This document shows, piece after piece, positions 1 through 49,026 of a stretch of DNA of 49,026 nucleotides. Both the position numbers and the translations under genes were made by a program. The notes under the pieces were generated by a model. The model worked only from the letters and a program-made list of their open reading frames with translations, was not told the origin of the DNA and searched no databases. The stretch is from an uncultured Candidatus Saccharibacteria bacterium (GTDB taxonomy: Bacteria; Patescibacteriota; Minisyncoccia; Phycocordibacterales; Zambryskibacteraceae). How positions within the stretch are numbered: position 1 is the stretch's first letter; each line of letters starts with the position of its first letter. The stretch spans positions 1 to 49,026 of the forward strand of contig CAZUDK010000004.1 in assembly GCA_964618905.1 (NCBI GenBank), read 5' to 3'.

Positions 1-1
1 A

Positions 2-451
2 TATAAAGATTTGAATAATTATTATTACGCCGGCATACAGTCTGACGGCAAAGCAGTAATAAAAAAGAAGTTCGAAGGCTCTTTTAAAGTTCTTGCAGAG
101 GCTCAAGTTTTCGAAGGTGAATATGACCGTAATCTCTCCCCGACTCTCCTGCCTCAGCATGAAAATATCGGCCTGAATCTAATTGCCAAAGAGACAGATT
201 CCGGCCTTGAGATCAGATTGCTGCTGGCTGAGGAAGATGGTGAATGGATAGAGGTTCTTAAAACGCAAGATGCAGGCAAACTTCACGGAGATATCCTAAC
301 TGAAGGCACTACCGGCATAAGAACTGACTTTATGGATGTTTCTTTTAAAAGTTATCTTGTGAGGGAACAGAACCCGGACAATTCGCAAACTGGCAGTAAG
401 GAGGTATCCTTCCTACAAATGTACCGTCCGGACAAACCTTGGCGTCCATAG
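2..451 (+). CDS. hypothetical protein, C-terminal fragment (frame open to the window edge)
   Basis: The frame is open from nt 2 (TAT AAA GAT TTG...) to the TAG at 449-451. No motif recognised. The last ~100 nt overlap the convergent ORF 345..593, so the 3' end is uncertain. Confidence 0.4.
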   Translation, partial: YKDLNNYYYAGIQSDGKAVIKKKFEGSFKVLAEAQVFEGEYDRNLSPTLLPQHENIGLNLIAKETDSGLEIRLLLAEEDGEWIEVLKTQDAGKLHGDILTEGTTGIRTDFMDVSFKSYLVREQNPDNSQTGSKEVSFLQMYRPDKPWRP

Positions 452-593
452 CGCAAGCGAAACTGCCTTTCTCGTCTGCTCTGGCAGATGCTGTAGGCAT
501 TGTCTGCCTGCTATTTAAAACAGCTGCAGAGAGCATGCCGAATAATATTATTAAGAATGCTCCTATTAAAATTATTCTGGACTCTTTCTTCAT
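345..593 (-). CDS. small membrane-anchored Cys-rich protein
   Basis: N-terminal hydrophobic helix IILIGAFLIILFGMLSAAVL. The C-terminal AKVCPDGTFVGRIPPYCQFANCP matches AKICPDGSVVGRMGPNCEFAPCP at the C-terminus of ORF 6430..6807 (paralog support). Confidence 0.6.
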   Translation of the reverse strand: MKKESRIILIGAFLIILFGMLSAAVLNSRQTMPTASARADEKGSFACAMDAKVCPDGTFVGRIPPYCQFANCPGSVPSQDNF

Positions 594-596
594 ACT

Positions 597-809
597 TTAA
601 CTTTTATATTCTCGGATAGTGGTCAGTACCTGCGGCTCGTTGATGTATTCTATTGAAGGCAGGCTTTCGAGCTGGTCTATAATCTCATCACTGGAGTTTC
701 TAGACTTGGCATACTCGATCAGCTCATCCTTGGTAGCCGGATATGAAATGCCGCTTATAGCCTGATGAACTTGAGTCTCGTTTGATGAATTTTTCTCTTC
801 ACTTGTCAT
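597..809 (-). CDS. DUF2795-like small protein
   Basis: 70 aa. The segment ISGISYPATKDELIEYAKSRNSSDEIIDQLESLP resembles the DUF2795 pattern (fPa.K.eLi..A...ga...v...L..lp). Confidence 0.6.
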   Translation of the reverse strand: MTSEEKNSSNETQVHQAISGISYPATKDELIEYAKSRNSSDEIIDQLESLPSIEYINEPQVLTTIREYKS

Positions 810-889
810 TAATTACGAGACGTCCGCTCTCTGCCTTTCTTTCATTTTCTTCGAGTATTTTATGACTTTGTAAAGCGCTTATTCTTTCA

Positions 890-1993
890 TTATTTAATTG
901 CAATTTCAAGGTTGGAATCGGTGTCAGAAGAAACAACCTTAAAATTTATCCGACCTATAAGTTGTCCCTGCACCGTCTTAACATTAACCCTCCAGTATCC
1001 GTCTTTTAAATCAGATCTTTTAGAGAAAGTACGGAAGCCGCCGCCGCGTCCTCCGGACACATTAAGAAGTATTCGGCTCTCCGTTACCCATTCCCCATCT
1101 TTCTTGTATTGCCATTGGTGCACTATCTGGGTGTCTAAAGAAGGCGGTGAAAATATGGAGCTATAAGCATAAACATCCTGACCTAAAGATGTGTGGAATC
1201 TCTGTCTCAATTGAAAGTATCCCCAAATGCCGTGATTTTCCTTAGATAGCAGATAATTACCTCCTTCGACTTCTAGTCCATGGTATATTCCAGCGTCTTT
1301 CAAGGATAAAGGTATCGGCGGTATAAGGTTTGTGAAATAAAGAATATTCATAGCTAAAAATATTGCAGCAATAGACAAAGTTAAAGGCTTTCTGCTGCGC
1401 TCAAGTTTGAGAGGAGCAACTTTTCTGACAACCTTCAAAAACATCCAGATAACCAAGAGGCTTGCAAAACCGCTTAATAGGAAAATCATCCTGCCAATGT
1501 GGTGCGTTAATAAAGGCACCAAGAATATGAGAAACAGGAAAATCGAGAAATAAAGAAAACTTATCTGAGATACCAGCTTGGCATACTTCTTCTGGAAGAG
1601 TTCGTTGGAGATCATGACCAGCAGGAGTAAAAGCATAAACGGCCAAGCGGATACAAGAGTGGCGCTTCTGAAATAGAAGATAAAGAATGCGCCAAGAGTA
1701 GAGCCCATGCTGAACTGCAGTATGGCGGTAAGCCAAATAGACATTTTTTGTACCCTAGGCGATGCCTCCTGCTTAGCCAGTGCATTCAAAATGACAATGC
1801 AAAGGGCGACCAGACAGAGGTTAAATGCTATCCAAAGATTGCCTTTAATGTTATCAATCCGCGGCAAAGTAAGAGAATCTATTACGAAACCCAAAAGAAG
1901 CGAGCCGGACGACAACTTGCTTTCATTCATCTCGTACCAAGCTTTCAATCTGCCTAGATTAAGCCTCTCAATCATTTTTATAATATGCCACAA
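890..1993 (-). CDS. multi-pass membrane protein with C-terminal beta-rich domain (DUF2914-like)
   Basis: 367-aa ORF with about 7 hydrophobic segments. The soluble tail (...WQYKKDGEWVTESRILLNVSGGRGGGFRTFSKRSDLKDGYWRVNVKTVQGQLIGRINFKV) is typical of DUF2914. The family call is from memory of the motif. Confidence 0.6.
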   Translation of the reverse strand: MWHIIKMIERLNLGRLKAWYEMNESKLSSGSLLLGFVIDSLTLPRIDNIKGNLWIAFNLCLVALCIVILNALAKQEASPRVQKMSIWLTAILQFSMGSTLGAFFIFYFRSATLVSAWPFMLLLLLVMISNELFQKKYAKLVSQISFLYFSIFLFLIFLVPLLTHHIGRMIFLLSGFASLLVIWMFLKVVRKVAPLKLERSRKPLTLSIAAIFLAMNILYFTNLIPPIPLSLKDAGIYHGLEVEGGNYLLSKENHGIWGYFQLRQRFHTSLGQDVYAYSSIFSPPSLDTQIVHQWQYKKDGEWVTESRILLNVSGGRGGGFRTFSKRSDLKDGYWRVNVKTVQGQLIGRINFKVVSSDTDSNLEIAIK

Positions 1994-2043
1994 TTTTGTG
2001 AATTATCAATATTTGACAGAGATTATTAAAAGTAACTGCTGGG

Positions 2044-2071
2044 TTTACATCTAAGCTGAGAATGTTACAAT
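2044..2071 (+). promoter_or_regulatory. sigma70-like promoter (TTTACA-N16-TGT-TACAAT)
   Basis: TTTACA at 2044-2049, TACAAT at 2066-2071 with TG at 2063-2064 (extended -10). Lies upstream of the small ORF 2131..2259. Confidence 0.45.
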
Positions 2072-2130
2072 CCTGAAGTAAGCCTTTTGGCTTGCTTTCT
2101 TTTACAAGCCCTAATGGAAACTCACACCAA

Positions 2131-2259
2131 ATGGAAGAACAGACAAACAACCCACAGGCACCTATGCCTGAGGAGGTAAAGCCGGAAGGAACTCCAGAAG
2201 CACCAGCTGCTCCTGAGACCCCGACCGAAGCTCCAGCTGAAGGCGCAGCACAGGCCTAA
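2131..2259 (+). CDS. possible 42-aa Pro/Glu/Ala-rich peptide (below the ORF-track cutoff)
   Basis: ATG at 2131 to TAA at 2257-2259 gives MEEQTNNPQAPMPEEVKPEGTPEAPAAPETPTEAPAEGAAQA. Bracketed by a good promoter and a strong terminator. No SD; could instead be a small RNA. Confidence 0.3.
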   Translation: MEEQTNNPQAPMPEEVKPEGTPEAPAAPETPTEAPAEGAAQA

Positions 2260-2264
2260 GCTTT

Positions 2265-2290
2265 AAAAAAGACCCGCAAGGGTCTTTTTT
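2265..2290. terminator. bidirectional rho-independent terminator
   Basis: AAAAAAGACCC-GCAA-GGGTCTTTTTT: GC-rich stem flanked by an A-run and a T-run, between convergent units. Confidence 0.8.
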
Positions 2291-2313
2291 AAATAAACTC
2301 AAATTTTAATATG

Positions 2314-3216
2314 CTATGGCTGGAATAAATCTTCCGGCTTGTATCTGACTGAATTTACATTTTCAAACTGCTTGGCTGTAGCTTCTATCTGAGCCCTAAG
2401 TATGGAGGACCTGCAGCTTCCACCAGAAGTGGCATTGCGCGGATCATTAAACTCAAGAGTTAAAATACCACCTGAAAGTGCTGCCCCTGAAAGCTCTAAA
2501 CCTGCCAGAGGAAACTCTGTGCTTATACCTTGAGCCCTCTCAGCTGAAGAGAGCTCTCCACGAATAAGAAGATTGATGCTGTCTTGTATAGGAGTGACAG
2601 TTCTGGGAATACTTCTGACAACTCCAACAAGTCCTTTTGAGGAGCAGAGGATATTTCCGAGTGCATCGGTATCTTTATCTTCATTGTAATAATAAAGAAT
2701 AATATTTCTCTCTGCTGGACTAGCTGTACTGAACCTTACAGGAATTGTTACCTCGTCAGCATTCTGAGGCAAACCAGAAGGATTGGCTTTTTCCAGAACC
2801 AAAGTGCCAGTTTGCGTTTGCGGCGAGTCGAAAGAGAGACTTGCTCGGAAAGGTACGAATTCAGTTGTCATCCATTCCCCCATCGCTTCTGCCGGGCCGG
2901 AAGCTAAGACATTACCATTTCCATCAAGCAGTCTTACAGGGAAAGATCCTTCAAAATACCAGCCGCCTCTTGCTTCGCCCTCAATCCTAAGCGGACTTGA
3001 AATAAGAGAGCCCGGCAAAGGAGCACTGACCTTTATCATACTTGTCTCAAGAGGCGGCTGCTGCTCGACGTCCTGCTGGCCAGCATCGGGTTTCTGATTG
3101 CCAACTCCTAAATCAGAGCAGATACCGCCGTTGCATTTTATAAAAAACACTACAAGAGCAGTAGCAATGATTACCAGCACTACTATCAAGCCAATTCTTA
3201 AACCTTTCATGTTCAT
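2314..3216 (-). CDS. membrane-anchored Gmad2 Ig-like + GerMN domain protein
   Basis: N-terminal TM helix. The SSPLRIEGEARGGWYFEGSFPVRLLDGNGNVL segment is Gmad2-like. The C-terminal half (ILYYYNED...VRSIP...PIQDSINLLIRG...ILTLEFN) is GerM-like. Confidence 0.7.
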   Translation of the reverse strand: MNMKGLRIGLIVVLVIIATALVVFFIKCNGGICSDLGVGNQKPDAGQQDVEQQPPLETSMIKVSAPLPGSLISSPLRIEGEARGGWYFEGSFPVRLLDGNGNVLASGPAEAMGEWMTTEFVPFRASLSFDSPQTQTGTLVLEKANPSGLPQNADEVTIPVRFSTASPAERNIILYYYNEDKDTDALGNILCSSKGLVGVVRSIPRTVTPIQDSINLLIRGELSSAERAQGISTEFPLAGLELSGAALSGGILTLEFNDPRNATSGGSCRSSILRAQIEATAKQFENVNSVRYKPEDLFQP

Positions 3217-3252
3217 AATTATAGACGCTTAATTTGCTTATTATTTACCTTC

Positions 3253-3819
3253 TCAGAATATACTGAAAAGACCCAAAATGATTGCTGAATACAAAAACAC
3301 AAAGACGAGATTACCAAGAAAAATCACAGGCAAAACATTTTTTATTTTATAACCGAAAAAAGCCATAGGTATCAGCAGCACTTCATTCGGCAGAGGTGCA
3401 AAAGCGGCAAAGAAAAATAGCACCAAAAGAGGCAGAAAAATATGTTTTACCCTGAGTGAATCAAGCCTTACTCTTATATTGCGGCCCCAAACATCGAAAA
3501 GCACTCTTCTGCCGAAGCTGGCGAATGCGTATACCAGAGAATCGGCGACTGTCATGCCGAAAGTTATTATCAGAGCACAAATCCAAAAGCTCAGTCCTGC
3601 CTCCAGAAAAAGAGGCAAGAAAGCCACGGCCGGTATAGGAACAGCTAAATTGAAACCGCTTATGAAAGAGACTATAAGCACGCCCAGATAACCAAGATTC
3701 TCTACAGTCTGACGCACCAGCTCATTCTCTCTGGCTAGATGAGCAAGGAAGAATGCCAAAGCAAAAATGGCGAGCAATGCCAGACCTTTCATTAGAAGCT
3801 GTCTTCTTATTTTAAACAT
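3253..3819 (-). CDS. DedA/VTT (SNARE-associated)-like membrane protein
   Basis: 188 aa, 5-6 TM segments. The layout and the motif GYLGVLIVSFISGFNLAVPIPAVAF resemble the VTT/DedA family. Confidence 0.6.
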   Translation of the reverse strand: MFKIRRQLLMKGLALLAIFALAFFLAHLARENELVRQTVENLGYLGVLIVSFISGFNLAVPIPAVAFLPLFLEAGLSFWICALIITFGMTVADSLVYAFASFGRRVLFDVWGRNIRVRLDSLRVKHIFLPLLVLFFFAAFAPLPNEVLLIPMAFFGYKIKNVLPVIFLGNLVFVFLYSAIILGLFSIF

Positions 3820-3880
3820 CTGATTAATTTATCTATAATATCATGGCTCATAAGAGGGATAATGTGATAAACTGGCAATC

Positions 3881-4753
3881 GTGAAATCAGCAATTCAGAA
3901 CAAGTTGAAAAATCCGACTCTACAGATAGTGATCGCGGCTCTTCTTGCGGGACTTGTCGGCTACAGCGTTTATTCTGATGCCAATCTTAGAGGTAAGTAC
4001 AAATCTCTCCTTGTTGAAAAATCTCAACTGGAAGAAAAATTAGACGCAACGACACAAGAAAAAGAGGCTTTAGAAAAACTTGCCAAACAACAAGAAGAAA
4101 CAATCAACACTTTCGCTCCTACCATCAAGGAAATCACCGGAACCGTCGGCGATCTCGAGAAGCTTGCTAATACTGACGAAGAACTGCTTAAAAAATATTC
4201 AAAAGTTTATTTCTTAAATGAAAATTACATACCATCCAAACTTGAAGAGATAGATGAGAAGTACCGATTTGGAGAAGGCAGTAACCGCCTGATACATGCA
4301 GATGTTTGGCCTTACCTTGAAGATCTTTTAGAAGATGCTAGTGATGCTGGAATAGATCTGCGAATAGCTTCGGCCTTCCGCTCATTTGATGCGCAAGCAT
4401 CCTTAAAGGCAGGATACACAGTCCTTTACGGCTCCGGAGCAAACCAATTCTCTGCAGATCAAGGTTATTCAGAACATCAGCTTGGCACAACAGTGGACTT
4501 CACTACTCCGGCAGTAGGCGGAGTCTTTGACAGCTTTGAATCTGACCCGGCTTATAAATGGCTCAATGAAAATGCTTATAAATACGGTTTTGTTCTCTCA
4601 TATCCGAAAGACAATGCTTACTATAAGTTCGAGCCGTGGCATTGGCGCTTTGTTGGCACAGATCTAGCAGAAGACCTCCAAAAAGAAAACAAGCACTTCT
4701 ACGATCTCGAACAGCGAGACATAGACAAGTACTTGATTTCAATATTCAACTAA
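3881..4753 (+). CDS. D-alanyl-D-alanine carboxypeptidase, peptidase M15B (VanY-like)
   Basis: GTG start and N-terminal TM helix. Motifs SAFRSFDAQ, SEHQLGTTVDF and PWHWRFVG match the zinc-binding VanY/M15 signature. Confidence 0.85.
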   Translation: MKSAIQNKLKNPTLQIVIAALLAGLVGYSVYSDANLRGKYKSLLVEKSQLEEKLDATTQEKEALEKLAKQQEETINTFAPTIKEITGTVGDLEKLANTDEELLKKYSKVYFLNENYIPSKLEEIDEKYRFGEGSNRLIHADVWPYLEDLLEDASDAGIDLRIASAFRSFDAQASLKAGYTVLYGSGANQFSADQGYSEHQLGTTVDFTTPAVGGVFDSFESDPAYKWLNENAYKYGFVLSYPKDNAYYKFEPWHWRFVGTDLAEDLQKENKHFYDLEQRDIDKYLISIFN

Positions 4754-4768
4754 CACACGTGAACCGGA

Positions 4769-5164
4769 TTAAAGCAATCCCAGTCCGAAACCGTAGTTTA
4801 CAAGGTATAAGCCAAGAAGCACTGAAACCACACCTCCTCCTACATACCAACCTTTAGTGTTGAACAACTTAAGGATCTTCTTTACTGTTGATTCCGGCAG
4901 AACGAGGTAAAGAGCGCCTTCAAGAACTACCAACCAGCCTACTGCTGACACTATTCTTTGAGGCCAACTGTCCCAGAGGTTATGGTTGAGGACAAGAAAG
5001 AGTCCAGCGATGATTTCTGCTGCAGAGATCACCATTCTCAATGCTCTGTCTCCGACAAAATCATGAACCACTGCCATAAAATATTTCTGGCGAGTCATGT
5101 ATGTCAGACCTCCTACTAAAAGATAAATTCCAAATACTTTGGAAAGTAAAATTGTTAATTCCAT
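4769..5164 (-). CDS. hypothetical 4-TM membrane protein
   Basis: 131-aa ORF, four hydrophobic helices, no overlap conflict. Confidence 0.55.
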   Translation of the reverse strand: MELTILLSKVFGIYLLVGGLTYMTRQKYFMAVVHDFVGDRALRMVISAAEIIAGLFLVLNHNLWDSWPQRIVSAVGWLVVLEGALYLVLPESTVKKILKLFNTKGWYVGGGVVSVLLGLYLVNYGFGLGLL

Positions 5165-5208
5165 AGTGGTTAACTAACTAATAAACCACTAATCATAATA
5201 ACACTGCT

Positions 5209-5433
5209 TTAATCTTCAGAAATGTGAGTGTGTGGAGAAGTCGGTTTTGCCGGAATGATGAATATGGTCAATATATATGCGATAAGCCCTGGGATAAATC
5301 CGGTAAAGATAGTAACAAGGAGCCAAAGCACTCTGATGACTACTGGATCAATGCCTGCGTATTCTCCTATACCGCCACAAATTCCTGCAAAAATCTTGTT
5401 TGTTCTGCTTCTGTAAAGTCTTTTTGTTGTCAT
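5209..5433 (-). CDS. PspC domain-containing membrane protein
   Basis: RLYRSRTNKIFAGICGGIGEYAGIDPVVIRVLWLL is the canonical PspC N-terminal motif. Confidence 0.8.
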   Translation of the reverse strand: MTTKRLYRSRTNKIFAGICGGIGEYAGIDPVVIRVLWLLVTIFTGFIPGLIAYILTIFIIPAKPTSPHTHISED

Positions 5434-5483
5434 GCGGTTACGATATCAAATCTATTAATATTTTCAATCTTGCCGAATTGCTG

Positions 5484-6392
5484 TTATGAATTTGCGGCAT
5501 TCTTGAGCTCCTCAAGATTGAGACGCTTCATTTTATACATTACCTTCATTACTTTCTCTTGCGATTCCGGATCGAGGGAACTGATCATTGTATTTAATTC
5601 CTCCGGAGCAACCTGCCAAGAAACACCGTACTTATCTTCGAGCCATCCGCATATCTCCGCTTCAGGCTTGGCCGAGAGCTTGTCATAATATTCATTCATC
5701 TCCTCCTGATCCTTGCAATTTATCAAAAGCGAGAAAGCTGGATTGAAGCTGAATTTATGATCGAATCCACTGTCCATGGCCATAAATTCCTGACCATCAA
5801 GTCTGAAATTTGCATATTTAATATTGCCTTCATCTTTCGGCGAACCCTCACCTTTTTCATATCTGGCGATAGATAATATTTCTGAATTTGGAAAAACAGA
5901 CGTATAGAAATTCATTGCCTCTTCTGTCTTGCCTGCCTGCTCTCCCACAAATAGCATGCTTATTACAAACTTTTGTTTAACCTGACTGTAATCCTTTGGA
6001 AGATTGAGTTGCCATGAGACACCGTATTTGTCGCTGACCCAGCCATACTTATCGCTCCACTCTTGCTTTTGAAGATCCATTCGAACCTCGCCGCCTTCAG
6101 AAAGCATTTTCCATAGATTATCCAATTCTTCTTCTGTTTCGCATTGAACAAATATGGACAGAGCAGGATTGAGTTTGAAAATCGGCCCGCCGTTTATGCC
6201 GATAAACTTAAACCCGTCTAACGAAAATTCCACTGTCATAACGCTTCCTTCCGGCATTTTTGAAACTTCTGCTCCTGAAGGACCGTACTTAGTAACTGTT
6301 CCTATTTTAGAATTTTTGAACAATGAGACATAGAAGTTTGCAGCTTCTTCTGCCTGAGTATCAAACCATAGATTAGGTATTATCTTCTGCAT
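5484..6392 (-). CDS. VOC-superfamily protein with two PhnB/3-demethylubiquinone-9 3-methyltransferase-like domains
   Basis: MQKIIPNLWFDTQAEEAANFYVSLF... starts domain 1. A second copy begins near KFVISMLFVGEQAGKTEEAMNFYTSVF. Confidence 0.75.
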   Translation of the reverse strand: MQKIIPNLWFDTQAEEAANFYVSLFKNSKIGTVTKYGPSGAEVSKMPEGSVMTVEFSLDGFKFIGINGGPIFKLNPALSIFVQCETEEELDNLWKMLSEGGEVRMDLQKQEWSDKYGWVSDKYGVSWQLNLPKDYSQVKQKFVISMLFVGEQAGKTEEAMNFYTSVFPNSEILSIARYEKGEGSPKDEGNIKYANFRLDGQEFMAMDSGFDHKFSFNPAFSLLINCKDQEEMNEYYDKLSAKPEAEICGWLEDKYGVSWQVAPEELNTMISSLDPESQEKVMKVMYKMKRLNLEELKNAANS

Positions 6393-6429
6393 TTTGTTTT
6401 ATGGGTTTATAGACGTATCAACAATAATT

Positions 6430-6807
6430 CTACTGCTCGGGACAAGGAGCAAACTCACAATTCGGACCCATGCGTCCGACAACTGAACCATCTGGACAAA
6501 TCTTAGCTTCAAGAGTGCAGATCACAGTGCCGGTGGCATTGTTCTGAGTGTCTGAAGTATCTTCAGTGCTTGTGTCGACTTCATTTGAAGGAGTGTCAAC
6601 TACTTGATCTGGATTAACGAACGTCCTGCCATCAGGTGTTCTGCATTGCTCAGGATAACTCTCCATGATTGGATTCCCCGCATCCACACATTCTTGAAAA
6701 CTCTGCACCGGAGCTTCTACATCATTTGATTTAAGCCCTAGCCAGTAAACGGCGGCGATAATAACAACTAAAATTAACAATGCTGCTCCTAAAATTTTTT
6801 TCGTCAT
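6430..6807 (-). CDS. small membrane-anchored Cys-rich protein (paralog of 345..593)
   Basis: N-terminal TM helix ILGAALLILVVIIAAVYWL. C-terminal CTLEAKICPDGSVVGRMGPNCEFAPCP. Confidence 0.65.
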   Translation of the reverse strand: MTKKILGAALLILVVIIAAVYWLGLKSNDVEAPVQSFQECVDAGNPIMESYPEQCRTPDGRTFVNPDQVVDTPSNEVDTSTEDTSDTQNNATGTVICTLEAKICPDGSVVGRMGPNCEFAPCPEQ

Positions 6808-6846
6808 ACAGGTATTATAGCATCCTGAATAAAAATATATTTAAAA

Positions 6847-6870
6847 GCCCCGCATGCGTGCATGCGGGGC
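6847..6870 (-). terminator. rho-independent terminator of gene 6911..7456
   Basis: GCCCCGCATGC-GT-GCATGCGGGGC palindrome followed on the minus strand by TTTTAA. Confidence 0.7.
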
Positions 6871-6878
6871 TGAGAAAA

Positions 6879-6896
6879 ATTCAGCCGAATCGGCGG
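6879..6896 (+). repeat. 18-nt direct repeat, copy 1 (ATTCAGCCGAATCGGCGG)
   Basis: Exact match to 7550-7567. This copy is only the half-hairpin of the terminator that is complete at 7541-7570. Confidence 0.8.
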
Positions 6897-6910
6897 ACGG
6901 GAACCTAGAG

Positions 6911-7456
6911 TTAATGCATATATTCCGAAAGTTCAAGAAGCGCAAACTCTGCCTCGATTTTCCGCATAACTCTACAATTGGCACAGTAATGCGCCATATA
7001 ATAGAGCTTGATTATCTCTTTGTTGAGGCGGAAATTAAATTCATTCGCATCCTCAAGTGCCCACGGCAAATCTGACACCACTCCCTTGATGACCTTGGCC
7101 AAACGCCTCTCTTTTCCTGCAGGAACACTCACAAATGTCTCATCTTGAATATGCGAATGAAAGAGGAAAAGGAGGTCAGTCACCCTCAAGCCGGGCGCTT
7201 GCAATAGCATGGAGCCATGCGGGTCGCAGTAGTTGAGCTGACGATGCGGATTTTTGATGAACACAGCCAGATTGGATTTCTTAGCTCCTTTCTTGACGTG
7301 TTCAAAATTGCCATACGAAAACCAGTATTCGCTGCGGTCGGAGCCCTTAGAGGCCGGTACGGGCCTCGGCAAACTCCAGGAAAGCTCATTGTTTAGAGTC
7401 TGCTGTTGGAATGCATGTATTCTGGCACACAAGGCAGGCAGGTCGTCGAGATACAT
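6911..7456 (-). CDS. hypothetical protein (181 aa), orphan
   Basis: Start moved to the ATG at 7454-7456 (MYLDDLPALC...) because AAGGAGGGG lies 5 nt upstream. No recognisable domain. Confidence 0.6.
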   Translation of the reverse strand: MYLDDLPALCARIHAFQQQTLNNELSWSLPRPVPASKGSDRSEYWFSYGNFEHVKKGAKKSNLAVFIKNPHRQLNYCDPHGSMLLQAPGLRVTDLLFLFHSHIQDETFVSVPAGKERRLAKVIKGVVSDLPWALEDANEFNFRLNKEIIKLYYMAHYCANCRVMRKIEAEFALLELSEYMH

Positions 7457-7540
7457 AATCCCCTCCTTAAACAAAGGGTACTGAAATAACTCTCTGCCCA
7501 AATTTTATCACTTTATGGATTAAAAAGAAGAAATGGAAAA

Positions 7541-7570
7541 GCCCCGCCGATTCAGCCGAATCGGCGGGGC
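7541..7570 (-). terminator. rho-independent terminator of gene 7594..7989
   Basis: GCCCCGCCGATTC-AGCC-GAATCGGCGGGGC, 13-bp stem, followed on the minus strand by TTTTCC. Confidence 0.75.
7550..7567 (+). repeat. 18-nt direct repeat, copy 2 (ATTCAGCCGAATCGGCGG)
   Basis: Exact match to 6879-6896. Confidence 0.8.
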
Positions 7571-7593
7571 TACATCAACAACAATTCAGTGCC

Positions 7594-7989
7594 TCATTCC
7601 CCAGTCGGAGTCATGCCGGAGAAATCGACCTTCGAGGAGTCGAAGGGAACAGGCCGGTCCAGAATCACCCTGCCGAGAACCTTCTTGAAGTGCTCCTTGG
7701 CGGGGACAGAAATTCCGTTGATCCGGAAAACAGCATTACTCTCTAGCACAGAGAAATACCTGCTGTTCTCAGGGATGTTGAAGAATTTGCACCCGTCCCA
7801 TTCAGGGTCCTGGGAACCATCCTTCATCTTGCACCGGCTGCCCTCCCGCACCAAGCCGCATTGATTCCGATAGGTGGGAGTAAATGAGAGCCCGGCACCT
7901 TTCATTCCGTAGAACGGGCATCTTGGCCAGTCATTCTGAAGTACAGACAAGCGAAGCTCCGGCCTAGCGCGTTCGGTAGAAGAAGACAC
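7594..7989 (-). CDS. hypothetical protein (131 aa, 4 Cys), orphan
   Basis: GTG start at 7987-7989 preceded by CCAAGGAGGTCCAA. No recognisable domain. Confidence 0.6.
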   Translation of the reverse strand: MSSSTERARPELRLSVLQNDWPRCPFYGMKGAGLSFTPTYRNQCGLVREGSRCKMKDGSQDPEWDGCKFFNIPENSRYFSVLESNAVFRINGISVPAKEHFKKVLGRVILDRPVPFDSSKVDFSGMTPTGE

Positions 7990-8059
7990 TTGGACCTCCT
8001 TGGGGTTGAAGTGAGCAGTCCTGCCAATACTTTACCACTTAAAATCTATTTGTAAATAT

Positions 8060-8087
8060 AAAGACCGGCCTTATAAAGCCGGTCTTT
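8060..8087 (-). terminator. rho-independent terminator of gene 8095..8409
   Basis: AAAGACCGGC-CTTATAAA-GCCGGTCTTT, 10-bp stem with A/T runs on both sides. Confidence 0.7.
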
Positions 8088-8094
8088 AATACCA

Positions 8095-8409
8095 TTATCT
8101 TTTCCTCCAATTAATAAAGCCCACAGACCACCCTGGACGCAACATCGTGAAAAATTCCTTCCATTCTCCCGAAATAATGCGCAGCCCCGCCTCTTCAAAC
8201 TTTGCCTCAATGTCGGCAGAAATTACCAGTTTGTAAGGCGTGCTTGAGGGGTCAAGCAGAGTTACTACACTTATGCCGGGTATCAGATTGCGTATGCTAA
8301 TGCCGCGCAATACGATACCAGTACTTCCTATCTCTTTCTTGACCTCCATGCCTTCGTAGAAATGAGCTTCGATTATCCGTTTGATGTTGCCTGGAGTTTC
8401 CAGTCGCAT
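8095..8409 (-). CDS. hypothetical protein (104 aa), orphan
   Basis: ATG at 8407-8409 preceded by GGAAAGGAGGATTAA. No recognisable domain. Confidence 0.6.
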   Translation of the reverse strand: MRLETPGNIKRIIEAHFYEGMEVKKEIGSTGIVLRGISIRNLIPGISVVTLLDPSSTPYKLVISADIEAKFEEAGLRIISGEWKEFFTMLRPGWSVGFINWRKR

Positions 8410-8547
8410 TTAATCCTCCTTTCCATGCGTTATTAAATGGAAAATATTTAGTCAAAATCTTAAGACGCATTCGAAAAGACTTCGTTTCAATAAATATACT
8501 TATATGCTAATCTACAAGTGATTAATTAAAGGTAAACTGTACCTTAT

Positions 8548-8618
8548 TGCCCGATCGTCTAATGGCAGGACGCTTGGTTTTGGTCCAAGAAATTGGGGTT
8601 CGAGTCCCTGTCGGGCAG
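8548..8618 (+). tRNA. tRNA-Gln (anticodon TTG)
   Basis: Acceptor TGCCCGA/TCGGGCA, anticodon arm CTTGG-TTTTGGT-CCAAG, T loop TTCGAGT, discriminator G. CCA is not encoded (followed by CCG). Confidence 0.9.
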
Positions 8619-8619
8619 C
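8601..8619 (+). repeat. 19-nt direct repeat, left copy (CGAGTCCCTGTCGGGCAGC), inside tRNA-Gln
   Basis: Exact match to 10253-10271. Spans T-loop position C56 to one base past the discriminator. Confidence 0.9.
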
Positions 8620-8709
8620 CGTTTAGAGCGTCGTACGAGACGCGTTCATACATCTCTTTTCAAGCTCTGCATAGAGTGGTATTGTTGGTGCCAGCGATAC
8701 AATCCAACC

Positions 8710-9279
8710 ATGAAAGAAATTGAGATTTTGATAGAAGTTAAGAGTGATATAGAAACGGCCAAGAAAGCTCTTGAGCAGTTTGAATTTGTTGGTGCTAAAG
8801 AAGTTATTGATGTCTACTTCACAAGCCCATTTAGGAAAGATTTGCAGCCTGATGAGAGCGGCAGATTAAATAATTGCTACAGAATTAGATCAAAAGATGG
8901 AAAGGCATCTGTTGCCTACAAAGTAGATCACTTCGATAACAACACACAGTGGTCTCATTCTGATGAACACGAAACTGAAATTGGAGACTTTACAACTGCG
9001 CTTGAGATTAATCGCCATCTTGGATTTGAAGAACTCGTAAGAATTGATAACACGAAGTACACCTACATGACTCGTGATTACGAAATAGTGCTGGAGGATG
9101 TAAAGAATCTCGGACTTTTCCTTGAGGTTGAGAAACTTGAGCAGGTCCCAGATGAAAAAGTTGCCGAAACAAAGGAGGAAATTAGAAACTTTCTTAATAC
9201 TCTCAATATTGAATTCGGTGAGGAACAGAATGCTGGAAAGCCAGAGTTAATGATAAGGAAGATTAAGAATCATGGATAA
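8710..9279 (+). CDS. CYTH-domain protein (class IV adenylate cyclase / CyaB-like triphosphate tunnel enzyme)
   Basis: Start set at MKEIEILIEVK (ExExK signature), because the track start 8593 lies inside tRNA-Gln. Also CYRIRSKDGKASVAYK and LGLFLEVE, both typical of CYTH. Confidence 0.75.
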   Translation: MKEIEILIEVKSDIETAKKALEQFEFVGAKEVIDVYFTSPFRKDLQPDESGRLNNCYRIRSKDGKASVAYKVDHFDNNTQWSHSDEHETEIGDFTTALEINRHLGFEELVRIDNTKYTYMTRDYEIVLEDVKNLGLFLEVEKLEQVPDEKVAETKEEIRNFLNTLNIEFGEEQNAGKPELMIRKIKNHG

Positions 9280-10030
9280 TGAGCAAATAAGTTTGTTGCT
9301 TGAGTCTAATGCCAAATTAGCAGAAAGTATTGCAAAATCATTACCTTCATTAATTGAATCGTTAGCAAAGACTAAATTTAAATATACTAGCAAAGCACTT
9401 TTAGGTTTACTTTCCAGAAGTGGGTATCTAAATAGTGCAATTCTTAGTGAATGCAATAACAGGAATGTGTATTCTTCCGCGGTTTTATCTCGATCTATTA
9501 TTGAGCATAATTTTCGACACCTTTACATATACGTTAGAGCATTAAATGAAAATGACGACTCAGTTGGAGAGCGATATTGTAAAAACCTTAAGGCAAATGA
9601 GGATCTTGAATCATTTGAAAAAATCAATAATTACAACAAGGTAGTCTATCCAGAAAAAGATAAATTAAGCACTAAGGGTGATAATAATAATGCAATTCGA
9701 GAGTCAGGAAAGGAATTCCGCATCGAGCAAATATTTTTCTATCTGGTTTCTAATAACAACGATAGTATTAAAGAGATTGAACAATATAAAAAAGAGTACC
9801 TTCTGGGCCGTTTAGAGCAATATACAAATTTTTCTTCTTCAGTACATGGTGGACCGTTTGGTGCAGCAACACTCGAGAATTCCCACCAGAGTAATATTGA
9901 GAATGATTTATTAAGATTCGCACAGAATAGCAACGAGCTACATAAAAGCTTAGTGGAAGCAACTTATTTATTTGGATATTTAATGGACGGCACATTAAAA
10001 GATTGTTACGAGGAGATCAAAAAAATTTAG
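9272..10030 (+). CDS. hypothetical 252-aa helical protein, start overlaps the CYTH stop (ATGGATAATGA)
   Basis: An 8-nt overlap with the upstream gene suggests translational coupling. Low G+C. Motifs RSIIEHNFRHLYIYVRAL and SSSVHGGPFG; family not recognised. Confidence 0.6.
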   Translation: MDNEQISLLLESNAKLAESIAKSLPSLIESLAKTKFKYTSKALLGLLSRSGYLNSAILSECNNRNVYSSAVLSRSIIEHNFRHLYIYVRALNENDDSVGERYCKNLKANEDLESFEKINNYNKVVYPEKDKLSTKGDNNNAIRESGKEFRIEQIFFYLVSNNNDSIKEIEQYKKEYLLGRLEQYTNFSSSVHGGPFGAATLENSHQSNIENDLLRFAQNSNELHKSLVEATYLFGYLMDGTLKDCYEEIKKI

Positions 10031-10080
10031 TGCTCGAGACGCGTCGCTTTGAGTGCTAAAATAAGCTCAATTCCGTCAAT

Positions 10081-10253
10081 CTGGGCTTGGCCGATTAAGG
10101 TCCCAGCCCGAGACGGCCAGCAATGATTTGCAAAAACAGCTGGGAGCTGTTTGAGCAAAGCATCATTGCTTGTTTCGAGAGGGACGAGAAAGCCGGAGCG
10201 CGGCGGAGTGAGGCGGGGTCGAGCAAATTTTCAGCAGAAAATTATGCGTGACC
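10081..10253 (+). ncRNA. candidate structured element, copy A (strand of expression not established)
   Basis: Hairpins CTGGG..CCCAG (10081-10106) and AGCAATGAT...ATCATTGCT (10119-10170, with inner AAACAGCT-GGG-AGCTGTTT), then GCCGGAGCG, GCGGGG and P3 = GGTC GA GCAAATTTTC-AGCA-GAAAATT(A)TGC GT GACC (10217-10253). Confidence 0.5.
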
Positions 10254-10271
10254 GAGTCCCTGTCGGGCAGC
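10253..10271 (+). repeat. 19-nt direct repeat, right copy (tRNA-Gln 3' fragment)
   Basis: CGAGTCCCTGTCGGGCAGC identical to 8601-8619. Followed by CAA, the trailer seen after three other tRNAs in this window. Confidence 0.9.
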
Positions 10272-10309
10272 AACGTTTAAAAAACGTCAAAAAATAATGC
10301 AAAACTATT

Positions 10310-10558
10310 TTATTTTTCAGAGTCTATTTTGAAGACCTTTGTTTTAGACTTGGCTCCGGAAACGAGTTTAATCTGATATCTGGCTACTTTAAAATACTCT
10401 GCTAAAAGTTTAATGATTGCTTCATTTGCGCGGCCTTCAATCGGCGTCTCTTTAACCAAAACTGTATACCACTCTTCCAAGCCATCTATAAGCTTAAGCG
10501 GCGGAGGAATTATTTTGTTCTCCTTGGCGTTAGTTTTTGCCTTAACGAAAATTTTCAT
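10310..10558 (-). CDS. DUF167 (YggU-like) protein
   Basis: Start set at MKIFVKAKTNAKENKI. The motif VKETPIEGRANEAIIKLLAEYFKV...IKLVSGAKSKTKVFKI matches the DUF167 pattern. Confidence 0.7.
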   Translation of the reverse strand: MKIFVKAKTNAKENKIIPPPLKLIDGLEEWYTVLVKETPIEGRANEAIIKLLAEYFKVARYQIKLVSGAKSKTKVFKIDSEK

Positions 10559-10641
10559 GAAATTTAAATATATAATAACCCCGCAAGACTCTGCCAACTA
10601 TAATTCAACTCGAGAAAAGCAACATATGCTATTCTAAATAA

Positions 10642-11565
10642 ATGAAAAAATACATTGCATTATTAATCATTATTGTAGTAGCCCTGACCCTATGGATATG
10701 GCGCGACAAACCCAACTCATCCGAAACCCAAGTCGGCGCGGCTGTATATACCTGCGACAATGGAAGAGAAATTTCCGCTATTTATTATGAAAATCCTGCA
10801 AAAGCTGCGCCTGTAACACCCGGAGAGCCGCCTGTACCTACCGGCAGCGTGGAGCTGTCTCTAAATGGCGCAGCAAGCACTACCTTGCCTCAGACTATCT
10901 CGGGCAGCGGCGTTAGATTCGCGAATGAAGATGAATCACTCATCTTTTGGAACAAAGGCAATTCTGCAATCGTCATGCATGGCGACAATTTAGATCCGGA
11001 TTACGAGAACTGCATGACGAACACTAACAACGCTGATAATACTGAACAAACTTATACCAGTGATACTTACGGATTCTCTTTCGACATTGCTGCCGGATAC
11101 ACTTACAAAGAATATACTGATGAAATCATAGCTATCGGCAATCCGGTAGGCCAAGATGGGTTCGATGCAGTAGCGGAAGTAAATGTAGTGAAGAGCGGCG
11201 GTGAAGGCGGCTACCATAGCTTTAATGACTTTCTTTTTGAAACCAGCAGAAATATATGTGCTGCCGATGGACCGGGCGCCACAATATATTGCGACAAAAT
11301 AATGCAAAGAGAATCTTATACGACAGAAAGCGGTCTGGAAAGCACTCGTTTTTACCTAAATCGAGTCCATGAAAACTTAGATACCGGAGAGAAGGCAGAA
11401 AGTGCTTTCGGTCCCCTCTTTGCTTTTAACATCGCAGCCAATACCCCTGAATCTAAATTTTCTGCACTGGTTGTACGCCCTCCAGCCAATCTGACTTCAG
11501 GCGAGATTGACGCCGAGCTTGTGCAAAATATTGCCGATTCCGTACATGTAGATAAAGTGAATTAG
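10642..11565 (+). CDS. membrane-anchored protein with MliC-like (lysozyme inhibitor) domain
   Basis: TM helix followed by VYTCDNGREISAIYYEN...VELSLNGAASTTLPQTISGSGVRFANEDESLIFWNKGNSAIV, the MliC pattern. The C-terminal half is unknown. Confidence 0.6.
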   Translation: MKKYIALLIIIVVALTLWIWRDKPNSSETQVGAAVYTCDNGREISAIYYENPAKAAPVTPGEPPVPTGSVELSLNGAASTTLPQTISGSGVRFANEDESLIFWNKGNSAIVMHGDNLDPDYENCMTNTNNADNTEQTYTSDTYGFSFDIAAGYTYKEYTDEIIAIGNPVGQDGFDAVAEVNVVKSGGEGGYHSFNDFLFETSRNICAADGPGATIYCDKIMQRESYTTESGLESTRFYLNRVHENLDTGEKAESAFGPLFAFNIAANTPESKFSALVVRPPANLTSGEIDAELVQNIADSVHVDKVN

Positions 11566-11718
11566 ATTTAATTTATTCTTAAAATATTAGCCAGCTATGC
11601 TGCTGGGTAGGCTGTCTGTATCGCTAAAAATTAAAAAAGAGAGTTATCAAGTTTGTTCAGGCTCGGCTTTATGTTTATAATTAATTTATTATTCTCCACT
11701 TAAAGCCAAAATTTTTGT

Positions 11719-12915
11719 ATGTTGAAAACTAGATTCATTATTGCCAGCGCCGTTTTAATCACTCTTTCTTGGGTGCCTACCTCTACGGTCTCAGCAGCCC
11801 CAAAATGCAATTTCGACAGAGACTTGGAAATCGATACTGTCGGTGAAGATGTAAGATGTCTGCAAAAATACTTGAATGAGTCTGGATATGTTATAGCAGC
11901 CTCGGGAGTCGGCTCACCCGGCAGAGAAACTAATCAATTCCAAGGCCTTACAAAGAAAGCTGTCCAGGCTTGGCAGGCCGCTCACGGCGTGAGTGCTACA
12001 GGTTATTTCGGTCCTATGTCGCGAAAAAAATATGCCGAGCTGCAATCAGGCTTACAACAGACACCTGCAAGCCCTCAGAACAACCCGTCCGTTGCAAATC
12101 TTATAAGCCAAATAACAAATCTTCAAAATCAAATTGCTGCAGCCAAGCAATCTGCCTCACAGACCCATGCAGAACCAAAAGCAAATGAAAAATCTGCAAA
12201 AGAAGCGATAAAGAAAGCACTCGATTTCATAGAAGAAGCGGAGGATCAAATAGATGATGGCGAGGGTGACATAAACGCAGCAAAGGCTGAAATTGAAAAT
12301 GCTGATGAAGATCTTGATGATGCAGTGGTTGCATATTTTGACGGAGACTATGAAGAAGCTCTCGAATCAGCAGAGAAAGCTTATGACAATGCCGAAGATG
12401 CTTTTGAAGAAGCGGGCGGTCAATCTGAGGAAGAAGAGACGGAAGACGCGGTGAAAGAAGCAAAGAATCAAATCGAAGATGCATGGGACACTATAGATGA
12501 AGCCAATGATGACGGAGAAGACACAGACAAAGCCGAAGATATACTCAAGGAGGCTGAAGATGTACTCGATGAAGCTAAAGACAATCTCGATTCAGAAAAC
12601 TACAAAAAAGCACAAGACTTAGTGGATGATATAGAAGATCTTGTCGATGATGCTATAGATTCCATAGGAGAAGCCGAAGAAGATGTTAAGGACGCAATAG
12701 ACGACGCCAGAGATGCCATAGAGGATGCAGATGACTTGATAGATGAAGCTCGTGATGATGGAGATGACACTGATGAAGCAGAAGAGTTGCTCGATGATGC
12801 AAGAGACACTCTCGATGAAGCTCTCGAGGAATTAGACGACAAGAACTATGACGATGCACAGGATCTTGCTGAGAAAGCTGAAGATCTCGCATATGATGCG
12901 ATTGACGAAATCTAA
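11719..12915 (+). CDS. secreted PG_binding_1 protein with long Asp/Glu-rich repeat tail
   Basis: Signal peptide. CLQKYLNESGY...LTKKAVQAWQAAHGVSATGYFGPMSRKKY is a peptidoglycan-binding-1 motif. The C-terminal ~240 aa are acidic helical repeats. Confidence 0.7.
   Translation: MLKTRFIIASAVLITLSWVPTSTVSAAPKCNFDRDLEIDTVGEDVRCLQKYLNESGYVIAASGVGSPGRETNQFQGLTKKAVQAWQAAHGVSATGYFGPMSRKKYAELQSGLQQTPASPQNNPSVANLISQITNLQNQIAAAKQSASQTHAEPKANEKSAKEAIKKALDFIEEAEDQIDDGEGDINAAKAEIENADEDLDDAVVAYFDGDYEEALESAEKAYDNAEDAFEEAGGQSEEEETEDAVKEAKNQIEDAWDTIDEANDDGEDTDKAEDILKEAEDVLDEAKDNLDSENYKKAQDLVDDIEDLVDDAIDSIGEAEEDVKDAIDDARDAIEDADDLIDEARDDGDDTDEAEELLDDARDTLDEALEELDDKNYDDAQDLAEKAEDLAYDAIDEI
12475..12912 (+). repeat. 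two tandem ~70-aa acidic repeats within CDS 11719..12915
   Basis: DDGEDTDKAEDILKEAEDVLDEAKDNLDSENYKKAQDLVDDIEDLVDDAIDSI versus DDGDDTDEAEELLDDARDTLDEALEELDDKNYDDAQDLAEKAEDLAYDAIDEI. Confidence 0.7.
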
Positions 12916-12927
12916 TCAATCCAATTA

Positions 12928-13287
12928 ATGAGCATTTGGAAGCACGGCAAATATGCAGACATGTGGTCTCTGGTGCATTTCCTTTCTGGATTTTTGCTTG
13001 CCGGTCTGTTCTACTTGCTTGGCTCCAGCTTGGCTGCCGCCCTGGCTTTTTCTCTGATCATTATGATCTTATGGGAGGTGTTTGAATTCTCGGTAAAGAT
13101 AATAGAACCGTTTACAAATATTGCATCCGATATTTTCTTCGGACTGGCGGGCTTTACCCTCTCGACATATTTGTATTCGATCAAAGACCTGCCATTCGAC
13201 ACGCCTCTACACATCATGATCCTTGTGGTGAATCTGATATTAGGTTTGTGGGGATTTATAGATTTCCTTAAAAGAGGCTACCGCTAG
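12928..13287 (+). CDS. hypothetical 4-TM membrane protein
   Basis: 119-aa hydrophobic ORF. The 3' end overlaps the dnaX stop region by 20 nt (convergent). Confidence 0.5.
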   Translation: MSIWKHGKYADMWSLVHFLSGFLLAGLFYLLGSSLAAALAFSLIIMILWEVFEFSVKIIEPFTNIASDIFFGLAGFTLSTYLYSIKDLPFDTPLHIMILVVNLILGLWGFIDFLKRGYR

Positions 13288-14338
13288 CAGGAGAAATCGA
13301 ATCTGCTAAAGCAATCTCAAGAGCTAATTCAGGTATAGAAGTCCTTCCGGAATCTTCATAAGCTGTAATAAATTTCACTAAAACATCCGAGGTAAGGTCG
13401 GGTCCAGCTTTAGCTGCCAAATCCTTCAAATATTTGAAATCATCTTCAGACACTTGATCTTCTATATATTTGTCCATTCCTGCTTTAAGGCGCAGCAGGA
13501 AAAGAAATCGCATTCTTTCGAGAATAAGCTTGGCGAAAAGCTTCATGTCTGTATTCGACTGCCCGGCTGCACCAACAGACTTCAAGCCTTTCTCCAAATC
13601 CTTTTCCACCACCGCTTCAAGGATACCTCTTACAAGCTGCGCCTTAGGAGCGCCTGTAATATTCTCTACATCTTCCCTGCTGATACTTTTCTTGTCGGCC
13701 GATGAAAGGACTTTCTCTATGACTCCGTGAGTGTCTCGGAACGAACCGTCACCTAAAATAGCGACAAGCTCCGCTGCATCCGGTTCTAATTTTGCTCCTT
13801 CTGTTTTGGCTATGGATACGGCGAAGTCTTTTAATATTTTTTGATTTGGCGATTTGAAAGCGAAAGTTTGGCAGCGTGAGATAACAGTCTCAGGCAATTT
13901 GTTCGGTGCGGTGGTAGCCAGAATAAATACGACATGTGCCGGCGGCTCTTCGAGAGTTTTAAGAAGAGCATTGAACGATGCACGAGAAAGCATGTGCGCC
14001 TCGTCGAGTATGTATACTTTATACTTGGATTCATATGGCAAGGTGTGAACGCTCTCTGTCAGCTCGCGCATGTTATCTACTTGAGTCTGTGAAGCGGCAT
14101 CCATTTCATATAAATCATTTGCAGATGTGCCGATTTCCTTAGATAAAATTCTGGCGACAGAAGTCTTGCCAGTGCCTCTGTTGCCGGAAAACAAGTACGC
14201 ATGAGAAATATTACCTAGCTTTACTGCGCTTTCGAGCACGCTCACTATATGCTCTTGGCCTATTACATCTTTAAAGCTCTTGGGCCTGTACTTGCGATAA
14301 AAAACAGTGCTCTCGCCTCCCTCTTTTGCTTTCGTCAT
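13268..14338 (-). CDS. dnaX: DNA polymerase III gamma/tau subunit (short form)
   Basis: YRKYRPKSFKDVIGQEHIV, Walker A GNRGTGKTS, YILDEAHMLS, and sensor SRCQTFAFK. Confidence 0.9.
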   Translation of the reverse strand: MTKAKEGGESTVFYRKYRPKSFKDVIGQEHIVSVLESAVKLGNISHAYLFSGNRGTGKTSVARILSKEIGTSANDLYEMDAASQTQVDNMRELTESVHTLPYESKYKVYILDEAHMLSRASFNALLKTLEEPPAHVVFILATTAPNKLPETVISRCQTFAFKSPNQKILKDFAVSIAKTEGAKLEPDAAELVAILGDGSFRDTHGVIEKVLSSADKKSISREDVENITGAPKAQLVRGILEAVVEKDLEKGLKSVGAAGQSNTDMKLFAKLILERMRFLFLLRLKAGMDKYIEDQVSEDDFKYLKDLAAKAGPDLTSDVLVKFITAYEDSGRTSIPELALEIALADSISPASGSLF

Positions 14339-14432
14339 GGAGTTAGTATAGCAAACAAATGTAAAAGCCCCCCACCACTCTTCGTTTCGAAAAGTAGTGG
14401 AGGGCTGCCGGCCGTCAGGCCGGGTTAAGGTT

Positions 14433-16043
14433 TTAGGATCCTTTGTACGTCTGGGACACGCCCTTGACGTTCATATACTTAAGGATGAGGCCAGACTCTT
14501 CGCTGTACGGAATTACATCGGCCGAAACCGGCGGAGTGATCGTCCAATCGTAGCAGCGCTTCACTTCCGGAGTCGTGATGCTCGTCTGCACGCAGACGAT
14601 AACCGTTCCTTCTGAGACACCGCGGAGCACGGCATGAATGCCTGCGTAGTACTGAGTTCCATCAATGGTAATGATGTTATCAGCACCTGCTACTTGAGCT
14701 ACATCAGGACGACTCAAGTACCAGAACGGCTGGCAATTCGTTGTACCGGATGGCCAGTTCTGCACTGCAAGCGTTCTTGTACCATTCGCCGGAAGCGACC
14801 CGCCAGCTGGCAAGTAGTCGATTGTCGTCGGGCAAGTTGGCGCAGGGGGTGGATTGACTACCGTGAGCACGCCAGAGTCCGAGACAGACGTGTTCGCCAC
14901 GGCTCTTGCAACTACGGTTATCGTGCCTGGCTCATTGCATCTGAGCACAAGATCGTTTGGAGCCCGTGTTACAACAGAGGCAACGCTCGAACTCGGAACA
15001 TCCCACTCCACCGCAGTCGATGAAATGACTCCAGTGTAATGGACAACCGCGCTGAAGTTGGCATGATTGCCGACAACACAATCCTGAGCCGGAGGAACTA
15101 CTTCGACTTGAGTCACCTGCCCCGTAGGACCGGCGCACTCGACTACTGTAACTTGAACTTGAGTGGTTCTCCCATCCGTTGTAGTGAAGGTGAGAGTCCT
15201 TGTACCCACTCCGATTGGAGTGAAAGTAACACTCGAGCTTGTCCAGGTTACGCTTACTACACCTTCGCCGCCAGAAACGGAAGCAATAGTTCCGCCACTG
15301 ACAGTTGTCGTAGCAGAAATCATCGAGCAACCGTTGCCTTCGATGCGAAGCTGCGGCGGCGTACCGACCGTGAAATCTTCTGAGGGACAAGCATTAACCG
15401 TTACGGAAACGGTGTCTGCCTTGCCCTGCGGAGTTGTTCCGACGACCCGAGCCGTACCCGAAGCATTGTTCGTGTTCGCATTGACAGTAACCGTCCGGCT
15501 GTCCTTATTAGTAAGGAAAGCCAGTGCTCCGTCGAGCATACTCCAGACGCTGATGTCCTTGTCCGAACTGACGAAAGCCTTTGAAGGGCCACTCGCTGGA
15601 CAAGCCGAACCCCAGATGAGATTCGGATTTACCGACAAGATCGGCTTCTCCGGTTCCGCCGGACCAGACGTTACAACAAGGGTACGCGTCTCAGTAACCG
15701 ACCCGCTCTGATTGCTGCAGGTCAGGCTGTACGAGAACGTACCCGCTGAAGGCGGAGTAATTACCTCACTAAGAGTGAGGGAATTCACTTCACCATCCCA
15801 GTCGCCGCCCTTGTCCATAGGCGGAATGCCCTTGGGACAGCTCGCTTTCGCTAGCACGCTCTGGCCAAGAGTGATGTTATTGGCCGAAAGAGTGAAGGTC
15901 AGGTCAGGAGGCTGGCCCGGTGGCCCGCCTCCTCCGCCCTCTCCAGGGCCGGTGATTACTATCACCTCGGCCTTGGAACTTGCGTCGGCTTTGCAGCCGG
16001 CTATCAGCACAAGGGCCGGCAAGACGAGCCACAAGCGGTTCAT
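14433..16043 (-). CDS. lipoprotein with tandem Ig-like (Big_2-type) domains
   Basis: Lipobox LVLIAGC. Thr/Val/Gly-rich beta-repeat segments (...ARVVGTTPQGKADTVSVTV..., ...GTITVVARAVANTSVSDSGVLTV...). GGAGAGGA RBS upstream. G+C-rich by spot count. Confidence 0.7.
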   Translation of the reverse strand: MNRLWLVLPALVLIAGCKADASSKAEVIVITGPGEGGGGGPPGQPPDLTFTLSANNITLGQSVLAKASCPKGIPPMDKGGDWDGEVNSLTLSEVITPPSAGTFSYSLTCSNQSGSVTETRTLVVTSGPAEPEKPILSVNPNLIWGSACPASGPSKAFVSSDKDISVWSMLDGALAFLTNKDSRTVTVNANTNNASGTARVVGTTPQGKADTVSVTVNACPSEDFTVGTPPQLRIEGNGCSMISATTTVSGGTIASVSGGEGVVSVTWTSSSVTFTPIGVGTRTLTFTTTDGRTTQVQVTVVECAGPTGQVTQVEVVPPAQDCVVGNHANFSAVVHYTGVISSTAVEWDVPSSSVASVVTRAPNDLVLRCNEPGTITVVARAVANTSVSDSGVLTVVNPPPAPTCPTTIDYLPAGGSLPANGTRTLAVQNWPSGTTNCQPFWYLSRPDVAQVAGADNIITIDGTQYYAGIHAVLRGVSEGTVIVCVQTSITTPEVKRCYDWTITPPVSADVIPYSEESGLILKYMNVKGVSQTYKGS

Positions 16044-16170
16044 ATTGTCCTCTCCAATTCCTATGGTTTAAAAAGAGCTCAAGAGAGGCATTCTCCTGAA
16101 AATCCTGCCTCTTCTTAGCATAAGAGACGCATAGTGTCAAAGAAACTTACTTGTAAAAACGTTGCAAATT

Positions 16171-17196
16171 CTAGAGATTTTTCCTGATAAACTCTTCAGT
16201 AATTAGAGCTACTTGGCTTGCATTTTCCGCCTGCATCAGCTCGGAGCGAAGCTCTGCAGCTCCGTCAAAACCATTTACATAGGCTTTATAATGCTTCTTC
16301 ATTAAATGAAAGTTTTTGATATCTCCTAATAATTTTTCAAAGAGAAATGTGTGCTCAATCATCACCTCAAGTTTTTCCTTTAATGTTGGGGTCTTCTCCG
16401 AGAACAGCCATGGGTTGCCGAATATAGCCCTGCCAAGCATAACTCCGTCACATCCGGTTTGGCTGATCTTCTCTCTTGCATCCTCTAAATCTTTTACATC
16501 TCCATTGCCGAATATGAGCGACGAGCTGTTGCATTTATCACGTATTTCAACCGCCTTCTTTACAAATTCCCACTGAGCGGGAACCTTGGACATCTCTTTT
16601 TTTGTCCGTGCATGAATAGTAACTACCACAGGTTCTTCCTTAAGTATTTCCGGCAGCCAAGAATCAAGATTAGGAGAATTAAAGCCTGTGCGAGTCTTAA
16701 CAGAGACAGGCAGATCATCTCCTCCTTCCTTGGCAGCAGAGATCAGTTTCCTAGCAAGATCTGAATCCTTCATTAAAGCTGCACCTGCCCCCTGCTTATT
16801 TACATTCCTGTCCGGACAGCCCATATTTATATCTATTCCATCAAAGCCAAGTTCTTTTGCCAGCTTGCTTGCCTTAAAAAGATTATCAGGATTGGAAGTG
16901 AAGAGCTGTGCCACTATCGGCCTCTCCTCCTCTGAATATTCAAGATCTTTCAAGAGGCTCTTTCTCCCCCCGCCCGACCGATGGCCATTGGCCGTTCGGG
17001 CAGGCTCTTCCGGAGCCAGAGCTAAGCCGTCTGCCGAAACAAACTCTGTCCACATCACATCAGGCTTACCATACTTGGCGATGATCTGGCGAAAAGCCGC
17101 ATCCGTGACATCCGCCATCGGCGCTAATACAAAAATTCCTCCAGAGCTTTTTGAGTCGCTCTCTTGTTTAAGCTTCTCCCAAAATCCTTTATTCAT
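16171..17196 (-). CDS. dus: tRNA-dihydrouridine synthase
   Basis: VLAPMADVTDAAFRQ, IDINMGCP, SVKTRTG, TIHARTK, GNGDV... are Dus family motifs. Confidence 0.9.
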   Translation of the reverse strand: MNKGFWEKLKQESDSKSSGGIFVLAPMADVTDAAFRQIIAKYGKPDVMWTEFVSADGLALAPEEPARTANGHRSGGGRKSLLKDLEYSEEERPIVAQLFTSNPDNLFKASKLAKELGFDGIDINMGCPDRNVNKQGAGAALMKDSDLARKLISAAKEGGDDLPVSVKTRTGFNSPNLDSWLPEILKEEPVVVTIHARTKKEMSKVPAQWEFVKKAVEIRDKCNSSSLIFGNGDVKDLEDAREKISQTGCDGVMLGRAIFGNPWLFSEKTPTLKEKLEVMIEHTFLFEKLLGDIKNFHLMKKHYKAYVNGFDGAAELRSELMQAENASQVALITEEFIRKNL

Positions 17197-17201
17197 TATA
17201 T

Positions 17202-18035
17202 TTATTCTTCAACTGCCTGTTCTTGAAATTTATAGAATACCTTATTTTTAAAGCGTAAATCTATATATGAAATTTTCTCCAGAAAATCAGGCTGGGAAGC
17301 AATCTCCTTATCAGATAGAAATGCATTCAGGTTTTGCCACACAAGACTGGCTGGATCCTCTTTATTCCAAATAATCTCTCCAGAGCTGCTTAAGAACAAA
17401 TGGAATACTCCATCAGAGAGTTCAAGTCTTCGACCTTCGACTCCTAGATCTTCTACATTTTCTACGAAATTCGCCACTTCCATAAAATCCTTCTTAGGCA
17501 AAAAATATTGACCTAAAGGCTCACCAAAAATTCTATTTGAAGTGTATATGAAGTAAACTGCGCCGGAAAACAGCGGGGCCTCAGAAAAGATGAATCCTTC
17601 TTCATCTATAAAGAAGCAATTTTCTGCAGAGAGGTCGTCTACTGCCTGCTTGCAGTAAAGAGCATATGGTTTCCTCTCTTTTACCGAAACCTGAAGAGTA
17701 ACAGGGTTAAGAAGTTCTATATTCACATCCTGTATCCTTGGAATCTCAGAGAAAATATTTGCCGCAAGCGCTTGGCGAGGAAAGATTGCCGCATTAGCTT
17801 TAGGAAATAGCCAGAAATATTTTCCTGCCAAGTCTTCTTGGACAATCTGCTTCAATTTATCGTCAGTTGTAACACTATTGCCTACTATTTGAATATCAGA
17901 GATTATGAATCGCTTCATATGCGATACAAATACAACAGCTAGAAAGAGCACCAAAACCAGCACCAATGAAATAATCATAATTTTTCGCCTCTTCTTTTGC
18001 CGCTTGAGACGGAATTCTGGTGAATGGATAGCCAT
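17202..18035 (-). CDS. FtsQ/DivIB-like cell division protein (POTRA)
   Basis: N-terminal basic tail plus a TM helix, then ISDIQIVGNSVTTDDKLKQIV (FtsQ-type POTRA). Confidence 0.65.
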   Translation of the reverse strand: MAIHSPEFRLKRQKKRRKIMIISLVLVLVLFLAVVFVSHMKRFIISDIQIVGNSVTTDDKLKQIVQEDLAGKYFWLFPKANAAIFPRQALAANIFSEIPRIQDVNIELLNPVTLQVSVKERKPYALYCKQAVDDLSAENCFFIDEEGFIFSEAPLFSGAVYFIYTSNRIFGEPLGQYFLPKKDFMEVANFVENVEDLGVEGRRLELSDGVFHLFLSSSGEIIWNKEDPASLVWQNLNAFLSDKEIASQPDFLEKISYIDLRFKNKVFYKFQEQAVEE

Positions 18036-18050
18036 TTAAACTTCTAAGTA

Positions 18051-19322
18051 TTAGCTCTCGGGTGTCAGGGTGTCCTTGCCGTCCATGAACGGCACGAGCA
18101 CTGGAGGAATTTTGACGCTTCCATCAGCTTGTTGGAAATTTTCTACCAAAGATACAAGAATGCGCGGAGTTGGCACCGCTGTAGCATTAAGTGAATGGAC
18201 ATATCTTAACTTACCCTCATCATCTTTGTACCTGATGTTCAAACGACGGCTCTGGAAATCATGGAAATAAGAAGCAGAAGATATTTCTCTGTACTTCTCC
18301 TCCTTTGGAACCCAGAGTTCTATGTCATATTTTTTCACCTGACCGAGACCTAGATCGCCACCGCAGTTTATGACCGTATGATACGGTATACCTAAAGCTT
18401 CTATGAACTCTTCGGTATTTCTATTTAATTCTTCATGGAAGCTAACTGATTTCTCATGGCTTGCTTCGCAGAGTACGAGCTGCTCGAATTTATAGAATTC
18501 ATTCACTCGTATAAGCCCGCTTGTATCCTTGCCATGCGCTCCTGCTTCCCTCCTATAGCATGGAGAAAATCCTAAATATCTTTTAGGAAGATCTTCTTTA
18601 TTTATAACTTCCCCTTCATGCATACCCATAAGCGGAACCTCGGCAGTACCTATAAGAACATCACCGTCTACAGTCTCGTAAAAGTCTTCAACATCTCCGG
18701 GAAGATGAGCTGTGCCATACAGATATCGTTTGCGAACTATGGTCGGAGGCATCACTGGCAAAAAATCTTTTGAACCAAAGAACTTTAAGGCAAAATTCCA
18801 GATAGCAAAACAGAGTCTTACGCCGTCGCCGGTAAGATAATAACCTCTGAATCCATGCACTTTTGCCCCCCTCTCGAAATCAACCATGCCCAGCTTGGTC
18901 AAAAGCTCCATATGATCCTTGGCTTCAAAATCGAAATTCGGCTTTTCTCCCCAAGTCTTTAATTCAAGATTATTTTCATCACTAACACCTTCCGGCACTG
19001 AAGGATCTGGAATATTCGGTACCTGCAGCATCAGAGTCTGCCACTCTTTCATTACTTCTTTCAGCTTTTCCTCTTCTTCGCCAAGTTCTTCTTTCAGATA
19101 GCGCATCTTCTCCAAGATCTGACCTTTTTGATCGCCTATAGCTTTCACGATTTCAAGATTAGCTGCATTCTGAGCAGTCCTCTTCTCCTCTACTTTCGCA
19201 AGAAGTTTCTTCCTCTCTTCATCTACTTCTAAAAGTTTGTCCACATCAAAATCAACGTGCTTTTTCTTAGCCGCGCCGGCCACAAGATCTTTGTTTTCTC
19301 TGATGAATTTTATATCGAGCAT
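18051..19322 (-). CDS. serS: seryl-tRNA synthetase
   Basis: MLDIKFIRENKDLV..., a coiled-coil arm, and class II motifs (FSPCYRREAG, GLGQ..., SLNATA). Confidence 0.95.
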   Translation of the reverse strand: MLDIKFIRENKDLVAGAAKKKHVDFDVDKLLEVDEERKKLLAKVEEKRTAQNAANLEIVKAIGDQKGQILEKMRYLKEELGEEEEKLKEVMKEWQTLMLQVPNIPDPSVPEGVSDENNLELKTWGEKPNFDFEAKDHMELLTKLGMVDFERGAKVHGFRGYYLTGDGVRLCFAIWNFALKFFGSKDFLPVMPPTIVRKRYLYGTAHLPGDVEDFYETVDGDVLIGTAEVPLMGMHEGEVINKEDLPKRYLGFSPCYRREAGAHGKDTSGLIRVNEFYKFEQLVLCEASHEKSVSFHEELNRNTEEFIEALGIPYHTVINCGGDLGLGQVKKYDIELWVPKEEKYREISSASYFHDFQSRRLNIRYKDDEGKLRYVHSLNATAVPTPRILVSLVENFQQADGSVKIPPVLVPFMDGKDTLTPES

Positions 19323-19359
19323 ATATATTTAGATCAATCAACTGTACAATAATAACACA

Positions 19360-20214
19360 ATGATTCGCTCTCTTCTTCCCCAAGAATTTCCTGAACTTCT
19401 CAATGAAATTCCGGACAAACCTGCCCAGCTCCGGCTCTGGGGAGAGTTGCCGAAAGAAGGCAACAAACTCCTGGCGGTTGTCGGCTCCCGCAAATACAGC
19501 TCATACGGACGCGAAGTCTGCGAGTCTTTAATATACGGACTCTCTGACCTGCCTATAACTATAGTATCCGGCTTGGCTCTCGGTATTGACTCAATAGCGC
19601 ACAGAGCGGCTCTTTCTGCCGGCCTGCAGACTATAGCAGTGCCAGGTTCAGGACTAGACGCTTCAGTATTATATCCTCGCTCGCATGTTAATCTGGCTAA
19701 AGAAATAATAGAATCTGGCGGCGGACTTATTTCCGAATACGACGATCACCAGCAAGCTGCACCATGGTCTTTCCCGCAAAGAAACAGGATCATGGCAGGC
19801 ATGAGTCATGCAACAATAGTCATAGAAGCAGAAAGAAAGTCAGGGACTCTTATAACTTCCAGATTGGCGACAGAATATAACAGAGAAGTAGGAGCTGTGC
19901 CCGGGCCGGTAACATCGCCGACTTCTGACGGACCTCATATGCTGCTGCGGCTTGGTGCAGCCCTGATACGAGACTCTGAAGATATAGCAGAACTCTTAGG
20001 GCTTGCAAGCGGACAAAGCAAGCCATTAGTTGATTTAAAAGAGCTTGGAGACGAAGAAAAAACCTTTATAGAAATACTTGAAATTCCCTGCACGAAGGAT
20101 GAGCTGATTCGCAAAAGCAAGCTCGACACAAGCCGCGCCAGTGCCATACTTTCTCTTCTTGAAATCAAAGGTTTGATAGTTGAAGAACTTGGCGAAGTGA
20201 GAAAAACATTTTAA
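19360..20214 (+). CDS. dprA: DNA processing protein DprA
   Basis: AVVGSRKYSSYGREV, GLALGIDSIAHRAAL and RNRIMAG are DprA Rossmann-fold motifs. Confidence 0.9.
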   Translation: MIRSLLPQEFPELLNEIPDKPAQLRLWGELPKEGNKLLAVVGSRKYSSYGREVCESLIYGLSDLPITIVSGLALGIDSIAHRAALSAGLQTIAVPGSGLDASVLYPRSHVNLAKEIIESGGGLISEYDDHQQAAPWSFPQRNRIMAGMSHATIVIEAERKSGTLITSRLATEYNREVGAVPGPVTSPTSDGPHMLLRLGAALIRDSEDIAELLGLASGQSKPLVDLKELGDEEKTFIEILEIPCTKDELIRKSKLDTSRASAILSLLEIKGLIVEELGEVRKTF

Positions 20215-20380
20215 GCGGCTCTTTTCACATTATCCGCAGCAAAAATTTGCGGGAAAACTTTTTCTGTAGTACTAATGAATCCCGTTAGAGATCGCAAAGT
20301 TATGAATCATTATCAAAAGAGGTTAAACTACGACAATACCAAAAGCATTGTCTATCTCTAATGGGATGAATGCCAACGCC

Positions 20381-22561
20381 ATGACAAAACTTTTAATTGT
20401 AGAGTCGCCGTCAAAAGCGAAAACCATAGAGAAGTATCTCGGCAAAGACTTTCGCGTAGTCGCTTCTGTCGGGCATATAAGAGACTTGCCTAAATCAAAC
20501 AAGGCAGCTATCGACATAGCTGGTGGATTCGTGCCACATTATGAAATCTCCAAAGGTAAGGAAAAAGTCGTTTCAGAAATTAAGAAGCTTTCAAAGAAAG
20601 CTGACGAAGTAATACTGGCCACAGACCCTGACCGCGAAGGAGAGGCTATCGCCTGGCATATTAAAGAAGCTGTGGGGCTTAAAGACCCAAAGCGTATAGT
20701 CTTCCATGAGATCACAAAAGAGGCGGTTCAAGAAGCTCTTGAACATCCTCGCAAAATTGATAAAGACTTAAGGGAGGCGCAGGAAGCGCGCAGAGTACTC
20801 GACAGGCTTGTCGGTTACGATCTTTCCGGCCTTATCTGGAAAAAAGTTCGATACGGCCTTTCGGCAGGACGAGTACAATCCCCTGCTCTTAGAATCATTA
20901 TGGAGCGCGAGCGAGAGATCAGAGCTTTTGTTCCTGAGAAATTCTGGACTATCTCGGCCATTCTGCAAAACAAAGACAAAGAAAATCTTGAGTTCATCTG
21001 CTCTGAAGAACCGAAGGATGAAAAAGAAGTCGAGAGAATAATAAATAGCGGCAAGACTGGAGCGTGGAAAGTTACTGATATTAAAGAGACTCAGGTAGCG
21101 CGCGCTCCGCGCGCGCCCTTCATAACCTCCACCCTCCAGCAAGCGGCAAGCTCCAGGCTTGGCTTCTCGCCTTCCCGCACTATGGGTATTGCTCAGAAGC
21201 TCTATGAGGCAGGTCATATAACTTATATGAGAACCGACTCGACAAATCTCGGCAAACAAGCTCAGAGAGATATAGCTTCTCTTGTTAAAAATAAATACGG
21301 CGAGAATTACTTTGAATCTCGATCATTTACAAAAAAATCCAAGAATGCCCAGGAAGCACATGAAGCAATCCGCCCGACTAAAATGTCTTTGGAATCCGCC
21401 GGCGCTACAGAAGAACAGAAAAAACTTTACAGACTTATCTGGCAGAGAACTATTGCAAGCCAAATGAAATCTGCTCAAATAATGCGCACTAAGGTAACAG
21501 CCAACATAACTGGCTCAGGCGAACCTGTTCCTGACTTTTGGTTAAACGGCTCTCGCATTATATTCGACGGCTGGCTGAGATCTGACCCGCACGCCGCAAA
21601 AGAAGATGTGCTTCTCCCTGCTTTGGAAAAAGATGAATCCTTAAATCTGATTAATATAAATTCAGAAGAAAAAGAAACCACGCCTCCGGCAAGATATTCG
21701 GAAGCAGGTCTTGTTAAAGAGCTCGAGAAACGAGGCATCGGCCGGCCGTCCACTTACGCATCTATTATAAAAACTCTCGATGACAGAGGTTATGTAGAGA
21801 AAATAAACAAAGCTCTGCACCCTACTGACACCGGAGAAGTAGTAAGCTCATTTCTTGAAGAGCATTTTCCAAATTATATAAGCGACTCCTTCACCGCATA
21901 CATGGAAGACGAGCTCGATGACATAGCAGCCGGCGACCGCACTTATAAAAAGACTTTGACTGATTTCTATGAGCCGTTTATCAAAGATATTAAATCCAAA
22001 GAAAAGATAGAAAAGGCTACCAACCTCGGAGAAGCACCAGAGGATATTAAATGCCCGACCTGCGGCGGACCAATGATCATAAAACTCGGCAAAGGCGGAA
22101 AATTCCTTTCCTGCAAACGCTTCCCTGAGTGCCAAGGTGCAAGGACGATGGAAGGCAAGGAACTCGAAGGTCCAAAAGATACAGGAGAGCTTTGCCCGAA
22201 GTGCGGCAAAGCCAATCTGGTAACAAGAGAAGGCAAATTCGGATTTTTCACAGCATGCTCAAGATATCCTAAGTGCAAATATGTAAAGAAAGATGAAGAA
22301 CAAGAAAAAGCGAACTCTACAGGTATTCAGTGTCCGGTCTGCAAAGAAGGATACATGAGCGAGCGCCGCGGCAGATACGGAGTCTTCTACTCATGCTCGA
22401 ATTATCCGGACTGCAAATATGCCATCAAAGCCAAGCCTACAGGCAATATCTGCAAAATGTGCGGAAGTTTGATGATGGAAGGCACAAAAACGATACCGGA
22501 GAGGTGTAGCGATAAAGCATGCCCGAATCATCGGCCAGACAAACTTAACTCGGACAAATAG
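20381..22561 (+). CDS. topA: DNA topoisomerase I with C-terminal zinc-ribbon repeats
   Basis: Start set at MTKLLIVESPSKAKTIEKYLG (TOPRIM). ITYMRTDS is the active-site Tyr region. Four CPxCG...C..C zinc ribbons at the C-terminus. Confidence 0.95.
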   Translation: MTKLLIVESPSKAKTIEKYLGKDFRVVASVGHIRDLPKSNKAAIDIAGGFVPHYEISKGKEKVVSEIKKLSKKADEVILATDPDREGEAIAWHIKEAVGLKDPKRIVFHEITKEAVQEALEHPRKIDKDLREAQEARRVLDRLVGYDLSGLIWKKVRYGLSAGRVQSPALRIIMEREREIRAFVPEKFWTISAILQNKDKENLEFICSEEPKDEKEVERIINSGKTGAWKVTDIKETQVARAPRAPFITSTLQQAASSRLGFSPSRTMGIAQKLYEAGHITYMRTDSTNLGKQAQRDIASLVKNKYGENYFESRSFTKKSKNAQEAHEAIRPTKMSLESAGATEEQKKLYRLIWQRTIASQMKSAQIMRTKVTANITGSGEPVPDFWLNGSRIIFDGWLRSDPHAAKEDVLLPALEKDESLNLININSEEKETTPPARYSEAGLVKELEKRGIGRPSTYASIIKTLDDRGYVEKINKALHPTDTGEVVSSFLEEHFPNYISDSFTAYMEDELDDIAAGDRTYKKTLTDFYEPFIKDIKSKEKIEKATNLGEAPEDIKCPTCGGPMIIKLGKGGKFLSCKRFPECQGARTMEGKELEGPKDTGELCPKCGKANLVTREGKFGFFTACSRYPKCKYVKKDEEQEKANSTGIQCPVCKEGYMSERRGRYGVFYSCSNYPDCKYAIKAKPTGNICKMCGSLMMEGTKTIPERCSDKACPNHRPDKLNSDK

Positions 22562-22580
22562 CCTGCAACTTCTTGCAGGC
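22561..22580 (+). terminator. hairpin after topA
   Basis: GCCTGCAA-CTTC-TTGCAGGC, followed within 10 nt by TTTTT. Confidence 0.5.
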
Positions 22581-22588
22581 GCAACTAG

Positions 22589-22677
22589 TTTTTGTGAGAC
22601 GAAAGCGATGTTTCGCCAGCAGACGAAACCGCGAGTCGGGGTCGCGGAAATTTCTGAGCGACGGCGAGGAAATTATC
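22589..22677 (+). ncRNA. candidate structured element, copy B (truncated, not next to a tRNA)
   Basis: GCGATG, then P2 GTTTCGCC-AGCA-GACGAAAC (22610-22629), then CGCGAGTCGGGG, then P3 GGTC GC GGAAATTTC-[14 nt]-GAAATT(A)TC. The 3' closing strand is replaced by the parB stop region. Confidence 0.45.
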
Positions 22678-23690
22678 TAAATAGAAAAATTCGCCACCGA
22701 GTAGAGGTCTTCGTCCTCTGGTTCATCTTCGGCCATAACCTTCTCTTCCTCCGTCAAAGGCTGAGCATTGCCTGCTATTTCATTAACATTCATTTCTGAT
22801 ATTTCTTTATCTACATCCACAAAGCCGCTGCCTCCTTCTTTCTCAGCTGCACCTGTAAGCTTGTCGAGAAGCGCACGCAGATCTTCCTTTGAGAAAAAGT
22901 CTATAGTAACCCTTCCGCCTCCCTCACCTTCACCCTGACCGGCTTTGGCAGATGTTTTTTCTATACGGACTCGCGTGCCAAGAGTTTCTTTGAACTTGTC
23001 TTCTATATCTATAAGTTCCGGGTCTATAAGCTTACGAGCTCTTTCAACTGCGATATGCCTGGCTATGTTTTCCGATTCCCTGACATTAAGCTTCTTGAAA
23101 ATTATTTCCTTGAAAAGTGTTTCCTGCTCTGAAGGTCTGTCTATGAGCATCATAAGAGGACGAGTATGGCCCTCTGTTATCTTGCCTTCCGCGAGAGCCT
23201 GAGTGATATAATCCGGCAGCGTTAAAATCCTCAAAGTATTGGTAACATATTCGCGGCTTTTGCCAACCTTTTTTCCTATTTCAGCATGCTTGAAACCAAA
23301 CTCCTTAACTAACTTATCAAAAGCTTTAGCTCTATCGACAGGATTCAGATCTTCGCGCTGAATGTTCTCGATGATAGCAAGCTCGAGCTTCATCAAATTG
23401 TTCTCTTCACCGGAACGGATAAGAACAGGAACCTGCTGGAGACCGGCAAGTTTAGAAGCCCTAAGTCTGCGCTCTCCGGCAATGAGTTCATACTCTGTGG
23501 CCAAGCCGCCTGCAGGAGTTTCAACCTCTTTGCGCGTTACTACAAGAGCCTGAAGAACACCGTACTGCCGTATGGAATCTGCTAGAGATTTTAGCTGAGC
23601 TTCGTCAAATTCCCTGCGAGGCTGAAACGGATTCGGTTTGATTTTATTGACCTCGATCCAGAATATTGAATCATTATAGAAATGCGACAT
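22677..23690 (-). CDS. parB: ParB/Spo0J chromosome partitioning protein with acidic C-terminal extension
   Basis: IEVNKIKPNPFQPRREF, GERRLRASKLAGL, HTH, and dimerisation region. About 60 extra acidic residues at the C-terminus. Confidence 0.9.
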   Translation of the reverse strand: MSHFYNDSIFWIEVNKIKPNPFQPRREFDEAQLKSLADSIRQYGVLQALVVTRKEVETPAGGLATEYELIAGERRLRASKLAGLQQVPVLIRSGEENNLMKLELAIIENIQREDLNPVDRAKAFDKLVKEFGFKHAEIGKKVGKSREYVTNTLRILTLPDYITQALAEGKITEGHTRPLMMLIDRPSEQETLFKEIIFKKLNVRESENIARHIAVERARKLIDPELIDIEDKFKETLGTRVRIEKTSAKAGQGEGEGGGRVTIDFFSKEDLRALLDKLTGAAEKEGGSGFVDVDKEISEMNVNEIAGNAQPLTEEEKVMAEDEPEDEDLYSVANFSI

Positions 23691-23738
23691 GGCTAGATTT
23701 TAACATCAAATTGATGTAGTTTGTAGTGGAAAGTATTT

Positions 23739-23821
23739 GCTGGAGTGATGGAATGGTAGACATGCAGCACTCAAAATGCTGTGGCCTCACGGCCGTGTGG
23801 GTTCAAGTCCCACCTCCAGCA
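23739..23821 (+). tRNA. tRNA-Leu (anticodon CAA)
   Basis: Acceptor GCTGGAG/CTCCAGC, anticodon loop CTCAAAA, long variable arm TGGCCTCACGGCCGTG, T arm GTGGG-TTCAAGT-CCCAC, discriminator A. CCA not encoded. Confidence 0.9.
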
Positions 23822-23824
23822 CAA
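23804..23824 (+). repeat. 21-nt direct repeat, left copy (in tRNA-Leu-CAA)
   Basis: CAAGTCCCACCTCCAGCACAA versus 23935-23955 CAAGTTCCACCTCCAGCACAA (20/21 identical). Confidence 0.9.
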
Positions 23825-23935
23825 GCGAAGCTTGTGGGTGGGCTTGAAAGGCGGAGCGATGTTTTGCTAGCAAGCAAAACCGCGAGCCGGGGTCGAGAAA
23901 ATTTGCGAGCGATGGCGAGCAAATTATTCGTGACC
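23822..23935 (+). ncRNA. candidate structured element, copy C (most compact complete copy)
   Basis: P1 CCCACC..CACAAGC-GAA-GCTTGTG-GGTGGG (uses the tRNA 3' end); GGCGGAGCG (23850-23858); P2 GTTTTGCT-AGCA-AGCAAAAC (23861-23880); CGCGAGCCGGGG; P3 GGTC GA GAAAATTTGC-[12 nt]-GCAAATT(A)TTC GT GACC (23891-23935). Confidence 0.55.
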
Positions 23936-23955
23936 AAGTTCCACCTCCAGCACAA
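23935..23955 (+). repeat. 21-nt direct repeat, right copy (tRNA-Leu 3' fragment)
   Basis: Begins at the same T-loop position (C56) as the Gln repeat. Directly follows GTGAC. Confidence 0.9.
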
Positions 23956-24047
23956 CATTGATTGACTTTAGTATGATAGTATGACATTGTTCAGATAGAC
24001 ACACGGTACTCACGCCTCCATTCAACGCACCTTCCACAGAGGACATC

Positions 24048-24455
24048 ATGAATCCTGAAAATTATCGAAGGAAGATGTGGGTTAGTCTGGCTGTGCTGGC
24101 CGGCTGTGTAGCTTTCACGATTTTGAATGTAATAGTCTTGTTGACGTATCCCCTCAGCCCCTCGCTCCACATCTTCGCCATACGAATCAACGGGACAGCG
24201 CTGGTGATTTTGGGCTTAGTGGCATTCTTTAATCTCGGAAAAGAGCCCCGAAGCGACCACCTGTTCGGCAACATGGTTCTCTTCTTTGCCTTGGCCACCA
24301 TCTCATACTTGAGTAACCTCAATGTTGTGATGGTGTGGATCGGCATGGTCACGAACTTTGCGATATTCATTTTACTGTCGTTCGAGGCGCTGCGACAGAC
24401 GATAGAGATACATCGAGAGAACAAGAAGAGAAAGAATCTTTCGATGTTGCTCTAA
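24048..24455 (+). CDS. hypothetical 4-TM membrane protein
   Basis: 135-aa hydrophobic ORF. AGAGGA lies 4 nt upstream of the ATG. Strong terminator downstream. Confidence 0.55.
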   Translation: MNPENYRRKMWVSLAVLAGCVAFTILNVIVLLTYPLSPSLHIFAIRINGTALVILGLVAFFNLGKEPRSDHLFGNMVLFFALATISYLSNLNVVMVWIGMVTNFAIFILLSFEALRQTIEIHRENKKRKNLSMLL

Positions 24456-24476
24456 AGAGTTCCGCGTCGAGAACTC

Positions 24477-24510
24477 AAGGGCGCTTCGCACACGCGAAGC
24501 GCCCTTTTCT
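24477..24510 (+). terminator. rho-independent terminator
   Basis: AAGGGCGCTTCGC-ACAC-GCGAAGCGCCCTT followed by TTCT. Confidence 0.8.
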
Positions 24511-24555
24511 AATACATATAACTTCCCAGCGAACTGTTATGTATAATTAACTTTA

Positions 24556-27267
24556 ATGACTCTAAACTGGCCAGCGAAAAAACCTAAGGAAGTTTTGGAC
24601 ATACTCAGCTCGAGCGAACATGGTCTTACCTCGGCCGAGGCAGCGCGCCGTCTTAAAGAAAACGGACCAAACAAATTACCAGAAGCAAAGACTGAAAACA
24701 TTTTTGTTATCTTCCTGCGCCAATTCCAGGATCCCCTCATATACATACTGATACTTGCAAGCTTAGCAATCTTTCTTCTAGGCCAAGCTGTAGATGCTTC
24801 CGTAATATTCCTTGTCTTGGTGCTAAACGCACTGATAGGAGCTGTGCAGGAAGGCAGAGCAAAGAATACCCTGCTTGCCCTTAAAAAGTTTGTGAACACA
24901 AAAGCTACTGTTATTCGAGATGGGCGCGAGTTGCGGATACCAGACAGCCAAGTAGTGGTTGGAGACATTCTTGTAATCCGAGGCGGAGACAAAATAGCCG
25001 CGGACGGGAGAATAATAGAAAGTAAAAATCTAAAAATAAATGAAGCAGCCTTAACAGGAGAATCAAAAGCTGTCAGCAAATTCTCGGACTTTCTTGAAGG
25101 CAGCGACATACCTCTGACCGAGCAGAAGAACATGCTCTTCAAAGGAACAGCTGCATTGACTGGAAGCTGCCGAGCAGCGGTCACAAGCATAGGTAAAGAT
25201 ACTGCTATAGGCAGCATAGCTGCAAACATTTCTGAAATAAAAACAGACATACCGCTGAAGACAAATATCAAACATCTCTCTCATGTGATTATCGGCATTA
25301 CATCTCTTATGAGCATCGCTATTTTCGCAAGAGGCATTTATACGGACAAAACCGCCGTAGAGATGTTTTCAACAGCAGTTGCAGTATCAGTCTCTGTTAT
25401 TCCAGAAGGTTTGCCGATAGCCATAACTTTAATCCTTGCTACCGGAGTGTGGAGGATGAGCAAGCAAAACATTTTAGTTAAGCGTCTGCAGGCAGTAGAA
25501 GCCCTTGGACACGCCAGTGTTATCGCAGTAGATAAAACAGGCACCATAACCAAGAATGAAATGGTCATACAAGAGATATACACAGATGGTGACCTTTTCG
25601 AAATAGGAGGCATAGGCTATGAACCTTCCGGTAAAGTGAGCCTCGCAGGTAGCGACATAAATCCGCCTGATTATCCATCTCTACTGTTTGCCGGCAAAAT
25701 CGCATCTCTTTGCGCCAATGCACGTACGACTTATGATGACAGCACCAAAATCTGGCAAGTCTCCGGGGATCCTACAGAAGCAGCGATGTTTGTCCTGGGA
25801 GAAAAACTCGGATTTGATAAAGATCTGTTGGAGAAGAAAATGCCTGCCGCAGGAGAGATACCTTTTGACTACAAACTTAAATACCATTTGATGGTGCATG
25901 AAAACTCTGAAGAAAAGCTCATGACCGTCGTAGGTGCCCCTGAAGTAGTGCTCAAGCTTTGCGACAAAGTGTGGCACCAGTCTGGAGATAAACCATTCTC
26001 TGCTGAAGATTTAGAGAGGTTAAATGACAAGCTCATTGAAATATCAGAAAAAGGTTTGAGAGTTCTGGCTTTTGCTGTAAGCACTGAGATCCCCGGTGTT
26101 TTAAAAGAAGAAAATATAAAATCATTAACTTTTGTCGGTTTTTATGGAATGAAAGATGCTTTGAGAGAAGATGTAGAGAAGACGGTAAAGCGTGCTGAAA
26201 ATGCCGGCATCAAAATTGTTATGATAACCGGTGATTACGAAACTACTGCGAAAGCCATAGCAAAGGAAGCAACCATATACAAAGACGGTGATGACGTGCT
26301 CTCTGGAATAGATATAGATAATATGTCAGATAAGAGCCTCCAAGAAGCTCTGCCGAAAACTTCAGTATTCGCCAGAGTAACACCGACGCATAAACTCCGC
26401 ATAATTAATGCTTTTAAAGCATGTGGCGAAACAATAGCTATGACCGGAGACGGGGTAAATGATGCGCCATCTCTGACAGCCGCGGATCTAGGTGTAGCTA
26501 TGGGCAGAATAGGAACAGAAGTAGCAAAAGAATCATCAGACATAATACTTCTTGATGATGATTTTGGTTCTATAATTTCCGGCATAGAAGAAGGCAGAAC
26601 CATATATAAATCAATAAAGAAAGTTGTCCTCTATCTCCTATCTACCGGACTGGGAGAAATGATGGTCATAGCAGGTGCAATATTTATGAGCCTGCCTCTG
26701 CCGCTTTTGCCAGCTCAAATTATTTGGCTCAATTTTGTAACTGATACATTCTTCACAGCAGCGCTTGCCATGGAGCCAAAAGAAAAAGGGCTGCTCTCGG
26801 AAAAAACATTTAGAAAGCCGAGTAAATATATTGCTGATACTGGCATACTCAAAAGAATGCTGCTTATGGCGCTGCCGATGATCATAGGAACACTGGTATT
26901 GTTTGAAGAATACGCTCCTACTGACCTCTCTAAAGCCTGGACTGTTTCCCTGACTCTGCTTGCAGTATTCCAATGGTTCAACGCATGGAATTGCAGATCT
27001 GAAAATAAATCGGTCTTCAATACTAATCCGCTCTCAAATAAATTTCTTGTGTGGGCAACTTTGACCTCGATCTTCTTCCAACTGCTTGCTGTCTATCATC
27101 CTCTATTCCAAAAATTCTTGAGAACAGTACCGCTTAACTTATCTGACTGGCTAGTAATTATATCTTTCGCCTCTTCAGTCATTCTTGTCGAAGAGATCCG
27201 TAAATTTGCCGTGAGACTAAAGAAAAATAAGAGAGAGCAGAAAGTATTAATGCCAGCCGAAGCATGA
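24556..27267 (+). CDS. cation-transporting P-type ATPase (P2-type, Ca2+/Mg2+-like)
   Basis: DKTGTITKNEM phosphorylation site, TGES, MITGDYETTA, TGDGVNDAPSL, 10 TM segments. Confidence 0.92.
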   Translation: MTLNWPAKKPKEVLDILSSSEHGLTSAEAARRLKENGPNKLPEAKTENIFVIFLRQFQDPLIYILILASLAIFLLGQAVDASVIFLVLVLNALIGAVQEGRAKNTLLALKKFVNTKATVIRDGRELRIPDSQVVVGDILVIRGGDKIAADGRIIESKNLKINEAALTGESKAVSKFSDFLEGSDIPLTEQKNMLFKGTAALTGSCRAAVTSIGKDTAIGSIAANISEIKTDIPLKTNIKHLSHVIIGITSLMSIAIFARGIYTDKTAVEMFSTAVAVSVSVIPEGLPIAITLILATGVWRMSKQNILVKRLQAVEALGHASVIAVDKTGTITKNEMVIQEIYTDGDLFEIGGIGYEPSGKVSLAGSDINPPDYPSLLFAGKIASLCANARTTYDDSTKIWQVSGDPTEAAMFVLGEKLGFDKDLLEKKMPAAGEIPFDYKLKYHLMVHENSEEKLMTVVGAPEVVLKLCDKVWHQSGDKPFSAEDLERLNDKLIEISEKGLRVLAFAVSTEIPGVLKEENIKSLTFVGFYGMKDALREDVEKTVKRAENAGIKIVMITGDYETTAKAIAKEATIYKDGDDVLSGIDIDNMSDKSLQEALPKTSVFARVTPTHKLRIINAFKACGETIAMTGDGVNDAPSLTAADLGVAMGRIGTEVAKESSDIILLDDDFGSIISGIEEGRTIYKSIKKVVLYLLSTGLGEMMVIAGAIFMSLPLPLLPAQIIWLNFVTDTFFTAALAMEPKEKGLLSEKTFRKPSKYIADTGILKRMLLMALPMIIGTLVLFEEYAPTDLSKAWTVSLTLLAVFQWFNAWNCRSENKSVFNTNPLSNKFLVWATLTSIFFQLLAVYHPLFQKFLRTVPLNLSDWLVIISFASSVILVEEIRKFAVRLKKNKREQKVLMPAEA

Positions 27268-28157
27268 AGCCAAAAGTTCTCGTTATAGTTGGTCCGACCG
27301 CATCTGGAAAAAGCAATCTCGCCATACAGCTTGCCAAAGAATTTGGCGGCGAAATAATTTCTGCAGATTCAAGGCAAGTTTATAAAGGGCTGAACATAGG
27401 CACCGGAAAAGTTACATATGAAGAAATGGAAGGTATACCTCATTACCTTTTGGATGTAGCGGACCCAAAGGAGAGGTTCACTGTCTCAAATTTTGTTGAG
27501 AAAGCTACTAACGCAATCACTATGATATATCATAGTGATAAATTTCCAATAATTGTGGGTGGTACAGGATTTTACATAGACTCCTTAGCGGGCCAAAGCC
27601 TTCCTAGCGTACCGCCCAATCCTGATCTGAGGGAAAAGCTCGAGGAAAAGAGCGCTGATGAACTCTTCGAAATACTCAGAGAAAAAGACCCGGAACGAGC
27701 AGAAAGTATTGATCCAAACAATAAAAATAGACTGATACGTTCACTTGAAATAGTCGAGGAGCTCGGCAAAGTTCCACCTCTGGAAAAAGCTGACTCTCCA
27801 TATGAATTCGTATACATAGGCCTTCAGCCGGAAGAAAAAGAGCTCGAAAGAAATATAAGAATACGTCTTGAAAAAAGATTTCCAGGGATGATAAAAGAAG
27901 CTAAAGAGCTTCATGAAAAAGGGCTCTCATTCGAGCGTATGCGCGAACTCGGACTTGAATATAAATATCTGGCTATGCTTCTTGAAGGAGAGTTGACAGA
28001 AGAAGAGATGAAAGAGAAGCTCTTTACAGCTATACGCCAGTATGCCAAACGGCAAAACACTTGGTTCAAACGCAACAAAGAAATAAAATGGTTTAAACCC
28101 GAGGAGTACGAGGCTATAAAAAAATATGCTAGGATAGCACTCAAGTTGGGCGATTAG
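27264..28157 (+). CDS. miaA: tRNA dimethylallyltransferase
   Basis: VIVGPTASGKSNLAIQLA P-loop, ISADSRQVYKGLNIGTGK, VGGTGFY. The start overlaps the ATPase stop (ATGA). Confidence 0.92.
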   Translation: MKPKVLVIVGPTASGKSNLAIQLAKEFGGEIISADSRQVYKGLNIGTGKVTYEEMEGIPHYLLDVADPKERFTVSNFVEKATNAITMIYHSDKFPIIVGGTGFYIDSLAGQSLPSVPPNPDLREKLEEKSADELFEILREKDPERAESIDPNNKNRLIRSLEIVEELGKVPPLEKADSPYEFVYIGLQPEEKELERNIRIRLEKRFPGMIKEAKELHEKGLSFERMRELGLEYKYLAMLLEGELTEEEMKEKLFTAIRQYAKRQNTWFKRNKEIKWFKPEEYEAIKKYARIALKLGD

Positions 28158-28218
28158 TTTAATGGCAGAACAGCGGTCTCCAAAACCGCTGGCGGGGGTT
28201 CGATTCCCTCATCGCCCG
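28148..28218 (+). tRNA. tRNA-Trp (anticodon CCA)
   Basis: Acceptor GGGCGAT/ATCGCCC, anticodon arm GCGGT-CTCCAAA-ACCGC, T loop TTCGATT. The first 10 nt overlap the miaA 3' end (stop TAG at 28155-28157). Confidence 0.85.
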
Positions 28219-28225
28219 CAATAAT

Positions 28226-28250
28226 AAAAACGCCCCAGAGGGGCGTTTTT
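28226..28250. terminator. bidirectional rho-independent terminator
   Basis: AAAAACGCCCC-AGA-GGGGCGTTTTT between tRNA-Trp and the convergent rpmG. Confidence 0.85.
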
Positions 28251-28252
28251 AC

Positions 28253-28432
28253 TTATGCTTTCTTTTCCTTGTAAACAGTATGCTTTCGGATAATAGGGTT
28301 GTATTTTTTGAGTTCGAGCTTACCCTCGACTGACTTTTTATTCTTGCGAGAATAATAGGTGTGGCCCTTACCTTCACCTTTCTCGTCTCCGACGGAGACT
28401 AACTTTATTAGATGTTCTTGACCTTTTGCCAT
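28253..28432 (-). CDS. rpmG: 50S ribosomal protein L33 (59 aa, below the ORF-track cutoff)
   Basis: Hand translation gives MAKGQEHLIKLVSVGDEKGEGKGHTYYSRKNKKSVEGKLELKKYNPIIRKHTVYKEKKA. KLELKKY.P..RKH..YKE is the L33 signature. Confidence 0.85.
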   Translation of the reverse strand: MAKGQEHLIKLVSVGDEKGEGKGHTYYSRKNKKSVEGKLELKKYNPIIRKHTVYKEKKA

Positions 28433-28571
28433 CCCAATAGAAATTTAAACTTTTAGTACTTAATTATTATACACTGTCCGCTGAATTTCTAACGGGACAA
28501 GTAGGTTCTATAATTTACACTAGATTAAACTTTTTGCAAGTATCGAGGTTTTAATTTAAAATAGCTCAAAT

Positions 28572-28655
28572 GCGTCGGTGGCGGAGTGGTCAATCGCAAC
28601 AGACTGTAAATCTGTCGCCCTTCGGGCTACGTTGGTTCGAATCCAACCCGGCGCA
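28572..28655 (+). tRNA. tRNA-Tyr (anticodon GTA)
   Basis: Acceptor GCGTCGG/CCGGCGC, anticodon arm ACAGA-CTGTAAA-TCTGT, long variable arm, T arm GTTGG-TTCGAAT-CCAAC. Followed by CCC, not CCA. Confidence 0.85.
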
Positions 28656-28944
28656 CCCATAACGAAGTTTATTCCAGCAGATTCAAGCATATAATTACAC
28701 CACACAGCAGCGCTTGTTTTGTAAGCACAAAATAGCTAGCATATTGCCGGATTAAAAAGTATTAATAAATACCAAAATCAGTACTTATCCACTGATATAT
28801 ACTGATATCCACAGGATATTCAGACTTTTTGCACCTTTTTAGTTTGACTTAATAAAAATATTTTTTAAGCATTAAATATAGAATCGTCTTTTTGACGACC
28901 AGTATCACGCTAGAAACCGTTGTACATTTTCATGGAGTAACATC

Positions 28945-29229
28945 GTGGCAAAAGACACAATAACGCTGTTCGCCTACCCTTCAGACTTGATTAAAGAGAC
29001 TGTTGAGACGGCCATCAGCAAGGCCAAAGAAGCAGATAAGCCAGTTACCGTTATCTGCTCAGAAGCTATCATCTTCGAGGTAAGTGCGGATGCAGATCCT
29101 ACTCAGATCATCGAGGAACACAGGAGGAATTTCATCAACGATAATCCCAAAAAACTTGATCCAGATAGGATCTGCCAGAGATGGACTTCTCGAAATGACG
29201 GCTCCGAGCCTGTGCTTCATATCTTTTGA
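28945..29229 (+). CDS. hypothetical 94-aa protein, orphan
   Basis: GTG start with GGAG 8 nt upstream. Followed by a strong terminator. No motif recognised. Confidence 0.4.
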   Translation: MAKDTITLFAYPSDLIKETVETAISKAKEADKPVTVICSEAIIFEVSADADPTQIIEEHRRNFINDNPKKLDPDRICQRWTSRNDGSEPVLHIF

Positions 29230-29240
29230 ATCTCCAAAGC

Positions 29241-29278
29241 AAAGACCGCTTCCGCGAGTATACGCAGAAGCGGTCTTT
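29241..29278. terminator. bidirectional rho-independent terminator
   Basis: AAAGACCGCTTC...GAAGCGGTCTTT, 12-bp stem, between 28945..29229 and the convergent clpB. Confidence 0.8.
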
Positions 29279-29297
29279 ATGCTTTTAAAATTACAAT

Positions 29298-32021
29298 TTA
29301 TTTGCTTGCCACAGATTGCCCGCCTTGCGTCGACAAAGCTTTGCGAGTCGAGGCGGGTCTTTTCTTAGTAAGAGTTTTCTTGGATTTGCTTGATGACCTC
29401 TTGCTTTTCTTTACGTCGAACGAGAAGTCTCCATTGACTATGTCCACAGACACCGTACCGCCTGATAAAACCTTGTTGCCTATCATCATGGTAGCCACAG
29501 GATTCAATATCTTTTCCTGAATCAATCGCTTGAGCGGACGAGCACCATACTGAGGGTTATATCCTTCTTCTGAAAGTTTCTCTACCACTGCATCAGAAAC
29601 GGCTAGATTTATTTCCTTATCTCCAAGGCGTTCCTTTACCATATCTATCTGCAGCTTGACGATTGATTTTATCGCTTCTTTCGGAAGGATATCAAAGACA
29701 ATTACATCATCAAGACGGTTTAAGAATTCCGGCCTGAATTGATCCCTAAGTGCTGACAAAACTTTGTCTTTCACATTCTCATATTCGTCATTATCACCTT
29801 TTGAAAATCCAATAGACTGCATTTTATCGATGTATCCAGCACCGACATTTGAGGTCAGGATTATTATGGTGTTCTTGAAATTCACTACCCTGCCTTTAGC
29901 ATCTGTGAGACGTCCGTTATCGAGCACTTGAAGCAAGATATTGAAAACTTCTGGATGGGCTTTCTCTATCTCATCGAAGAGGACCACCGAATATGGCCTG
30001 TGTCTGACTGCTTCAAGAGTCGAAGAACCTTCTTCAAAACCTACATACCCTGGAGGCGCACCAATAAGTTTAGAGACAGCATGCTTCTCCATAAACTCTG
30101 ACATATCCACGCGGATAAGCGCCTTTTCATCATCGAACATAAATTCTGCAAGAGCTTTAGTAAGTTCTGTTTTACCAACTCCAGTAGGACCGAGGAACAT
30201 GAACGAGCCTATCGGCTTGTTCGGGTCTGAAATACCCGCACGTGAGCGCTTCACTGTGTCTGAAATTCTCTTTACTGCTTCATCCTGACCAACTACACGC
30301 CTCTTGAGAAATTCTTCCATCCGTCCGAGTTTATCTGCTTCTTCCTCAAGCATTCTCGATACTGGTATGCCGGTCCAGCGACTTACCACATCGGCAATAT
30401 CAGCTTCCGTTATTTCTTCTTTTAGAATACGCCTTGAGCTTTGAAGTTTCTTAAGTCGAGAATTCTTATTATCGAGTTCATGCTCAAGAGTTGGTATTTT
30501 GCCGTATCGCAGCTCCGCTGCTCGAGAAAGATCAGCACGAGCCTCCGCTGCCTCAGCTTCAAGCCGCAAGCTCTCAAGCTCTTTCTTGATTTCTTTTATC
30601 TCGCCTACAGTCTCTTTCTCGTTCTTCCATTTCAATTCGATCTCTGAAGTTTTTTCCTTGAAATCTGCTATTTCTTTATCAATCTCTTTGATACGAGCTT
30701 TAACTTTTGCCGTTTTGGTTTCTTTCTTCAGAGCTTCTTTCTCTATTTCAAGCTTCATGATTTTTGACTGTGCATCCTGAAGAACAGGAGGCATGTTTTC
30801 AAGAGAAATTTTCAGGAAAGAAGCAGCCTCATCTATAAGGTCTACTGCCTTATCCGGCAAGAAACGGTCTGTAATATACCTGGATGAAAGATTAACCGCA
30901 GCTCTGATAGCATCATCGGTAATACGCACGCCGTGGTACAGCTCATATCTTTCTTTAAGACCGCGCAGGATAGTCATGGCATCTTCTACTGAAGGTTCCA
31001 AGACATGAACAGGCTGAAATCTTCGAGTTAGGGCAGGGTCTTTCTCTATATGCTTTTGATATTCGCGCAAAGTGGTAGCTCCGATAGCTCGCAGATCGCC
31101 GCGTGCCAAAGGAGGCTTGAGCATATTAGATGCATCCATGGAACCTTCAGCAGCTCCAGCGCCTACAATAGTGTGTATCTCGTCTATAAAGAGAATTATC
31201 TTTCCTTCTGACTTTTCTATTTCTTTGATGATGTTCTTCAGTCTCTCTTCAAATTCGCCCCTGTACTTAGTGCCTGCTATAAGCAGACCGAGGTCCAGAG
31301 AAACAAGCTCCTTGTCTCTGAGAGATTCAGGAACATTTCCAGAAGCCATACGTATAGCAAGACCTTCGGCAATGGCTGTTTTACCGACACCGGCCTCACC
31401 GATGAGTATCGGGTTGTTTTTCGTTCGACGAGAAAGGATTTGTATAATGCGAGAAATTTCGACATCTCGGCCGATGACAGGATCAAGCTTATTTTGTTTA
31501 GCTAGAGTTGTCAGGGAACGCGTATACTTGGAAAGAGATTTGAATTTTTTACTTTCTTTCGGCGCTGAGCTATTAGACTTCTTTAATTCTTCAAGCACTC
31601 GCTCTACAGTCTGTCGGTCAATCTTGAATTTTTGCAGAAGGTCATGAGCTTCTCCCGGAGTTTCCAAAATAGAAATGAAGAGGTGCTCAGTAGATACGAA
31701 TTCATCGCCTAAAGACTGAGCAATCTTCGTACTTGATTCGATTGTATGAGCCAACTCAGGGGTTAAATAAATCTGATAAGAAGAAGTGATGGTTTGAGAG
31801 ACATCCGAACTTTCTATGGATTCGAGTACCGAATCTGTAAGGAAAATAGTATCGACATCCATCTTATCTAGAATGGAAATAACCATACTCTCCTCTTGCA
31901 CCAAGAGAGCAGCCAAAAGATGCATCGGATTTACATGGTTTTGTCCGCGCTCTATAGCCAGTTCGTGAGCTTTGCGTATTGCTTCTTTAGCTTTAGTTGT
32001 GAAATGGGTGAATGGTTGCAT
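29298..32021 (-). CDS. clpB: ATP-dependent chaperone ClpB with basic C-terminal tail
   Basis: Clp_N repeats, two AAA+ modules (GEAGVGKTAIAEGLA; GPTGVGKTELTKALA), a long middle coiled coil, and an extra Lys/Ser-rich tail of about 45 aa. Confidence 0.95.
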   Translation of the reverse strand: MQPFTHFTTKAKEAIRKAHELAIERGQNHVNPMHLLAALLVQEESMVISILDKMDVDTIFLTDSVLESIESSDVSQTITSSYQIYLTPELAHTIESSTKIAQSLGDEFVSTEHLFISILETPGEAHDLLQKFKIDRQTVERVLEELKKSNSSAPKESKKFKSLSKYTRSLTTLAKQNKLDPVIGRDVEISRIIQILSRRTKNNPILIGEAGVGKTAIAEGLAIRMASGNVPESLRDKELVSLDLGLLIAGTKYRGEFEERLKNIIKEIEKSEGKIILFIDEIHTIVGAGAAEGSMDASNMLKPPLARGDLRAIGATTLREYQKHIEKDPALTRRFQPVHVLEPSVEDAMTILRGLKERYELYHGVRITDDAIRAAVNLSSRYITDRFLPDKAVDLIDEAASFLKISLENMPPVLQDAQSKIMKLEIEKEALKKETKTAKVKARIKEIDKEIADFKEKTSEIELKWKNEKETVGEIKEIKKELESLRLEAEAAEARADLSRAAELRYGKIPTLEHELDNKNSRLKKLQSSRRILKEEITEADIADVVSRWTGIPVSRMLEEEADKLGRMEEFLKRRVVGQDEAVKRISDTVKRSRAGISDPNKPIGSFMFLGPTGVGKTELTKALAEFMFDDEKALIRVDMSEFMEKHAVSKLIGAPPGYVGFEEGSSTLEAVRHRPYSVVLFDEIEKAHPEVFNILLQVLDNGRLTDAKGRVVNFKNTIIILTSNVGAGYIDKMQSIGFSKGDNDEYENVKDKVLSALRDQFRPEFLNRLDDVIVFDILPKEAIKSIVKLQIDMVKERLGDKEINLAVSDAVVEKLSEEGYNPQYGARPLKRLIQEKILNPVATMMIGNKVLSGGTVSVDIVNGDFSFDVKKSKRSSSKSKKTLTKKRPASTRKALSTQGGQSVASK

Positions 32022-32077
32022 AATTGTTTATAGTGTATAACATTTTCTTCATATTGTAAAGTATCTGGGAGCTGAAA

Positions 32078-32596
32078 TTACTGCTGTTTGCCAGGTGTTT
32101 CTGAAATCTCTGGAGTAGTAGTGGATGATATTTGGAAAACCGCTATATTATCTTCTTCACCTACCCTGACCAGTGACAAAGGCAGAGTAGAATCATCTGA
32201 CAAGACCGCCACGAAGTTGCCTGTGCTGGTTGCGGTTATATCACCCTTGCTTGTTACTACAAGTCCGTCTCCAGAAAATATGACCCCTACGGAAAGTGGA
32301 TTTATCTTGCCGTCTTCTCCAACTTGGCTTACATCAACAGTAGCTTTTGAAGCGCTTTGGAATGCCGCAAGTAAATCTCTGTCTTCATCTGTAAGGACAG
32401 GTTCCTGGTCTGAATCGACCGGAACTGCTTTCTCGATGGTTCTCTCAACCACTCTATTGATGGTTTGAGTGACGCTTACAGGAGCTTCGGCTAAAAGAGC
32501 AGTAGTGATAATGCTTGAGGATATTGAAGTAACGAAAGTTACAAGCAGAGTAAGAAGAACAAGCTGAGTTTTATTCAAATCTTCCATCGAGGTCAT
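32078..32596 (-). CDS. hypothetical membrane-anchored protein (weak resemblance to the N-terminal barrel of trypsin-like proteases, no catalytic motifs seen)
   Basis: TM helix LVLLTLLVTFVTSISSSIITTALL. GVIFSGDGLVVTSKGDI...IAVFQI is reminiscent of HtrA-type strands but lacks His/Ser motifs. Confidence 0.5.
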   Translation of the reverse strand: MTSMEDLNKTQLVLLTLLVTFVTSISSSIITTALLAEAPVSVTQTINRVVERTIEKAVPVDSDQEPVLTDEDRDLLAAFQSASKATVDVSQVGEDGKINPLSVGVIFSGDGLVVTSKGDITATSTGNFVAVLSDDSTLPLSLVRVGEEDNIAVFQISSTTTPEISETPGKQQ

Positions 32597-32655
32597 GACT
32601 GTATTTTACCTCCACACCTATCTATAATCAATTTGCTTTTTGGTTGTACTTGAAG

Positions 32656-33861
32656 TTAGCGAGATAGATGGAATGGCAAGCCATGCGCAACACGGCGGTA
32701 AAGAATCTCAAGAGCCGATTCTAAATCTTTTTTATCGGTCTTTCGTCCGAATGAAAACCTTATAGTAGACTCGGCTAAATCTGGTTTGCCTATGGCACGC
32801 AAAACATCCGAACCCGACTGATCTGAATTGGAAGAACAAGCGCTGCCTACAGAAACAGCTACCCCATCCTTATCAAGAGCTAGCAGAAGCATTTCCGATA
32901 AGATACCTGGGATAGATACACTCACAATGCTCGGCAGCACTTCCCTTTCCGGACCGTTTATAAGAGCTTCCGGAATATTCTTTTTAATTTCTGCTGCAAA
33001 ATATTCTCTCAAAGAAAGAAGTCTTAAGAACTCCTTTTCTCTCTCAGATTCTGCAATTTGCAAAGCTTTGTCGAGACCCGCAATAAGTGCCAAACTTTCT
33101 GTACCAGACCTAAGGCCGAACTCTTGCTTGCCTCCCCATATAAGGGGACGCAGTTGAACTCCCCCTCTTACCGCTAAGAGTCCTGCTCCTTTAGGACCGT
33201 AAATTTTTGCACTTTCGAGAGTTAGCAAGTCTGCATTCAAGCTTTCTAAATTAACCTTGAGCTGGCCGAAGGCTTGGCTTGCATCAGTGTGAAAATATGG
33301 AAAAAGAGAGTCGAGTTCTTTTCTTTTCTTTTTTATCAAGCGGCCGATTTTGGCTATAGGCTGGATTGTTCCTATTTCACCATTTGCCAAACTGACAGAT
33401 ACCAGAAAAGTATCTTCTCTTATTAGCTTTTCTATTTCCTCTAAAGATACAAGGCCGCTTTCATCGACAGGAGCGAGAGAAAGCCTGGCACCGCGCCTCT
33501 GAAGCTCTCTAGCTGCTTCGAGTACGGCGGGATGTTCAATACTAGAGACTATCAAGTGCCCCGCTTTGTGCGGAAACTTTTCCCTGAAAGCCTCATAAGA
33601 TCCGAAGATAGCCAAGTTGTCTGACTCCGTAGCGCCGGATGTGAATACAATGCCACTTTTGCGGACACCTAGGGCGCGCGCTACGCGCGCTCGCCTCTCC
33701 CCAAGATCCCTCTTCATTCTTTCACCTTCCTTATAAAGAGAAGATGGATTGTAAAAATCATGCGACCAATACTTCTCCATCTCTCTCTTCACTTCCGGCA
33801 AGACAGGAGTGGCTGAGGCAAAGTCGAGGAATATTCTTCTATTTTTAGGCCATAAATTCAT
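32656..33861 (-). CDS. cysteine desulfurase (aminotransferase class V, NifS/IscS-like)
   Basis: Start set at MNLWPKNRRIFLDFASATP. Motifs SGATESDNLAI, HTDASQAFG, SAKIYGPKGAG (PLP Lys) and GSACSS (active Cys). Confidence 0.88.
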   Translation of the reverse strand: MNLWPKNRRIFLDFASATPVLPEVKREMEKYWSHDFYNPSSLYKEGERMKRDLGERRARVARALGVRKSGIVFTSGATESDNLAIFGSYEAFREKFPHKAGHLIVSSIEHPAVLEAARELQRRGARLSLAPVDESGLVSLEEIEKLIREDTFLVSVSLANGEIGTIQPIAKIGRLIKKKRKELDSLFPYFHTDASQAFGQLKVNLESLNADLLTLESAKIYGPKGAGLLAVRGGVQLRPLIWGGKQEFGLRSGTESLALIAGLDKALQIAESEREKEFLRLLSLREYFAAEIKKNIPEALINGPEREVLPSIVSVSIPGILSEMLLLALDKDGVAVSVGSACSSNSDQSGSDVLRAIGKPDLAESTIRFSFGRKTDKKDLESALEILYRRVAHGLPFHLSR

Positions 33862-33967
33862 GACGACACTATACACTAAATTGCTCAAAAATTAAGAACT
33901 GTGAATTTAAAATTTACCAATCCTCTGCTGGGTTTTAGAGTGCAAATATGATAAGGTAGCTAGCATC

Positions 33968-35452
33968 ATGACAGAATTTCGACCTCCTACAGTAGCAGTC
34001 ATGGGGCACATAGACCACGGCAAATCAACGCTCCTAGACTATATAAGGAAGACAAATATTACCGCAAAAGAATCCGGCGGCATAACTCAGCACATCAGTG
34101 CCTACGAAGTGACCCACAAAACTTCTGAAGGTAAAGAGAGTCAGATTACTTTCTTGGATACGCCCGGCCATGAAGCATTTTCAAATATTCGCACCAGAGG
34201 AGCAGGAGCGGCTGATATTGCGATACTAGTCGTCTCTGCCGAAGACGGAGTAAAACCTCAGACAGTAGAAGCTCTTAACCAAATTAAAGAAAGCGGCATC
34301 CCGATGGTTGTGGCTATCAATAAAATAGACAAGCCCAATGCAGACATAAACCGCACCAAGCAAGACTTAGCCGAACATGGGGTTTATGTCGAAGGCTTCG
34401 GCGGAGATGTATCCGTGGCAGAAGTCTCGGCAAAAACCGGAGAAGGAGTCAATGAACTTCTCGATACTCTGATTCTTATTGCAGAGCTTGAAAACTTTAC
34501 AGGAGAGAGAGATGAAAACGGTTCAGGCATAATCATAGAAAGTTTCCTTGATCCCAAAAAAGGCATTACCGCAGTAGCCATAATAAAGAATGGCACAGTC
34601 AGGAAAGGCATGGTTGCAGGCACAGCAGGAGCTGTCGCTCCGCTTAGATTTTTACTTGATTCAGAAGGCAGGCAAGTTGAAGAGCTTTCTTTCTCAAGCC
34701 CTATTCAGATAGTAGGCTGGAATGCGATGCCTCGCGTCGGCGAAGAATTTAAAACTTTTGATAAAAAAGAAGAAGCAGAAGAATATGCTCAAAAAGCCTC
34801 AGAAGAAAAAACTATCAGGATTAATAAAAAAACCTTAAAGGAAGGTTCAGAAGCTCTGCCTATTCTTATAAAAGCCGATACCGCTGGTAGCCTTGAAGCA
34901 CTATCAGATGAGATAAACAAATTAGGAAGAGAGAGAATAGAGCCGGTGATTATTGCATCCGGAGTCGGAACCATAACCGAAGGAGATGTTAAGACAGCCA
35001 TGACATCCAAAGGAGCGGTCATTCTCGGTTTCAATACTAAAGCAGACAACCAGGCTTCCGCTCTGGCAGAACGTTCGGATATAAAAATTATTTTCTCAAA
35101 TATTATTTATGAACTTGTAGACGAGATTCAAAAACTCTTGGAAGAAAATGAGCCGAAGATAGAAACAGAGGAAGTTGTCAGCAGGGCAAAAGTTCTTAAA
35201 CTCTTCAGCGCAGTGAAGAACAAGCAGGTTCTGGGTGGCAGAGTCCTTTCAGGCAACTTTGAGATTGATTCCAATGTAAAAATTATCAGGAGAGAAACTG
35301 AAATCGGCCAAGGCAAAGTAAAAGAACTCCAACAGGCAAAAAGCCCTGCCAAGAGCATCCCCGAAGAAACAGAATTCGGCGCCATGATAGAGTCCAAGAC
35401 AGAGATAGCTCCAAACGATATCCTTGAATCTTTTGTAAAAGTAACCAAGTAA
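33968..35452 (+). CDS. infB: translation initiation factor IF-2 (short form starting at the G domain)
   Basis: [27 protein letters not shown] and NKID G-motifs. The C-terminal beta-barrels are present. There is no N-terminal extension. Confidence 0.92.
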
Positions 35453-35456
35453 ATTT

Positions 35457-35780
35457 ATGAGAGAAATAAAGCGTGAGAGAACAGCGGAAATTCTGCATCA
35501 CTTGGCAGCGGAGTTTGTGCGAAAGGAATCCACAAGCGCTTCTTTAATTACCATCACAAGGGTAGAACTTTCTCCTTCCGGCAAGATTGCAAACATATTT
35601 TTCACTACCCTGCCGGATAGCCAACAAGAGACGGCCGAAAAATTCTTAGCCAGAAAAACTCCGGAATTCAAATCCTATGTGCGCGAACATTCGAAGATCG
35701 GCATCATTCCCCGCCTCGATTTCAAAATAGATTTTGGAGAGCGCAACAGACAAAGGCTCGATGAATTGAGTGAAAGTTAG
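35457..35780 (+). CDS. rbfA: ribosome-binding factor A
   Basis: RTAEILHHLAAEFVRKES...ITITRVELSPSGKIANIFF...IPRLDFKID is the RbfA KH-like pattern. Position after infB is canonical. Confidence 0.85.
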   Translation: MREIKRERTAEILHHLAAEFVRKESTSASLITITRVELSPSGKIANIFFTTLPDSQQETAEKFLARKTPEFKSYVREHSKIGIIPRLDFKIDFGERNRQRLDELSES

Positions 35781-35801
35781 GTTCGATTCTCGCTAAAAAT
35801 T

Positions 35802-35875
35802 TGGTGCGGGTAGCGAGAATCGAACTCGCGCTTCAACCTTGGGAAGGTCGCGTCCTGCCACTAAACCATACCCGC
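35802..35875 (-). tRNA. tRNA-Gly (anticodon CCC), CCA encoded
   Basis: The reverse complement is GCGGGTATGGTTTAGTGGCAGGACGCGACCTTCCCAAGGTTGAAGCGCGAGTTCGATTCTCGCTACCCGCACCA. Confidence 0.9.
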
Positions 35876-36005
35876 TATATCAAGGAAGTTTACTCTGTTT
35901 AAATTACACCGGCAATTCAAATATTGAACCGGTCTGGACAATTAATGCTGCAGGTGGCAAGGTAAAAAAGGAACAGTTATTTAAACAACATTGAAAGGAG
36001 GAATC

Positions 36006-36854
36006 ATGCCCGGATTAATGCTCAAGCCGGGTTACTGCATTCATGGCGTGCCGTATCATACCTGTGCTCTGGAAGAAGTGGAGTGGCAAAAAATCCACAC
36101 AGATAAGCCAGATGCACGCGCTGATGCTTCGTTCTCTCTATTGTCGAAGCAAACCACTGCCGTGGATGTTGTCGGGCCGCTATATCTGTGGGCAGTGGAA
36201 CAAATTCTCGAAAAAGCGCCCAACCTGCAATTGTTGCGCACCTCTCCCTCAAACAAGCAGATGATAGGGCCTCGCCACAAAGCCTTGCTCTATGCGCACG
36301 GCGTCATGGTTACGTTTAAGAGAGCACGAAAGAAAAAGACCGATCCGCCTGAAACCAAGCATTACAAGAGGGCCTTGGCTCTTTTCAAAACACTGACCAG
36401 AGAACAGAAGCAGAAATTATCCGAGTTGGAGAAGTGGCGATTTGTGGAAGTTAAAATGGTCGAAGTTTATGTCGGCCTCAACGGCCATACTCGCCAATCG
36501 ACCTCAGAAATAGCTTCCGCCTTTGACATCTCGGAGAGCACGGCCACCTGTCATATTAATGGATTTCTGAAATATCTGAATCCCGATTTTCAGGTAAATA
36601 CGAAAGCCATTAAATATGCGGAGACCCTCAAAGAGAGAGTGGTTTTTCAGCGTAAGCTGCGGCGTGCAGCAACACCACTCTTCATGAGGAGGCTCGAAGC
36701 ATACAGCCCAAGAGCGCATGCGCTGCTTGTCGACAGGTTTGGTCTGAAGGATGGTGTACACAAAAGTTACCGAGTGCTCAGCAAGCGCCACAATCTAAAC
36801 CATTTTTCAGTACAAGTCGAAATTGAGAAAGCTCTGAACTTCATAGGGCTTTAG
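36006..36854 (+). CDS. hypothetical protein with two sigma-70 region-4-like HTH segments
   Basis: Start set at the ATG at 36006 (AAAGGAGGAATC upstream). STSEIASAFDISESTATCHINGFLKYL and SYRVLSKRHNLNHFSVQVEIEKALNFI look like HTH units. Confidence 0.55.
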   Translation: MPGLMLKPGYCIHGVPYHTCALEEVEWQKIHTDKPDARADASFSLLSKQTTAVDVVGPLYLWAVEQILEKAPNLQLLRTSPSNKQMIGPRHKALLYAHGVMVTFKRARKKKTDPPETKHYKRALALFKTLTREQKQKLSELEKWRFVEVKMVEVYVGLNGHTRQSTSEIASAFDISESTATCHINGFLKYLNPDFQVNTKAIKYAETLKERVVFQRKLRRAATPLFMRRLEAYSPRAHALLVDRFGLKDGVHKSYRVLSKRHNLNHFSVQVEIEKALNFIGL

Positions 36855-36871
36855 TACATTTAACCCAAGCA

Positions 36872-36901
36872 ATAGCCGCGGACGTATACGTCCGCGGCTA
36901 T
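36872..36901. terminator. bidirectional terminator hairpin
   Basis: ATAGCCGCGGACG-TATA-CGTCCGCGGCTAT, 13-bp perfect stem, between convergent genes. Confidence 0.8.
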
Positions 36902-37224
36902 TATTTTGCTTTTCTTTTATTGCCTTTAGCTTTTCTACTCAGTACAAATTTTTGTGAGGAACTCAATGCTTTATCCTTCCGATGAGTGCAGCCATACCAA
37001 CAGCATGGGCGCCGCTTTCCTTCTTTAAGCTCCAAGATGACTCTGCTAATATGCTCTTTTCGTTTTTCAGATGTCTTTACAGATATGGTCCAGCAAATCC
37101 ATTCGTTGCGGGCAAGCGGCGTAATATCTTCCCAAGCCGCCAAAGCCTTAGCATCGGAAGACAGCGCCTCTCGCAAATCTGTCGGTAGCGAGTGAGCTAC
37201 ACCGCCTGAAATATTTTTTGCCAT
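36901..37224 (-). CDS. YdeI/OmpD-associated family protein
   Basis: LPTDLREALSSDAKALAAWEDITPLARNEWICWTISVKTSEKRKEHISRVILELKEGKRRPC matches the YdeI_OmdA pattern. Confidence 0.7.
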   Translation of the reverse strand: MAKNISGGVAHSLPTDLREALSSDAKALAAWEDITPLARNEWICWTISVKTSEKRKEHISRVILELKEGKRRPCCWYGCTHRKDKALSSSQKFVLSRKAKGNKRKAK

Positions 37225-37304
37225 ATTTTAATTTTATCAAATCTCATTTCACCTCGCGAAGCGCTGCTTATGCAACCAACGGTTATTCTAAAAATCTATA
37301 ATCT

Positions 37305-37389
37305 TGGTGGGCCAGGTGGGAATCGAACCCACATCCCTTGCGAGACACGATTTTAAGTCGTGCGCGTATACCTATTCCGCCACTGGCCC
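37305..37389 (-). tRNA. tRNA-Leu (anticodon TAA), CCA encoded
   Basis: The reverse complement is GGGCCAG...CACGA-CTTAAAA-TCGTG, long variable arm, GTGGG-TTCGATT-CCCAC, CTGGCCC-A-CCA. Confidence 0.9.
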
Positions 37390-37424
37390 AAATCCTCCTC
37401 ATGTATTTAGCAAGAAGAGGCAGG

Positions 37425-37496
37425 AGGCGTAGAGGGGAATTGAACCCCTGCATAGCGGTTTTGCAGACCGCCGCGTTACCACTTCGCCACTACGCC
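37425..37496 (-). tRNA. tRNA-Cys (anticodon GCA)
   Basis: The reverse complement is GGCGTAG...GCGGT-CTGCAAA-ACCGC...AGGGG-TTCAATT-CCCCT-CTACGCC with U73 discriminator, as expected for Cys. Confidence 0.9.
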
Positions 37497-37559
37497 GCGC
37501 GCTCTCTACATTAACATAATTGAAAAAGCTTCGCTTTTCTGGAATACTATCTTTGTCTA

Positions 37560-37632
37560 GCCCCTATAGCTCAGCCGGTAGAGCAGACGCCTCTTAAGCG
37601 TAAGGTCCTAGGTTCGATCCCTAGTGGGGGCA
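37560..37632 (+). tRNA. tRNA-Lys (anticodon CTT)
   Basis: Acceptor GCCCCTA/TGGGGGC, anticodon loop CTCTTAA, T arm CTAGG-TTCGATC-CCTAG, discriminator A. Followed by CAA. Confidence 0.9.
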
Positions 37633-37783
37633 CAAGAGTGCAAAAATATGCTCTGCTGCATGTTTTTGCACTCTTGTGCCGGGCGGAGCGTTACCGAGCC
37701 TGTAGGCGAGGTCGCGAGCCGGGGTCGAGAAATTTTGCGAGTCCTGCCGGCAGGCAGAGACAACGAGCAAAATATTCGTGACC
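37633..37783 (+). ncRNA. candidate structured element, copy D1 (complete)
   Basis: P1 is a 16-bp perfect hairpin, CACAAGAGTGCAAAAA (37631-37646) / TTTTTGCACTCTTGTG (37663-37678). Then GGGCGGAGCG, a P2 hairpin 37691-37712, CGCGAGCCGGGG (37713-37724), and P3 GGTC GA GAAATTTTGC-[28 nt]-GCAAAAT(A)TTC GT GACC (37723-37783). Confidence 0.55.
37652..37690 (+). repeat. 39-nt exact direct repeat, copy 1
   Basis: TCTGCTGCATGTTTTTGCACTCTTGTGCCGGGCGGAGCG is identical to 37804-37842. Confidence 0.95.
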
Positions 37784-37867
37784 ACAAGACCTTACAGAAT
37801 CGTTCTGCTGCATGTTTTTGCACTCTTGTGCCGGGCGGAGCGATGTTATGTTCAAACATCAAACCGC
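37784..37867 (+). ncRNA. candidate structured element, copy D2 (5' part only, tandem to D1)
   Basis: CACAAGA (from 37783), 14 unrelated nt, then a 39-nt exact repeat of D1, then GCGATG-hairpin-AAACCGC as in copies B and C. Breaks off 13 nt before tRNA-Leu(TAG). Confidence 0.45.
37804..37842 (+). repeat. 39-nt exact direct repeat, copy 2
   Basis: Identical to 37652-37690. Confidence 0.95.
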
Positions 37868-37880
37868 AATTATATACAAA

Positions 37881-37965
37881 GCTGGGGTGGTGAAATTGGT
37901 AGACACGCTTGCCTTAGGAGCAAGTGCCGCAAGGCGTGGAGGTTCAAGTCCTCTCCCCAGCACCA
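37881..37965 (+). tRNA. tRNA-Leu (anticodon TAG), CCA encoded
   Basis: Acceptor GCTGGGG/CCCCAGC, anticodon arm CTTGC-CTTAGGA-GCAAG, long variable arm, T loop TTCAAGT, A-CCA end. Confidence 0.9.
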
Positions 37966-38006
37966 GAAATTTATTATAAATTTTAATATCCAATATACTT
38001 TTTAGA

Positions 38007-39935
38007 ATGAATAAAACTGATAAAGATAAAACTCTTCAAGGCCGCATCAAAACAACCAGCAAAGGTGTAGGTTACTTCCCTGTTGAAGACAGTGACACAG
38101 ATTTGGAAATCCAGCCCGAAAACTTATCCGGCGCCTTAAATGGAGATGAAGTAGAAATACAAATACTCGAAAAAGAAATCAGAGGGCGCAAGCAAGCAAA
38201 AGTTATAAAAGTCCTGGAAAGGAAAAAAGAGAATTTCGTAGGCACTTTAGAGAAGGTAGACGATGGTTTTTTCCTCGTGCCTGACGACAAGCGAATGTAC
38301 ATCGACATATTCGTACCGAAAGATTCCGCCCAAAATGCCAAAGATGGAGACAAAGTACAAGTCCATATAAAAGAATGGGAAGATTTATCCAAAAGTCCAA
38401 AAGGTGAAGTTCTAAAGGTTATAGGAAAGACCGGAGAGAACAATGCCGAGATGAAAGCCATCGTTCTCGAAAGAGGATTTGATGTAGATTTTCCTCCTGA
38501 AGTAGAGAGAGAAGCAGAAGAGTGGAAGGAGAAATATGAAGCGGAAGATCATCTCAAGAACAGAACTGATTTCAGAGACAGGACCACCTTTACCATAGAT
38601 CCTGCTGACGCAAAAGATTTCGACGATGCCATATCAGTTGAATTTCTGCCGGATGGAAATTACGAAATAGGCATACACATAGCAGATGTCTCGCATTTCG
38701 TCGTGCCCAAAACCGCGCTTGATGATGAAGCAAGGAAAAGAGGAACATCTATCTATCTAGTAGATCGCACTATACCGATGCTGCCGGAGATACTTTCAAA
38801 CGATCTCTGCTCTCTTAATCCGAATGTAGAGAAGTATGCCTTTTCCGCAGTCTTTGTTATGGACGATAAAGGTCACATAAAGGAGCGCTGGTTTGGAAAA
38901 ACTTTAATAAAATCTGACAAAAGATTCACCTATGAAGAAGCGCAGGAAATTCTGGATAAAAAAGACGGACTCTTCATCAAGGAGCTTACGACATTAGATA
39001 CTATCGCCAAAAAACTTAGAGCTGAGCGGTATAAAAGAGGAGCAATAGACTTTGAAACTGAAGAAGTTAAATTCGTATTAGATGATACAGGCAAGCCTAT
39101 TCGTGTTTATAAAAAAGAGCGCAAGGACACTCATAAGCTTGTCGAAGATTTCATGCTTCTTGCTAACCGAGAGGTAGCTACCTTTATGCATGCAGCAAAC
39201 GACAACGGCTTCAAAGGCGCTTTCGTCTACCGCATACACGATGCTCCGGATCGAGAAAAAATCATCAACCTTGCTACGTTTGTAAAAGCTCTCGGTTTCG
39301 AACTCGATAACAAAGATGGAGAAACGACCGCCATAGACATTGCTAAAATGCTTCGCTCAGTGGAAGGCTCCCCTGCCGAAGAATTAATAAAAACTGCAGC
39401 TGTCAGATCCATGTCCAAAGCCGTATATTCCACTTCAAACATCGGTCACTTCGGTCTTGGTTTTGAATATTATACTCACTTCACTTCACCAATAAGGCGG
39501 TACCCCGATTTGATAGTTCACCGCCTTATCTACAGATTCTTAACCAAAGGCAAAGTGGAACAAAACGAGATCATCAAATATCAAAAACTGGCAGAAGAAG
39601 CCAGTGAGCGAGAGCTTGATGCAGCAGAAGCAGAACGCGCCTCTATCAAATACAAGCAGGTGGAATACATGCAGGAGCATATTGGCGAACAGTTCGATGC
39701 CACTATCTCTGGAGTATCCGAATGGGGAATTTATGTCGAAGAAGAAGAGACAAAAGCAGAAGGTATGGTAAGACTTCGAGACATGGAAGGAGATTTCTAC
39801 GAGCTGGATGAGAAGTCATACTCGGTTGTAGGAAAAACCACAGGCAAGAGATATTCTCTTGGCGACAAAGTACGGGTCAAACTAATCTCCGCCGACTCTG
39901 AACGCAAGACTCTTGACTTTCAGCTAATAGATTAA
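38007..39935 (+). CDS. rnr: ribonuclease R (RNB family 3'-5' exoribonuclease)
   Basis: N-terminal OB folds, RNB core (TIDPADAKDFDDAISV, YLVDRTIPMLP, HFGLG...YTHFTSPIRRYPDLIVHR) and a C-terminal S1 domain. Confidence 0.92.
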   Translation: MNKTDKDKTLQGRIKTTSKGVGYFPVEDSDTDLEIQPENLSGALNGDEVEIQILEKEIRGRKQAKVIKVLERKKENFVGTLEKVDDGFFLVPDDKRMYIDIFVPKDSAQNAKDGDKVQVHIKEWEDLSKSPKGEVLKVIGKTGENNAEMKAIVLERGFDVDFPPEVEREAEEWKEKYEAEDHLKNRTDFRDRTTFTIDPADAKDFDDAISVEFLPDGNYEIGIHIADVSHFVVPKTALDDEARKRGTSIYLVDRTIPMLPEILSNDLCSLNPNVEKYAFSAVFVMDDKGHIKERWFGKTLIKSDKRFTYEEAQEILDKKDGLFIKELTTLDTIAKKLRAERYKRGAIDFETEEVKFVLDDTGKPIRVYKKERKDTHKLVEDFMLLANREVATFMHAANDNGFKGAFVYRIHDAPDREKIINLATFVKALGFELDNKDGETTAIDIAKMLRSVEGSPAEELIKTAAVRSMSKAVYSTSNIGHFGLGFEYYTHFTSPIRRYPDLIVHRLIYRFLTKGKVEQNEIIKYQKLAEEASERELDAAEAERASIKYKQVEYMQEHIGEQFDATISGVSEWGIYVEEEETKAEGMVRLRDMEGDFYELDEKSYSVVGKTTGKRYSLGDKVRVKLISADSERKTLDFQLID

Positions 39936-39954
39936 GGTTACAAAAAATATCTAA

Positions 39955-42156
39955 TCACTTGGCGACCTGTACTGCTTCCTCAAAGGCAATGGAAAGAAGC
40001 TTTGATGCGCCTGTGCTCGACATTGTTACGCCGTAGATGACGCCCGCCCGCGCCATGGTTTCCCTATTGTGAGTTATCAAAATGAGCTGGGAACGCTCTG
40101 CAAGCTTCTCTACCAAATCGCCGTATTTTTTGGAATTGGATTCATCAAGAGCTGCATCAGTCTCATCGAGAATAATAAATGGCGGCGGATTAACTTGCGA
40201 TACGGCGAAGATAAGAGCGATAGAAGTAAGCGCCCTTTCTCCACCTGAGAGCATCTCCAGACCGCGAATTTTCTTGCGGGGCAGGTTTATGGATATCTCT
40301 AGCCCTTCCTCTGCTTGAGATTCTCCATCTTCCAGTATCTCTTCTTCTGCACCGACAAATGGGTCAGATGACTTACTCTTCTTTTCTTTAACTAATTTTA
40401 ATTTTGCTTCTCCGCCGCCGAACATCACTTTGAAAAGCTCGGAAAACTCGCTGTTTATCTTAGAAACTCCGGAAGTAAATTCAGTTACAAGCTTTTCCTC
40501 AAGTTCTGATATTAATTCTCTTAAAGATTTTGCTGACTCCTCAAGATCTAAAATTTCTTTAGCTAAGAACTGGTCTCGCTCGGCCGTCTCGTTGTACTCC
40601 TTAACCACATCTTCCGTACCGGACACTCCGGAATCCTCCAAACAGATTTTCAGTTTCTGTATTTCCCTTTTTCTTTCTTCCTGCTTTTCTCTACTGATAG
40701 AAACCATTTCCTCATCTTCTTCAAATCTTAAAACTTGCGTACCAGCCAAGTGTGCCACTTCCTCAAGCTCTCGCTTATATTCACTCTCCTCTGCTTTAAT
40801 AGACTCCAATTTAGCTTCTAAAAACTTTTGTTTAGATAAAAGCTCATTCTCTTCTGACATCATCCTAAAGACGGCCTTTTCGGCATCCAAACTTGAATCT
40901 TTGTCTTTATCTATCCCCCTTTTCAGCTCCTCATAATCTTCTTTCAATAGATTTTCTTTGCTATAGAGAGCAGAAATTCTTTTCTCCACTTCAGCTTTTT
41001 GACTGCTTAGCTGTACAATCCTGCGCTCAGCTCCTTCGAGGACTGCGGAATGACCTTCATTTTTCTTAGACCTTATAAAATCCTTGAGTCTTTCTAAAAT
41101 TTTCTCGGCTGAATTGAAAGAGGTGATCTCTCTCAATAAACTTTCCAAGTCTTTGAGTCTGACAGTCTTATGCTCTTCGGATGCAAAAGCTTCTCGCTCT
41201 CTTCTTATCACTCCTTCTTCTGCAGAGATCGAACCTTCAAGTCTACCTATCTCCCTCTGTTCTCTACCCTGTTCTTCCCTGACTTCCCTTATCTTGGATT
41301 CGAGTTCCAAAACAAGATACTCCTTCTTACTTTGTTTGCCCACATCTTCAAGAACCTGCCTTGCTTTGATAAGTTCCTTCGATATTTCCAAAAGAGATTC
41401 GGTGATAGATCTCTTTTCAGCTTCTATAGAGGTTTTGGCATTCTTCAGGTAAATCTCTTCCATCTTGAAATATTTTCTTCCGACAGAGACGAGCTCCTGG
41501 CGCATTGCTTCAGCCTGCTCGATCTTTTCAACCTGCTTTTTTAGAAACTTTAAATGCGGAGCTATTTCTTTGCGCAAAGATTCTACTTTTGAAATATTTT
41601 CAAATACTTTCTGAAGTTTTTTACTGCTTTCGACTTTCTTGTATTGATATATGCGCAAACCTAAAGCATCTTCAATAAAGGCTTTGAGCTCTCTCGGCGA
41701 AGCCGAGAGAGCTCTGTCTGCCTCCCCTTGCGAAATAATGTGATGCCCAGAAGAACCAATCTTAGCTTCTGCCAGAAGCTCTAAAACATCCTTTAATCTA
41801 ACTTTAGAGCCATTTATCAGATATTCGTTCACACCATCTCGATGAACTACCCTTTCCACGGTTACTTCAGGAAAATCAACACTGAATAATTTATCACTGT
41901 TGTCGAAGACAACTTTTACTGAAGCCCTATTTGCCCGACTTTCGCCGGAAGCACCATTCCATATCAAGTCTTCACCACGCTTACCGCGCATGCTTTTTAT
42001 GGATTGCTCGCCCAAGACAAAGCGGAATGACTCAGCCACATTTGATTTGCCCGAACCATTAGGTCCCACTATGGCAGAAATCGGCGCACTGAATTCTAAA
42101 GAGCTCTTTTTGGCAAATGACTTGAACCCGCTAAGTTCTATTGATTTTAAATGCAT
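39955..42156 (-). CDS. smc: SMC-like ATPase, short form without recognisable hinge
   Basis: N-terminal head MHLKSIELSGFKSFA...GPNGSGKSN. C-terminal head LSGGERALTSIALIFA...FIILDETDAALD. About 430 aa of coiled coil between them, and only 733 aa in total. Confidence 0.8.
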   Translation of the reverse strand: MHLKSIELSGFKSFAKKSSLEFSAPISAIVGPNGSGKSNVAESFRFVLGEQSIKSMRGKRGEDLIWNGASGESRANRASVKVVFDNSDKLFSVDFPEVTVERVVHRDGVNEYLINGSKVRLKDVLELLAEAKIGSSGHHIISQGEADRALSASPRELKAFIEDALGLRIYQYKKVESSKKLQKVFENISKVESLRKEIAPHLKFLKKQVEKIEQAEAMRQELVSVGRKYFKMEEIYLKNAKTSIEAEKRSITESLLEISKELIKARQVLEDVGKQSKKEYLVLELESKIREVREEQGREQREIGRLEGSISAEEGVIRREREAFASEEHKTVRLKDLESLLREITSFNSAEKILERLKDFIRSKKNEGHSAVLEGAERRIVQLSSQKAEVEKRISALYSKENLLKEDYEELKRGIDKDKDSSLDAEKAVFRMMSEENELLSKQKFLEAKLESIKAEESEYKRELEEVAHLAGTQVLRFEEDEEMVSISREKQEERKREIQKLKICLEDSGVSGTEDVVKEYNETAERDQFLAKEILDLEESAKSLRELISELEEKLVTEFTSGVSKINSEFSELFKVMFGGGEAKLKLVKEKKSKSSDPFVGAEEEILEDGESQAEEGLEISINLPRKKIRGLEMLSGGERALTSIALIFAVSQVNPPPFIILDETDAALDESNSKKYGDLVEKLAERSQLILITHNRETMARAGVIYGVTMSSTGASKLLSIAFEEAVQVAK

Positions 42157-42182
42157 ATTTCCTCAAGTAAGAACAAGAAAAA

Positions 42183-42872
42183 TTACGACCAGCCCTGAGA
42201 ATCCAGCGCCATCTTAGCTGCCTCCTGTTCTGCATCTTGCTTAGACTTGCCTTCTCCCTTACCCATAAGCTCCTTGCCCACGTAAACACCGACTGTAAAA
42301 TGCTTGTCGTGGTCAGGACCTGTTTCCTTGATGGTTTTATATACCGGAGTAAGGCCTTTAAACTCTTGCGCCTTTTCTTGGAAAAGACTCTTGGAATCTA
42401 TCCATTTCTCTTGAGCAACAATACTATCGGTCAGAGGGACAATGTATTTATTTATAAAATTCTTAGCTGAGTCATATCCTTGATCTATATATATTGCTCC
42501 GATAATCGCCTCCAAAGTATCAGCCAATATATATTGTCTGGCTCTGCCCACATCCTTGGATTCACCTTTAGACAAAAGAAGAAAATCATTAACATTTATG
42601 CTGCTGGCGACTTGGGAACATGTATCGGCATTAACTAAAGCTGAGCGCAGAGAAGTCAATTCTCCTTCATTCATTTCTTTGAAGTGGTTGAAAAGATAAT
42701 CTGTGATAACAAGCTCAAGCACGGCATCGCCAAGAAATTCGAGCCTTTCATTATTTTCAAGGCCGGCAGACTTGTTCTCGTTTATGTATGACCTGTGCGT
42801 AAAAGCCCGCCTCAAAAGAGCCTGGTCGTTGAACTTTATGCCTATCAGTTTTTCAAATTTTTCTAAATCCAT
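42183..42872 (-). CDS. rnc: ribonuclease III
   Basis: NERLEFLGDAVLE catalytic signature and a C-terminal dsRBD (GPDHDKHFTV...GEGKSKQDAEQEAA). Confidence 0.93.
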   Translation of the reverse strand: MDLEKFEKLIGIKFNDQALLRRAFTHRSYINENKSAGLENNERLEFLGDAVLELVITDYLFNHFKEMNEGELTSLRSALVNADTCSQVASSINVNDFLLLSKGESKDVGRARQYILADTLEAIIGAIYIDQGYDSAKNFINKYIVPLTDSIVAQEKWIDSKSLFQEKAQEFKGLTPVYKTIKETGPDHDKHFTVGVYVGKELMGKGEGKSKQDAEQEAAKMALDSQGWS

Positions 42873-42877
42873 TATTT

Positions 42878-43852
42878 TTATTTTTCAACATTTTTTTCGG
42901 AAGAAACCTGTGTCCTTTCCGCTATTTTAGTAATAGCCTTCGTTACAATCGGCAGAATGTCGTCATAGAAGTTAAGGTCTAATATATCAGCGAGTTTAAA
43001 CCATTTAACATCATCAAGACCTCCTTTCTCTTCCTTTTTCTCAAGAGTAAGTTCCTGGTAGGGAGCTTCTGTAAGAAAGTACATTACCTGCTTGCGAATC
43101 TTGCCTTTCTCCGGATGAAATGTCGAATAAGAGTTTTCACCTAAAGGTTCGATGATTTTGACAGGAATTCCAAGCTCCTCTTTAACCTCGCGTTTAAGAC
43201 CTTCCTCAACAGTTTCATTAGCGATTTCCGGACTGTCGCCTATCTTGCCTTTCGTTAAAGTCCAATGACCGAAGATGTCGTGTACAAGCGCCAAATAGAT
43301 TTCATCATTATGCCGCGCGTATACCACTGCTCCAGCCAAACGTTCCGTAGGAAGCTGATCTATCGGCACGTTGCCGTATTTCTTTTTTAACTTAGGCTTA
43401 TCATCTTTGCCCGGCTCGCCCATTTCCTTGTAAACAGCTCCGAGAACGCCGTTAACGAACCTGCCGGAAGTGTCGCCACCAAAGCCTTTTGCAAGTTCTA
43501 TGGCTTCATTGATGGCCACCTTTGGAGGAACTTCTTCTCTGTCGGCAAAGAGAAGCTCTGTCAAACCTATGCGCAGTACATTTCTGTCTACGACAGAGAT
43601 TTTATCCAGAGGCCAATCCGGCGCAGCTTTTTCTATGAGGAGATCCAGATCCTTATGCTTGCTTATTACAAGGTTAAATAAATTCTCTATAAAGGCTCTG
43701 TCACTTGTACCGGGTGCAAATTCCTTGATATTCCTCTCCATGGCTTCTTTGAGTTCGGCCTTGCTGAGTTTCTTCCCTTCAGAAGTCAAATCAAAATCCC
43801 ACTCAAAGAGTGTTTGCAGAACTACAGACCTGGATAAGTGTCTTTGTGACAT
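42878..43852 (-). CDS. nusB: NusB antitermination factor fused to a C-terminal Nudix hydrolase domain
   Basis: Residues 1-145 are NusB-like (RSVVLQTLFEWDF..., VAINEAIELAKGFGGDTSGRFVNGVLG). Residues ~170-324 carry a Nudix box E-x7-REVKEELGI. Confidence 0.8.
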   Translation of the reverse strand: MSQRHLSRSVVLQTLFEWDFDLTSEGKKLSKAELKEAMERNIKEFAPGTSDRAFIENLFNLVISKHKDLDLLIEKAAPDWPLDKISVVDRNVLRIGLTELLFADREEVPPKVAINEAIELAKGFGGDTSGRFVNGVLGAVYKEMGEPGKDDKPKLKKKYGNVPIDQLPTERLAGAVVYARHNDEIYLALVHDIFGHWTLTKGKIGDSPEIANETVEEGLKREVKEELGIPVKIIEPLGENSYSTFHPEKGKIRKQVMYFLTEAPYQELTLEKKEEKGGLDDVKWFKLADILDLNFYDDILPIVTKAITKIAERTQVSSEKNVEK

Positions 43853-43886
43853 GAAAGAACAATATTAAAGAAACCTGGAAAAGTGC

Positions 43887-44135
43887 TTACTTTGATTCCT
43901 TTTCCGACTTGCTGGCAGAAACCTCTTTCGCCTTTTCAATCTTCTTCTCTACTTTAGCAGAAGTATTCAAAACCTGCCTCCCTCGGTAAGTGCCTGTAAG
44001 AGGCGAAATTCTGTGCCTCAAGTGAACATGCCCCGACTTGTCTGTGGTCAGAGCAGGCTTTTCTAAATTATGGTGAGAGCGCCTGTTGTTAGTATGGCCT
44101 CTTGTATGCCTCATTCGAACTGTCATGCCTGACAT
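43887..44135 (-). CDS. rpmF: 50S ribosomal protein L32 (Cys-less, with Lys/Glu tail)
   Basis: VRMRHTRGHTNNRRSHHNLEKPALTTD..GHVHLRHRISPLTGTYRGRQV parallels the L32 pattern (R.t...R..RRsH..L..p.l......G....pHr.....G.Y.Gr.v). The start may be the internal ATG at 44124-44126. Confidence 0.7.
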   Translation of the reverse strand: MSGMTVRMRHTRGHTNNRRSHHNLEKPALTTDKSGHVHLRHRISPLTGTYRGRQVLNTSAKVEKKIEKAKEVSASKSEKESK

Positions 44136-44190
44136 TCTACCAAATCAAGCCAAAATGTAAAGACGTATAAAGTCCGCTAAAAATGCCAGA

Positions 44191-44778
44191 CTAGCTTAGT
44201 ATTTTTCTCAAAAATGTGCGCCGATGGATAGCGGTTGGACCCAATCTTTTTAGGGCATCTCTGTGTATTTTTGTTCCGTATCCTTTATGAACATGAAAGC
44301 CGTATTCAGGGAAGCGTTTTGAGACAGACATCATGTGATTATCCCTGACTACCTTGGCCAAAATCGATGCCAAGGAAATTACTGGTATCTTTTCATCCCC
44401 TTTTATAACAGTCAGTTGGTGGGAGAATTTTTCAGGCGCCCGAAGGGCGCCGTCAAGAAATACTTGGGTATCATCGGGGCTGGCGGAAATCTTATCCAAA
44501 CACCTTTTAATGCCGAGCTTCAAGGCATGAGAAATCCCAAACTTATCTATGACGCTCTCAGACACTAAAGACACAGCAAAATCCAAAGTTCCTTCAGCCT
44601 TAGCCCTCCTTGCTATATCGAACCATAATTGTCTGTCTTCCGCAGATAGCTTTTTGGAATCTTTAATATCTTTTAAAAGGCTTTTAGGAAAACCTTTTGC
44701 AATCATAACCGCACCTACAGCTACCGGACCAGCCAAAGGTCCTCTGCCCGCTTCATCTATTCCAACGATATATTTCAT
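44191..44778 (-). CDS. rnhB: ribonuclease HII
   Basis: GIDEAGRGPLAGPV active-site motif, DSKKLS, and ASILAKV. Confidence 0.92.
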   Translation of the reverse strand: MKYIVGIDEAGRGPLAGPVAVGAVMIAKGFPKSLLKDIKDSKKLSAEDRQLWFDIARRAKAEGTLDFAVSLVSESVIDKFGISHALKLGIKRCLDKISASPDDTQVFLDGALRAPEKFSHQLTVIKGDEKIPVISLASILAKVVRDNHMMSVSKRFPEYGFHVHKGYGTKIHRDALKRLGPTAIHRRTFLRKILS

Positions 44779-44829
44779 AGATTATGCTTTTAAGCAATTA
44801 TATCTCATATGTCTTATAATGTGCCTACA

Positions 44830-47800
44830 ATGGCCAGATTTACCCACCTCCACACCCACTCTCACTATTCCTTGCTTGAAGCTCTGCCGAAGATTCCAGA
44901 CCTGGTAAAAAGAGCTAAAAAAGAAGGTATGCAGGCGCTTGCTCTTACGGATTCCGGCAACTTATATGGCGCTATAGAGTTCTACAAAGAATGCGAGAAG
45001 AATGAGATCAAGCCGATCATAGGAGTAGATGCTTACGTCGCCTTGAGAACGCGCCATGACAGAGAAGCCCGCATAGACAATGTCAGGTCGCGCCTTATTC
45101 TTCTGGCTAAAAATGAGATCGGCTACAAAAATCTTGTAGAACTTGTCAGCAAGTCATATCTAGAAGGCTTCTACTACAAGCCAAGAGTCGATCATGAGCT
45201 TCTGGAAAAATATTCTGAAGGCCTTGTGGCCATATCACCTTCATTCTCCGGAGAGATCACTAAAGCTATTTCAGATGAGAAAGTAGAATCTCTAATTGAA
45301 TGGTATAAAAACACATTTGGCGAAGAAAACTTCTTCATTGAAATCACTCACCATCCAGAAATAGGTGGACACGAGAGTAAAATGAAAGAGCTTATCGCTC
45401 TTGCCAGAAAGACTGGTACACCACTTATGGCAGCGCATGATGTCTATTATCTCGACCGCGAAGACAAGCCAGCAAGAGACACTCTGCTTTCCATCCAAAG
45501 CCACTTAGGAAAAGACAGCACGGGATTTAATGAAGAAGATGAAGATTTCTCATTTATAAGCCAAAAGACGGCAGAGAAATATTTCAAAGACCTGCCCGAT
45601 GCTCTCGAGAATACAGGGAAAATTGCCGACATGTGCAATGTGAAGCTTGAGCTCGGAAAGTGGGTGTTCCCCGACATTAAAATGGAAGGCGGAGAAGATC
45701 CGGATGAAGCACTAAGAAGAATAGTCTATGAGGGACTCAAGAAACGCGGCTTGAAAGGAACAGAAGAAGAAGTAGCGAGGATAGATTACGAACTTAAGGT
45801 TATTAAAGATAAAGGTTATTCCAAATATTTCCTCGTGGTATCAGACCTGCTGCAGTATGCACACGAGCATGGCATCTTAACCAACATCAGAGGTTCTGTG
45901 GCAGGCTCCATGACTACCTATCTGGCGGAAATAACCAACATAAATCCTCTCGAATACAATCTTCCATTTGAACGCTTCCTTAACCCGGACAGACCTTCAG
46001 CTCCTGATATTGATATGGACTTTGCCGACAATCGGCGTGATGAAATGATCGAATATGCCAGGCAGAAGTACGGCGCCGATCATGTAGCCCAGATAGGAAC
46101 CTTCGGTACCATGATGGCTAGAGGAGCAGTGCGTGACGTAACTCGCGCTCTGGGATTTCCGTATGCACTAGGTGACAAGATAGCCAAACTCATTCCATTC
46201 GGGGCTCAAGGCTTTCCTATGACTATAGATAGAGCAATGAAAGAAACTCCTGAACTAAAGGAACTCTACGATTCAGACAAGGATACAAAAACCATTATAG
46301 ACATGGCTAAGAAAATTGAGGGCTGCGCTCGGCATATCTCAGTGCACGCAGCCGGCGTAGTTATTTCTCCTAAACCTCTTACCGATTACACTCCCCTGCA
46401 GTATGACTCCAAAGGTGAAGGTAAAATCATCACTCAGTTTGATATGCATGCTGTGGAAGATGCAGGACTTCTGAAGTTCGACTTCCTTGGTATCAAGAAC
46501 CTTTCTATCATTGCAGACACCTTTGACCGCATAGAGAAAATTGAAGGCAAGAAACTAACTCTGGAAGGAATTCCTATAGATGACAAAAAAACTTTCCAAA
46601 TGCTGGCTCGCGGCGAAACGGAAGGAACCTTCCAGCTCAACGGCTCCGGCATGACCAAGGCTTTGATGGAACTAAAGCCTACCAACATCCACGACATCAA
46701 CGTTATGGTGGCTCTCTATCGCCCAGGCCCGATGGATAATATCAATGAATACATTGCACGCAAGCACGGCAGGAAGCCGGCTGCTTACATGCATCCTAAA
46801 ATGGCAAACTTTTTAGACACTACATTTGGTGTGCTGGTATATCAAGATGACCTTCTTATGACAGCTATCGAAGTGGCCGGATACAACTGGGGCGAAGTAG
46901 ACAAGTTCAGAAAAGCAGTGGGTAAGAAAATTCCCGAAGAGATGAAGAAGCAGCATGTCATGTTCGTGGAAGGCTGCCAAAAGCACGGCGGTATGAGTAA
47001 AGAAAAAGCAGAAGCTCTCTGGGACCTGTTCGTACCTTTCCAAGGATACGGTTTTAACAAAGCTCATGCCGCAAGCTACGGCCATATAGCCTATGTCACT
47101 GCATATCTTAAAGCCAACTTCCCTGCCATATACATGTCCGCAGTCCTAACCGCAGATTCGGGAGACGTGGAAAAAATCGGCATTATGATAGCCGAATGCA
47201 AGAGAATGGGTATAGAAGTTCTACCTCCTTCAGTGAATGAAAGCTTCTCTCAATTTACCGTAGTGAATGATCCCCCTAATCCTTATAAGATCCGCTTCGG
47301 ACTTACAACCATTAAAAACTTCGGACAAGGTATCTCAACTTCCATTATTGAAGAGAGAAAAAGAGGAGGTAAATTCGTGTCTATTTTAGATTTTCTCGAC
47401 CGTGTCAAAGATAAAAACCTAAACAGAAAATCTCTTGAATCTCTGATTAAAGCCGGCGCGCTCGACCAGTTTGGAGAACGCGGCTCTTTGCTGGCCAATC
47501 TTGAAAAGCTGCTTGCATATCACAAGGAGCATATGAGCGCGCCTGATAACCAAGAAAGTCTTTTTGGTCTTTTGTCGGATGAATCAGCTGTACCGACCAT
47601 TAAGCTATCCGATGCTCCAGCTGCTTCTTCTAAAGAAATGCTTTTATGGGAAAAAGATCTCCTCGGCCTCTACATTTCCGGCCATCCCTTGGATGATCAT
47701 AGGCAGAAGTTAGAATCACGAGACGTCAACATTAAAAAATTATCAGACTTCCGCGAAGGCACGGAAACTGTTATAGCCGGAATAATAGAGCAGGTGCGGG

Positions 47801-48003
47801 ATATCTTAACAAAGAAAAATGAGAAGATGCTATTTATCCGTTTGGCCGACTTCTCCGGCTCTACTGAGGTAGTGGTCTTCCCAAAAGTCTTTGAAGAATT
47901 CAAATCTTTTACAGAACCGGAAAAATGCATCGTCATAAAAGGCAAGACCTCTAAAAGAAATGGCGAAACCTCCTTCATTGCCGAGAAGATAAAGGAATTG
48001 TAA
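44830..48003 (+). CDS. dnaE: DNA polymerase III alpha subunit
   Basis: Start set at MARFTHLHTHSHYSLLEA (PHP domain). Polymerase core (PDIDMDF...), HhH and OB fold at the C-terminus. Confidence 0.95.
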   Translation: MARFTHLHTHSHYSLLEALPKIPDLVKRAKKEGMQALALTDSGNLYGAIEFYKECEKNEIKPIIGVDAYVALRTRHDREARIDNVRSRLILLAKNEIGYKNLVELVSKSYLEGFYYKPRVDHELLEKYSEGLVAISPSFSGEITKAISDEKVESLIEWYKNTFGEENFFIEITHHPEIGGHESKMKELIALARKTGTPLMAAHDVYYLDREDKPARDTLLSIQSHLGKDSTGFNEEDEDFSFISQKTAEKYFKDLPDALENTGKIADMCNVKLELGKWVFPDIKMEGGEDPDEALRRIVYEGLKKRGLKGTEEEVARIDYELKVIKDKGYSKYFLVVSDLLQYAHEHGILTNIRGSVAGSMTTYLAEITNINPLEYNLPFERFLNPDRPSAPDIDMDFADNRRDEMIEYARQKYGADHVAQIGTFGTMMARGAVRDVTRALGFPYALGDKIAKLIPFGAQGFPMTIDRAMKETPELKELYDSDKDTKTIIDMAKKIEGCARHISVHAAGVVISPKPLTDYTPLQYDSKGEGKIITQFDMHAVEDAGLLKFDFLGIKNLSIIADTFDRIEKIEGKKLTLEGIPIDDKKTFQMLARGETEGTFQLNGSGMTKALMELKPTNIHDINVMVALYRPGPMDNINEYIARKHGRKPAAYMHPKMANFLDTTFGVLVYQDDLLMTAIEVAGYNWGEVDKFRKAVGKKIPEEMKKQHVMFVEGCQKHGGMSKEKAEALWDLFVPFQGYGFNKAHAASYGHIAYVTAYLKANFPAIYMSAVLTADSGDVEKIGIMIAECKRMGIEVLPPSVNESFSQFTVVNDPPNPYKIRFGLTTIKNFGQGISTSIIEERKRGGKFVSILDFLDRVKDKNLNRKSLESLIKAGALDQFGERGSLLANLEKLLAYHKEHMSAPDNQESLFGLLSDESAVPTIKLSDAPAASSKEMLLWEKDLLGLYISGHPLDDHRQKLESRDVNIKKLSDFREGTETVIAGIIEQVRDILTKKNEKMLFIRLADFSGSTEVVVFPKVFEEFKSFTEPEKCIVIKGKTSKRNGETSFIAEKIKEL

Positions 48004-48015
48004 GATAAGGAAATC

Positions 48016-49026
48016 ATGGAAGAAAACGACCACAGAAAACTTGGTAAAGAGCTAGACTTATTCACATTTTCAGACCTCGTAGGACCAGGCCTGCCTCTTT
48101 GGACTCCCAAGGGAGCAATTGTCAGACGAGAATTGGATAATTTCATTTGGTCACTGAGGGAAAAGCATGGGTACGAAAAAGTTGCAATACCCCATATAAC
48201 AAAAAAGGAACTATATGAGATCAGTGGGCATTGGCAGAAATTCTCAGATGAACTTTTCAAAATAACATCACGTGAGGGTAAGGAGTATGCTCTTAAGCCA
48301 ATGAACTGCCCCCACCACATCCAAATATTCGCGCGAAAACCTCACTCTTACCGCGAGATGCCGCAGAGATATGCGGAAACCACTATGGTCTATAGAGATG
48401 AGCAGTCCGGAGAACTCGGAGGATTAACTCGAGTCCTATCTATTACCCAGGACGATGCGCATGTATTCTGTCGGATGAGCCAGGTCAAAGAGGAATTCCT
48501 AAAGATTTGGGATATTGTAGACACCTTCTACAAAACCTTTGGCTTCACATTAAAGGTGCGGCTTTCTTTCCGAGACCCTGATACACCAGAAAAATATTTA
48601 GGAACTTCTGAAATTTGGGACAAAGCAGAAAAGGAATTGAGAGACATTGCTACAGATCACGGAGCAGACCTCATAGAAGGTCCAGGAGAAGCAGCTCTAT
48701 ACGGTCCAAAGCTCGACTTTATGGCAACAAATAATGCTGGGCGAGAATGGCAGGTAGCAACGATTCAACTTGATATGAATCTTCCTGAAAGATTCGACCT
48801 GTTCTGTATTGATGAGAAAGGCGAGCGTGAAAGAATCGCCATGATACATGCAGCAATTGCAGGATCTTTGGAAAGATGCACAGCTATACTACTAGAGCAT
48901 TTTGAAGGCAAATTCCCTCTCTGGCTTGCACCTGTTCAAGTTAAAGTACTTCCTATAGGCGAAGGCCACTTCAAGTATGCAGAAGAAGTTTTAGAAAAGC
49001 TCAAGGCAGAAGGCATAAGAGTAGAA
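48016..49026 (+). CDS. thrS: threonyl-tRNA synthetase, 3'-truncated by the window end; begins at the catalytic core (no TGS/editing domains)
   Basis: ATG at 48016 gives MEENDHRKLGKELDLFTF.... Class II motifs (KPMNCPHH, FRDEQSGELGGLTRV-type, QDDAHVFC) are present. The frame is open to nt 49026. Not in the ORF track because there is no stop codon. Confidence 0.9.
   Translation, partial: MEENDHRKLGKELDLFTFSDLVGPGLPLWTPKGAIVRRELDNFIWSLREKHGYEKVAIPHITKKELYEISGHWQKFSDELFKITSREGKEYALKPMNCPHHIQIFARKPHSYREMPQRYAETTMVYRDEQSGELGGLTRVLSITQDDAHVFCRMSQVKEEFLKIWDIVDTFYKTFGFTLKVRLSFRDPDTPEKYLGTSEIWDKAEKELRDIATDHGADLIEGPGEAALYGPKLDFMATNNAGREWQVATIQLDMNLPERFDLFCIDEKGERERIAMIHAAIAGSLERCTAILLEHFEGKFPLWLAPVQVKVLPIGEGHFKYAEEVLEKLKAEGIRVE

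Follow-up and report, generated by a model that had tools for sequence, protein, structure and literature searches.

A cargo-bearing insertion at a tRNA-Gln gene points to a probable family of small, cassette-like integrative elements in Patescibacteria

Introduction

A tRNA gene that has been split and regenerated, with its displaced 3′ fragment left at the far end of the inserted DNA, is the hallmark of a tDNA island (PMC4383910; tycheposon preprint). Successive arrivals stack beside the tRNA gene and leave remnants of partial tRNAs behind (tycheposon preprint), and the cargo is of an accessory or defence type. The locus described here, at a tRNA-Gln gene in a 49,026-nt stretch of Patescibacteria DNA (the window), appears to resemble these islands on each point, and its regenerated tRNA and displaced fragment form a direct repeat. 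The family of elements to which its right end belongs nevertheless differs from tDNA islands: its members carry neither an integrase nor a replication module in cis, most are just 104–225 nt long, the crossover bears a conserved, covarying, single-stranded three-way junction, and one family of cores suffices for 19 or more tRNA types as well as topA. Searches with Pfam, NCBIfam and PADLOC found no integrase gene inside the unit next to the attachment site.

Integron cassettes with their attC sites, together with the folded ssDNA attachment sites of CTX phage and IMEX, offer another comparison. Such cassettes lack promoters and a recombinase, and each ends in an imperfect, strand-specific hairpin that provides a duplex recombination site within one strand; they are gathered in arrays whose newest member adjoins the primary site, and some cassettes are "empty". 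The family shares these traits, including a strand-specific folded single strand with extrahelical features (here a bulged A, and a G·U pair, in the hairpin that we call P3). In contrast to attC, the family has no GTTRRRY/RYYYAAC core sites, its boundary being GTGAC^C (a caret marks the crossover), and the alignment contains no R″ (RYYYAAC) and R′ (GTTRRRY) pair with recombination at G^TT. It uses a tRNA T-loop or the 3′ end of a gene as primary site rather than attI or dif, and P3 is highly conserved in primary sequence, unlike attC, in which conservation is chiefly structural. Neither an IntI integrase nor an attI platform was found among the window genes scanned.

IS200/IS605 elements, PATEs and IS110 elements with their bridge RNAs choose a target through base pairing of a single-stranded segment of their own with the cleavage site, carry subterminal hairpins, and have non-autonomous miniatures mobilised in trans, all of which has parallels here. 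Unlike the family, these elements bring no replacement copy of the target's 3′ end and leave no repeat of ~20 nt, and their guides, 4 nt for TnpA or two internal loops in a bridge RNA, differ from the strand X′ described below. IS200/IS605 elements and PATEs, which depend on TnpA/TnpB, insert free of duplication 3′ of a tetra- or pentanucleotide; our elements have a 19–21-nt repeat, and no TnpA, TnpB or DEDD gene was found in the window genes scanned or near the 120 loci listed. The domain V/VI consensus and RT ORF of a group II intron were likewise sought, by Rfam at E ≤ 10 and among the neighbouring genes, and were not found. CIMEs and MITE-like integrase-less units, finally, resemble the family in being att-flanked, lacking a recombinase and presumably being mobilised in trans. 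CIMEs, however, have arisen in Firmicutes by decay of specific ICEs, are kilobases in size and are not known to have a conserved folded junction.

Results

The repeat and its tRNA-Gln target

The window contains two exact copies of the 19-nt direct repeat CGAGTCCCTGTCGGGCAGC (Table 1); allowing up to three mismatches yields no third match, and two matches arose in 0 of 100 shuffles. The original prediction had called this repeat exact and had put its left copy inside tRNA-Gln, and both statements were confirmed by pattern scan, ARAGORN and Rfam. The left copy starts at T-loop position C56 of the tRNA (ggtt^CGAGTCC) and is the regenerated tRNA-Gln 3′ end. No terminator was detected in a scan of the leader (8621–8709) that separates the tRNA from the cargo genes. 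Exact-protein look-ups gave occupied contigs only and no empty tRNA-Gln site of the source genome; the nearest genome in the species collection, with a flanking protein 38% identical, has no synteny with the tRNA-Gln site, and no circular contigs or excised form of the unit were seen. An empty site would read tRNA-Gln joined straight to AACGTTTAAAAAACG, and a circle or tandem junction would read ...GCGTGAC joined to CGAGTCCC...GCAGCCGTTTAG.

Table 1. Features of the tRNA-Gln locus and the other family members in the window
Feature	Position	Strand	Evidence and remarks
tRNA-Gln(ttg), target gene	8548–8620	+	ARAGORN; Rfam gives 8548–8618, tRNA 55.2 bits
Left repeat copy X	8601–8619	+	From tRNA C56 to discriminator plus 1; junction ggtt^CGAG
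Leader of cargo block	8621–8709	+	Small hairpin; 10-nt motif CGAGACGCGT at 8636–8645
Cargo gene 1, CYTH / triphosphate-tunnel protein	8710–9279	+	Pfam CYTH 7e-14; TIGR00318; PDB 7ns8 6.5e-10
Cargo gene 2, DUF5677-like all-alpha protein	9272–10030	+	Pfam DUF5677 1.5e-5, under Pfam cut-off
Non-coding tail of cargo block	10031–10122	+	Second CGAGACGCGT at 10035–10044; hairpin 10081–10106; scar 10107–10122
Hairpin H0 (AATGATTTGC...GCATCATT)	10123–10168	+	Fold
P1 5′ strand X′, TTCGAGAGGGAC	10173–10185	+	RNA and DNA folds, family alignment; complementary to repeat start
Junction GAGAAAG	10186–10192	+	Between X′ and P2
P2, short hairpin	10192–10214	+	GNC...GN′C base; conserved GGAG/(C/T)GAG internal loop
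P3, conserved hairpin, GGGGTCGAGCAAATTTTCAGCAGAAAATTATGCGTGAC	10215–10252	+	Bulged A; ends GTGAC exactly at repeat
Right repeat copy (displaced tRNA 3′ end)	10253–10271	+	Exact repeat; supplies P1 3′ strand in folds
3′-truncated member behind topA	22582–22694	+	51.1 bits
Cargo-less member behind tRNA-Leu(caa)	23834–23946	+	95.3 bits
Member behind tRNA-Lys(ctt)	37666–37794	+	75.8 bits; repeat starts at tRNA 3′ end (CACAAGA)

The right end is a three-way junction

The right end, 10173–10252, is a structured three-way junction, one of four copies in the window, and its whole core (10176–10264) scores 77.6 bits with the covariance model. P3 had been expected directly 5′ of the right repeat, where we find it, and the hairpins expected further upstream are present at 10081–10106 and 10123–10168. 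The second of these, H0, begins right behind the tRNA 3′ end in L096 and L109, which are small elements belonging to the same subtype (L numbers denote public loci). In the family alignment, 97.1% of the paired cells hold a pair, against 82.3% in shuffles and 33–52% in slid controls, and 274 cells are changed on both sides, against 76 in shuffles. The GNC/GN′C pair is Watson-Crick in 89 of 101 instances; a G·U in P3 is kept in 97 of 98 copies, and its neighbouring pair divides GC/GU as 56/41. Both as RNA and as DNA, the + strand (tRNA-sense) out-folds the − strand. Covariation backs the three-way-junction fold, which forms well on the tRNA-sense strand alone.

Of the 179 cores among the matches listed, 150 have a boundary that reads ...CGTGAC^C(G/A)A. 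Rfam 15 gave no relevant match to the module even at E ≤ 10, only tRNAs reaching the gathering score, and topical and sequence-string literature searches found no published description of the element family. Hammerhead, HDV and hatchet-type ribozymes, which the junction layout brought to mind, were set aside: their conserved cores differ and Rfam is silent.

The cargo genes

Two overlapping genes, a CYTH gene and one to which no family had been assigned, were foreseen between the repeats and are indeed there, overlapping by 8 nt. The first passes the class IV adenylate cyclase (CyaB) equivalog model TIGR00318 with 77.7 bits against a cut-off of 57.95 and, by this score above a curated threshold, is predicted to encode a class IV adenylate cyclase of the CYTH type. 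The second is DUF5677-like by Pfam. Its 141 homologues come for the most part from CPR, and R74, E78 and H79 are invariant; the AF2 model has a pLDDT of 89, and comparison with the PDB gave neither a sequence nor a fold match. An R-x4-H motif of HEPN-like appearance is present in this protein, and the fold search lends it no support. An NCBIfam XerC match on the same protein (E = 0.094, 34 residues) was discarded as noise. Neither cargo protein contains a recombinase domain (Pfam, NCBIfam, PADLOC, PHROGs), in agreement with the expectation that the unit encodes none, and no PADLOC model of a known anti-phage defence system matches the cargo genes.

The cargo is compositionally foreign: GC is 0.377 and 0.329 in the CYTH and DUF5677-like genes (z = −1.65 and −2.9), against a mean of 0.44 and an sd of 0.038 for the 38 window genes; no other window gene is as poor in GC as these two, the DUF5677-like gene being the window minimum. 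Low GC had been predicted and holds against the window average of 0.436, but the contrast once drawn with lines 7561–7680 is exaggerated because the ORF to which those lines belong is unusually rich in GC (z = +2.7).

Defence islands with serine recombinases show an enrichment of DUF5677, although the DUF5677 ORF tested in that study was not one of those that gave protection (PMC12632615). Homologues of the DUF5677-like protein elsewhere adjoin large serine recombinases. We read the cargo as a horizontally acquired operon, probably with a defence-island or accessory role.

The cargo block in other genomes

The block 8602–10122 is 90% identical over 1530 nt to L123–L128, where it lies beside a different tRNA-Gln in unrelated flanking sequence. 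The backbone GC there is 0.53–0.57, against 0.44 here, and identity of this degree in a genome of much higher GC means that the block has moved horizontally. Its left edge falls between 8602 and ~8629, homology to L123 being clear from ~8629; conservation of the tRNA 3′ end, to be expected in any case, prevents a more precise placement. On the right, the 90% identity with L123 stops at a tRNA-Gln-like 3′-end scar (...CCCGAGACGGCCAGCA, 10107–10122) that directly precedes H0, whose place in small elements is against the tRNA end. L123–L128, the only other genome context found for the CYTH/DUF5677 block, have no three-way-junction core beside it.

The 1.65-kb unit may thus be two stacked pieces instead of a single mobile unit, since the cargo block occurs elsewhere without the core and has a tRNA-like scar of its own. 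The reading as a cargo-carrying element is supported by its canonical family ends, its foreign cargo and its place as a rare cargo-bearing member; the unit might not move in one piece, given the coreless block in L123–L128. The small elements had been viewed either as cargo-less versions of such an element or as having captured a cargo, and capture by, or stacking onto, a small element fits the scar and H0 at least as well as derivation by loss of cargo.

Other members of the family

All four window copies lie on the + strand and score 95, 78, 76 and 51 bits; the next best match reaches 13.9 bits. The tRNA-Leu(caa) unit is 131 nt long, with the repeat CAAGT(C/T)CCACCTCCAGCACA (one mismatch); a partial second unit (37783–37870) follows the tRNA-Lys(ctt) member; and X′ of the topA member (GTTTTTGTG) has its match, CAAAAAC, near 22486, where the C-terminus of topA is encoded.

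The core motif is present at no fewer than 240 public loci (at least 120 genomic and at least 120 metagenomic), nearly all labelled Patescibacteria or unclassified. Because the loci were picked with a fixed 17-base pattern, the invariance of the pattern positions is by construction, and diverged relatives are under-sampled. The covariance model found 80 matches in 64 loci. Elements with a matched tRNA measure 104–225 nt in 59 of 65 cases, and cargo-bearing copies are rare, only 4 of the 65 exceeding 350 nt; the L004 unit, of 5.1 kb, encodes a periplasmic binding protein but shows no recombinase domain. Among the matches listed, a tRNA on the same strand lies no more than 320 nt upstream of 121 of 179 cores, and 19 tRNA types are represented. 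The flank is the tRNA from C56 onward in 69 cores, and repeats are typically 19–21 nt and stop at about the tRNA 3′ end. The core is always co-oriented with the tRNA, a terminator-like hairpin separates the two in most elements, and tandem arrays and decayed older copies are seen in the public loci. ORF clustering revealed no recombinase family enriched near the elements among the 120 loci listed, the neighbours being housekeeping genes only; Pfam found no recombinase among the neighbouring window genes scanned either (it gave topA, parB, miaA, RNase R, IF-2 and the like). A phage attP origin was dropped, the module having 0 matches in 2.9 million viral contigs.

Evidence for insertion and for pairing with the target

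At the syntenic tRNA-Leu(caa) site of 80 related genomes, the site is mostly empty and is filled in about 9; L259 and L282 are filled loci, and the elements are therefore insertions. The sequence past the right repeat in L282 aligns with that found past the tRNA where the site is empty. Other genomes have a core of a second type at this tRNA-Leu site. The topA locus shows 33 identical nt followed by a homeologous, still-coding topA C-terminus, which marks the left end as a replacement copy and not a target-site duplication. X′ pairs better with the live (left) copy in 27 cases and with the displaced copy in 4; the 5′ arm of the element keeps its complementarity to the live tRNA as the displaced copy decays.

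Discussion

The region 8601–10252 is a T-loop insertion, at T55/C56, and we think it probable that it belongs to a Patescibacteria family of small, non-autonomous, cassette-like integrative elements. The left end of such an element replaces the 3′ end of the target gene, which is thus kept intact; the middle usually holds a terminator-like hairpin and occasionally cargo; and the right end is a three-way junction of ~75–100 nt, in which an X′ strand of 8–12 nt pairs with the segment beginning exactly at the crossover, beside a variable hairpin, P2, and the highly conserved P3 ending GTGAC. A recombinase encoded elsewhere would recognise the folded, single-stranded, tRNA-sense junction, as ssDNA or RNA, and strand exchange would take place between GTGAC^C and a site identical in sequence, which in most cases would be NGGTT^C(G/A)A in the T-loop of a tRNA. 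Later arrivals would shift older copies downstream to give arrays, comparable to integron cassette arrays and tRNA islands. Against this reading stand its demand for a matching replacement end and a matching X′ at more than 19 different targets, and the conserved G·U pairs and purine-rich junctions, which are also compatible with an RNA that serves the host. The searches above, which yielded no recombinase, excised form or empty tRNA-Gln site, and the coreless cargo block of L123–L128 count against it as well.

An RNA of that kind, that is, a vertically inherited non-coding RNA or cis-element of tRNA operons in which the repeat only forms P1, would suit the strong conservation of structure, the near-invariant G·U, the conserved unpaired purines and the constant orientation with the tRNA. 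The P1-forming bases of the right repeat are kept while the remainder decays (L032, L096), and many right-copy changes are still G·U-compatible, both in its favour. It nevertheless seems unlikely to us, for the motif is patchy at the syntenic site (~9 of 80 filled, with a second core type there in other genomes), tandem and decayed copies exist, copies at the 3′ end of topA have a displaced remnant of coding sequence beside them, a terminator-like hairpin usually parts tRNA from core, and X′ follows the tRNA rather than its partner in cis. We also doubt that the locus is an ordinary tRNA-gene islet from a tyrosine-integrase island or prophage, with the module as its arm region and the integrase deleted. 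Units of 104–225 nt (59 of 65), many with perfect repeats, could at no time have had room for an integrase; the 120 loci listed show enrichment of no recombinase family; the module is absent from the 2.9 million viral contigs; and double-stranded arm sites have no need of strand-specific, single-strand covariation. Such an islet would otherwise be in keeping with the split and regenerated tRNA-Gln and its displaced 3′ fragment, with the large serine recombinases beside DUF5677-like homologues, and with precedent for the crossover point, the T-loop having reportedly been named as a crossover sublocation by Williams in 2002.

Two further proposals strike us as very improbable. Were the elements retro-element footprints, 5′-truncated copies of an RNA element, made by target-primed reverse transcription, whose repeat is a target-site duplication, P3, which we take to resemble domain VI of group II introns, would be well placed, its bulged A lying 9 nt from the ...AC 3′ end and the 3′ flank pairing with the element; and the right copies of L018 and L084 carry CCA although the genes do not. 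Right copies generally lack CCA, however, no Rfam intron match appears even at E ≤ 10, no RT lies among the neighbours of the 120 loci listed, the left copies are homeologous replacements rather than duplications, and sizes are uniform, with no truncation ladder. (An RNA origin of the right repeat, through post-transcriptional CCA addition, was set aside with two suggestive cases only.) The other proposal makes the element a guide RNA that directs a nuclease or transposase, by analogy with the omega RNAs of TnpB/IscB or the crRNA with which type V-K CRISPR transposons home to tRNA genes, with P2–P3 as scaffold, the tRNA 3′ end as guide and GGTT as a TAM/PAM-like motif. The order of parts is right, a scaffold and then a guide that starts exactly at the element boundary, and GGTT precedes the matching tRNA site; yet the adjacent intact tRNA would be self-targeted, the putative seed is locked in P1, Rfam offers no omega-RNA-type match, and TnpB, IscB and Cas genes are absent from the window regions scanned and not enriched near the 120 loci listed.

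A bolder reading can be put forward tentatively, and we regard it as possible though doubtful: that Patescibacteria possess a nucleic-acid-guided, site-specific recombination system in which X′, within a junction of ~100 nt, acts as the guide for one enzyme supplied in trans, allowing integron-like, retargetable capture of DNA at tRNA T-loops and the 3′ ends of conserved genes.

The genomes of CPR/Patescibacteria are tiny, and few mobile elements have been recognised in them. A family present in four copies in 49 kb here, and often in several per 8 kb elsewhere, marks the points, tRNA genes and the ends of conserved genes, at which foreign genes enter while the target stays undisrupted. Even a conservative reading yields an uncatalogued structured motif and an island-boundary marker for CPR genomes. 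If the junction is the substrate or guide of an enzyme acting in trans, it would represent a compact new recombination system with targets defined by base pairing, relevant to gene exchange in CPR and possibly as a tool for genome engineering.

The tRNA-Gln Unit and Its Cargo

Repeat searches and ORF calls confirmed the original prediction that an exact 19-nt direct repeat brackets two overlapping genes at tRNA-Gln. The 19-mer CGAGTCCCTGTCGGGCAGC has two exact copies in the window and no third even with three mismatches allowed; two matches arose in none of 100 shuffles. The left copy begins at T-loop position C56 of the tRNA (ggtt|CGAGTCC), and the right copy is, as proposed, directly preceded by the conserved P3 module. 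A domain scan of the cargo proteins likewise bore out that no recombinase is encoded inside.

Coordinates of the family copies and of the tRNA-Gln unit's features in the window
Feature	Position	Strand	Remarks	Covariance model score (bits)
tRNA-Gln(ttg)	8548-8620		3′ part is the first copy of the 19-nt repeat	
CGAGTCCCTGTCGGGCAGC, left copy	8601-8619			
CYTH protein ORF	8710-9279		cargo gene 1	
DUF5677-like protein ORF	9272-10030		cargo gene 2	
Family copy	10176-10264	+	tRNA-Gln unit	78
GGGGTCGAGCAAATTTTCAGCAGAAAATTATGCGTGAC	10215-10252		directly 5′ of second repeat copy	
CGAGTCCCTGTCGGGCAGC, right copy	10253-10271			
Family copy	22582-22694	+	behind topA, 3′-truncated	51
Family copy	23834-23946	+	behind tRNA-Leu-caa	95
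Family copy	37666-37794	+	behind tRNA-Lys-ctt	76

The cargo ORFs, which overlap by 8 nt, have GC contents of 0.377 (gene 1) and 0.329 (gene 2, the lowest among window genes) versus 0.44 ± 0.038 for 38 window genes. The predicted low GC holds against the window mean of 0.436, but the contrast had been drawn too large, its comparison lines lying in an atypically GC-rich ORF. ORFs 7594-7905, 14433-16043, and 24048-24455 stand out by high values instead (GC z = +2.7 and +3.0, GC3 z = +2.7), and two of the three adjoin element-bearing tRNAs. No terminator was predicted between tRNA-Gln and the cargo genes, and the sole promoter-like site predicted upstream of them lies before the tRNA, so co-transcription of the cargo with tRNA-Gln is possible. 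An exact 10-mer, CGAGACGCGT, flanks both cargo genes (8636-8645 and 10035-10044) and may mark an inner cassette boundary; its right copy in the metagenome locus L123 carries one mismatch, and a related sequence, CGAGACGG, lies at 10109.

TIGR00318 (77.7 bits) scores gene 1 as a class IV adenylate cyclase equivalog, and the PDB matches of gene 1 are triphosphate-tunnel enzymes. For gene 2, 141 homologues were found, most of them from CPR (Patescibacteria); in other genomes these adjoin restriction-modification genes, Xre-type HTH genes, and large serine recombinases. DUF5677 is reported to be enriched in serine-recombinase defence islands; the ORF tested was not among the protective ones (preprint, PMC12632615). 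The AF2 model of gene 2 is all-alpha (pLDDT 89) and found no fold match in the PDB; invariant R74, E78, and H79 give an R-x4-H motif, and a HEPN-like nuclease is only a guess. PADLOC and PHROGs returned no functional assignment for the cargo proteins.

Structure and Distribution of the Core

The core, a folded three-way junction that ends each element on the right, reads 5′ to 3′ as a variable strand X′, a purine junction ((G)AAAG or GAGAAAG), helices P2 and P3, and the flank X that follows GTGAC. P2 has a G-N-C...G-N′-C base, a conserved GGAG/(C/T)GAG internal loop, and a variable hairpin, and P3 is GGGGTCG(C/A)G-N-AAWTTT...AAWWTAT-N′-(C/T)GTGAC, conservation read from the aligned copies being affected by search-pattern positions that are invariant by construction. 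Pairing of X′ with the first 8-12 nt of X forms P1 and closes the junction.

In 98 sequences, 97.1% of cells were paired, versus 82.3% in column shuffles, and double-change cells numbered 274 versus 76; slid controls gave 33-52%. Single pairs covary (GC 46, AU 39, CG 9 at one; AU 62, UA 36 at another); one G.U is kept in 97 of the 98 sequences, adjoining a pair that is GC in 56 and GU in 41, and N/N′ is Watson-Crick in 89 of 101. P1 pairing in cis had a mean run of 5.0, versus 3.29 ± 0.14 in permuted controls. The tRNA-sense strand was predicted to be more stable than its complement both as RNA (-40.2 versus -31.5 and -49.2 versus -37.3 kcal/mol) and as DNA (-20.3 versus -15.2 and -25.7 versus -22.7), which argues that the top single strand is what folds, as RNA or as single-stranded DNA.

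The window has four occurrences of the motif GGGGTCGNGNAAWTTT, all of them on the + strand, and a covariance model recovers exactly the four window copies, the next match scoring 13.9 bits on the opposite strand. A 17-base module pattern matched at least 120 loci (designated by L numbers) in each of two collections, genome and metagenome; the species-representative genome matches listed are almost all Saccharibacteria, Paceibacteria, Nomura-, Kaiser-, Taylor-, or Moraniibacteria or unclassified. The pattern had no match in 2.9 million viral contigs, Rfam holds no family matching the module, and searches of the literature by topic and by sequence string returned no description of the element. 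The covariance model found 80 copies in 64 loci, so several copies per 8 kb are common. Among 65 units with a matched tRNA, 59 measure 104-225 nt and two about 335 nt; the four larger ones are 594 (an array), 1002 (L160), 1652 (this window), and 5171 nt (L004) long. The tRNA-Gln unit is thus a rare cargo-bearing member of the family.

Insertion Sites and Targets

In 80 related loci, tRNA-Leu(caa) directly before a conserved gene of 504 aa provides a syntenic site; only about nine of these loci hold a core. At empty sites (L276, L290, L295-L297, L305, L312, and others), the tRNA leads directly into promoter-region sequence (...TTATCCACA...TTGCATTATCTCATATATGAGATATACTG); in L282, a 130-nt unit and then the repeat stand between the tRNA and this promoter-region sequence. 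L259 is another filled locus, where the repeat is 29 nt long. Read from synteny, the family units are insertions. In L282 (2233-2460), the left copy gives the live tRNA-Leu a fully Watson-Crick acceptor stem (GCTCGGG/CCCGAGC), and with the displaced copy (CTCGGGC) two G.U pairs would be needed, consistent with a replaced 3′ end and compensatory change or with whole-tRNA co-transfer.

A second, related core type occupies the same point in L323, L327, and L284 (X′-GAAAGG-ATTTTCG...CGAAAAT-tail|X). It also lies at L123 4983-5047, at the same T-loop insertion point, shares only the X′-GAAAG junction with the present type (family 1), and is missed by R1, the family 1 covariance model.

A same-strand tRNA ends at most 320 nt upstream of 121 of the 179 evaluable cores, and at least 19 tRNA types serve as targets. 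What follows GTGAC matches the tRNA from C56 onward in 69 cores and begins 2-3 nt before the tRNA 3′ end in 18; its first base is C in 150 of the 179. Repeats usually span 19-21 nt, running from C56 to 1-3 nt past the discriminator, and some are longer or shorter. Another target is topA (L011 3653-3960 and L016, with L117 apparently alike), where the element lies beyond the stop codon and a hairpin. There GTGAC precedes a 33-nt identical stretch and then a diverged, still-coding topA C-terminus (...KTIPERCSNKTCPNHNPHKKGK*), an arrangement which argues that the left copy is a homeologous replacement rather than a target-site duplication. The displaced remnant is seen in L011, where it still codes, and in L016. 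The window's topA copy has the same left half as these sites; its X′ has a match, CAAAAAC, in the coding region of the topA zinc ribbon, and the copy is truncated against convergent parB. In L002, L024, L026, L037, L059, and L085, copies with the 5′ arm GAAATGCGAA..TTGAAGCATTTCA adjoin 5S rRNA-like sequence on the opposite strand, which suggests an rRNA-operon-associated target class. A short motif, AAAGGTGTACTG..GT(G)TAAG, recurs beside some cores (L091, L100, L101, L039).

Decaying older copies have accumulated downstream (L015, L096, L198), and units stand in tandem in L005, L010, L025, and the window's Lys locus. At that locus (37631-37870), the repeat begins at the 3′ end of tRNA-Lys(ctt), the 3′ arm of a terminator-like hairpin doubles as X′, and a partial second unit reaches tRNA-Leu(tag), with a 60-nt repeat 83% identical (37631-37690 and 37783-37842). 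In L160 (2985-4100), two small units of identical sequence lie behind tRNA-Ser; their right flanks are identical over 46 nt, they enclose one ORF of ~190 aa with no assigned function, and a tRNA-like scar precedes the second unit; to judge from its sequence, this layout is cassette-like.

In 37 elements, the two copies of the target differ within their first 12 nt. Counting Watson-Crick pairs only, the tRNA-resident copy is the better partner of X′ in 27 and the displaced copy in 4, with 6 ties; with G.U allowed, the counts are 20, 1, and 16. They argue that X′ is kept complementary to the functional target as the displaced copy drifts, and this fits either the element's own left-end copy being what matters or a guide function.

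Origin of the Cargo Block

Positions 8602-10122 are 90% identical over 1530 nt to metagenome contigs L123-L128, whose flanks are otherwise unrelated to the window and whose backbone genes have a GC of 0.53-0.57 versus 0.436 in the window; the block is at 0.38 in both. Such identity within unrelated, higher-GC flanks argues that the block, beside tRNA-Gln in both genomes, is horizontally mobile. In L123-L128, it follows a 28-nt repeat of the tRNA-Gln(ctg) 3′ end, a 2.4-kb strain-variable island and a second-type core lie between tRNA and repeat, and no family 1 core is present at the block. L123 2675-5047 differs from the closely related L125/L126 in gene content (267 aa plus 119 and 142 aa versus 267 aa plus 275 aa), has mixed gene GC (0.34-0.62), and looks like a strain-variable islet.

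The left edge of the block can be placed only to 8602-~8629 because the tRNA 3′ end is conserved anyway; the right edge is a tRNA-Gln-like 3′-end scar (...CGAGACGGCCAGCA, 10107-10122). In the window, the scar runs directly into a hairpin (AATGATT...ATCATT) that abuts the tRNA end in the small elements L096 and L109; the match of the window core's X′, TTCGAGAGGGAC, is to the live tRNA-Gln repeat and not to the scar. Of the two readings first offered, that the small elements are cargo-less versions of a cargo carrier or that one of them captured the cargo, the latter fits at least as well: 8601-10252 formally makes up a single unit, but its inner part resembles an older block associated with tRNA-Gln that a small element has captured or been stacked with.

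Discussion

The element works like tDNA islands and tycheposons, but the integrase in cis that defines tDNA islands is absent; it also works like integron cassettes, yet without GTTRRRY core sites. It does not display the defining features of IS200/IS605, IS110, or group II introns. We rate it as mobile DNA of the integrative or cassette type whose structured end is uncatalogued. In the family, the target end is regenerated, the left copy is homeologous, and units stack beside the target; all three speak for Campbell-type, site-specific recombination at GTGAC|C over cut-and-paste with duplication. With no recombinase in cis in the unit, none enriched near the loci (among the 120 loci listed and the window genes scanned), and no phage link, the enzyme would have to act in trans.

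We suggest that the strand-specific junction would set the target-identical duplex X/X′ coaxially beside the conserved hairpin, exactly at the point where such a recombinase would exchange strands at GTGAC|C, an arrangement that resembles the folded single-stranded attachment sites of integron attC and CTX phage. The structure could be either a folded single-stranded DNA attachment site or an RNA guiding an enzyme to both donor and target. Matching X and X′ for many targets might arise through heteroduplex repair after insertion at T-loops sharing CGAAT/CAAGT. We think it possible, if rather doubtful, that CPR bacteria harbor a base-pair-guided recombination system that acts in trans.

Follow-up and report, generated by a model that had tools for sequence, protein, structure and literature searches.

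The Patescibacteria (CPR) are a very large, mostly uncultured group of bacteria with tiny genomes and little spare DNA. In the 49-kb stretch analyzed here (the window), an intact tRNA-Leu(CAA) gene is followed on the same strand by a second copy of its own 3′ end, which raises the question of what the sequence between the two copies is and how it came to be there. An earlier note on this DNA had proposed a folded element that works either as an RNA or as a single-stranded DNA site, and our results support that proposal.

The unit at tRNA-Leu(CAA) and other copies in the window

The unit following tRNA-Leu(CAA), designated copy C, could be divided into the parts below.

23739–23822 (+): tRNA-Leu(CAA), the intact host gene of copy C (ARAGORN; Rfam tRNA model, 58 bits)
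23804–23824 (+): X1, running from T-loop position 56 of the tRNA to its discriminator and followed by CAA (sequence; repeat family D8)
23822–23834 (+): hairpin CAAGC-GAA-GCTTG, in the place of the P0 of other copies (sequence)
23830–23846 (+): X′, an imperfect reverse complement of X2, forming helix P1 with 23935–23951 (minimum-free-energy fold)
23847–23849 (+): AAA junction between P1 and P2, within the conserved (G)AAAG junction (flanks of about 50 copies)
23850–23888 (+): P2 domain (RNAalifold; pair counts for helices 1–4)
23889–23891 (+): GGG linker between P2 and P3, invariant (invariant columns, alignment A1)
23892–23934 (+): P3 hairpin with a conserved G·U wobble, a bulged A at 23926, a variable tip and the GTGAC end (pair counts; cmsearch)
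23935–23955 (+): X2, CAAGTTCCACCTCCAGCACAA, a 20/21 direct copy of X1 and the 3′ strand of P1 (sequence; repeat family D8)

Both ARAGORN and Rfam called the tRNA gene that had been reported earlier, with its end at 23822 in place of 23821, and both direct inspection and a repeat search confirmed 23935–23955 as a 20/21 copy of 23804–23824. P1 was taken from the minimum-free-energy fold of 23823–23956, in which the pairing of X′ with X2 has a duplex energy of −19.4 kcal/mol. P2 consists, in order, of a GGC/GCC helix, a conserved internal loop (G-N-A / G-A), a GC/GC helix, an AU bulge and a variable hairpin, which in copy C is GTTTTGCT-AGCA-AGCAAAAC. The AGCGAAGCTT motif of the short hairpin of copy C recurs at loci L139 and L235.

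Scanning the whole window with covariance model R1, filters off, recovered four full copies and one partial copy, all on the + strand, with copy C (23850–23934) scoring 96.7 bits in cmsearch; no further match in the 49 kb was better than E = 1. The other copies and their surroundings are as follows.

8548–8620 (+): tRNA-Gln, source of the 3′ end duplicated at copy A
10103–10121 (+): X*, a degenerate third copy (13/19) of the tRNA-Gln 3′ end (repeat families D1, I1)
10192–10252 (+): copy A, a minimal-P2 variant (cmsearch, 42.5 bits)
10253–10271 (+): X2 of copy A, an exact 19-nt copy of the tRNA-Gln 3′ end (8601–8619)
22598–22682 (+): copy B, after topA, with no tRNA nearby (cmsearch, 59.6 bits)
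37560–37633 (+): tRNA-Lys(CTT), host gene of copy D
37631–37678 (+): long hairpin (extended P0) from tRNA position 72, CACAAGAGTGCAAAAA...TTTTTGCACTCTTGTG (sequence; fold)
37682–37782 (+): copy D, class 2 (at the CCA end), with a 28-nt P3 tip (cmsearch, 72.3 bits)
37783–37869 (+): copy E, a second, truncated tandem unit with a 152-nt period (repeat family D7)

The full copies recovered by R1 are exactly the four loci listed in the earlier note, and these have a layout of GGCGGAGCG, P2, CGCGAG(C/T)CGGGG and P3 ending in GTGAC. This shared layout stands with two qualifications, as the copy at 22598–22682 lacks the closing GTGAC and the copy at 10192–10252 has a minimal P2. Copy A lies 1.6 kb downstream of tRNA-Gln, with a 1.48-kb stretch carrying CYTH and DUF5677 ORFs in between; a PADLOC search gave no match that would make these ORFs a defence system. 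At copy A, X* lies 150 nt upstream of X2 and is followed by a hairpin (10123–10163) and, in the fold, by X′ at about 10167–10188. Here X2 matches the tRNA at 19/19 positions while the adjoining X* has decayed to 13/19, which we count as selection on X2. Copy B is truncated at its 3′ end at the parB stop codon. Its position between topA and parB is also filled at loci L161 and L162 (three genomes in all), and for this reason copy B has the appearance of a vertically inherited element kept by its host and not of a selfish one. Its contact with parB prompted the idea of a parS site in P2, which was set aside since P2 sequences vary freely. The extended-P0 layout of copy D is repeated at 14 other loci. 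Copy E gave a partial cmsearch match at 37837–37869, and its unit reaches tRNA-Leu(TAG). GC skew in the window tracks gene orientation, and a replichore signal was not clear.

A covarying core and a tRNA-like fold

The family shares a core of about 85 nt made up of P2, an invariant GGG, P3 and the GTGAC end, and the strands at its junctions are AAAG, GGG and none. P2 has a bulge of 2 nt on its 5′ strand and loops that include AGCA and ACUG. P3 is closed by GUCG(C/A)G / CGUGAC, with the boundary at GTGAC|C, and it carries a conserved G·U wobble, an invariant bulged A 8 nt before the 3′ boundary and a tip of 4 to about 40 nt. The sequences of P2 and P3 are unrelated to each other. The one part of the P3 geometry that needed revision was the 2-nt internal mismatch described earlier: most members have a G·U wobble and a C-G pair there (GUCGCG / CGUGAC), and the GAG variant found in the window has an A/G mismatch where most members pair.

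The covarying stems reported for the window copies were borne out across 71 aligned copies, in which compensatory changes are strong. In this alignment 95.2% of cells pair, compared with 73% in shuffles (0/500 shuffles reached the observed value), and 24/26 pairs have changes on both sides, including 14/15 in helix 5 (P3); these counts are biased toward the structure because the alignment was fitted to the covariance model. Sliding the partner by 1–3 columns as a control left only 28–47% pairing. The independent MAFFT/RNAalifold result agrees, with compensatory changes at 19/27 pairs of the RNAalifold consensus. The G·U wobble is kept in 64/71 copies, and the second pair is G-C in 39 and G-U in 26. 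Together with the bulged A, this conserved wobble indicates that it is the + strand that folds, and the + strand fold has an energy of −53.6 kcal/mol (z = −4.25) versus −42.4 kcal/mol (z = −2.38) for the − strand. Judged by sequence alone, the folded molecule could be either RNA or single-stranded DNA of the + strand.

The copies are strongly associated with tRNA genes. Among 79 testable copies, 58 had a same-strand tRNA (55) or tmRNA (3) ending ≤300 nt upstream, and none had only an opposite-strand tRNA. An exact flank repeat of ≥15 nt was present in 19 copies, at tRNAs for Gly, Asp, Ser, Tyr, Val, Met, Leu and Gln, and the common core was found at >10 tRNA types as well as after topA. Two classes could be told apart. 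In class 1, to which copy C belongs, X2 comes after the core; it repeats the tRNA in direct orientation, starting at T-loop position 56 and reaching the 3′ end, and it often extends 0–20 nt into the trailer. In class 2 the unit abuts the discriminator or CCA end of the tRNA, and GTGAC is followed by CA-C. In both the upstream real tRNA stays intact. On its 5′ side the core is flanked by X′, which is the X segment in inverted and imperfect form; in several loci a conserved hairpin, P0, splits X′ at exactly the point from which the D and anticodon arms of a real tRNA would project. At loci L210, L199, L256 and L310, P0 sits at the 7/49 junction, with a 7-nt sequence that mimics the 5′ strand of the acceptor stem on one side and a counterpart of the T-stem 5′ strand on the other.

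Since X′ pairs with X2, the unit folds as a mimic of the acceptor stem and T-stem in which the core replaces the T-loop. P1 was present in the minimum-free-energy folds of most class-1 copies, where it comprises 9–17 bp formed by the X′ and X2 strands, in keeping with the helix of about 12 bp (acceptor plus T-stem) and the discriminator expected of a tRNA-like end. Cognate X′/X2 duplexes average −15.6 kcal/mol, as against −11.0 kcal/mol for non-cognate ones. Class-2 folds favor an X1/X′ hairpin over P1, and the tRNA mimic is thus not universal. A promoter-like site lies ahead of each tRNA; the stretch from tRNA to element contains neither such a site nor one resembling a terminator.

Distribution and variable presence

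The covariance-model search that the earlier note had suggested yielded about 80 more copies in Patescibacteria. Its view of an element family at tRNA 3′ ends therefore extends to about 85 examined copies in many CPR lineages, ranging from Saccharibacteria to Paceibacterota; 71 copies were counted in CPR genome loci and 16 in loci anchored on ParB. Nearest-neighbour cores are 85–95% identical, yet they sit at different tRNAs in different genomes. The label 'unclassified' also held, in that an Rfam search gave no matching family: only tRNAs passed the gathering threshold of Rfam 15 in the window, no model overlapped the element at E ≤ 10 in 23700–24000, and in 7 loci compared at E ≤ 5 none came up repeatedly at the element. 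A full-text literature search found no description of such an element, and a family of small folded elements at tRNA and tmRNA 3′ ends has apparently not been described so far. The earlier note had named a match to an Rfam or IS family, a lack of further copies and a lack of covariation as grounds for giving up its proposal, and we encountered none of these. It had not described X′, the class at the CCA end, the copies without a tRNA (after topA), the presence and absence among relatives or the 19-nt copy of tRNA-Gln.

The tRNA-Leu(CAA)–parB arrangement is kept in about 62 relatives, and an R1-type copy is found there only in L243 and L310; L301 has a unit with a different core at this position. 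The core at L256 is a different one as well. About 60 relatives have an empty site, with a single X and no element, which indicates that presence varies. In L243, an insert of 81 nt lies between the two parts of an exact 25-nt duplication. The core subtypes at this same tRNA-Leu differ among the window copy, L243 and L310. Tandem arrays occur at L307, at L199 and at 37631–37869 of the window.

No integrase was found near about 85 copies, either by a Pfam scan of window ORFs or among ORF clusters from 52 loci, and no integrase, reverse transcriptase or transposase was seen to travel with the copies in loci of up to 8 kb. ORF clustering across the 52 loci argued against any travelling mobility gene, as the largest family near copies occurred in 7 loci. 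The ORF families near copies are housekeeping ones: SmpB, RelA/SpoT, ParB, TopA, the CCA-adding enzyme and S20. When 2.9 million viral contigs were scanned, the core gave only chance matches in high-GC DNA, and we discarded a phage-borne attP on this result. A long insert at L158 proved to be a secondary IS3-family insertion.

Origin of the element

Small non-coding insertion units of about 80–170 bp, widespread in Patescibacteria and each encoding a tRNA-like structured RNA, are quite possibly what these loci contain, although we would stop short of calling this probable. The best reading is a non-autonomous insertion element on which a putative enzyme acts in trans. The unit would be co-transcribed with the upstream tRNA, and RNase P, 3′-end processing enzymes and the CCA-adding enzyme may act on the minihelix mimic and free a discrete tRNA-like RNA. 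The core would be a recognition module for the trans enzyme, which might be a reverse transcriptase or a site-specific recombinase with its gene at another place in the genome and would set the GTGAC end beside C56 (or C75) of the target with X′–X pairing as its guide. Recombination between X repeats could then give both precise loss and tandem arrays. Against the insertion reading, X′ differs with every tRNA, and a change of target would require a new matching X′; patchy presence could, moreover, be explained by loss alone, through X1/X2 deletion, without recent gain. It is also conceivable, if distinctly improbable, that the core is a catalytic or self-mobilising RNA. Its GUGAC 3′ end would be joined under guidance of X′ to C56 or the CCA end, by reversible transesterification or by template switching of a reverse transcriptase, and the chimaeric RNA would be copied back into the tRNA locus. 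If true, this would constitute a new class of mobile RNA parasitising tRNAs in the smallest bacterial genomes, with tRNA-like RNAs made on the way.

Five copies of the element are present in the 49-kb window alone, and neither RNA libraries nor the searched literature describe it. A processed tRNA-like RNA would represent a new abundant RNA class in Patescibacteria, with a putative partner, and a mobile unit would have a route into essential single-copy tRNA genes that needs no integrase within the unit and does not kill the gene. Duplicated tRNA 3′ ends and pseudo-T-arms can also mislead tRNA annotation and genomic-island finders in metagenome-assembled genomes.

Two other readings are, in our judgement, each unlikely and still worth serious weight. 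In one, the core is a folded single-stranded DNA recombination site, like integron attC or CTX-phage attP(+), and the units are cassettes that lack an integrase, may or may not carry cargo, and sit in T-loops or at CCA ends. The X′/X2 stem would reproduce the duplex of the 3′ part of the tRNA gene, and strand exchange at GTGAC|C56 would be the work of a tyrosine recombinase of the host, either Xer-like or an integrase with its gene elsewhere. Such sites likewise conserve structure over sequence, have an extrahelical base and a variable terminal loop, form arrays in one orientation and do not encode their recombinase; correspondingly, the family keeps its geometry while sequence covaries, conserves the bulged base, varies at the P3 tip and has no recombinase gene alongside its copies. 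The tandem X-bounded units at L307 are cassette-like, tRNA-Gln and copy A have the CYTH and DUF5677 ORFs between them, and tmRNA genes are hit too. T-loop and 3′-end sublocations in tRNA and tmRNA genes are reportedly used by integrase subfamilies (Williams 2002). However, P3 lacks the attC R″/R′ consensus (RYYYAAC / GTTRRRY), and neither these boxes nor a G|TT crossover was found in P3 or at the boundary; no IntI integrase was found in the window or the loci; and the family, unlike attC and attP(+), targets tRNA T-loops. P0 breaks X′ exactly at the acceptor/T-stem boundary, which fits an RNA cloverleaf and not a mimic of duplex DNA, and a conserved G·U wobble with frequent G-C to G-U changes is typical of RNA. 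The X1 = X2 identity enters the non-functional trailer at many independent loci, which is hard to explain if X was imported, and the viral contigs lack the core. The other reading is of a purely host-encoded, non-mobile functional RNA derived from the tRNA 3′ trailer, comparable to plant mitochondrial t-elements or E. coli 3′-ETS RNAs and serving as a processing or stability signal or as the ligand of a CPR-specific protein, with patchiness produced by X1/X2 deletion. Co-transcription is plausible, core conservation is very high over distant CPR lineages, the topA–parB position is kept in three genomes and X2 remains exact while X* decays. Plant mitochondrial t-elements are reportedly tRNA-like processing signals. 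They share with mascRNA at MALAT1 and the MHV68 tRNA-miRNA units an acceptor/T-arm mimic beside a gene on a common transcript, and by analogy the family mimic could be a substrate of RNase P or RNase Z. It differs from all of these in having an 85-nt conserved core for a T-loop, in copying its neighbour tRNA exactly, trailer included, and in its variable presence and arrays. X2 copies up to 20 nt of local non-functional trailer (L176, L214, L175), which points to a DNA duplication event rather than selection for mimicry. A host RNA also fits poorly with different core subtypes at the same tRNA-Leu, with nested and tandem arrays, and with about 60 relatives that manage without a copy at tRNA-Leu.

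The remaining two readings draw on known mobile elements and are far less probable. Hardly any weight falls on decayed attR scars of prophages or other integrative elements once carried in tRNA genes, even though direct repeats of a tRNA 3′ end around inserted DNA are their classic signature and are present here (20/21 at copy C, 19/19 at copy A). Integrative elements at tRNA and tmRNA genes resemble the family in T-loop or CCA-end insertion, tmRNA use and a fixed orientation to the tRNA, and in both, duplication of the tRNA 3′ segment preserves an intact gene. Such elements measure kilobases and contain an integrase, whereas the family units are only 80–170 bp, too small to encode one, and integrase genes are absent in or near the roughly 85 copies. 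In place of arm-type protein sites the family has a covarying two-hairpin core, an inverted target copy (X′) and one core for >10 tRNA types and the site after topA; compensatory covariation this strong is unexpected for decaying DNA or protein-binding arm sites, and the absence of the core from viral contigs also tells against this origin. Very improbable, too, is the remnant of a group II-like (or Euglena group III-like) intron, degenerate or reduced to miniature form, with P2 as domain V, GGG as J5/6, P3 as domain VI with its branch-point A and X′ as an exon-binding sequence. The order and spacing fit, with an invariant-AGC hairpin, a 3-nt linker and a second hairpin whose invariant bulged A lies 8 nt from the boundary, and X′ pairs in a guide-like manner with flanking 'exon' sequence. 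A bulged A 7–8 nt from the 3′ end, as in domain VI, is insufficient by itself for membership. The Rfam group II model (RF00029) gave no match at E ≤ 10 or E ≤ 5, and the 34-nt domain V hairpin with its AGC triad, 2-nt 3′-strand bulge and GNRA loop was not found: P2 has its bulge on the 5′ strand, no 9-bp plus 5-bp geometry and no GNRA loop. Domain I is absent, no reverse transcriptase is nearby, and the element interrupts no gene because the upstream tRNA is complete.

Several further candidates were rejected. A T-loop intron of a split tRNA gene does not agree with the complete tRNA that is always upstream or with a 5′ flank that is an inverted X copy and not a tRNA 5′ half. A hammerhead core and a kink-turn in the P2 internal loop failed on geometry or consensus, and no Rfam match was obtained for self-cleaving ribozymes (hammerhead, twister, pistol, hatchet, HDV-like, hairpin), the junctions not being CUGAUGA and GAA. 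A snap-back or hairpin-primed origin of X′ was set aside, since X′ is broken up by P0 and does not match perfectly even at loci with exact identity of X1 and X2. The similar end hairpins, 4–5-nt target and tnpA/tnpB of IS200/IS605 PATEs and TnpB guides were not observed; tnpA/tnpB were not found near copies, and the Rfam IS605-orfB and HEARO models had no match. The family is nevertheless small, non-autonomous, multi-copy and structured, as are REP/BIME, Correia and RUP sequences, IS200/IS605-derived PATEs and tRNA-derived SINEs, the last of which also combine a tRNA-like part with target duplications of variable length. It differs from these miniature repeats and SINEs in that it has no known partner transposase or reverse transcriptase and no terminal inverted repeats of its own, targets tRNA and tmRNA 3′ ends strictly and borrows its tRNA-like part from the local tRNA.

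Copies in the window and the fold of the core

We built a covariance model (R1) of the element core, which comprises hairpin domains P2 and P3 joined by GGG and ends in GTGAC, from 43 related sequences and searched the whole window with it, filters off. Its matches, with the tRNA gene at copy C, were as follows.

Element copies and the tRNA gene at copy C
10192-10252, + strand: copy A, R1 42.5 bits
22598-22682, + strand: copy B, R1 59.6 bits
23739-23822: tRNA-Leu(CAA), found by ARAGORN and Rfam
23850-23934, + strand: copy C, R1 96.7 bits
37682-37782, + strand: copy D, R1 72.3 bits
37837-37869, + strand: copy E, partial, R1 12.9 bits

No further copies were found in the window, all other R1 matches having E > 1 (rough values from a shortened calibration). 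Positions 23935-23955 (CAAGTTCCACCTCCAGCACAA) match 23804-23824, which is tRNA-Leu(CAA) from T-loop position 56 to the discriminator plus CAA, at 20 of 21 nucleotides. The duplicated tRNA 3′ end described in the earlier note was thus confirmed, as was its modular layout, with the modules present in the intervening sequence and matched by R1 in the window. Copy B follows topA and adjoins parB, with no tRNA, and the same position is filled in two other genomes, L161 (Taylorbacteria) and L162 (Minisyncoccia). The tRNA-Lys(CTT)–tRNA-Leu(TAG) spacer carries a tandem duplication of 152-nt period (37631-37869) with 38 identical nt common to both units; in the second unit the hairpin 5′ strand is disrupted and the core is missing after P2.

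Core domains, 5′ to 3′
P2a: GGC/GCC, middle pair G-C in 44 copies, A-U in 11 and C-G in 7
Internal loop: G-N-A opposite G-A, with A6, G47 and A48 invariant
P2b: GC/GC, then a 2-nt bulge
P2c: hairpin, covarying freely
Linker: GGG, invariant
P3: GUCG(C/A)G... paired with ...CGUGAC

The covarying stems that the earlier note had proposed withstood a larger sample. Across 71 copies aligned to R1, 95.2% of pairing cells were paired versus 73.1% in shuffles, none of 500 shuffles reached the observed value, and 24 of 26 pairs had changed on both sides; sliding the partner by 1–3 columns reduced pairing to 28–47%. This alignment, being fitted to R1, is biased toward the structure, and an independent MAFFT alignment of 43 cores agrees, RNAalifold giving 27 pairs, 19 with compensatory double changes. 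P3 has an invariant bulged A 8 nt before the boundary and a tip of 4 to about 40 nt. A G.U wobble occurs in P3 in 64 of the 71 copies, and another P3 pair is G-C in 39 and G-U in 26. The conserved fold is specific to the + strand, since each G.U pair corresponds to an A/C mismatch on the complement. For copy C and its flanks, the + strand has a folding energy of −53.6 kcal/mol (z = −4.25), the − strand one of −42.4 (z = −2.38).

Position relative to tRNA genes

Upstream sequence was sufficient in 79 copies. Of these, 55 follow a same-strand tRNA whose end is no more than 300 nt away, 3 more have a tmRNA gene so placed, and none has only an opposite-strand tRNA, which upholds the association with tRNA 3′ ends. 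Copies lie directly 3′ of tmRNA at L141 6879-7455 (with smpB upstream), L138 7057-7607 and L139 5811-6351, so tmRNA, too, is used, by way of its tRNA-like 3′ end. The position of the element is fixed either to the T-loop (class 1, copies A and C) or to the CCA end (class 2, seen at copy D and in 14 or more further loci).

In class 1 the upstream tRNA is complete, and X2 comes directly after GTGAC. X2 duplicates the tRNA 3′ segment in direct orientation, starting exactly at T-loop C56 and reaching the tRNA 3′ end, often with a further 0–20 nt of trailer. In 19 copies the repeat is exact over 15 nt or more (maximum 38 nt), at tRNAs for Gly, Asp, Ser, Tyr, Val, Met, Leu and Gln. On the 5′ side of the core, X′ repeats X in imperfect reverse complement and pairs with X2 (helix P1) by fold and by duplex energy, the latter test being weakened by T-arm similarity among tRNAs. 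In four loci (L210, L199, L256 and L310) a conserved hairpin, P0 (a 9-bp covarying stem with loop CUGC or CUUC), interrupts X′ at precisely the point from which the D and anticodon arms of a genuine tRNA project. One part of X′, 7 nt long, mimics the 5′ strand of the acceptor stem and the other that of the T-stem, and the inverted copy closes a tRNA-like junction. As modelled, the class-1 unit is a tRNA-like fold with an acceptor stem, one arm, and a T-stem holding the 85-nt core in its loop.

Units with a different core, undetected by R1, follow tRNA-Tyr in L256 (about 271-460) and L274 and tRNA-Leu in L301 (− strand). These keep the X′ acceptor part, P0, the X′ T-stem part, an AAG junction and X2, so the tRNA-like scaffold may be more general than the R1 core. 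L274 also has an inverted fragment of the alternative core.

In class 2 the tRNA has the sequence N73-C-A-A-G, and position 72 is the start of a long hairpin. The core's conserved AGCG starts exactly 51 nt past the tRNA end, and the unit terminates in GTGAC|CA-C, from which we infer insertion within an encoded CCA. In the window, CAAG replaces CCA after tRNA-Leu(CAA) (23820-23825) and tRNA-Lys (37631-37636) and may belong to the inserted unit as its 5′ end; CCG follows tRNA-Gln (8618-8623), and tRNA-Leu(TAG) encodes CCA (37963-37968).

Copy A has a degenerate third X, termed X*.

Features at tRNA-Gln and copy A
8593-9279: CYTH-domain ORF
8601-8619: X in tRNA-Gln, reference
9272-10030: DUF5677 ORF
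10103-10121: X*, 13/19 identity to tRNA-Gln
10253-10271: X2 of copy A, 19/19 identity to tRNA-Gln

Because X* and X2 have one trailer in common, unlike the present trailer of tRNA-Gln, they look from their sequence like the original pair. That X* has decayed and X2 is intact argues for selection on X2, the 3′ strand of P1. The 1.48-kb stretch between tRNA-Gln and X* (8620-10121) looks like a second integrase-less insertion in the tRNA-Gln T-loop; neither of the two ORFs matches a PADLOC defence model.

Distribution and variable presence

A scan of 185,579 species genomes gave at least 120 loci matching CCGCGAGYCGGGGTCGMG. The low-GC matches among those listed are all in Patescibacteria (Saccharibacteria, Paceibacterota, Taylor-, Adler-, Kaiser-, Nomura-, Yonath- and Moranbacteria), and we rejected the remainder as chance matches in high-GC genomes. 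Further copies in relatives, for which the earlier note had proposed a search, were found: R1 detected 71 in the first 100 sources searched, with none in non-CPR loci, and a further 16 in 80 ParB-anchored metagenome loci. Three scans of a viral collection gave no true copy. Cores 85–95% identical occur at different tRNAs in different lineages.

Presence is variable. About 62 related metagenome loci (ParB 58–84% identical) share the tRNA-Leu(CAA)–parB order of the window, and nearly all of them have a single X, no element, and the next gene 10–60 nt past the tRNA. An R1-type copy is present there in L243 and L310 alone, and L301 has the unit with a different core. In L243 an 81-nt insert lies between exact 25-nt duplications that include 6 nt of trailer, and core subtypes differ among the three filled sites. 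After tRNA-Trp in L307, two complete units (X, terminator, X′, core) stand in tandem. Direct X repeats account for both precise loss and array growth, and alone do not prove new gain. In L199 (3650-4160, − strand), tRNA-Arg(GCG) is followed by three or four degenerate units in a nested array, with X fragments (CCTACCG) between units; one unit lacks the P2a 5′ strand, lost at a junction where X CCGGGAGC resembles core GGCGGAGC.

Possible mechanism and neighbouring genes

tRNA-Leu and tRNA-Lys each have a promoter-like site in front, and between tRNA and element we found neither a promoter-like nor a terminator-like site. To judge from sequence, the unit would be read through from the tRNA promoter; the modelled minihelix mimic could then lead tRNA-processing enzymes to release a tRNA-like RNA, and the core would serve as a handle for a recombinase or reverse transcriptase encoded elsewhere, which would join GTGAC to its target, brought into register by X′, at C56 or C75. 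We favour this reading as a whole only tentatively. A folded single-stranded DNA site like attC, which likewise conserves structure without conserving sequence, is unlikely, and the attC boxes are absent; a purely host RNA like a t-element seems to us no more probable than that. P2-GGG-P3 recalls domains V and VI of group II introns, but the element fails the Rfam model and domain V geometry, and a group II-like remnant is very improbable. tRNA-targeting integrative elements are closest in way of working, but their defining integrase is lacking here, and we give hardly any credence to decayed attR scars. As the earlier note had supposed, no Rfam 15 family matches the element, and full-text search of the literature found no description of it. 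With integrase, attC boxes, domain V geometry, and Rfam and literature matches all absent, we rate the element outside the known kinds and offer the read-through mechanism as a proposal only.

No mobility gene lies alongside. Pfam scans found no recombinase among the window ORFs, and the region is core chromosome, its identified genes including topA, parB, dprA, serS, clpB, infB, smc, miaA and RNase R. When ORFs from 52 loci (up to 8 kb read each) were clustered, no family lay near more than seven copies, and those identified were housekeeping. In L158, two IS3-family transposase ORFs (1189-3840) directly follow tRNA-Ser(TGA) and keep its element 2.7 kb away; this long insert is secondary, and we rejected it as a mobility gene of the element. 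Within the window, ORF 11719-12915, with peptidoglycan-binding and DUF4398 domains, contains acidic GA-rich repeats (GAWGMNGAAGA-like, 12499-12785), and an internal 61-nt repeat in topA (22232-22430) corresponds to ordinary tandem zinc-ribbon domains.

Follow-up and report, generated by a model that had tools for sequence, protein, structure and literature searches.

The 19- to 21-nt block that follows GTGAC behind two tRNA genes of the window (the whole 49,026-nt stretch of DNA analyzed here) is probably the displaced end of a gene into which a structured, non-autonomous element has inserted. We infer the mobility of the element from comparative sequence patterns only. An earlier note on this DNA had proposed two readings of the block: (a) an attachment (att) site of a classical tyrosine-integrase element, or (b) the target-matching segment of a 3'-guide RNA such as TnpB omega RNA or Cas12 crRNA. 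Our results retain part of the first reading and speak against the second.

At the tRNA-Leu locus all features lie on the plus strand. The target gene, tRNA-Leu(CAA), was located at 23739-23821 (ARAGORN, Rfam and sequence) with C56 at 23804, and the left copy of the repeat, consisting of tRNA positions 56-73 plus CAA, extends from there to 23824. The interval 23825-23846 (folds, z -3.7 and -5.9) begins with the hairpin tip GCGAAGC (23825-23831); an antisense segment (23830-23846) comes next and pairs in the folds with the 3' half of the tRNA. The scaffold at 23846-23935, recognized by covariation, is the best match to our covariance model R1 (110 bits) and comprises the domains P2 (23850-23888) and P3 (23891-23935), with GTGAC at 23930-23934; C 23935 forms the last pair of P3 and is also the first base of the block. 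The right copy of the repeat (23935-23955, 21 nt) agrees with the left copy at 20 of 21 positions, differing by C61 → T, and would be the displaced original 3'-end of the tRNA-Leu gene, the left copy being the one presumably borne by the element.

The tRNA-Gln locus, also on the plus strand, has the same plan around a longer insert. The tRNA-Gln(TTG) gene (8548-8618, ARAGORN; C56 at 8601) ends in the left copy of the repeat (8601-8619), which is followed by CCG. The cargo and left part of the element (8620-10187; Pfam and sequence) contain no recombinase and encode a CYTH-domain protein (8710-9279, 189 aa) and, overlapping it, a DUF5677-like protein (9272-10030, 252 aa; both Pfam), neither of which was matched by PADLOC. 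After this 1.6 kb of cargo come an antisense segment recognized by sequence (about 10178-10190), a scaffold with a short P2 (10188-10253; R1 match of 48.5 bits, GTGAC at 10248-10252) and the right copy (10253-10271), identical to the left copy at 19 of 19 positions and followed by CAA. By our arithmetic, an exact 19-mer within 1.7 kb has a chance expectation of about 6e-9. The arrangement proposed earlier, GTGAC and then a tRNA copy starting at C56, is thus real at both loci, as are CCG after the intact tRNA-Gln and CAA after the right-hand Gln fragment; the junction ranges first given (23931-23955 and 10249-10271) begin inside GTGAC, a few bases off, and are otherwise correct.

We characterized the scaffold by aligning 22 copies, which gave a consensus of two domains (P2 and P3) with 29 pairs, 19 of which show double compensatory changes. 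The model R1 was built from this alignment and used to align 117 further copies, in which 97.5% of the paired cells were complementary, compared to 35-48% with the partners slid; the 117-copy alignment was fitted to the model, so the slid controls weigh more than the raw percentage. Changes on both sides were found in 27 of the 29 pairs, one G.U pair was kept in 114 of the 117 copies, and some unpaired bases are conserved. With the kept G.U pair excluded, the helices contain 111 G.T against 12 A.C combinations; this bias places the selection for the fold on the tRNA-sense strand, where it might act either as RNA or as single-stranded DNA. An Rfam search, in both gathering and E-value modes, returned tRNA matches only and no family for the scaffold.

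Within this fold, GTGAC forms the 3' side of the basal P3 helix, opposite GGUCG, and the scaffold appears to end at GTGAC because the P3 helix ends there. The first base of the block completes the helix in 98 of 117 copies by pairing with the G that precedes the GGUCG strand. GTGAC itself is structural and not invariant: it occurred in 30 of 43 copies picked independently of the motif, with C as the following base in 38 of the 43, and the copy behind tRNA-Asp in this genome carries GGCUG...CUAGC in place of GGUCG...GUGAC, a compensatory swap.

The gene end and the antisense segment are separated by a hairpin that is often terminator-like, with a T run. A CTGC loop with a following T run is very frequent in this hairpin (for example at loci L087, L062, L123, L095 and L111). 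A GCGAAGC or GCGGAGC tip, which we take to be a GNA-triloop mini-hairpin that is unusually stable as DNA, stands directly after the rebuilt gene end at 23825-23831 in the window and in the rplL copies of the genome under study (G000, contig C1) and at loci L149 and L152.

Several comparisons assign the left copy of the repeat to the element and identify the right block as the displaced original. Among 20 tRNA-linked copies whose repeats differ, the antisense segment fitted the left copy better in nine and the right copy better in one, with ten ties. The topA locus of one relative has a stack of three units, every one of which brings a gene end of roughly 75 nt, and there too the antisense segment matches the left and not the displaced right copy. 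The right block is a passive, decaying relic: positions 56-73 were retained at 18 of 18 in 22 of 46 C56-class copies, at 16-17 in nine and at 15 or fewer in 15, and some right blocks stop after 8-12 nt. In relatives, nine to ten tRNA-Leu(CAA) genes that lack the element also lack a duplicate of their 3'-end. The earlier note had named two findings that would speak against an att-type reading, namely copies lacking a flank repeat and a duplicate already present in element-free alleles; the decay, duplicate and tRNA-Leu data gave neither. Pairing of the antisense segment exceeded that with shuffled partners only moderately. Compensation by G.U pairs between antisense segment and block was rejected on a loose alignment (G.U 32 versus A.C 43); a stricter count in 17 copies (G.U 19 versus A.C 8) is suggestive only.

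The genome (535 kb, 94% complete) contains 12 copies that match R1. The gene immediately upstream is a tRNA gene in ten cases (Leu-CAA, Lys-CTT, Asp, Arg-TCG, Val-TAC, Gln, Ser-CGA, Ser-GCT, Glu-CTC and Glu-TTC); of the other two copies, one follows rplL and one topA. In the window, the scaffold after tRNA-Lys(CTT) (37678-37783, plus strand) belongs to the position-72 class described below and is followed by the block CACAAGA (37783-37789) and a partial second unit reaching to about 37869. A GC-rich palindrome, CCTGCCGGCAGGCAG (37741-37760), lies inside the P3 loop of this copy and was also seen directly after shortened tRNA relics in two relatives (L147 and L157). The copy behind topA (22594-22682, plus strand) is shortened, having neither GTGAC nor a right block, and its 3'-end overlaps the parB stop codon.

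A genome-wide look for flank duplicates, as the earlier note had advised, tied them to the element. Of the 43 tRNA genes, only 6 had a downstream match to their 16-nt probe (T-loop to acceptor), and each of these bears the element. At tRNA-Ser and tRNA-Glu, repeats of 32-57 nt reach into the trailer and terminator; these long repeats could equally be partial tandem copies. The tRNA-Glu(TTC) array has at least two element units and a 52-nt repeat, and contigs break inside it (end of C7 at 20300-20670 and start of C10), so that the element itself cuts the assembly. Among the contigs from four soil DNA runs, one extends across the Leu locus and contains the element, and none gives an empty site or circular joint at Gln or Leu, a result that, coming from contigs only, decides neither way.

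Two further observations concern the tRNA genes of this genome. Of the 43 genes, 15 have CCA and 14 have CAA directly 3' of the discriminator, and most of the element-bearing genes have CAA. Unrelated scaffolds occur in the same layout (antisense T-loop segment and GAA, then a structured insert, then a tRNA repeat from T55/C56) after tRNA-His (C2, about 26295), after tRNA-Ile (C5, about 868, minus strand) and after the Glu element (C3, about 18090, minus strand), as well as in relatives L194, L198 and L199. This suggests one insertion logic common to several scaffold families.

We extended the search with the covariance model to 41 relatives of the family and order and found the element in 34, at 0-19 copies per genome. 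A pattern scan of GTDB genomes gave 120 loci, mostly in Patescibacteria (Saccharibacteria, Paceibacteria, Kaiser-, Taylor- and Nomurabacteria), with model-confirmed copies also in a few Elusimicrobia MAGs (L017, L018, L032, L115 and L117). One model-confirmed copy (L015) lies on a contig of 2.3 kb whose assignment to Polaromonas may be a binning error. The apparently identical copies of one relative, considered as a recent burst, proved to be one locus assembled on several contig ends. A pattern scan of IMG/VR gave seven matches, none of which fit the covariance model, leaving no viral contig with the scaffold.

These distributions bear on the alternative that the scaffold is primarily a functional structured RNA located 3' of tRNA, tmRNA and a few protein genes, perhaps a processed small RNA with a tRNA-like closing helix, and that the repeats are a by-product of its spread or duplication. 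The strong covariation, the conserved unpaired bases and the kept G.U pair, each of them seen on the sense strand of the upstream gene, are what such an RNA would predict, and so is persistence in the streamlined genomes (0.5-0.9 Mb) of Patescibacteria and some Elusimicrobia. However, copy number varies from 0 to 19 among relatives, with counts of 0, 2 and 5 inside one genus; tandem arrays and shortened copies occur; the terminator-like hairpin with its T run often separates gene and scaffold; and the scaffold matches no Rfam family. On the sequence comparisons at hand, we consider a primary role as RNA improbable and prefer an inserted element.

The targets show where the element enters. Of 160 copies, 92 have a same-strand tRNA gene 11-92 nt upstream of their start. 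The earlier note had placed both of its tRNA-embedded blocks at the same tRNA position, C56, and this holds for one class: among 97 tRNA-linked copies, about 51 have a block that begins at C56 and about 33 one that begins at position 72. Members of this position-72 class, which includes the Lys and Arg-type copies of the window, typically have a block of just CACAA or GACAA after the tRNA's own base 72, and the block measures just 3-8 nt in one third of the tRNA-linked copies. Copies also lie behind tmRNA genes, the block again starting from the T-loop equivalent; inside the end of rplL, where the block consists of the last codons and the stop, and where, in four genomes, synonymous differences separate the left copy from the right; and within the 3' part of topA, which recurs as a target among relatives. 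At every target class the repeat spans from the entry point to the gene end. C56 is therefore one entry point of several, and the common rule is to rebuild the gene end. No common motif was found beside the entry point across targets, which would be odd for a sequence-specific recombinase.

Reading (b), according to which scaffold and 3' block form an omega-RNA, crRNA or bridge-RNA-like guide that steers a nuclease or recombinase to the tRNA gene, draws on two features of the locus: a scaffold followed by 19-21 nt of target match resembles the 3'-guide RNAs, and the fold lies on the strand that would be co-transcribed with the tRNA. Profile searches gave no effector for such a guide. Genes for TnpB (PF07282), reverse transcriptase and IS110 (PF01548, DEDD recombinase) are missing from this 94%-complete genome; in the 41 relatives, TnpB occurs in one, IS110 in none, and reverse transcriptase in 15, unlinked to copy number (rho -0.18). 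The block, moreover, duplicates the left flank, a repeat of a kind that IS200/605 elements do not make; it is just 3-8 nt long in a third of the tRNA-linked copies; it decays; and the internal antisense segment tracks the other, left copy. We consequently abandoned the guide reading, which appears highly improbable.

We then examined the enzymes that might move the element. Clustering of the open reading frames next to the 160 copies gave target genes and their operon mates only, and no recombinase. Where a genome has 10-19 copies, it usually encodes one Xer-sized tyrosine recombinase, and serine recombinases are often lacking; 40 of the 41 genomes, among them the seven without element copies, have a single tyrosine recombinase. 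Serine recombinases were rejected as mobilizer, their presence being unlinked to copy number. A 225-aa open frame at C7:5492-5722 (minus strand) of this genome matches a Y1 transposase profile over its C-terminal two thirds only (E 8.7e-10), and similar Y1-like genes of about 220-270 aa are common in the relatives, up to four per genome. We rejected this candidate as well (rho 0.07; genomes with 19, 15, 12 and 10 copies have none). GIY-YIG nucleases showed a weak link (rho 0.32, p 0.04, among relatives that are not independent) and were set aside, a genome with 15 copies having a UvrC-sized match only. No convincing dif-like site was found near the xer gene or in the scaffold. An autonomous relative with the same att sites and an integrase was sought in this genome, the 41 relatives, the 120 GTDB loci and IMG/VR, and none was found. 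The genome search that the earlier note had advised thus gave no TnpB or IS110 gene and no recombinase within or beside any copy.

These results also weigh on the possibility that the copies are stumps of a tyrosine- or serine-integrase island or prophage, remnants like a cis-mobilizable element (CIME), made of attL, a short attP arm and attR, in which the scaffold would be a duplex arm bound by integrase and accessory proteins. Much of the layout agrees with such an origin: the flank repeat extends to the gene end from a starting point in the T-loop or at the 3'-end, the targets include tRNA and tmRNA genes, tandem units stack as in accretion, one copy has a 1.6-kb cargo, and another tRNA gene of this genome harbors an island that encodes both tyrosine and serine recombinases. 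Against it, ten tRNA genes in 535 kb bear near-minimal copies with related scaffolds at different targets; none of 160 copies adjoins a recombinase; copy-rich genomes (10-19 copies) contain just one Xer-sized tyrosine recombinase and, in many cases, no serine recombinase; the covariation, the kept G.U pair and the 111:12 bias point to selection on a single-strand fold and not on duplex protein sites; and no viral contig in IMG/VR carries the scaffold. We therefore hold an integrase-island origin of the copies to be unlikely.

What survives of reading (a) is its att-type part, that is, an insertion-made repeat of the target's 3'-end with the working end donated by the element, as indicated by CCG and CAA at tRNA-Gln, the synonymous differences in rplL, the stacked topA ends and the decay of the right copies. 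Its attribution to a classical tyrosine-integrase element is not supported, given that no copy carries or adjoins a recombinase, that one Xer-sized enzyme coexists with up to 19 copies, and that the fold is strand-specific and not a plain duplex arm.

We propose the following model for the inserted element. From 5' to 3' it would consist of a replacement gene 3'-end starting at the entry point, often a terminator-like hairpin, an antisense segment able to pair with the replacement gene end, and the P2/P3 scaffold, the last helix of which would be closed by GTGAC together with the base that begins the old gene end. Insertion would displace the old 3'-end to the right, leaving it as an attR-like copy, and the element would donate the working end. 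The moving form might be a circle or a single strand that links GTGAC to the gene-end copy carried by the element itself. In this joined form P3, the sense/antisense hairpin and P2 could make a three-way junction that presents the recombination point, and the entry point would fall at the boundary between P3 and the hairpin. The likeness of this structure to folded single-strand sites (attC and CTX attP(+)) implies a trans-acting enzyme. A host enzyme would presumably act in trans; of the candidates, only the single Xer-sized tyrosine recombinase is nearly universal. At one topA array, four mismatches between left and right copies fall within the first 13 bases to the right of the junction, a poor fit to a tyrosine-recombinase overlap region at that place.

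We regard any particular enzyme, and likewise targeting programmed by base pairing, as doubtful. In a specific version of the model, insertion needs no protein of the element and nucleic-acid complementarity sets the target: the sense/antisense hairpin would mimic the target beside the three-way junction and recruit a housekeeping enzyme, for example a lone Xer-type recombinase, to whichever gene end the hairpin encodes. We think it rather unlikely that this version is correct; if it were, it would represent naturally programmable site-specific insertion without a dedicated recombinase or a guide-RNA effector.

If the proposal of an inserted element holds, CPR bacteria with genomes of 0.5-0.9 Mb bear up to 19 copies of a 110-170 nt element, and its entry into the ends of essential genes (tRNA, tmRNA, rplL and topA) would be harmless because the element rebuilds each end. 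A gene-less element with one related scaffold and many targets would then raise the question of how targets are chosen and which host enzyme cuts and joins. There are practical consequences as well: repeats of the element break assemblies at tRNA genes, and tRNA-derived fragments can be mistaken for pseudo-tRNAs or guides.

A full-text literature search found no published description of the element, and we compared it with known systems. Like TnpB omega-RNA, Cas12 crRNA and IS110 bridge RNA, it has a structured, conserved scaffold adjoining a target-matching segment; unlike them, it comes without an effector gene, its matching segment is a decaying duplicate of the left flank, and it has no Rfam match. 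REP and REPIN elements are mobilized by a single-copy RAYT, a Y1 transposase. The present element resembles them in forming many short, hairpin-forming, strand-specific, protein-less repeats per genome, and one Y1-transposase-like gene is present here; the Y1 gene, however, does not track copy number, and REPINs neither rebuild gene ends nor make flank repeats.

Integrative elements of tRNA and tmRNA genes have identity blocks from the T-loop to the 3'-end, and their integrase-less derivatives are known as CIMEs and accretion arrays (PMC5704250, PMC7563491, PMC3146451). As in these systems, insertion is in the 3' part of tRNA, tmRNA and protein genes, a replacement end is brought in and the old end stays as a direct repeat, tandem units occur at one site, and there are small versions without recombination genes. 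The att-like sites around a unit lacking recombination genes, by which a CIME is recognized, are found here. Unlike integrative elements and CIMEs, the present units are just 110-170 nt long, no related autonomous integrase-bearing element was found, one related scaffold serves many targets per genome, and a covarying single-strand fold is combined with an antisense copy of the target.

The integron attC site and the attP(+) hairpin of CTX phage are folded single-strand recombination sites, the latter used by XerC/D. The element differs from both in its targets, which would be gene 3'-ends picked by element-borne sense and antisense copies and not attI or dif; its scaffold, moreover, is well conserved in sequence, with no IntI-type gene and no dif similarity found. 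It resembles attC and CTX attP(+) in a strand-specific fold kept by compensatory changes (G.T 111 versus A.C 12), in a recombination point that would lie at the base of a hairpin, and in short gene-less units that can form arrays, and for all of them a host or trans-acting tyrosine recombinase is plausible.
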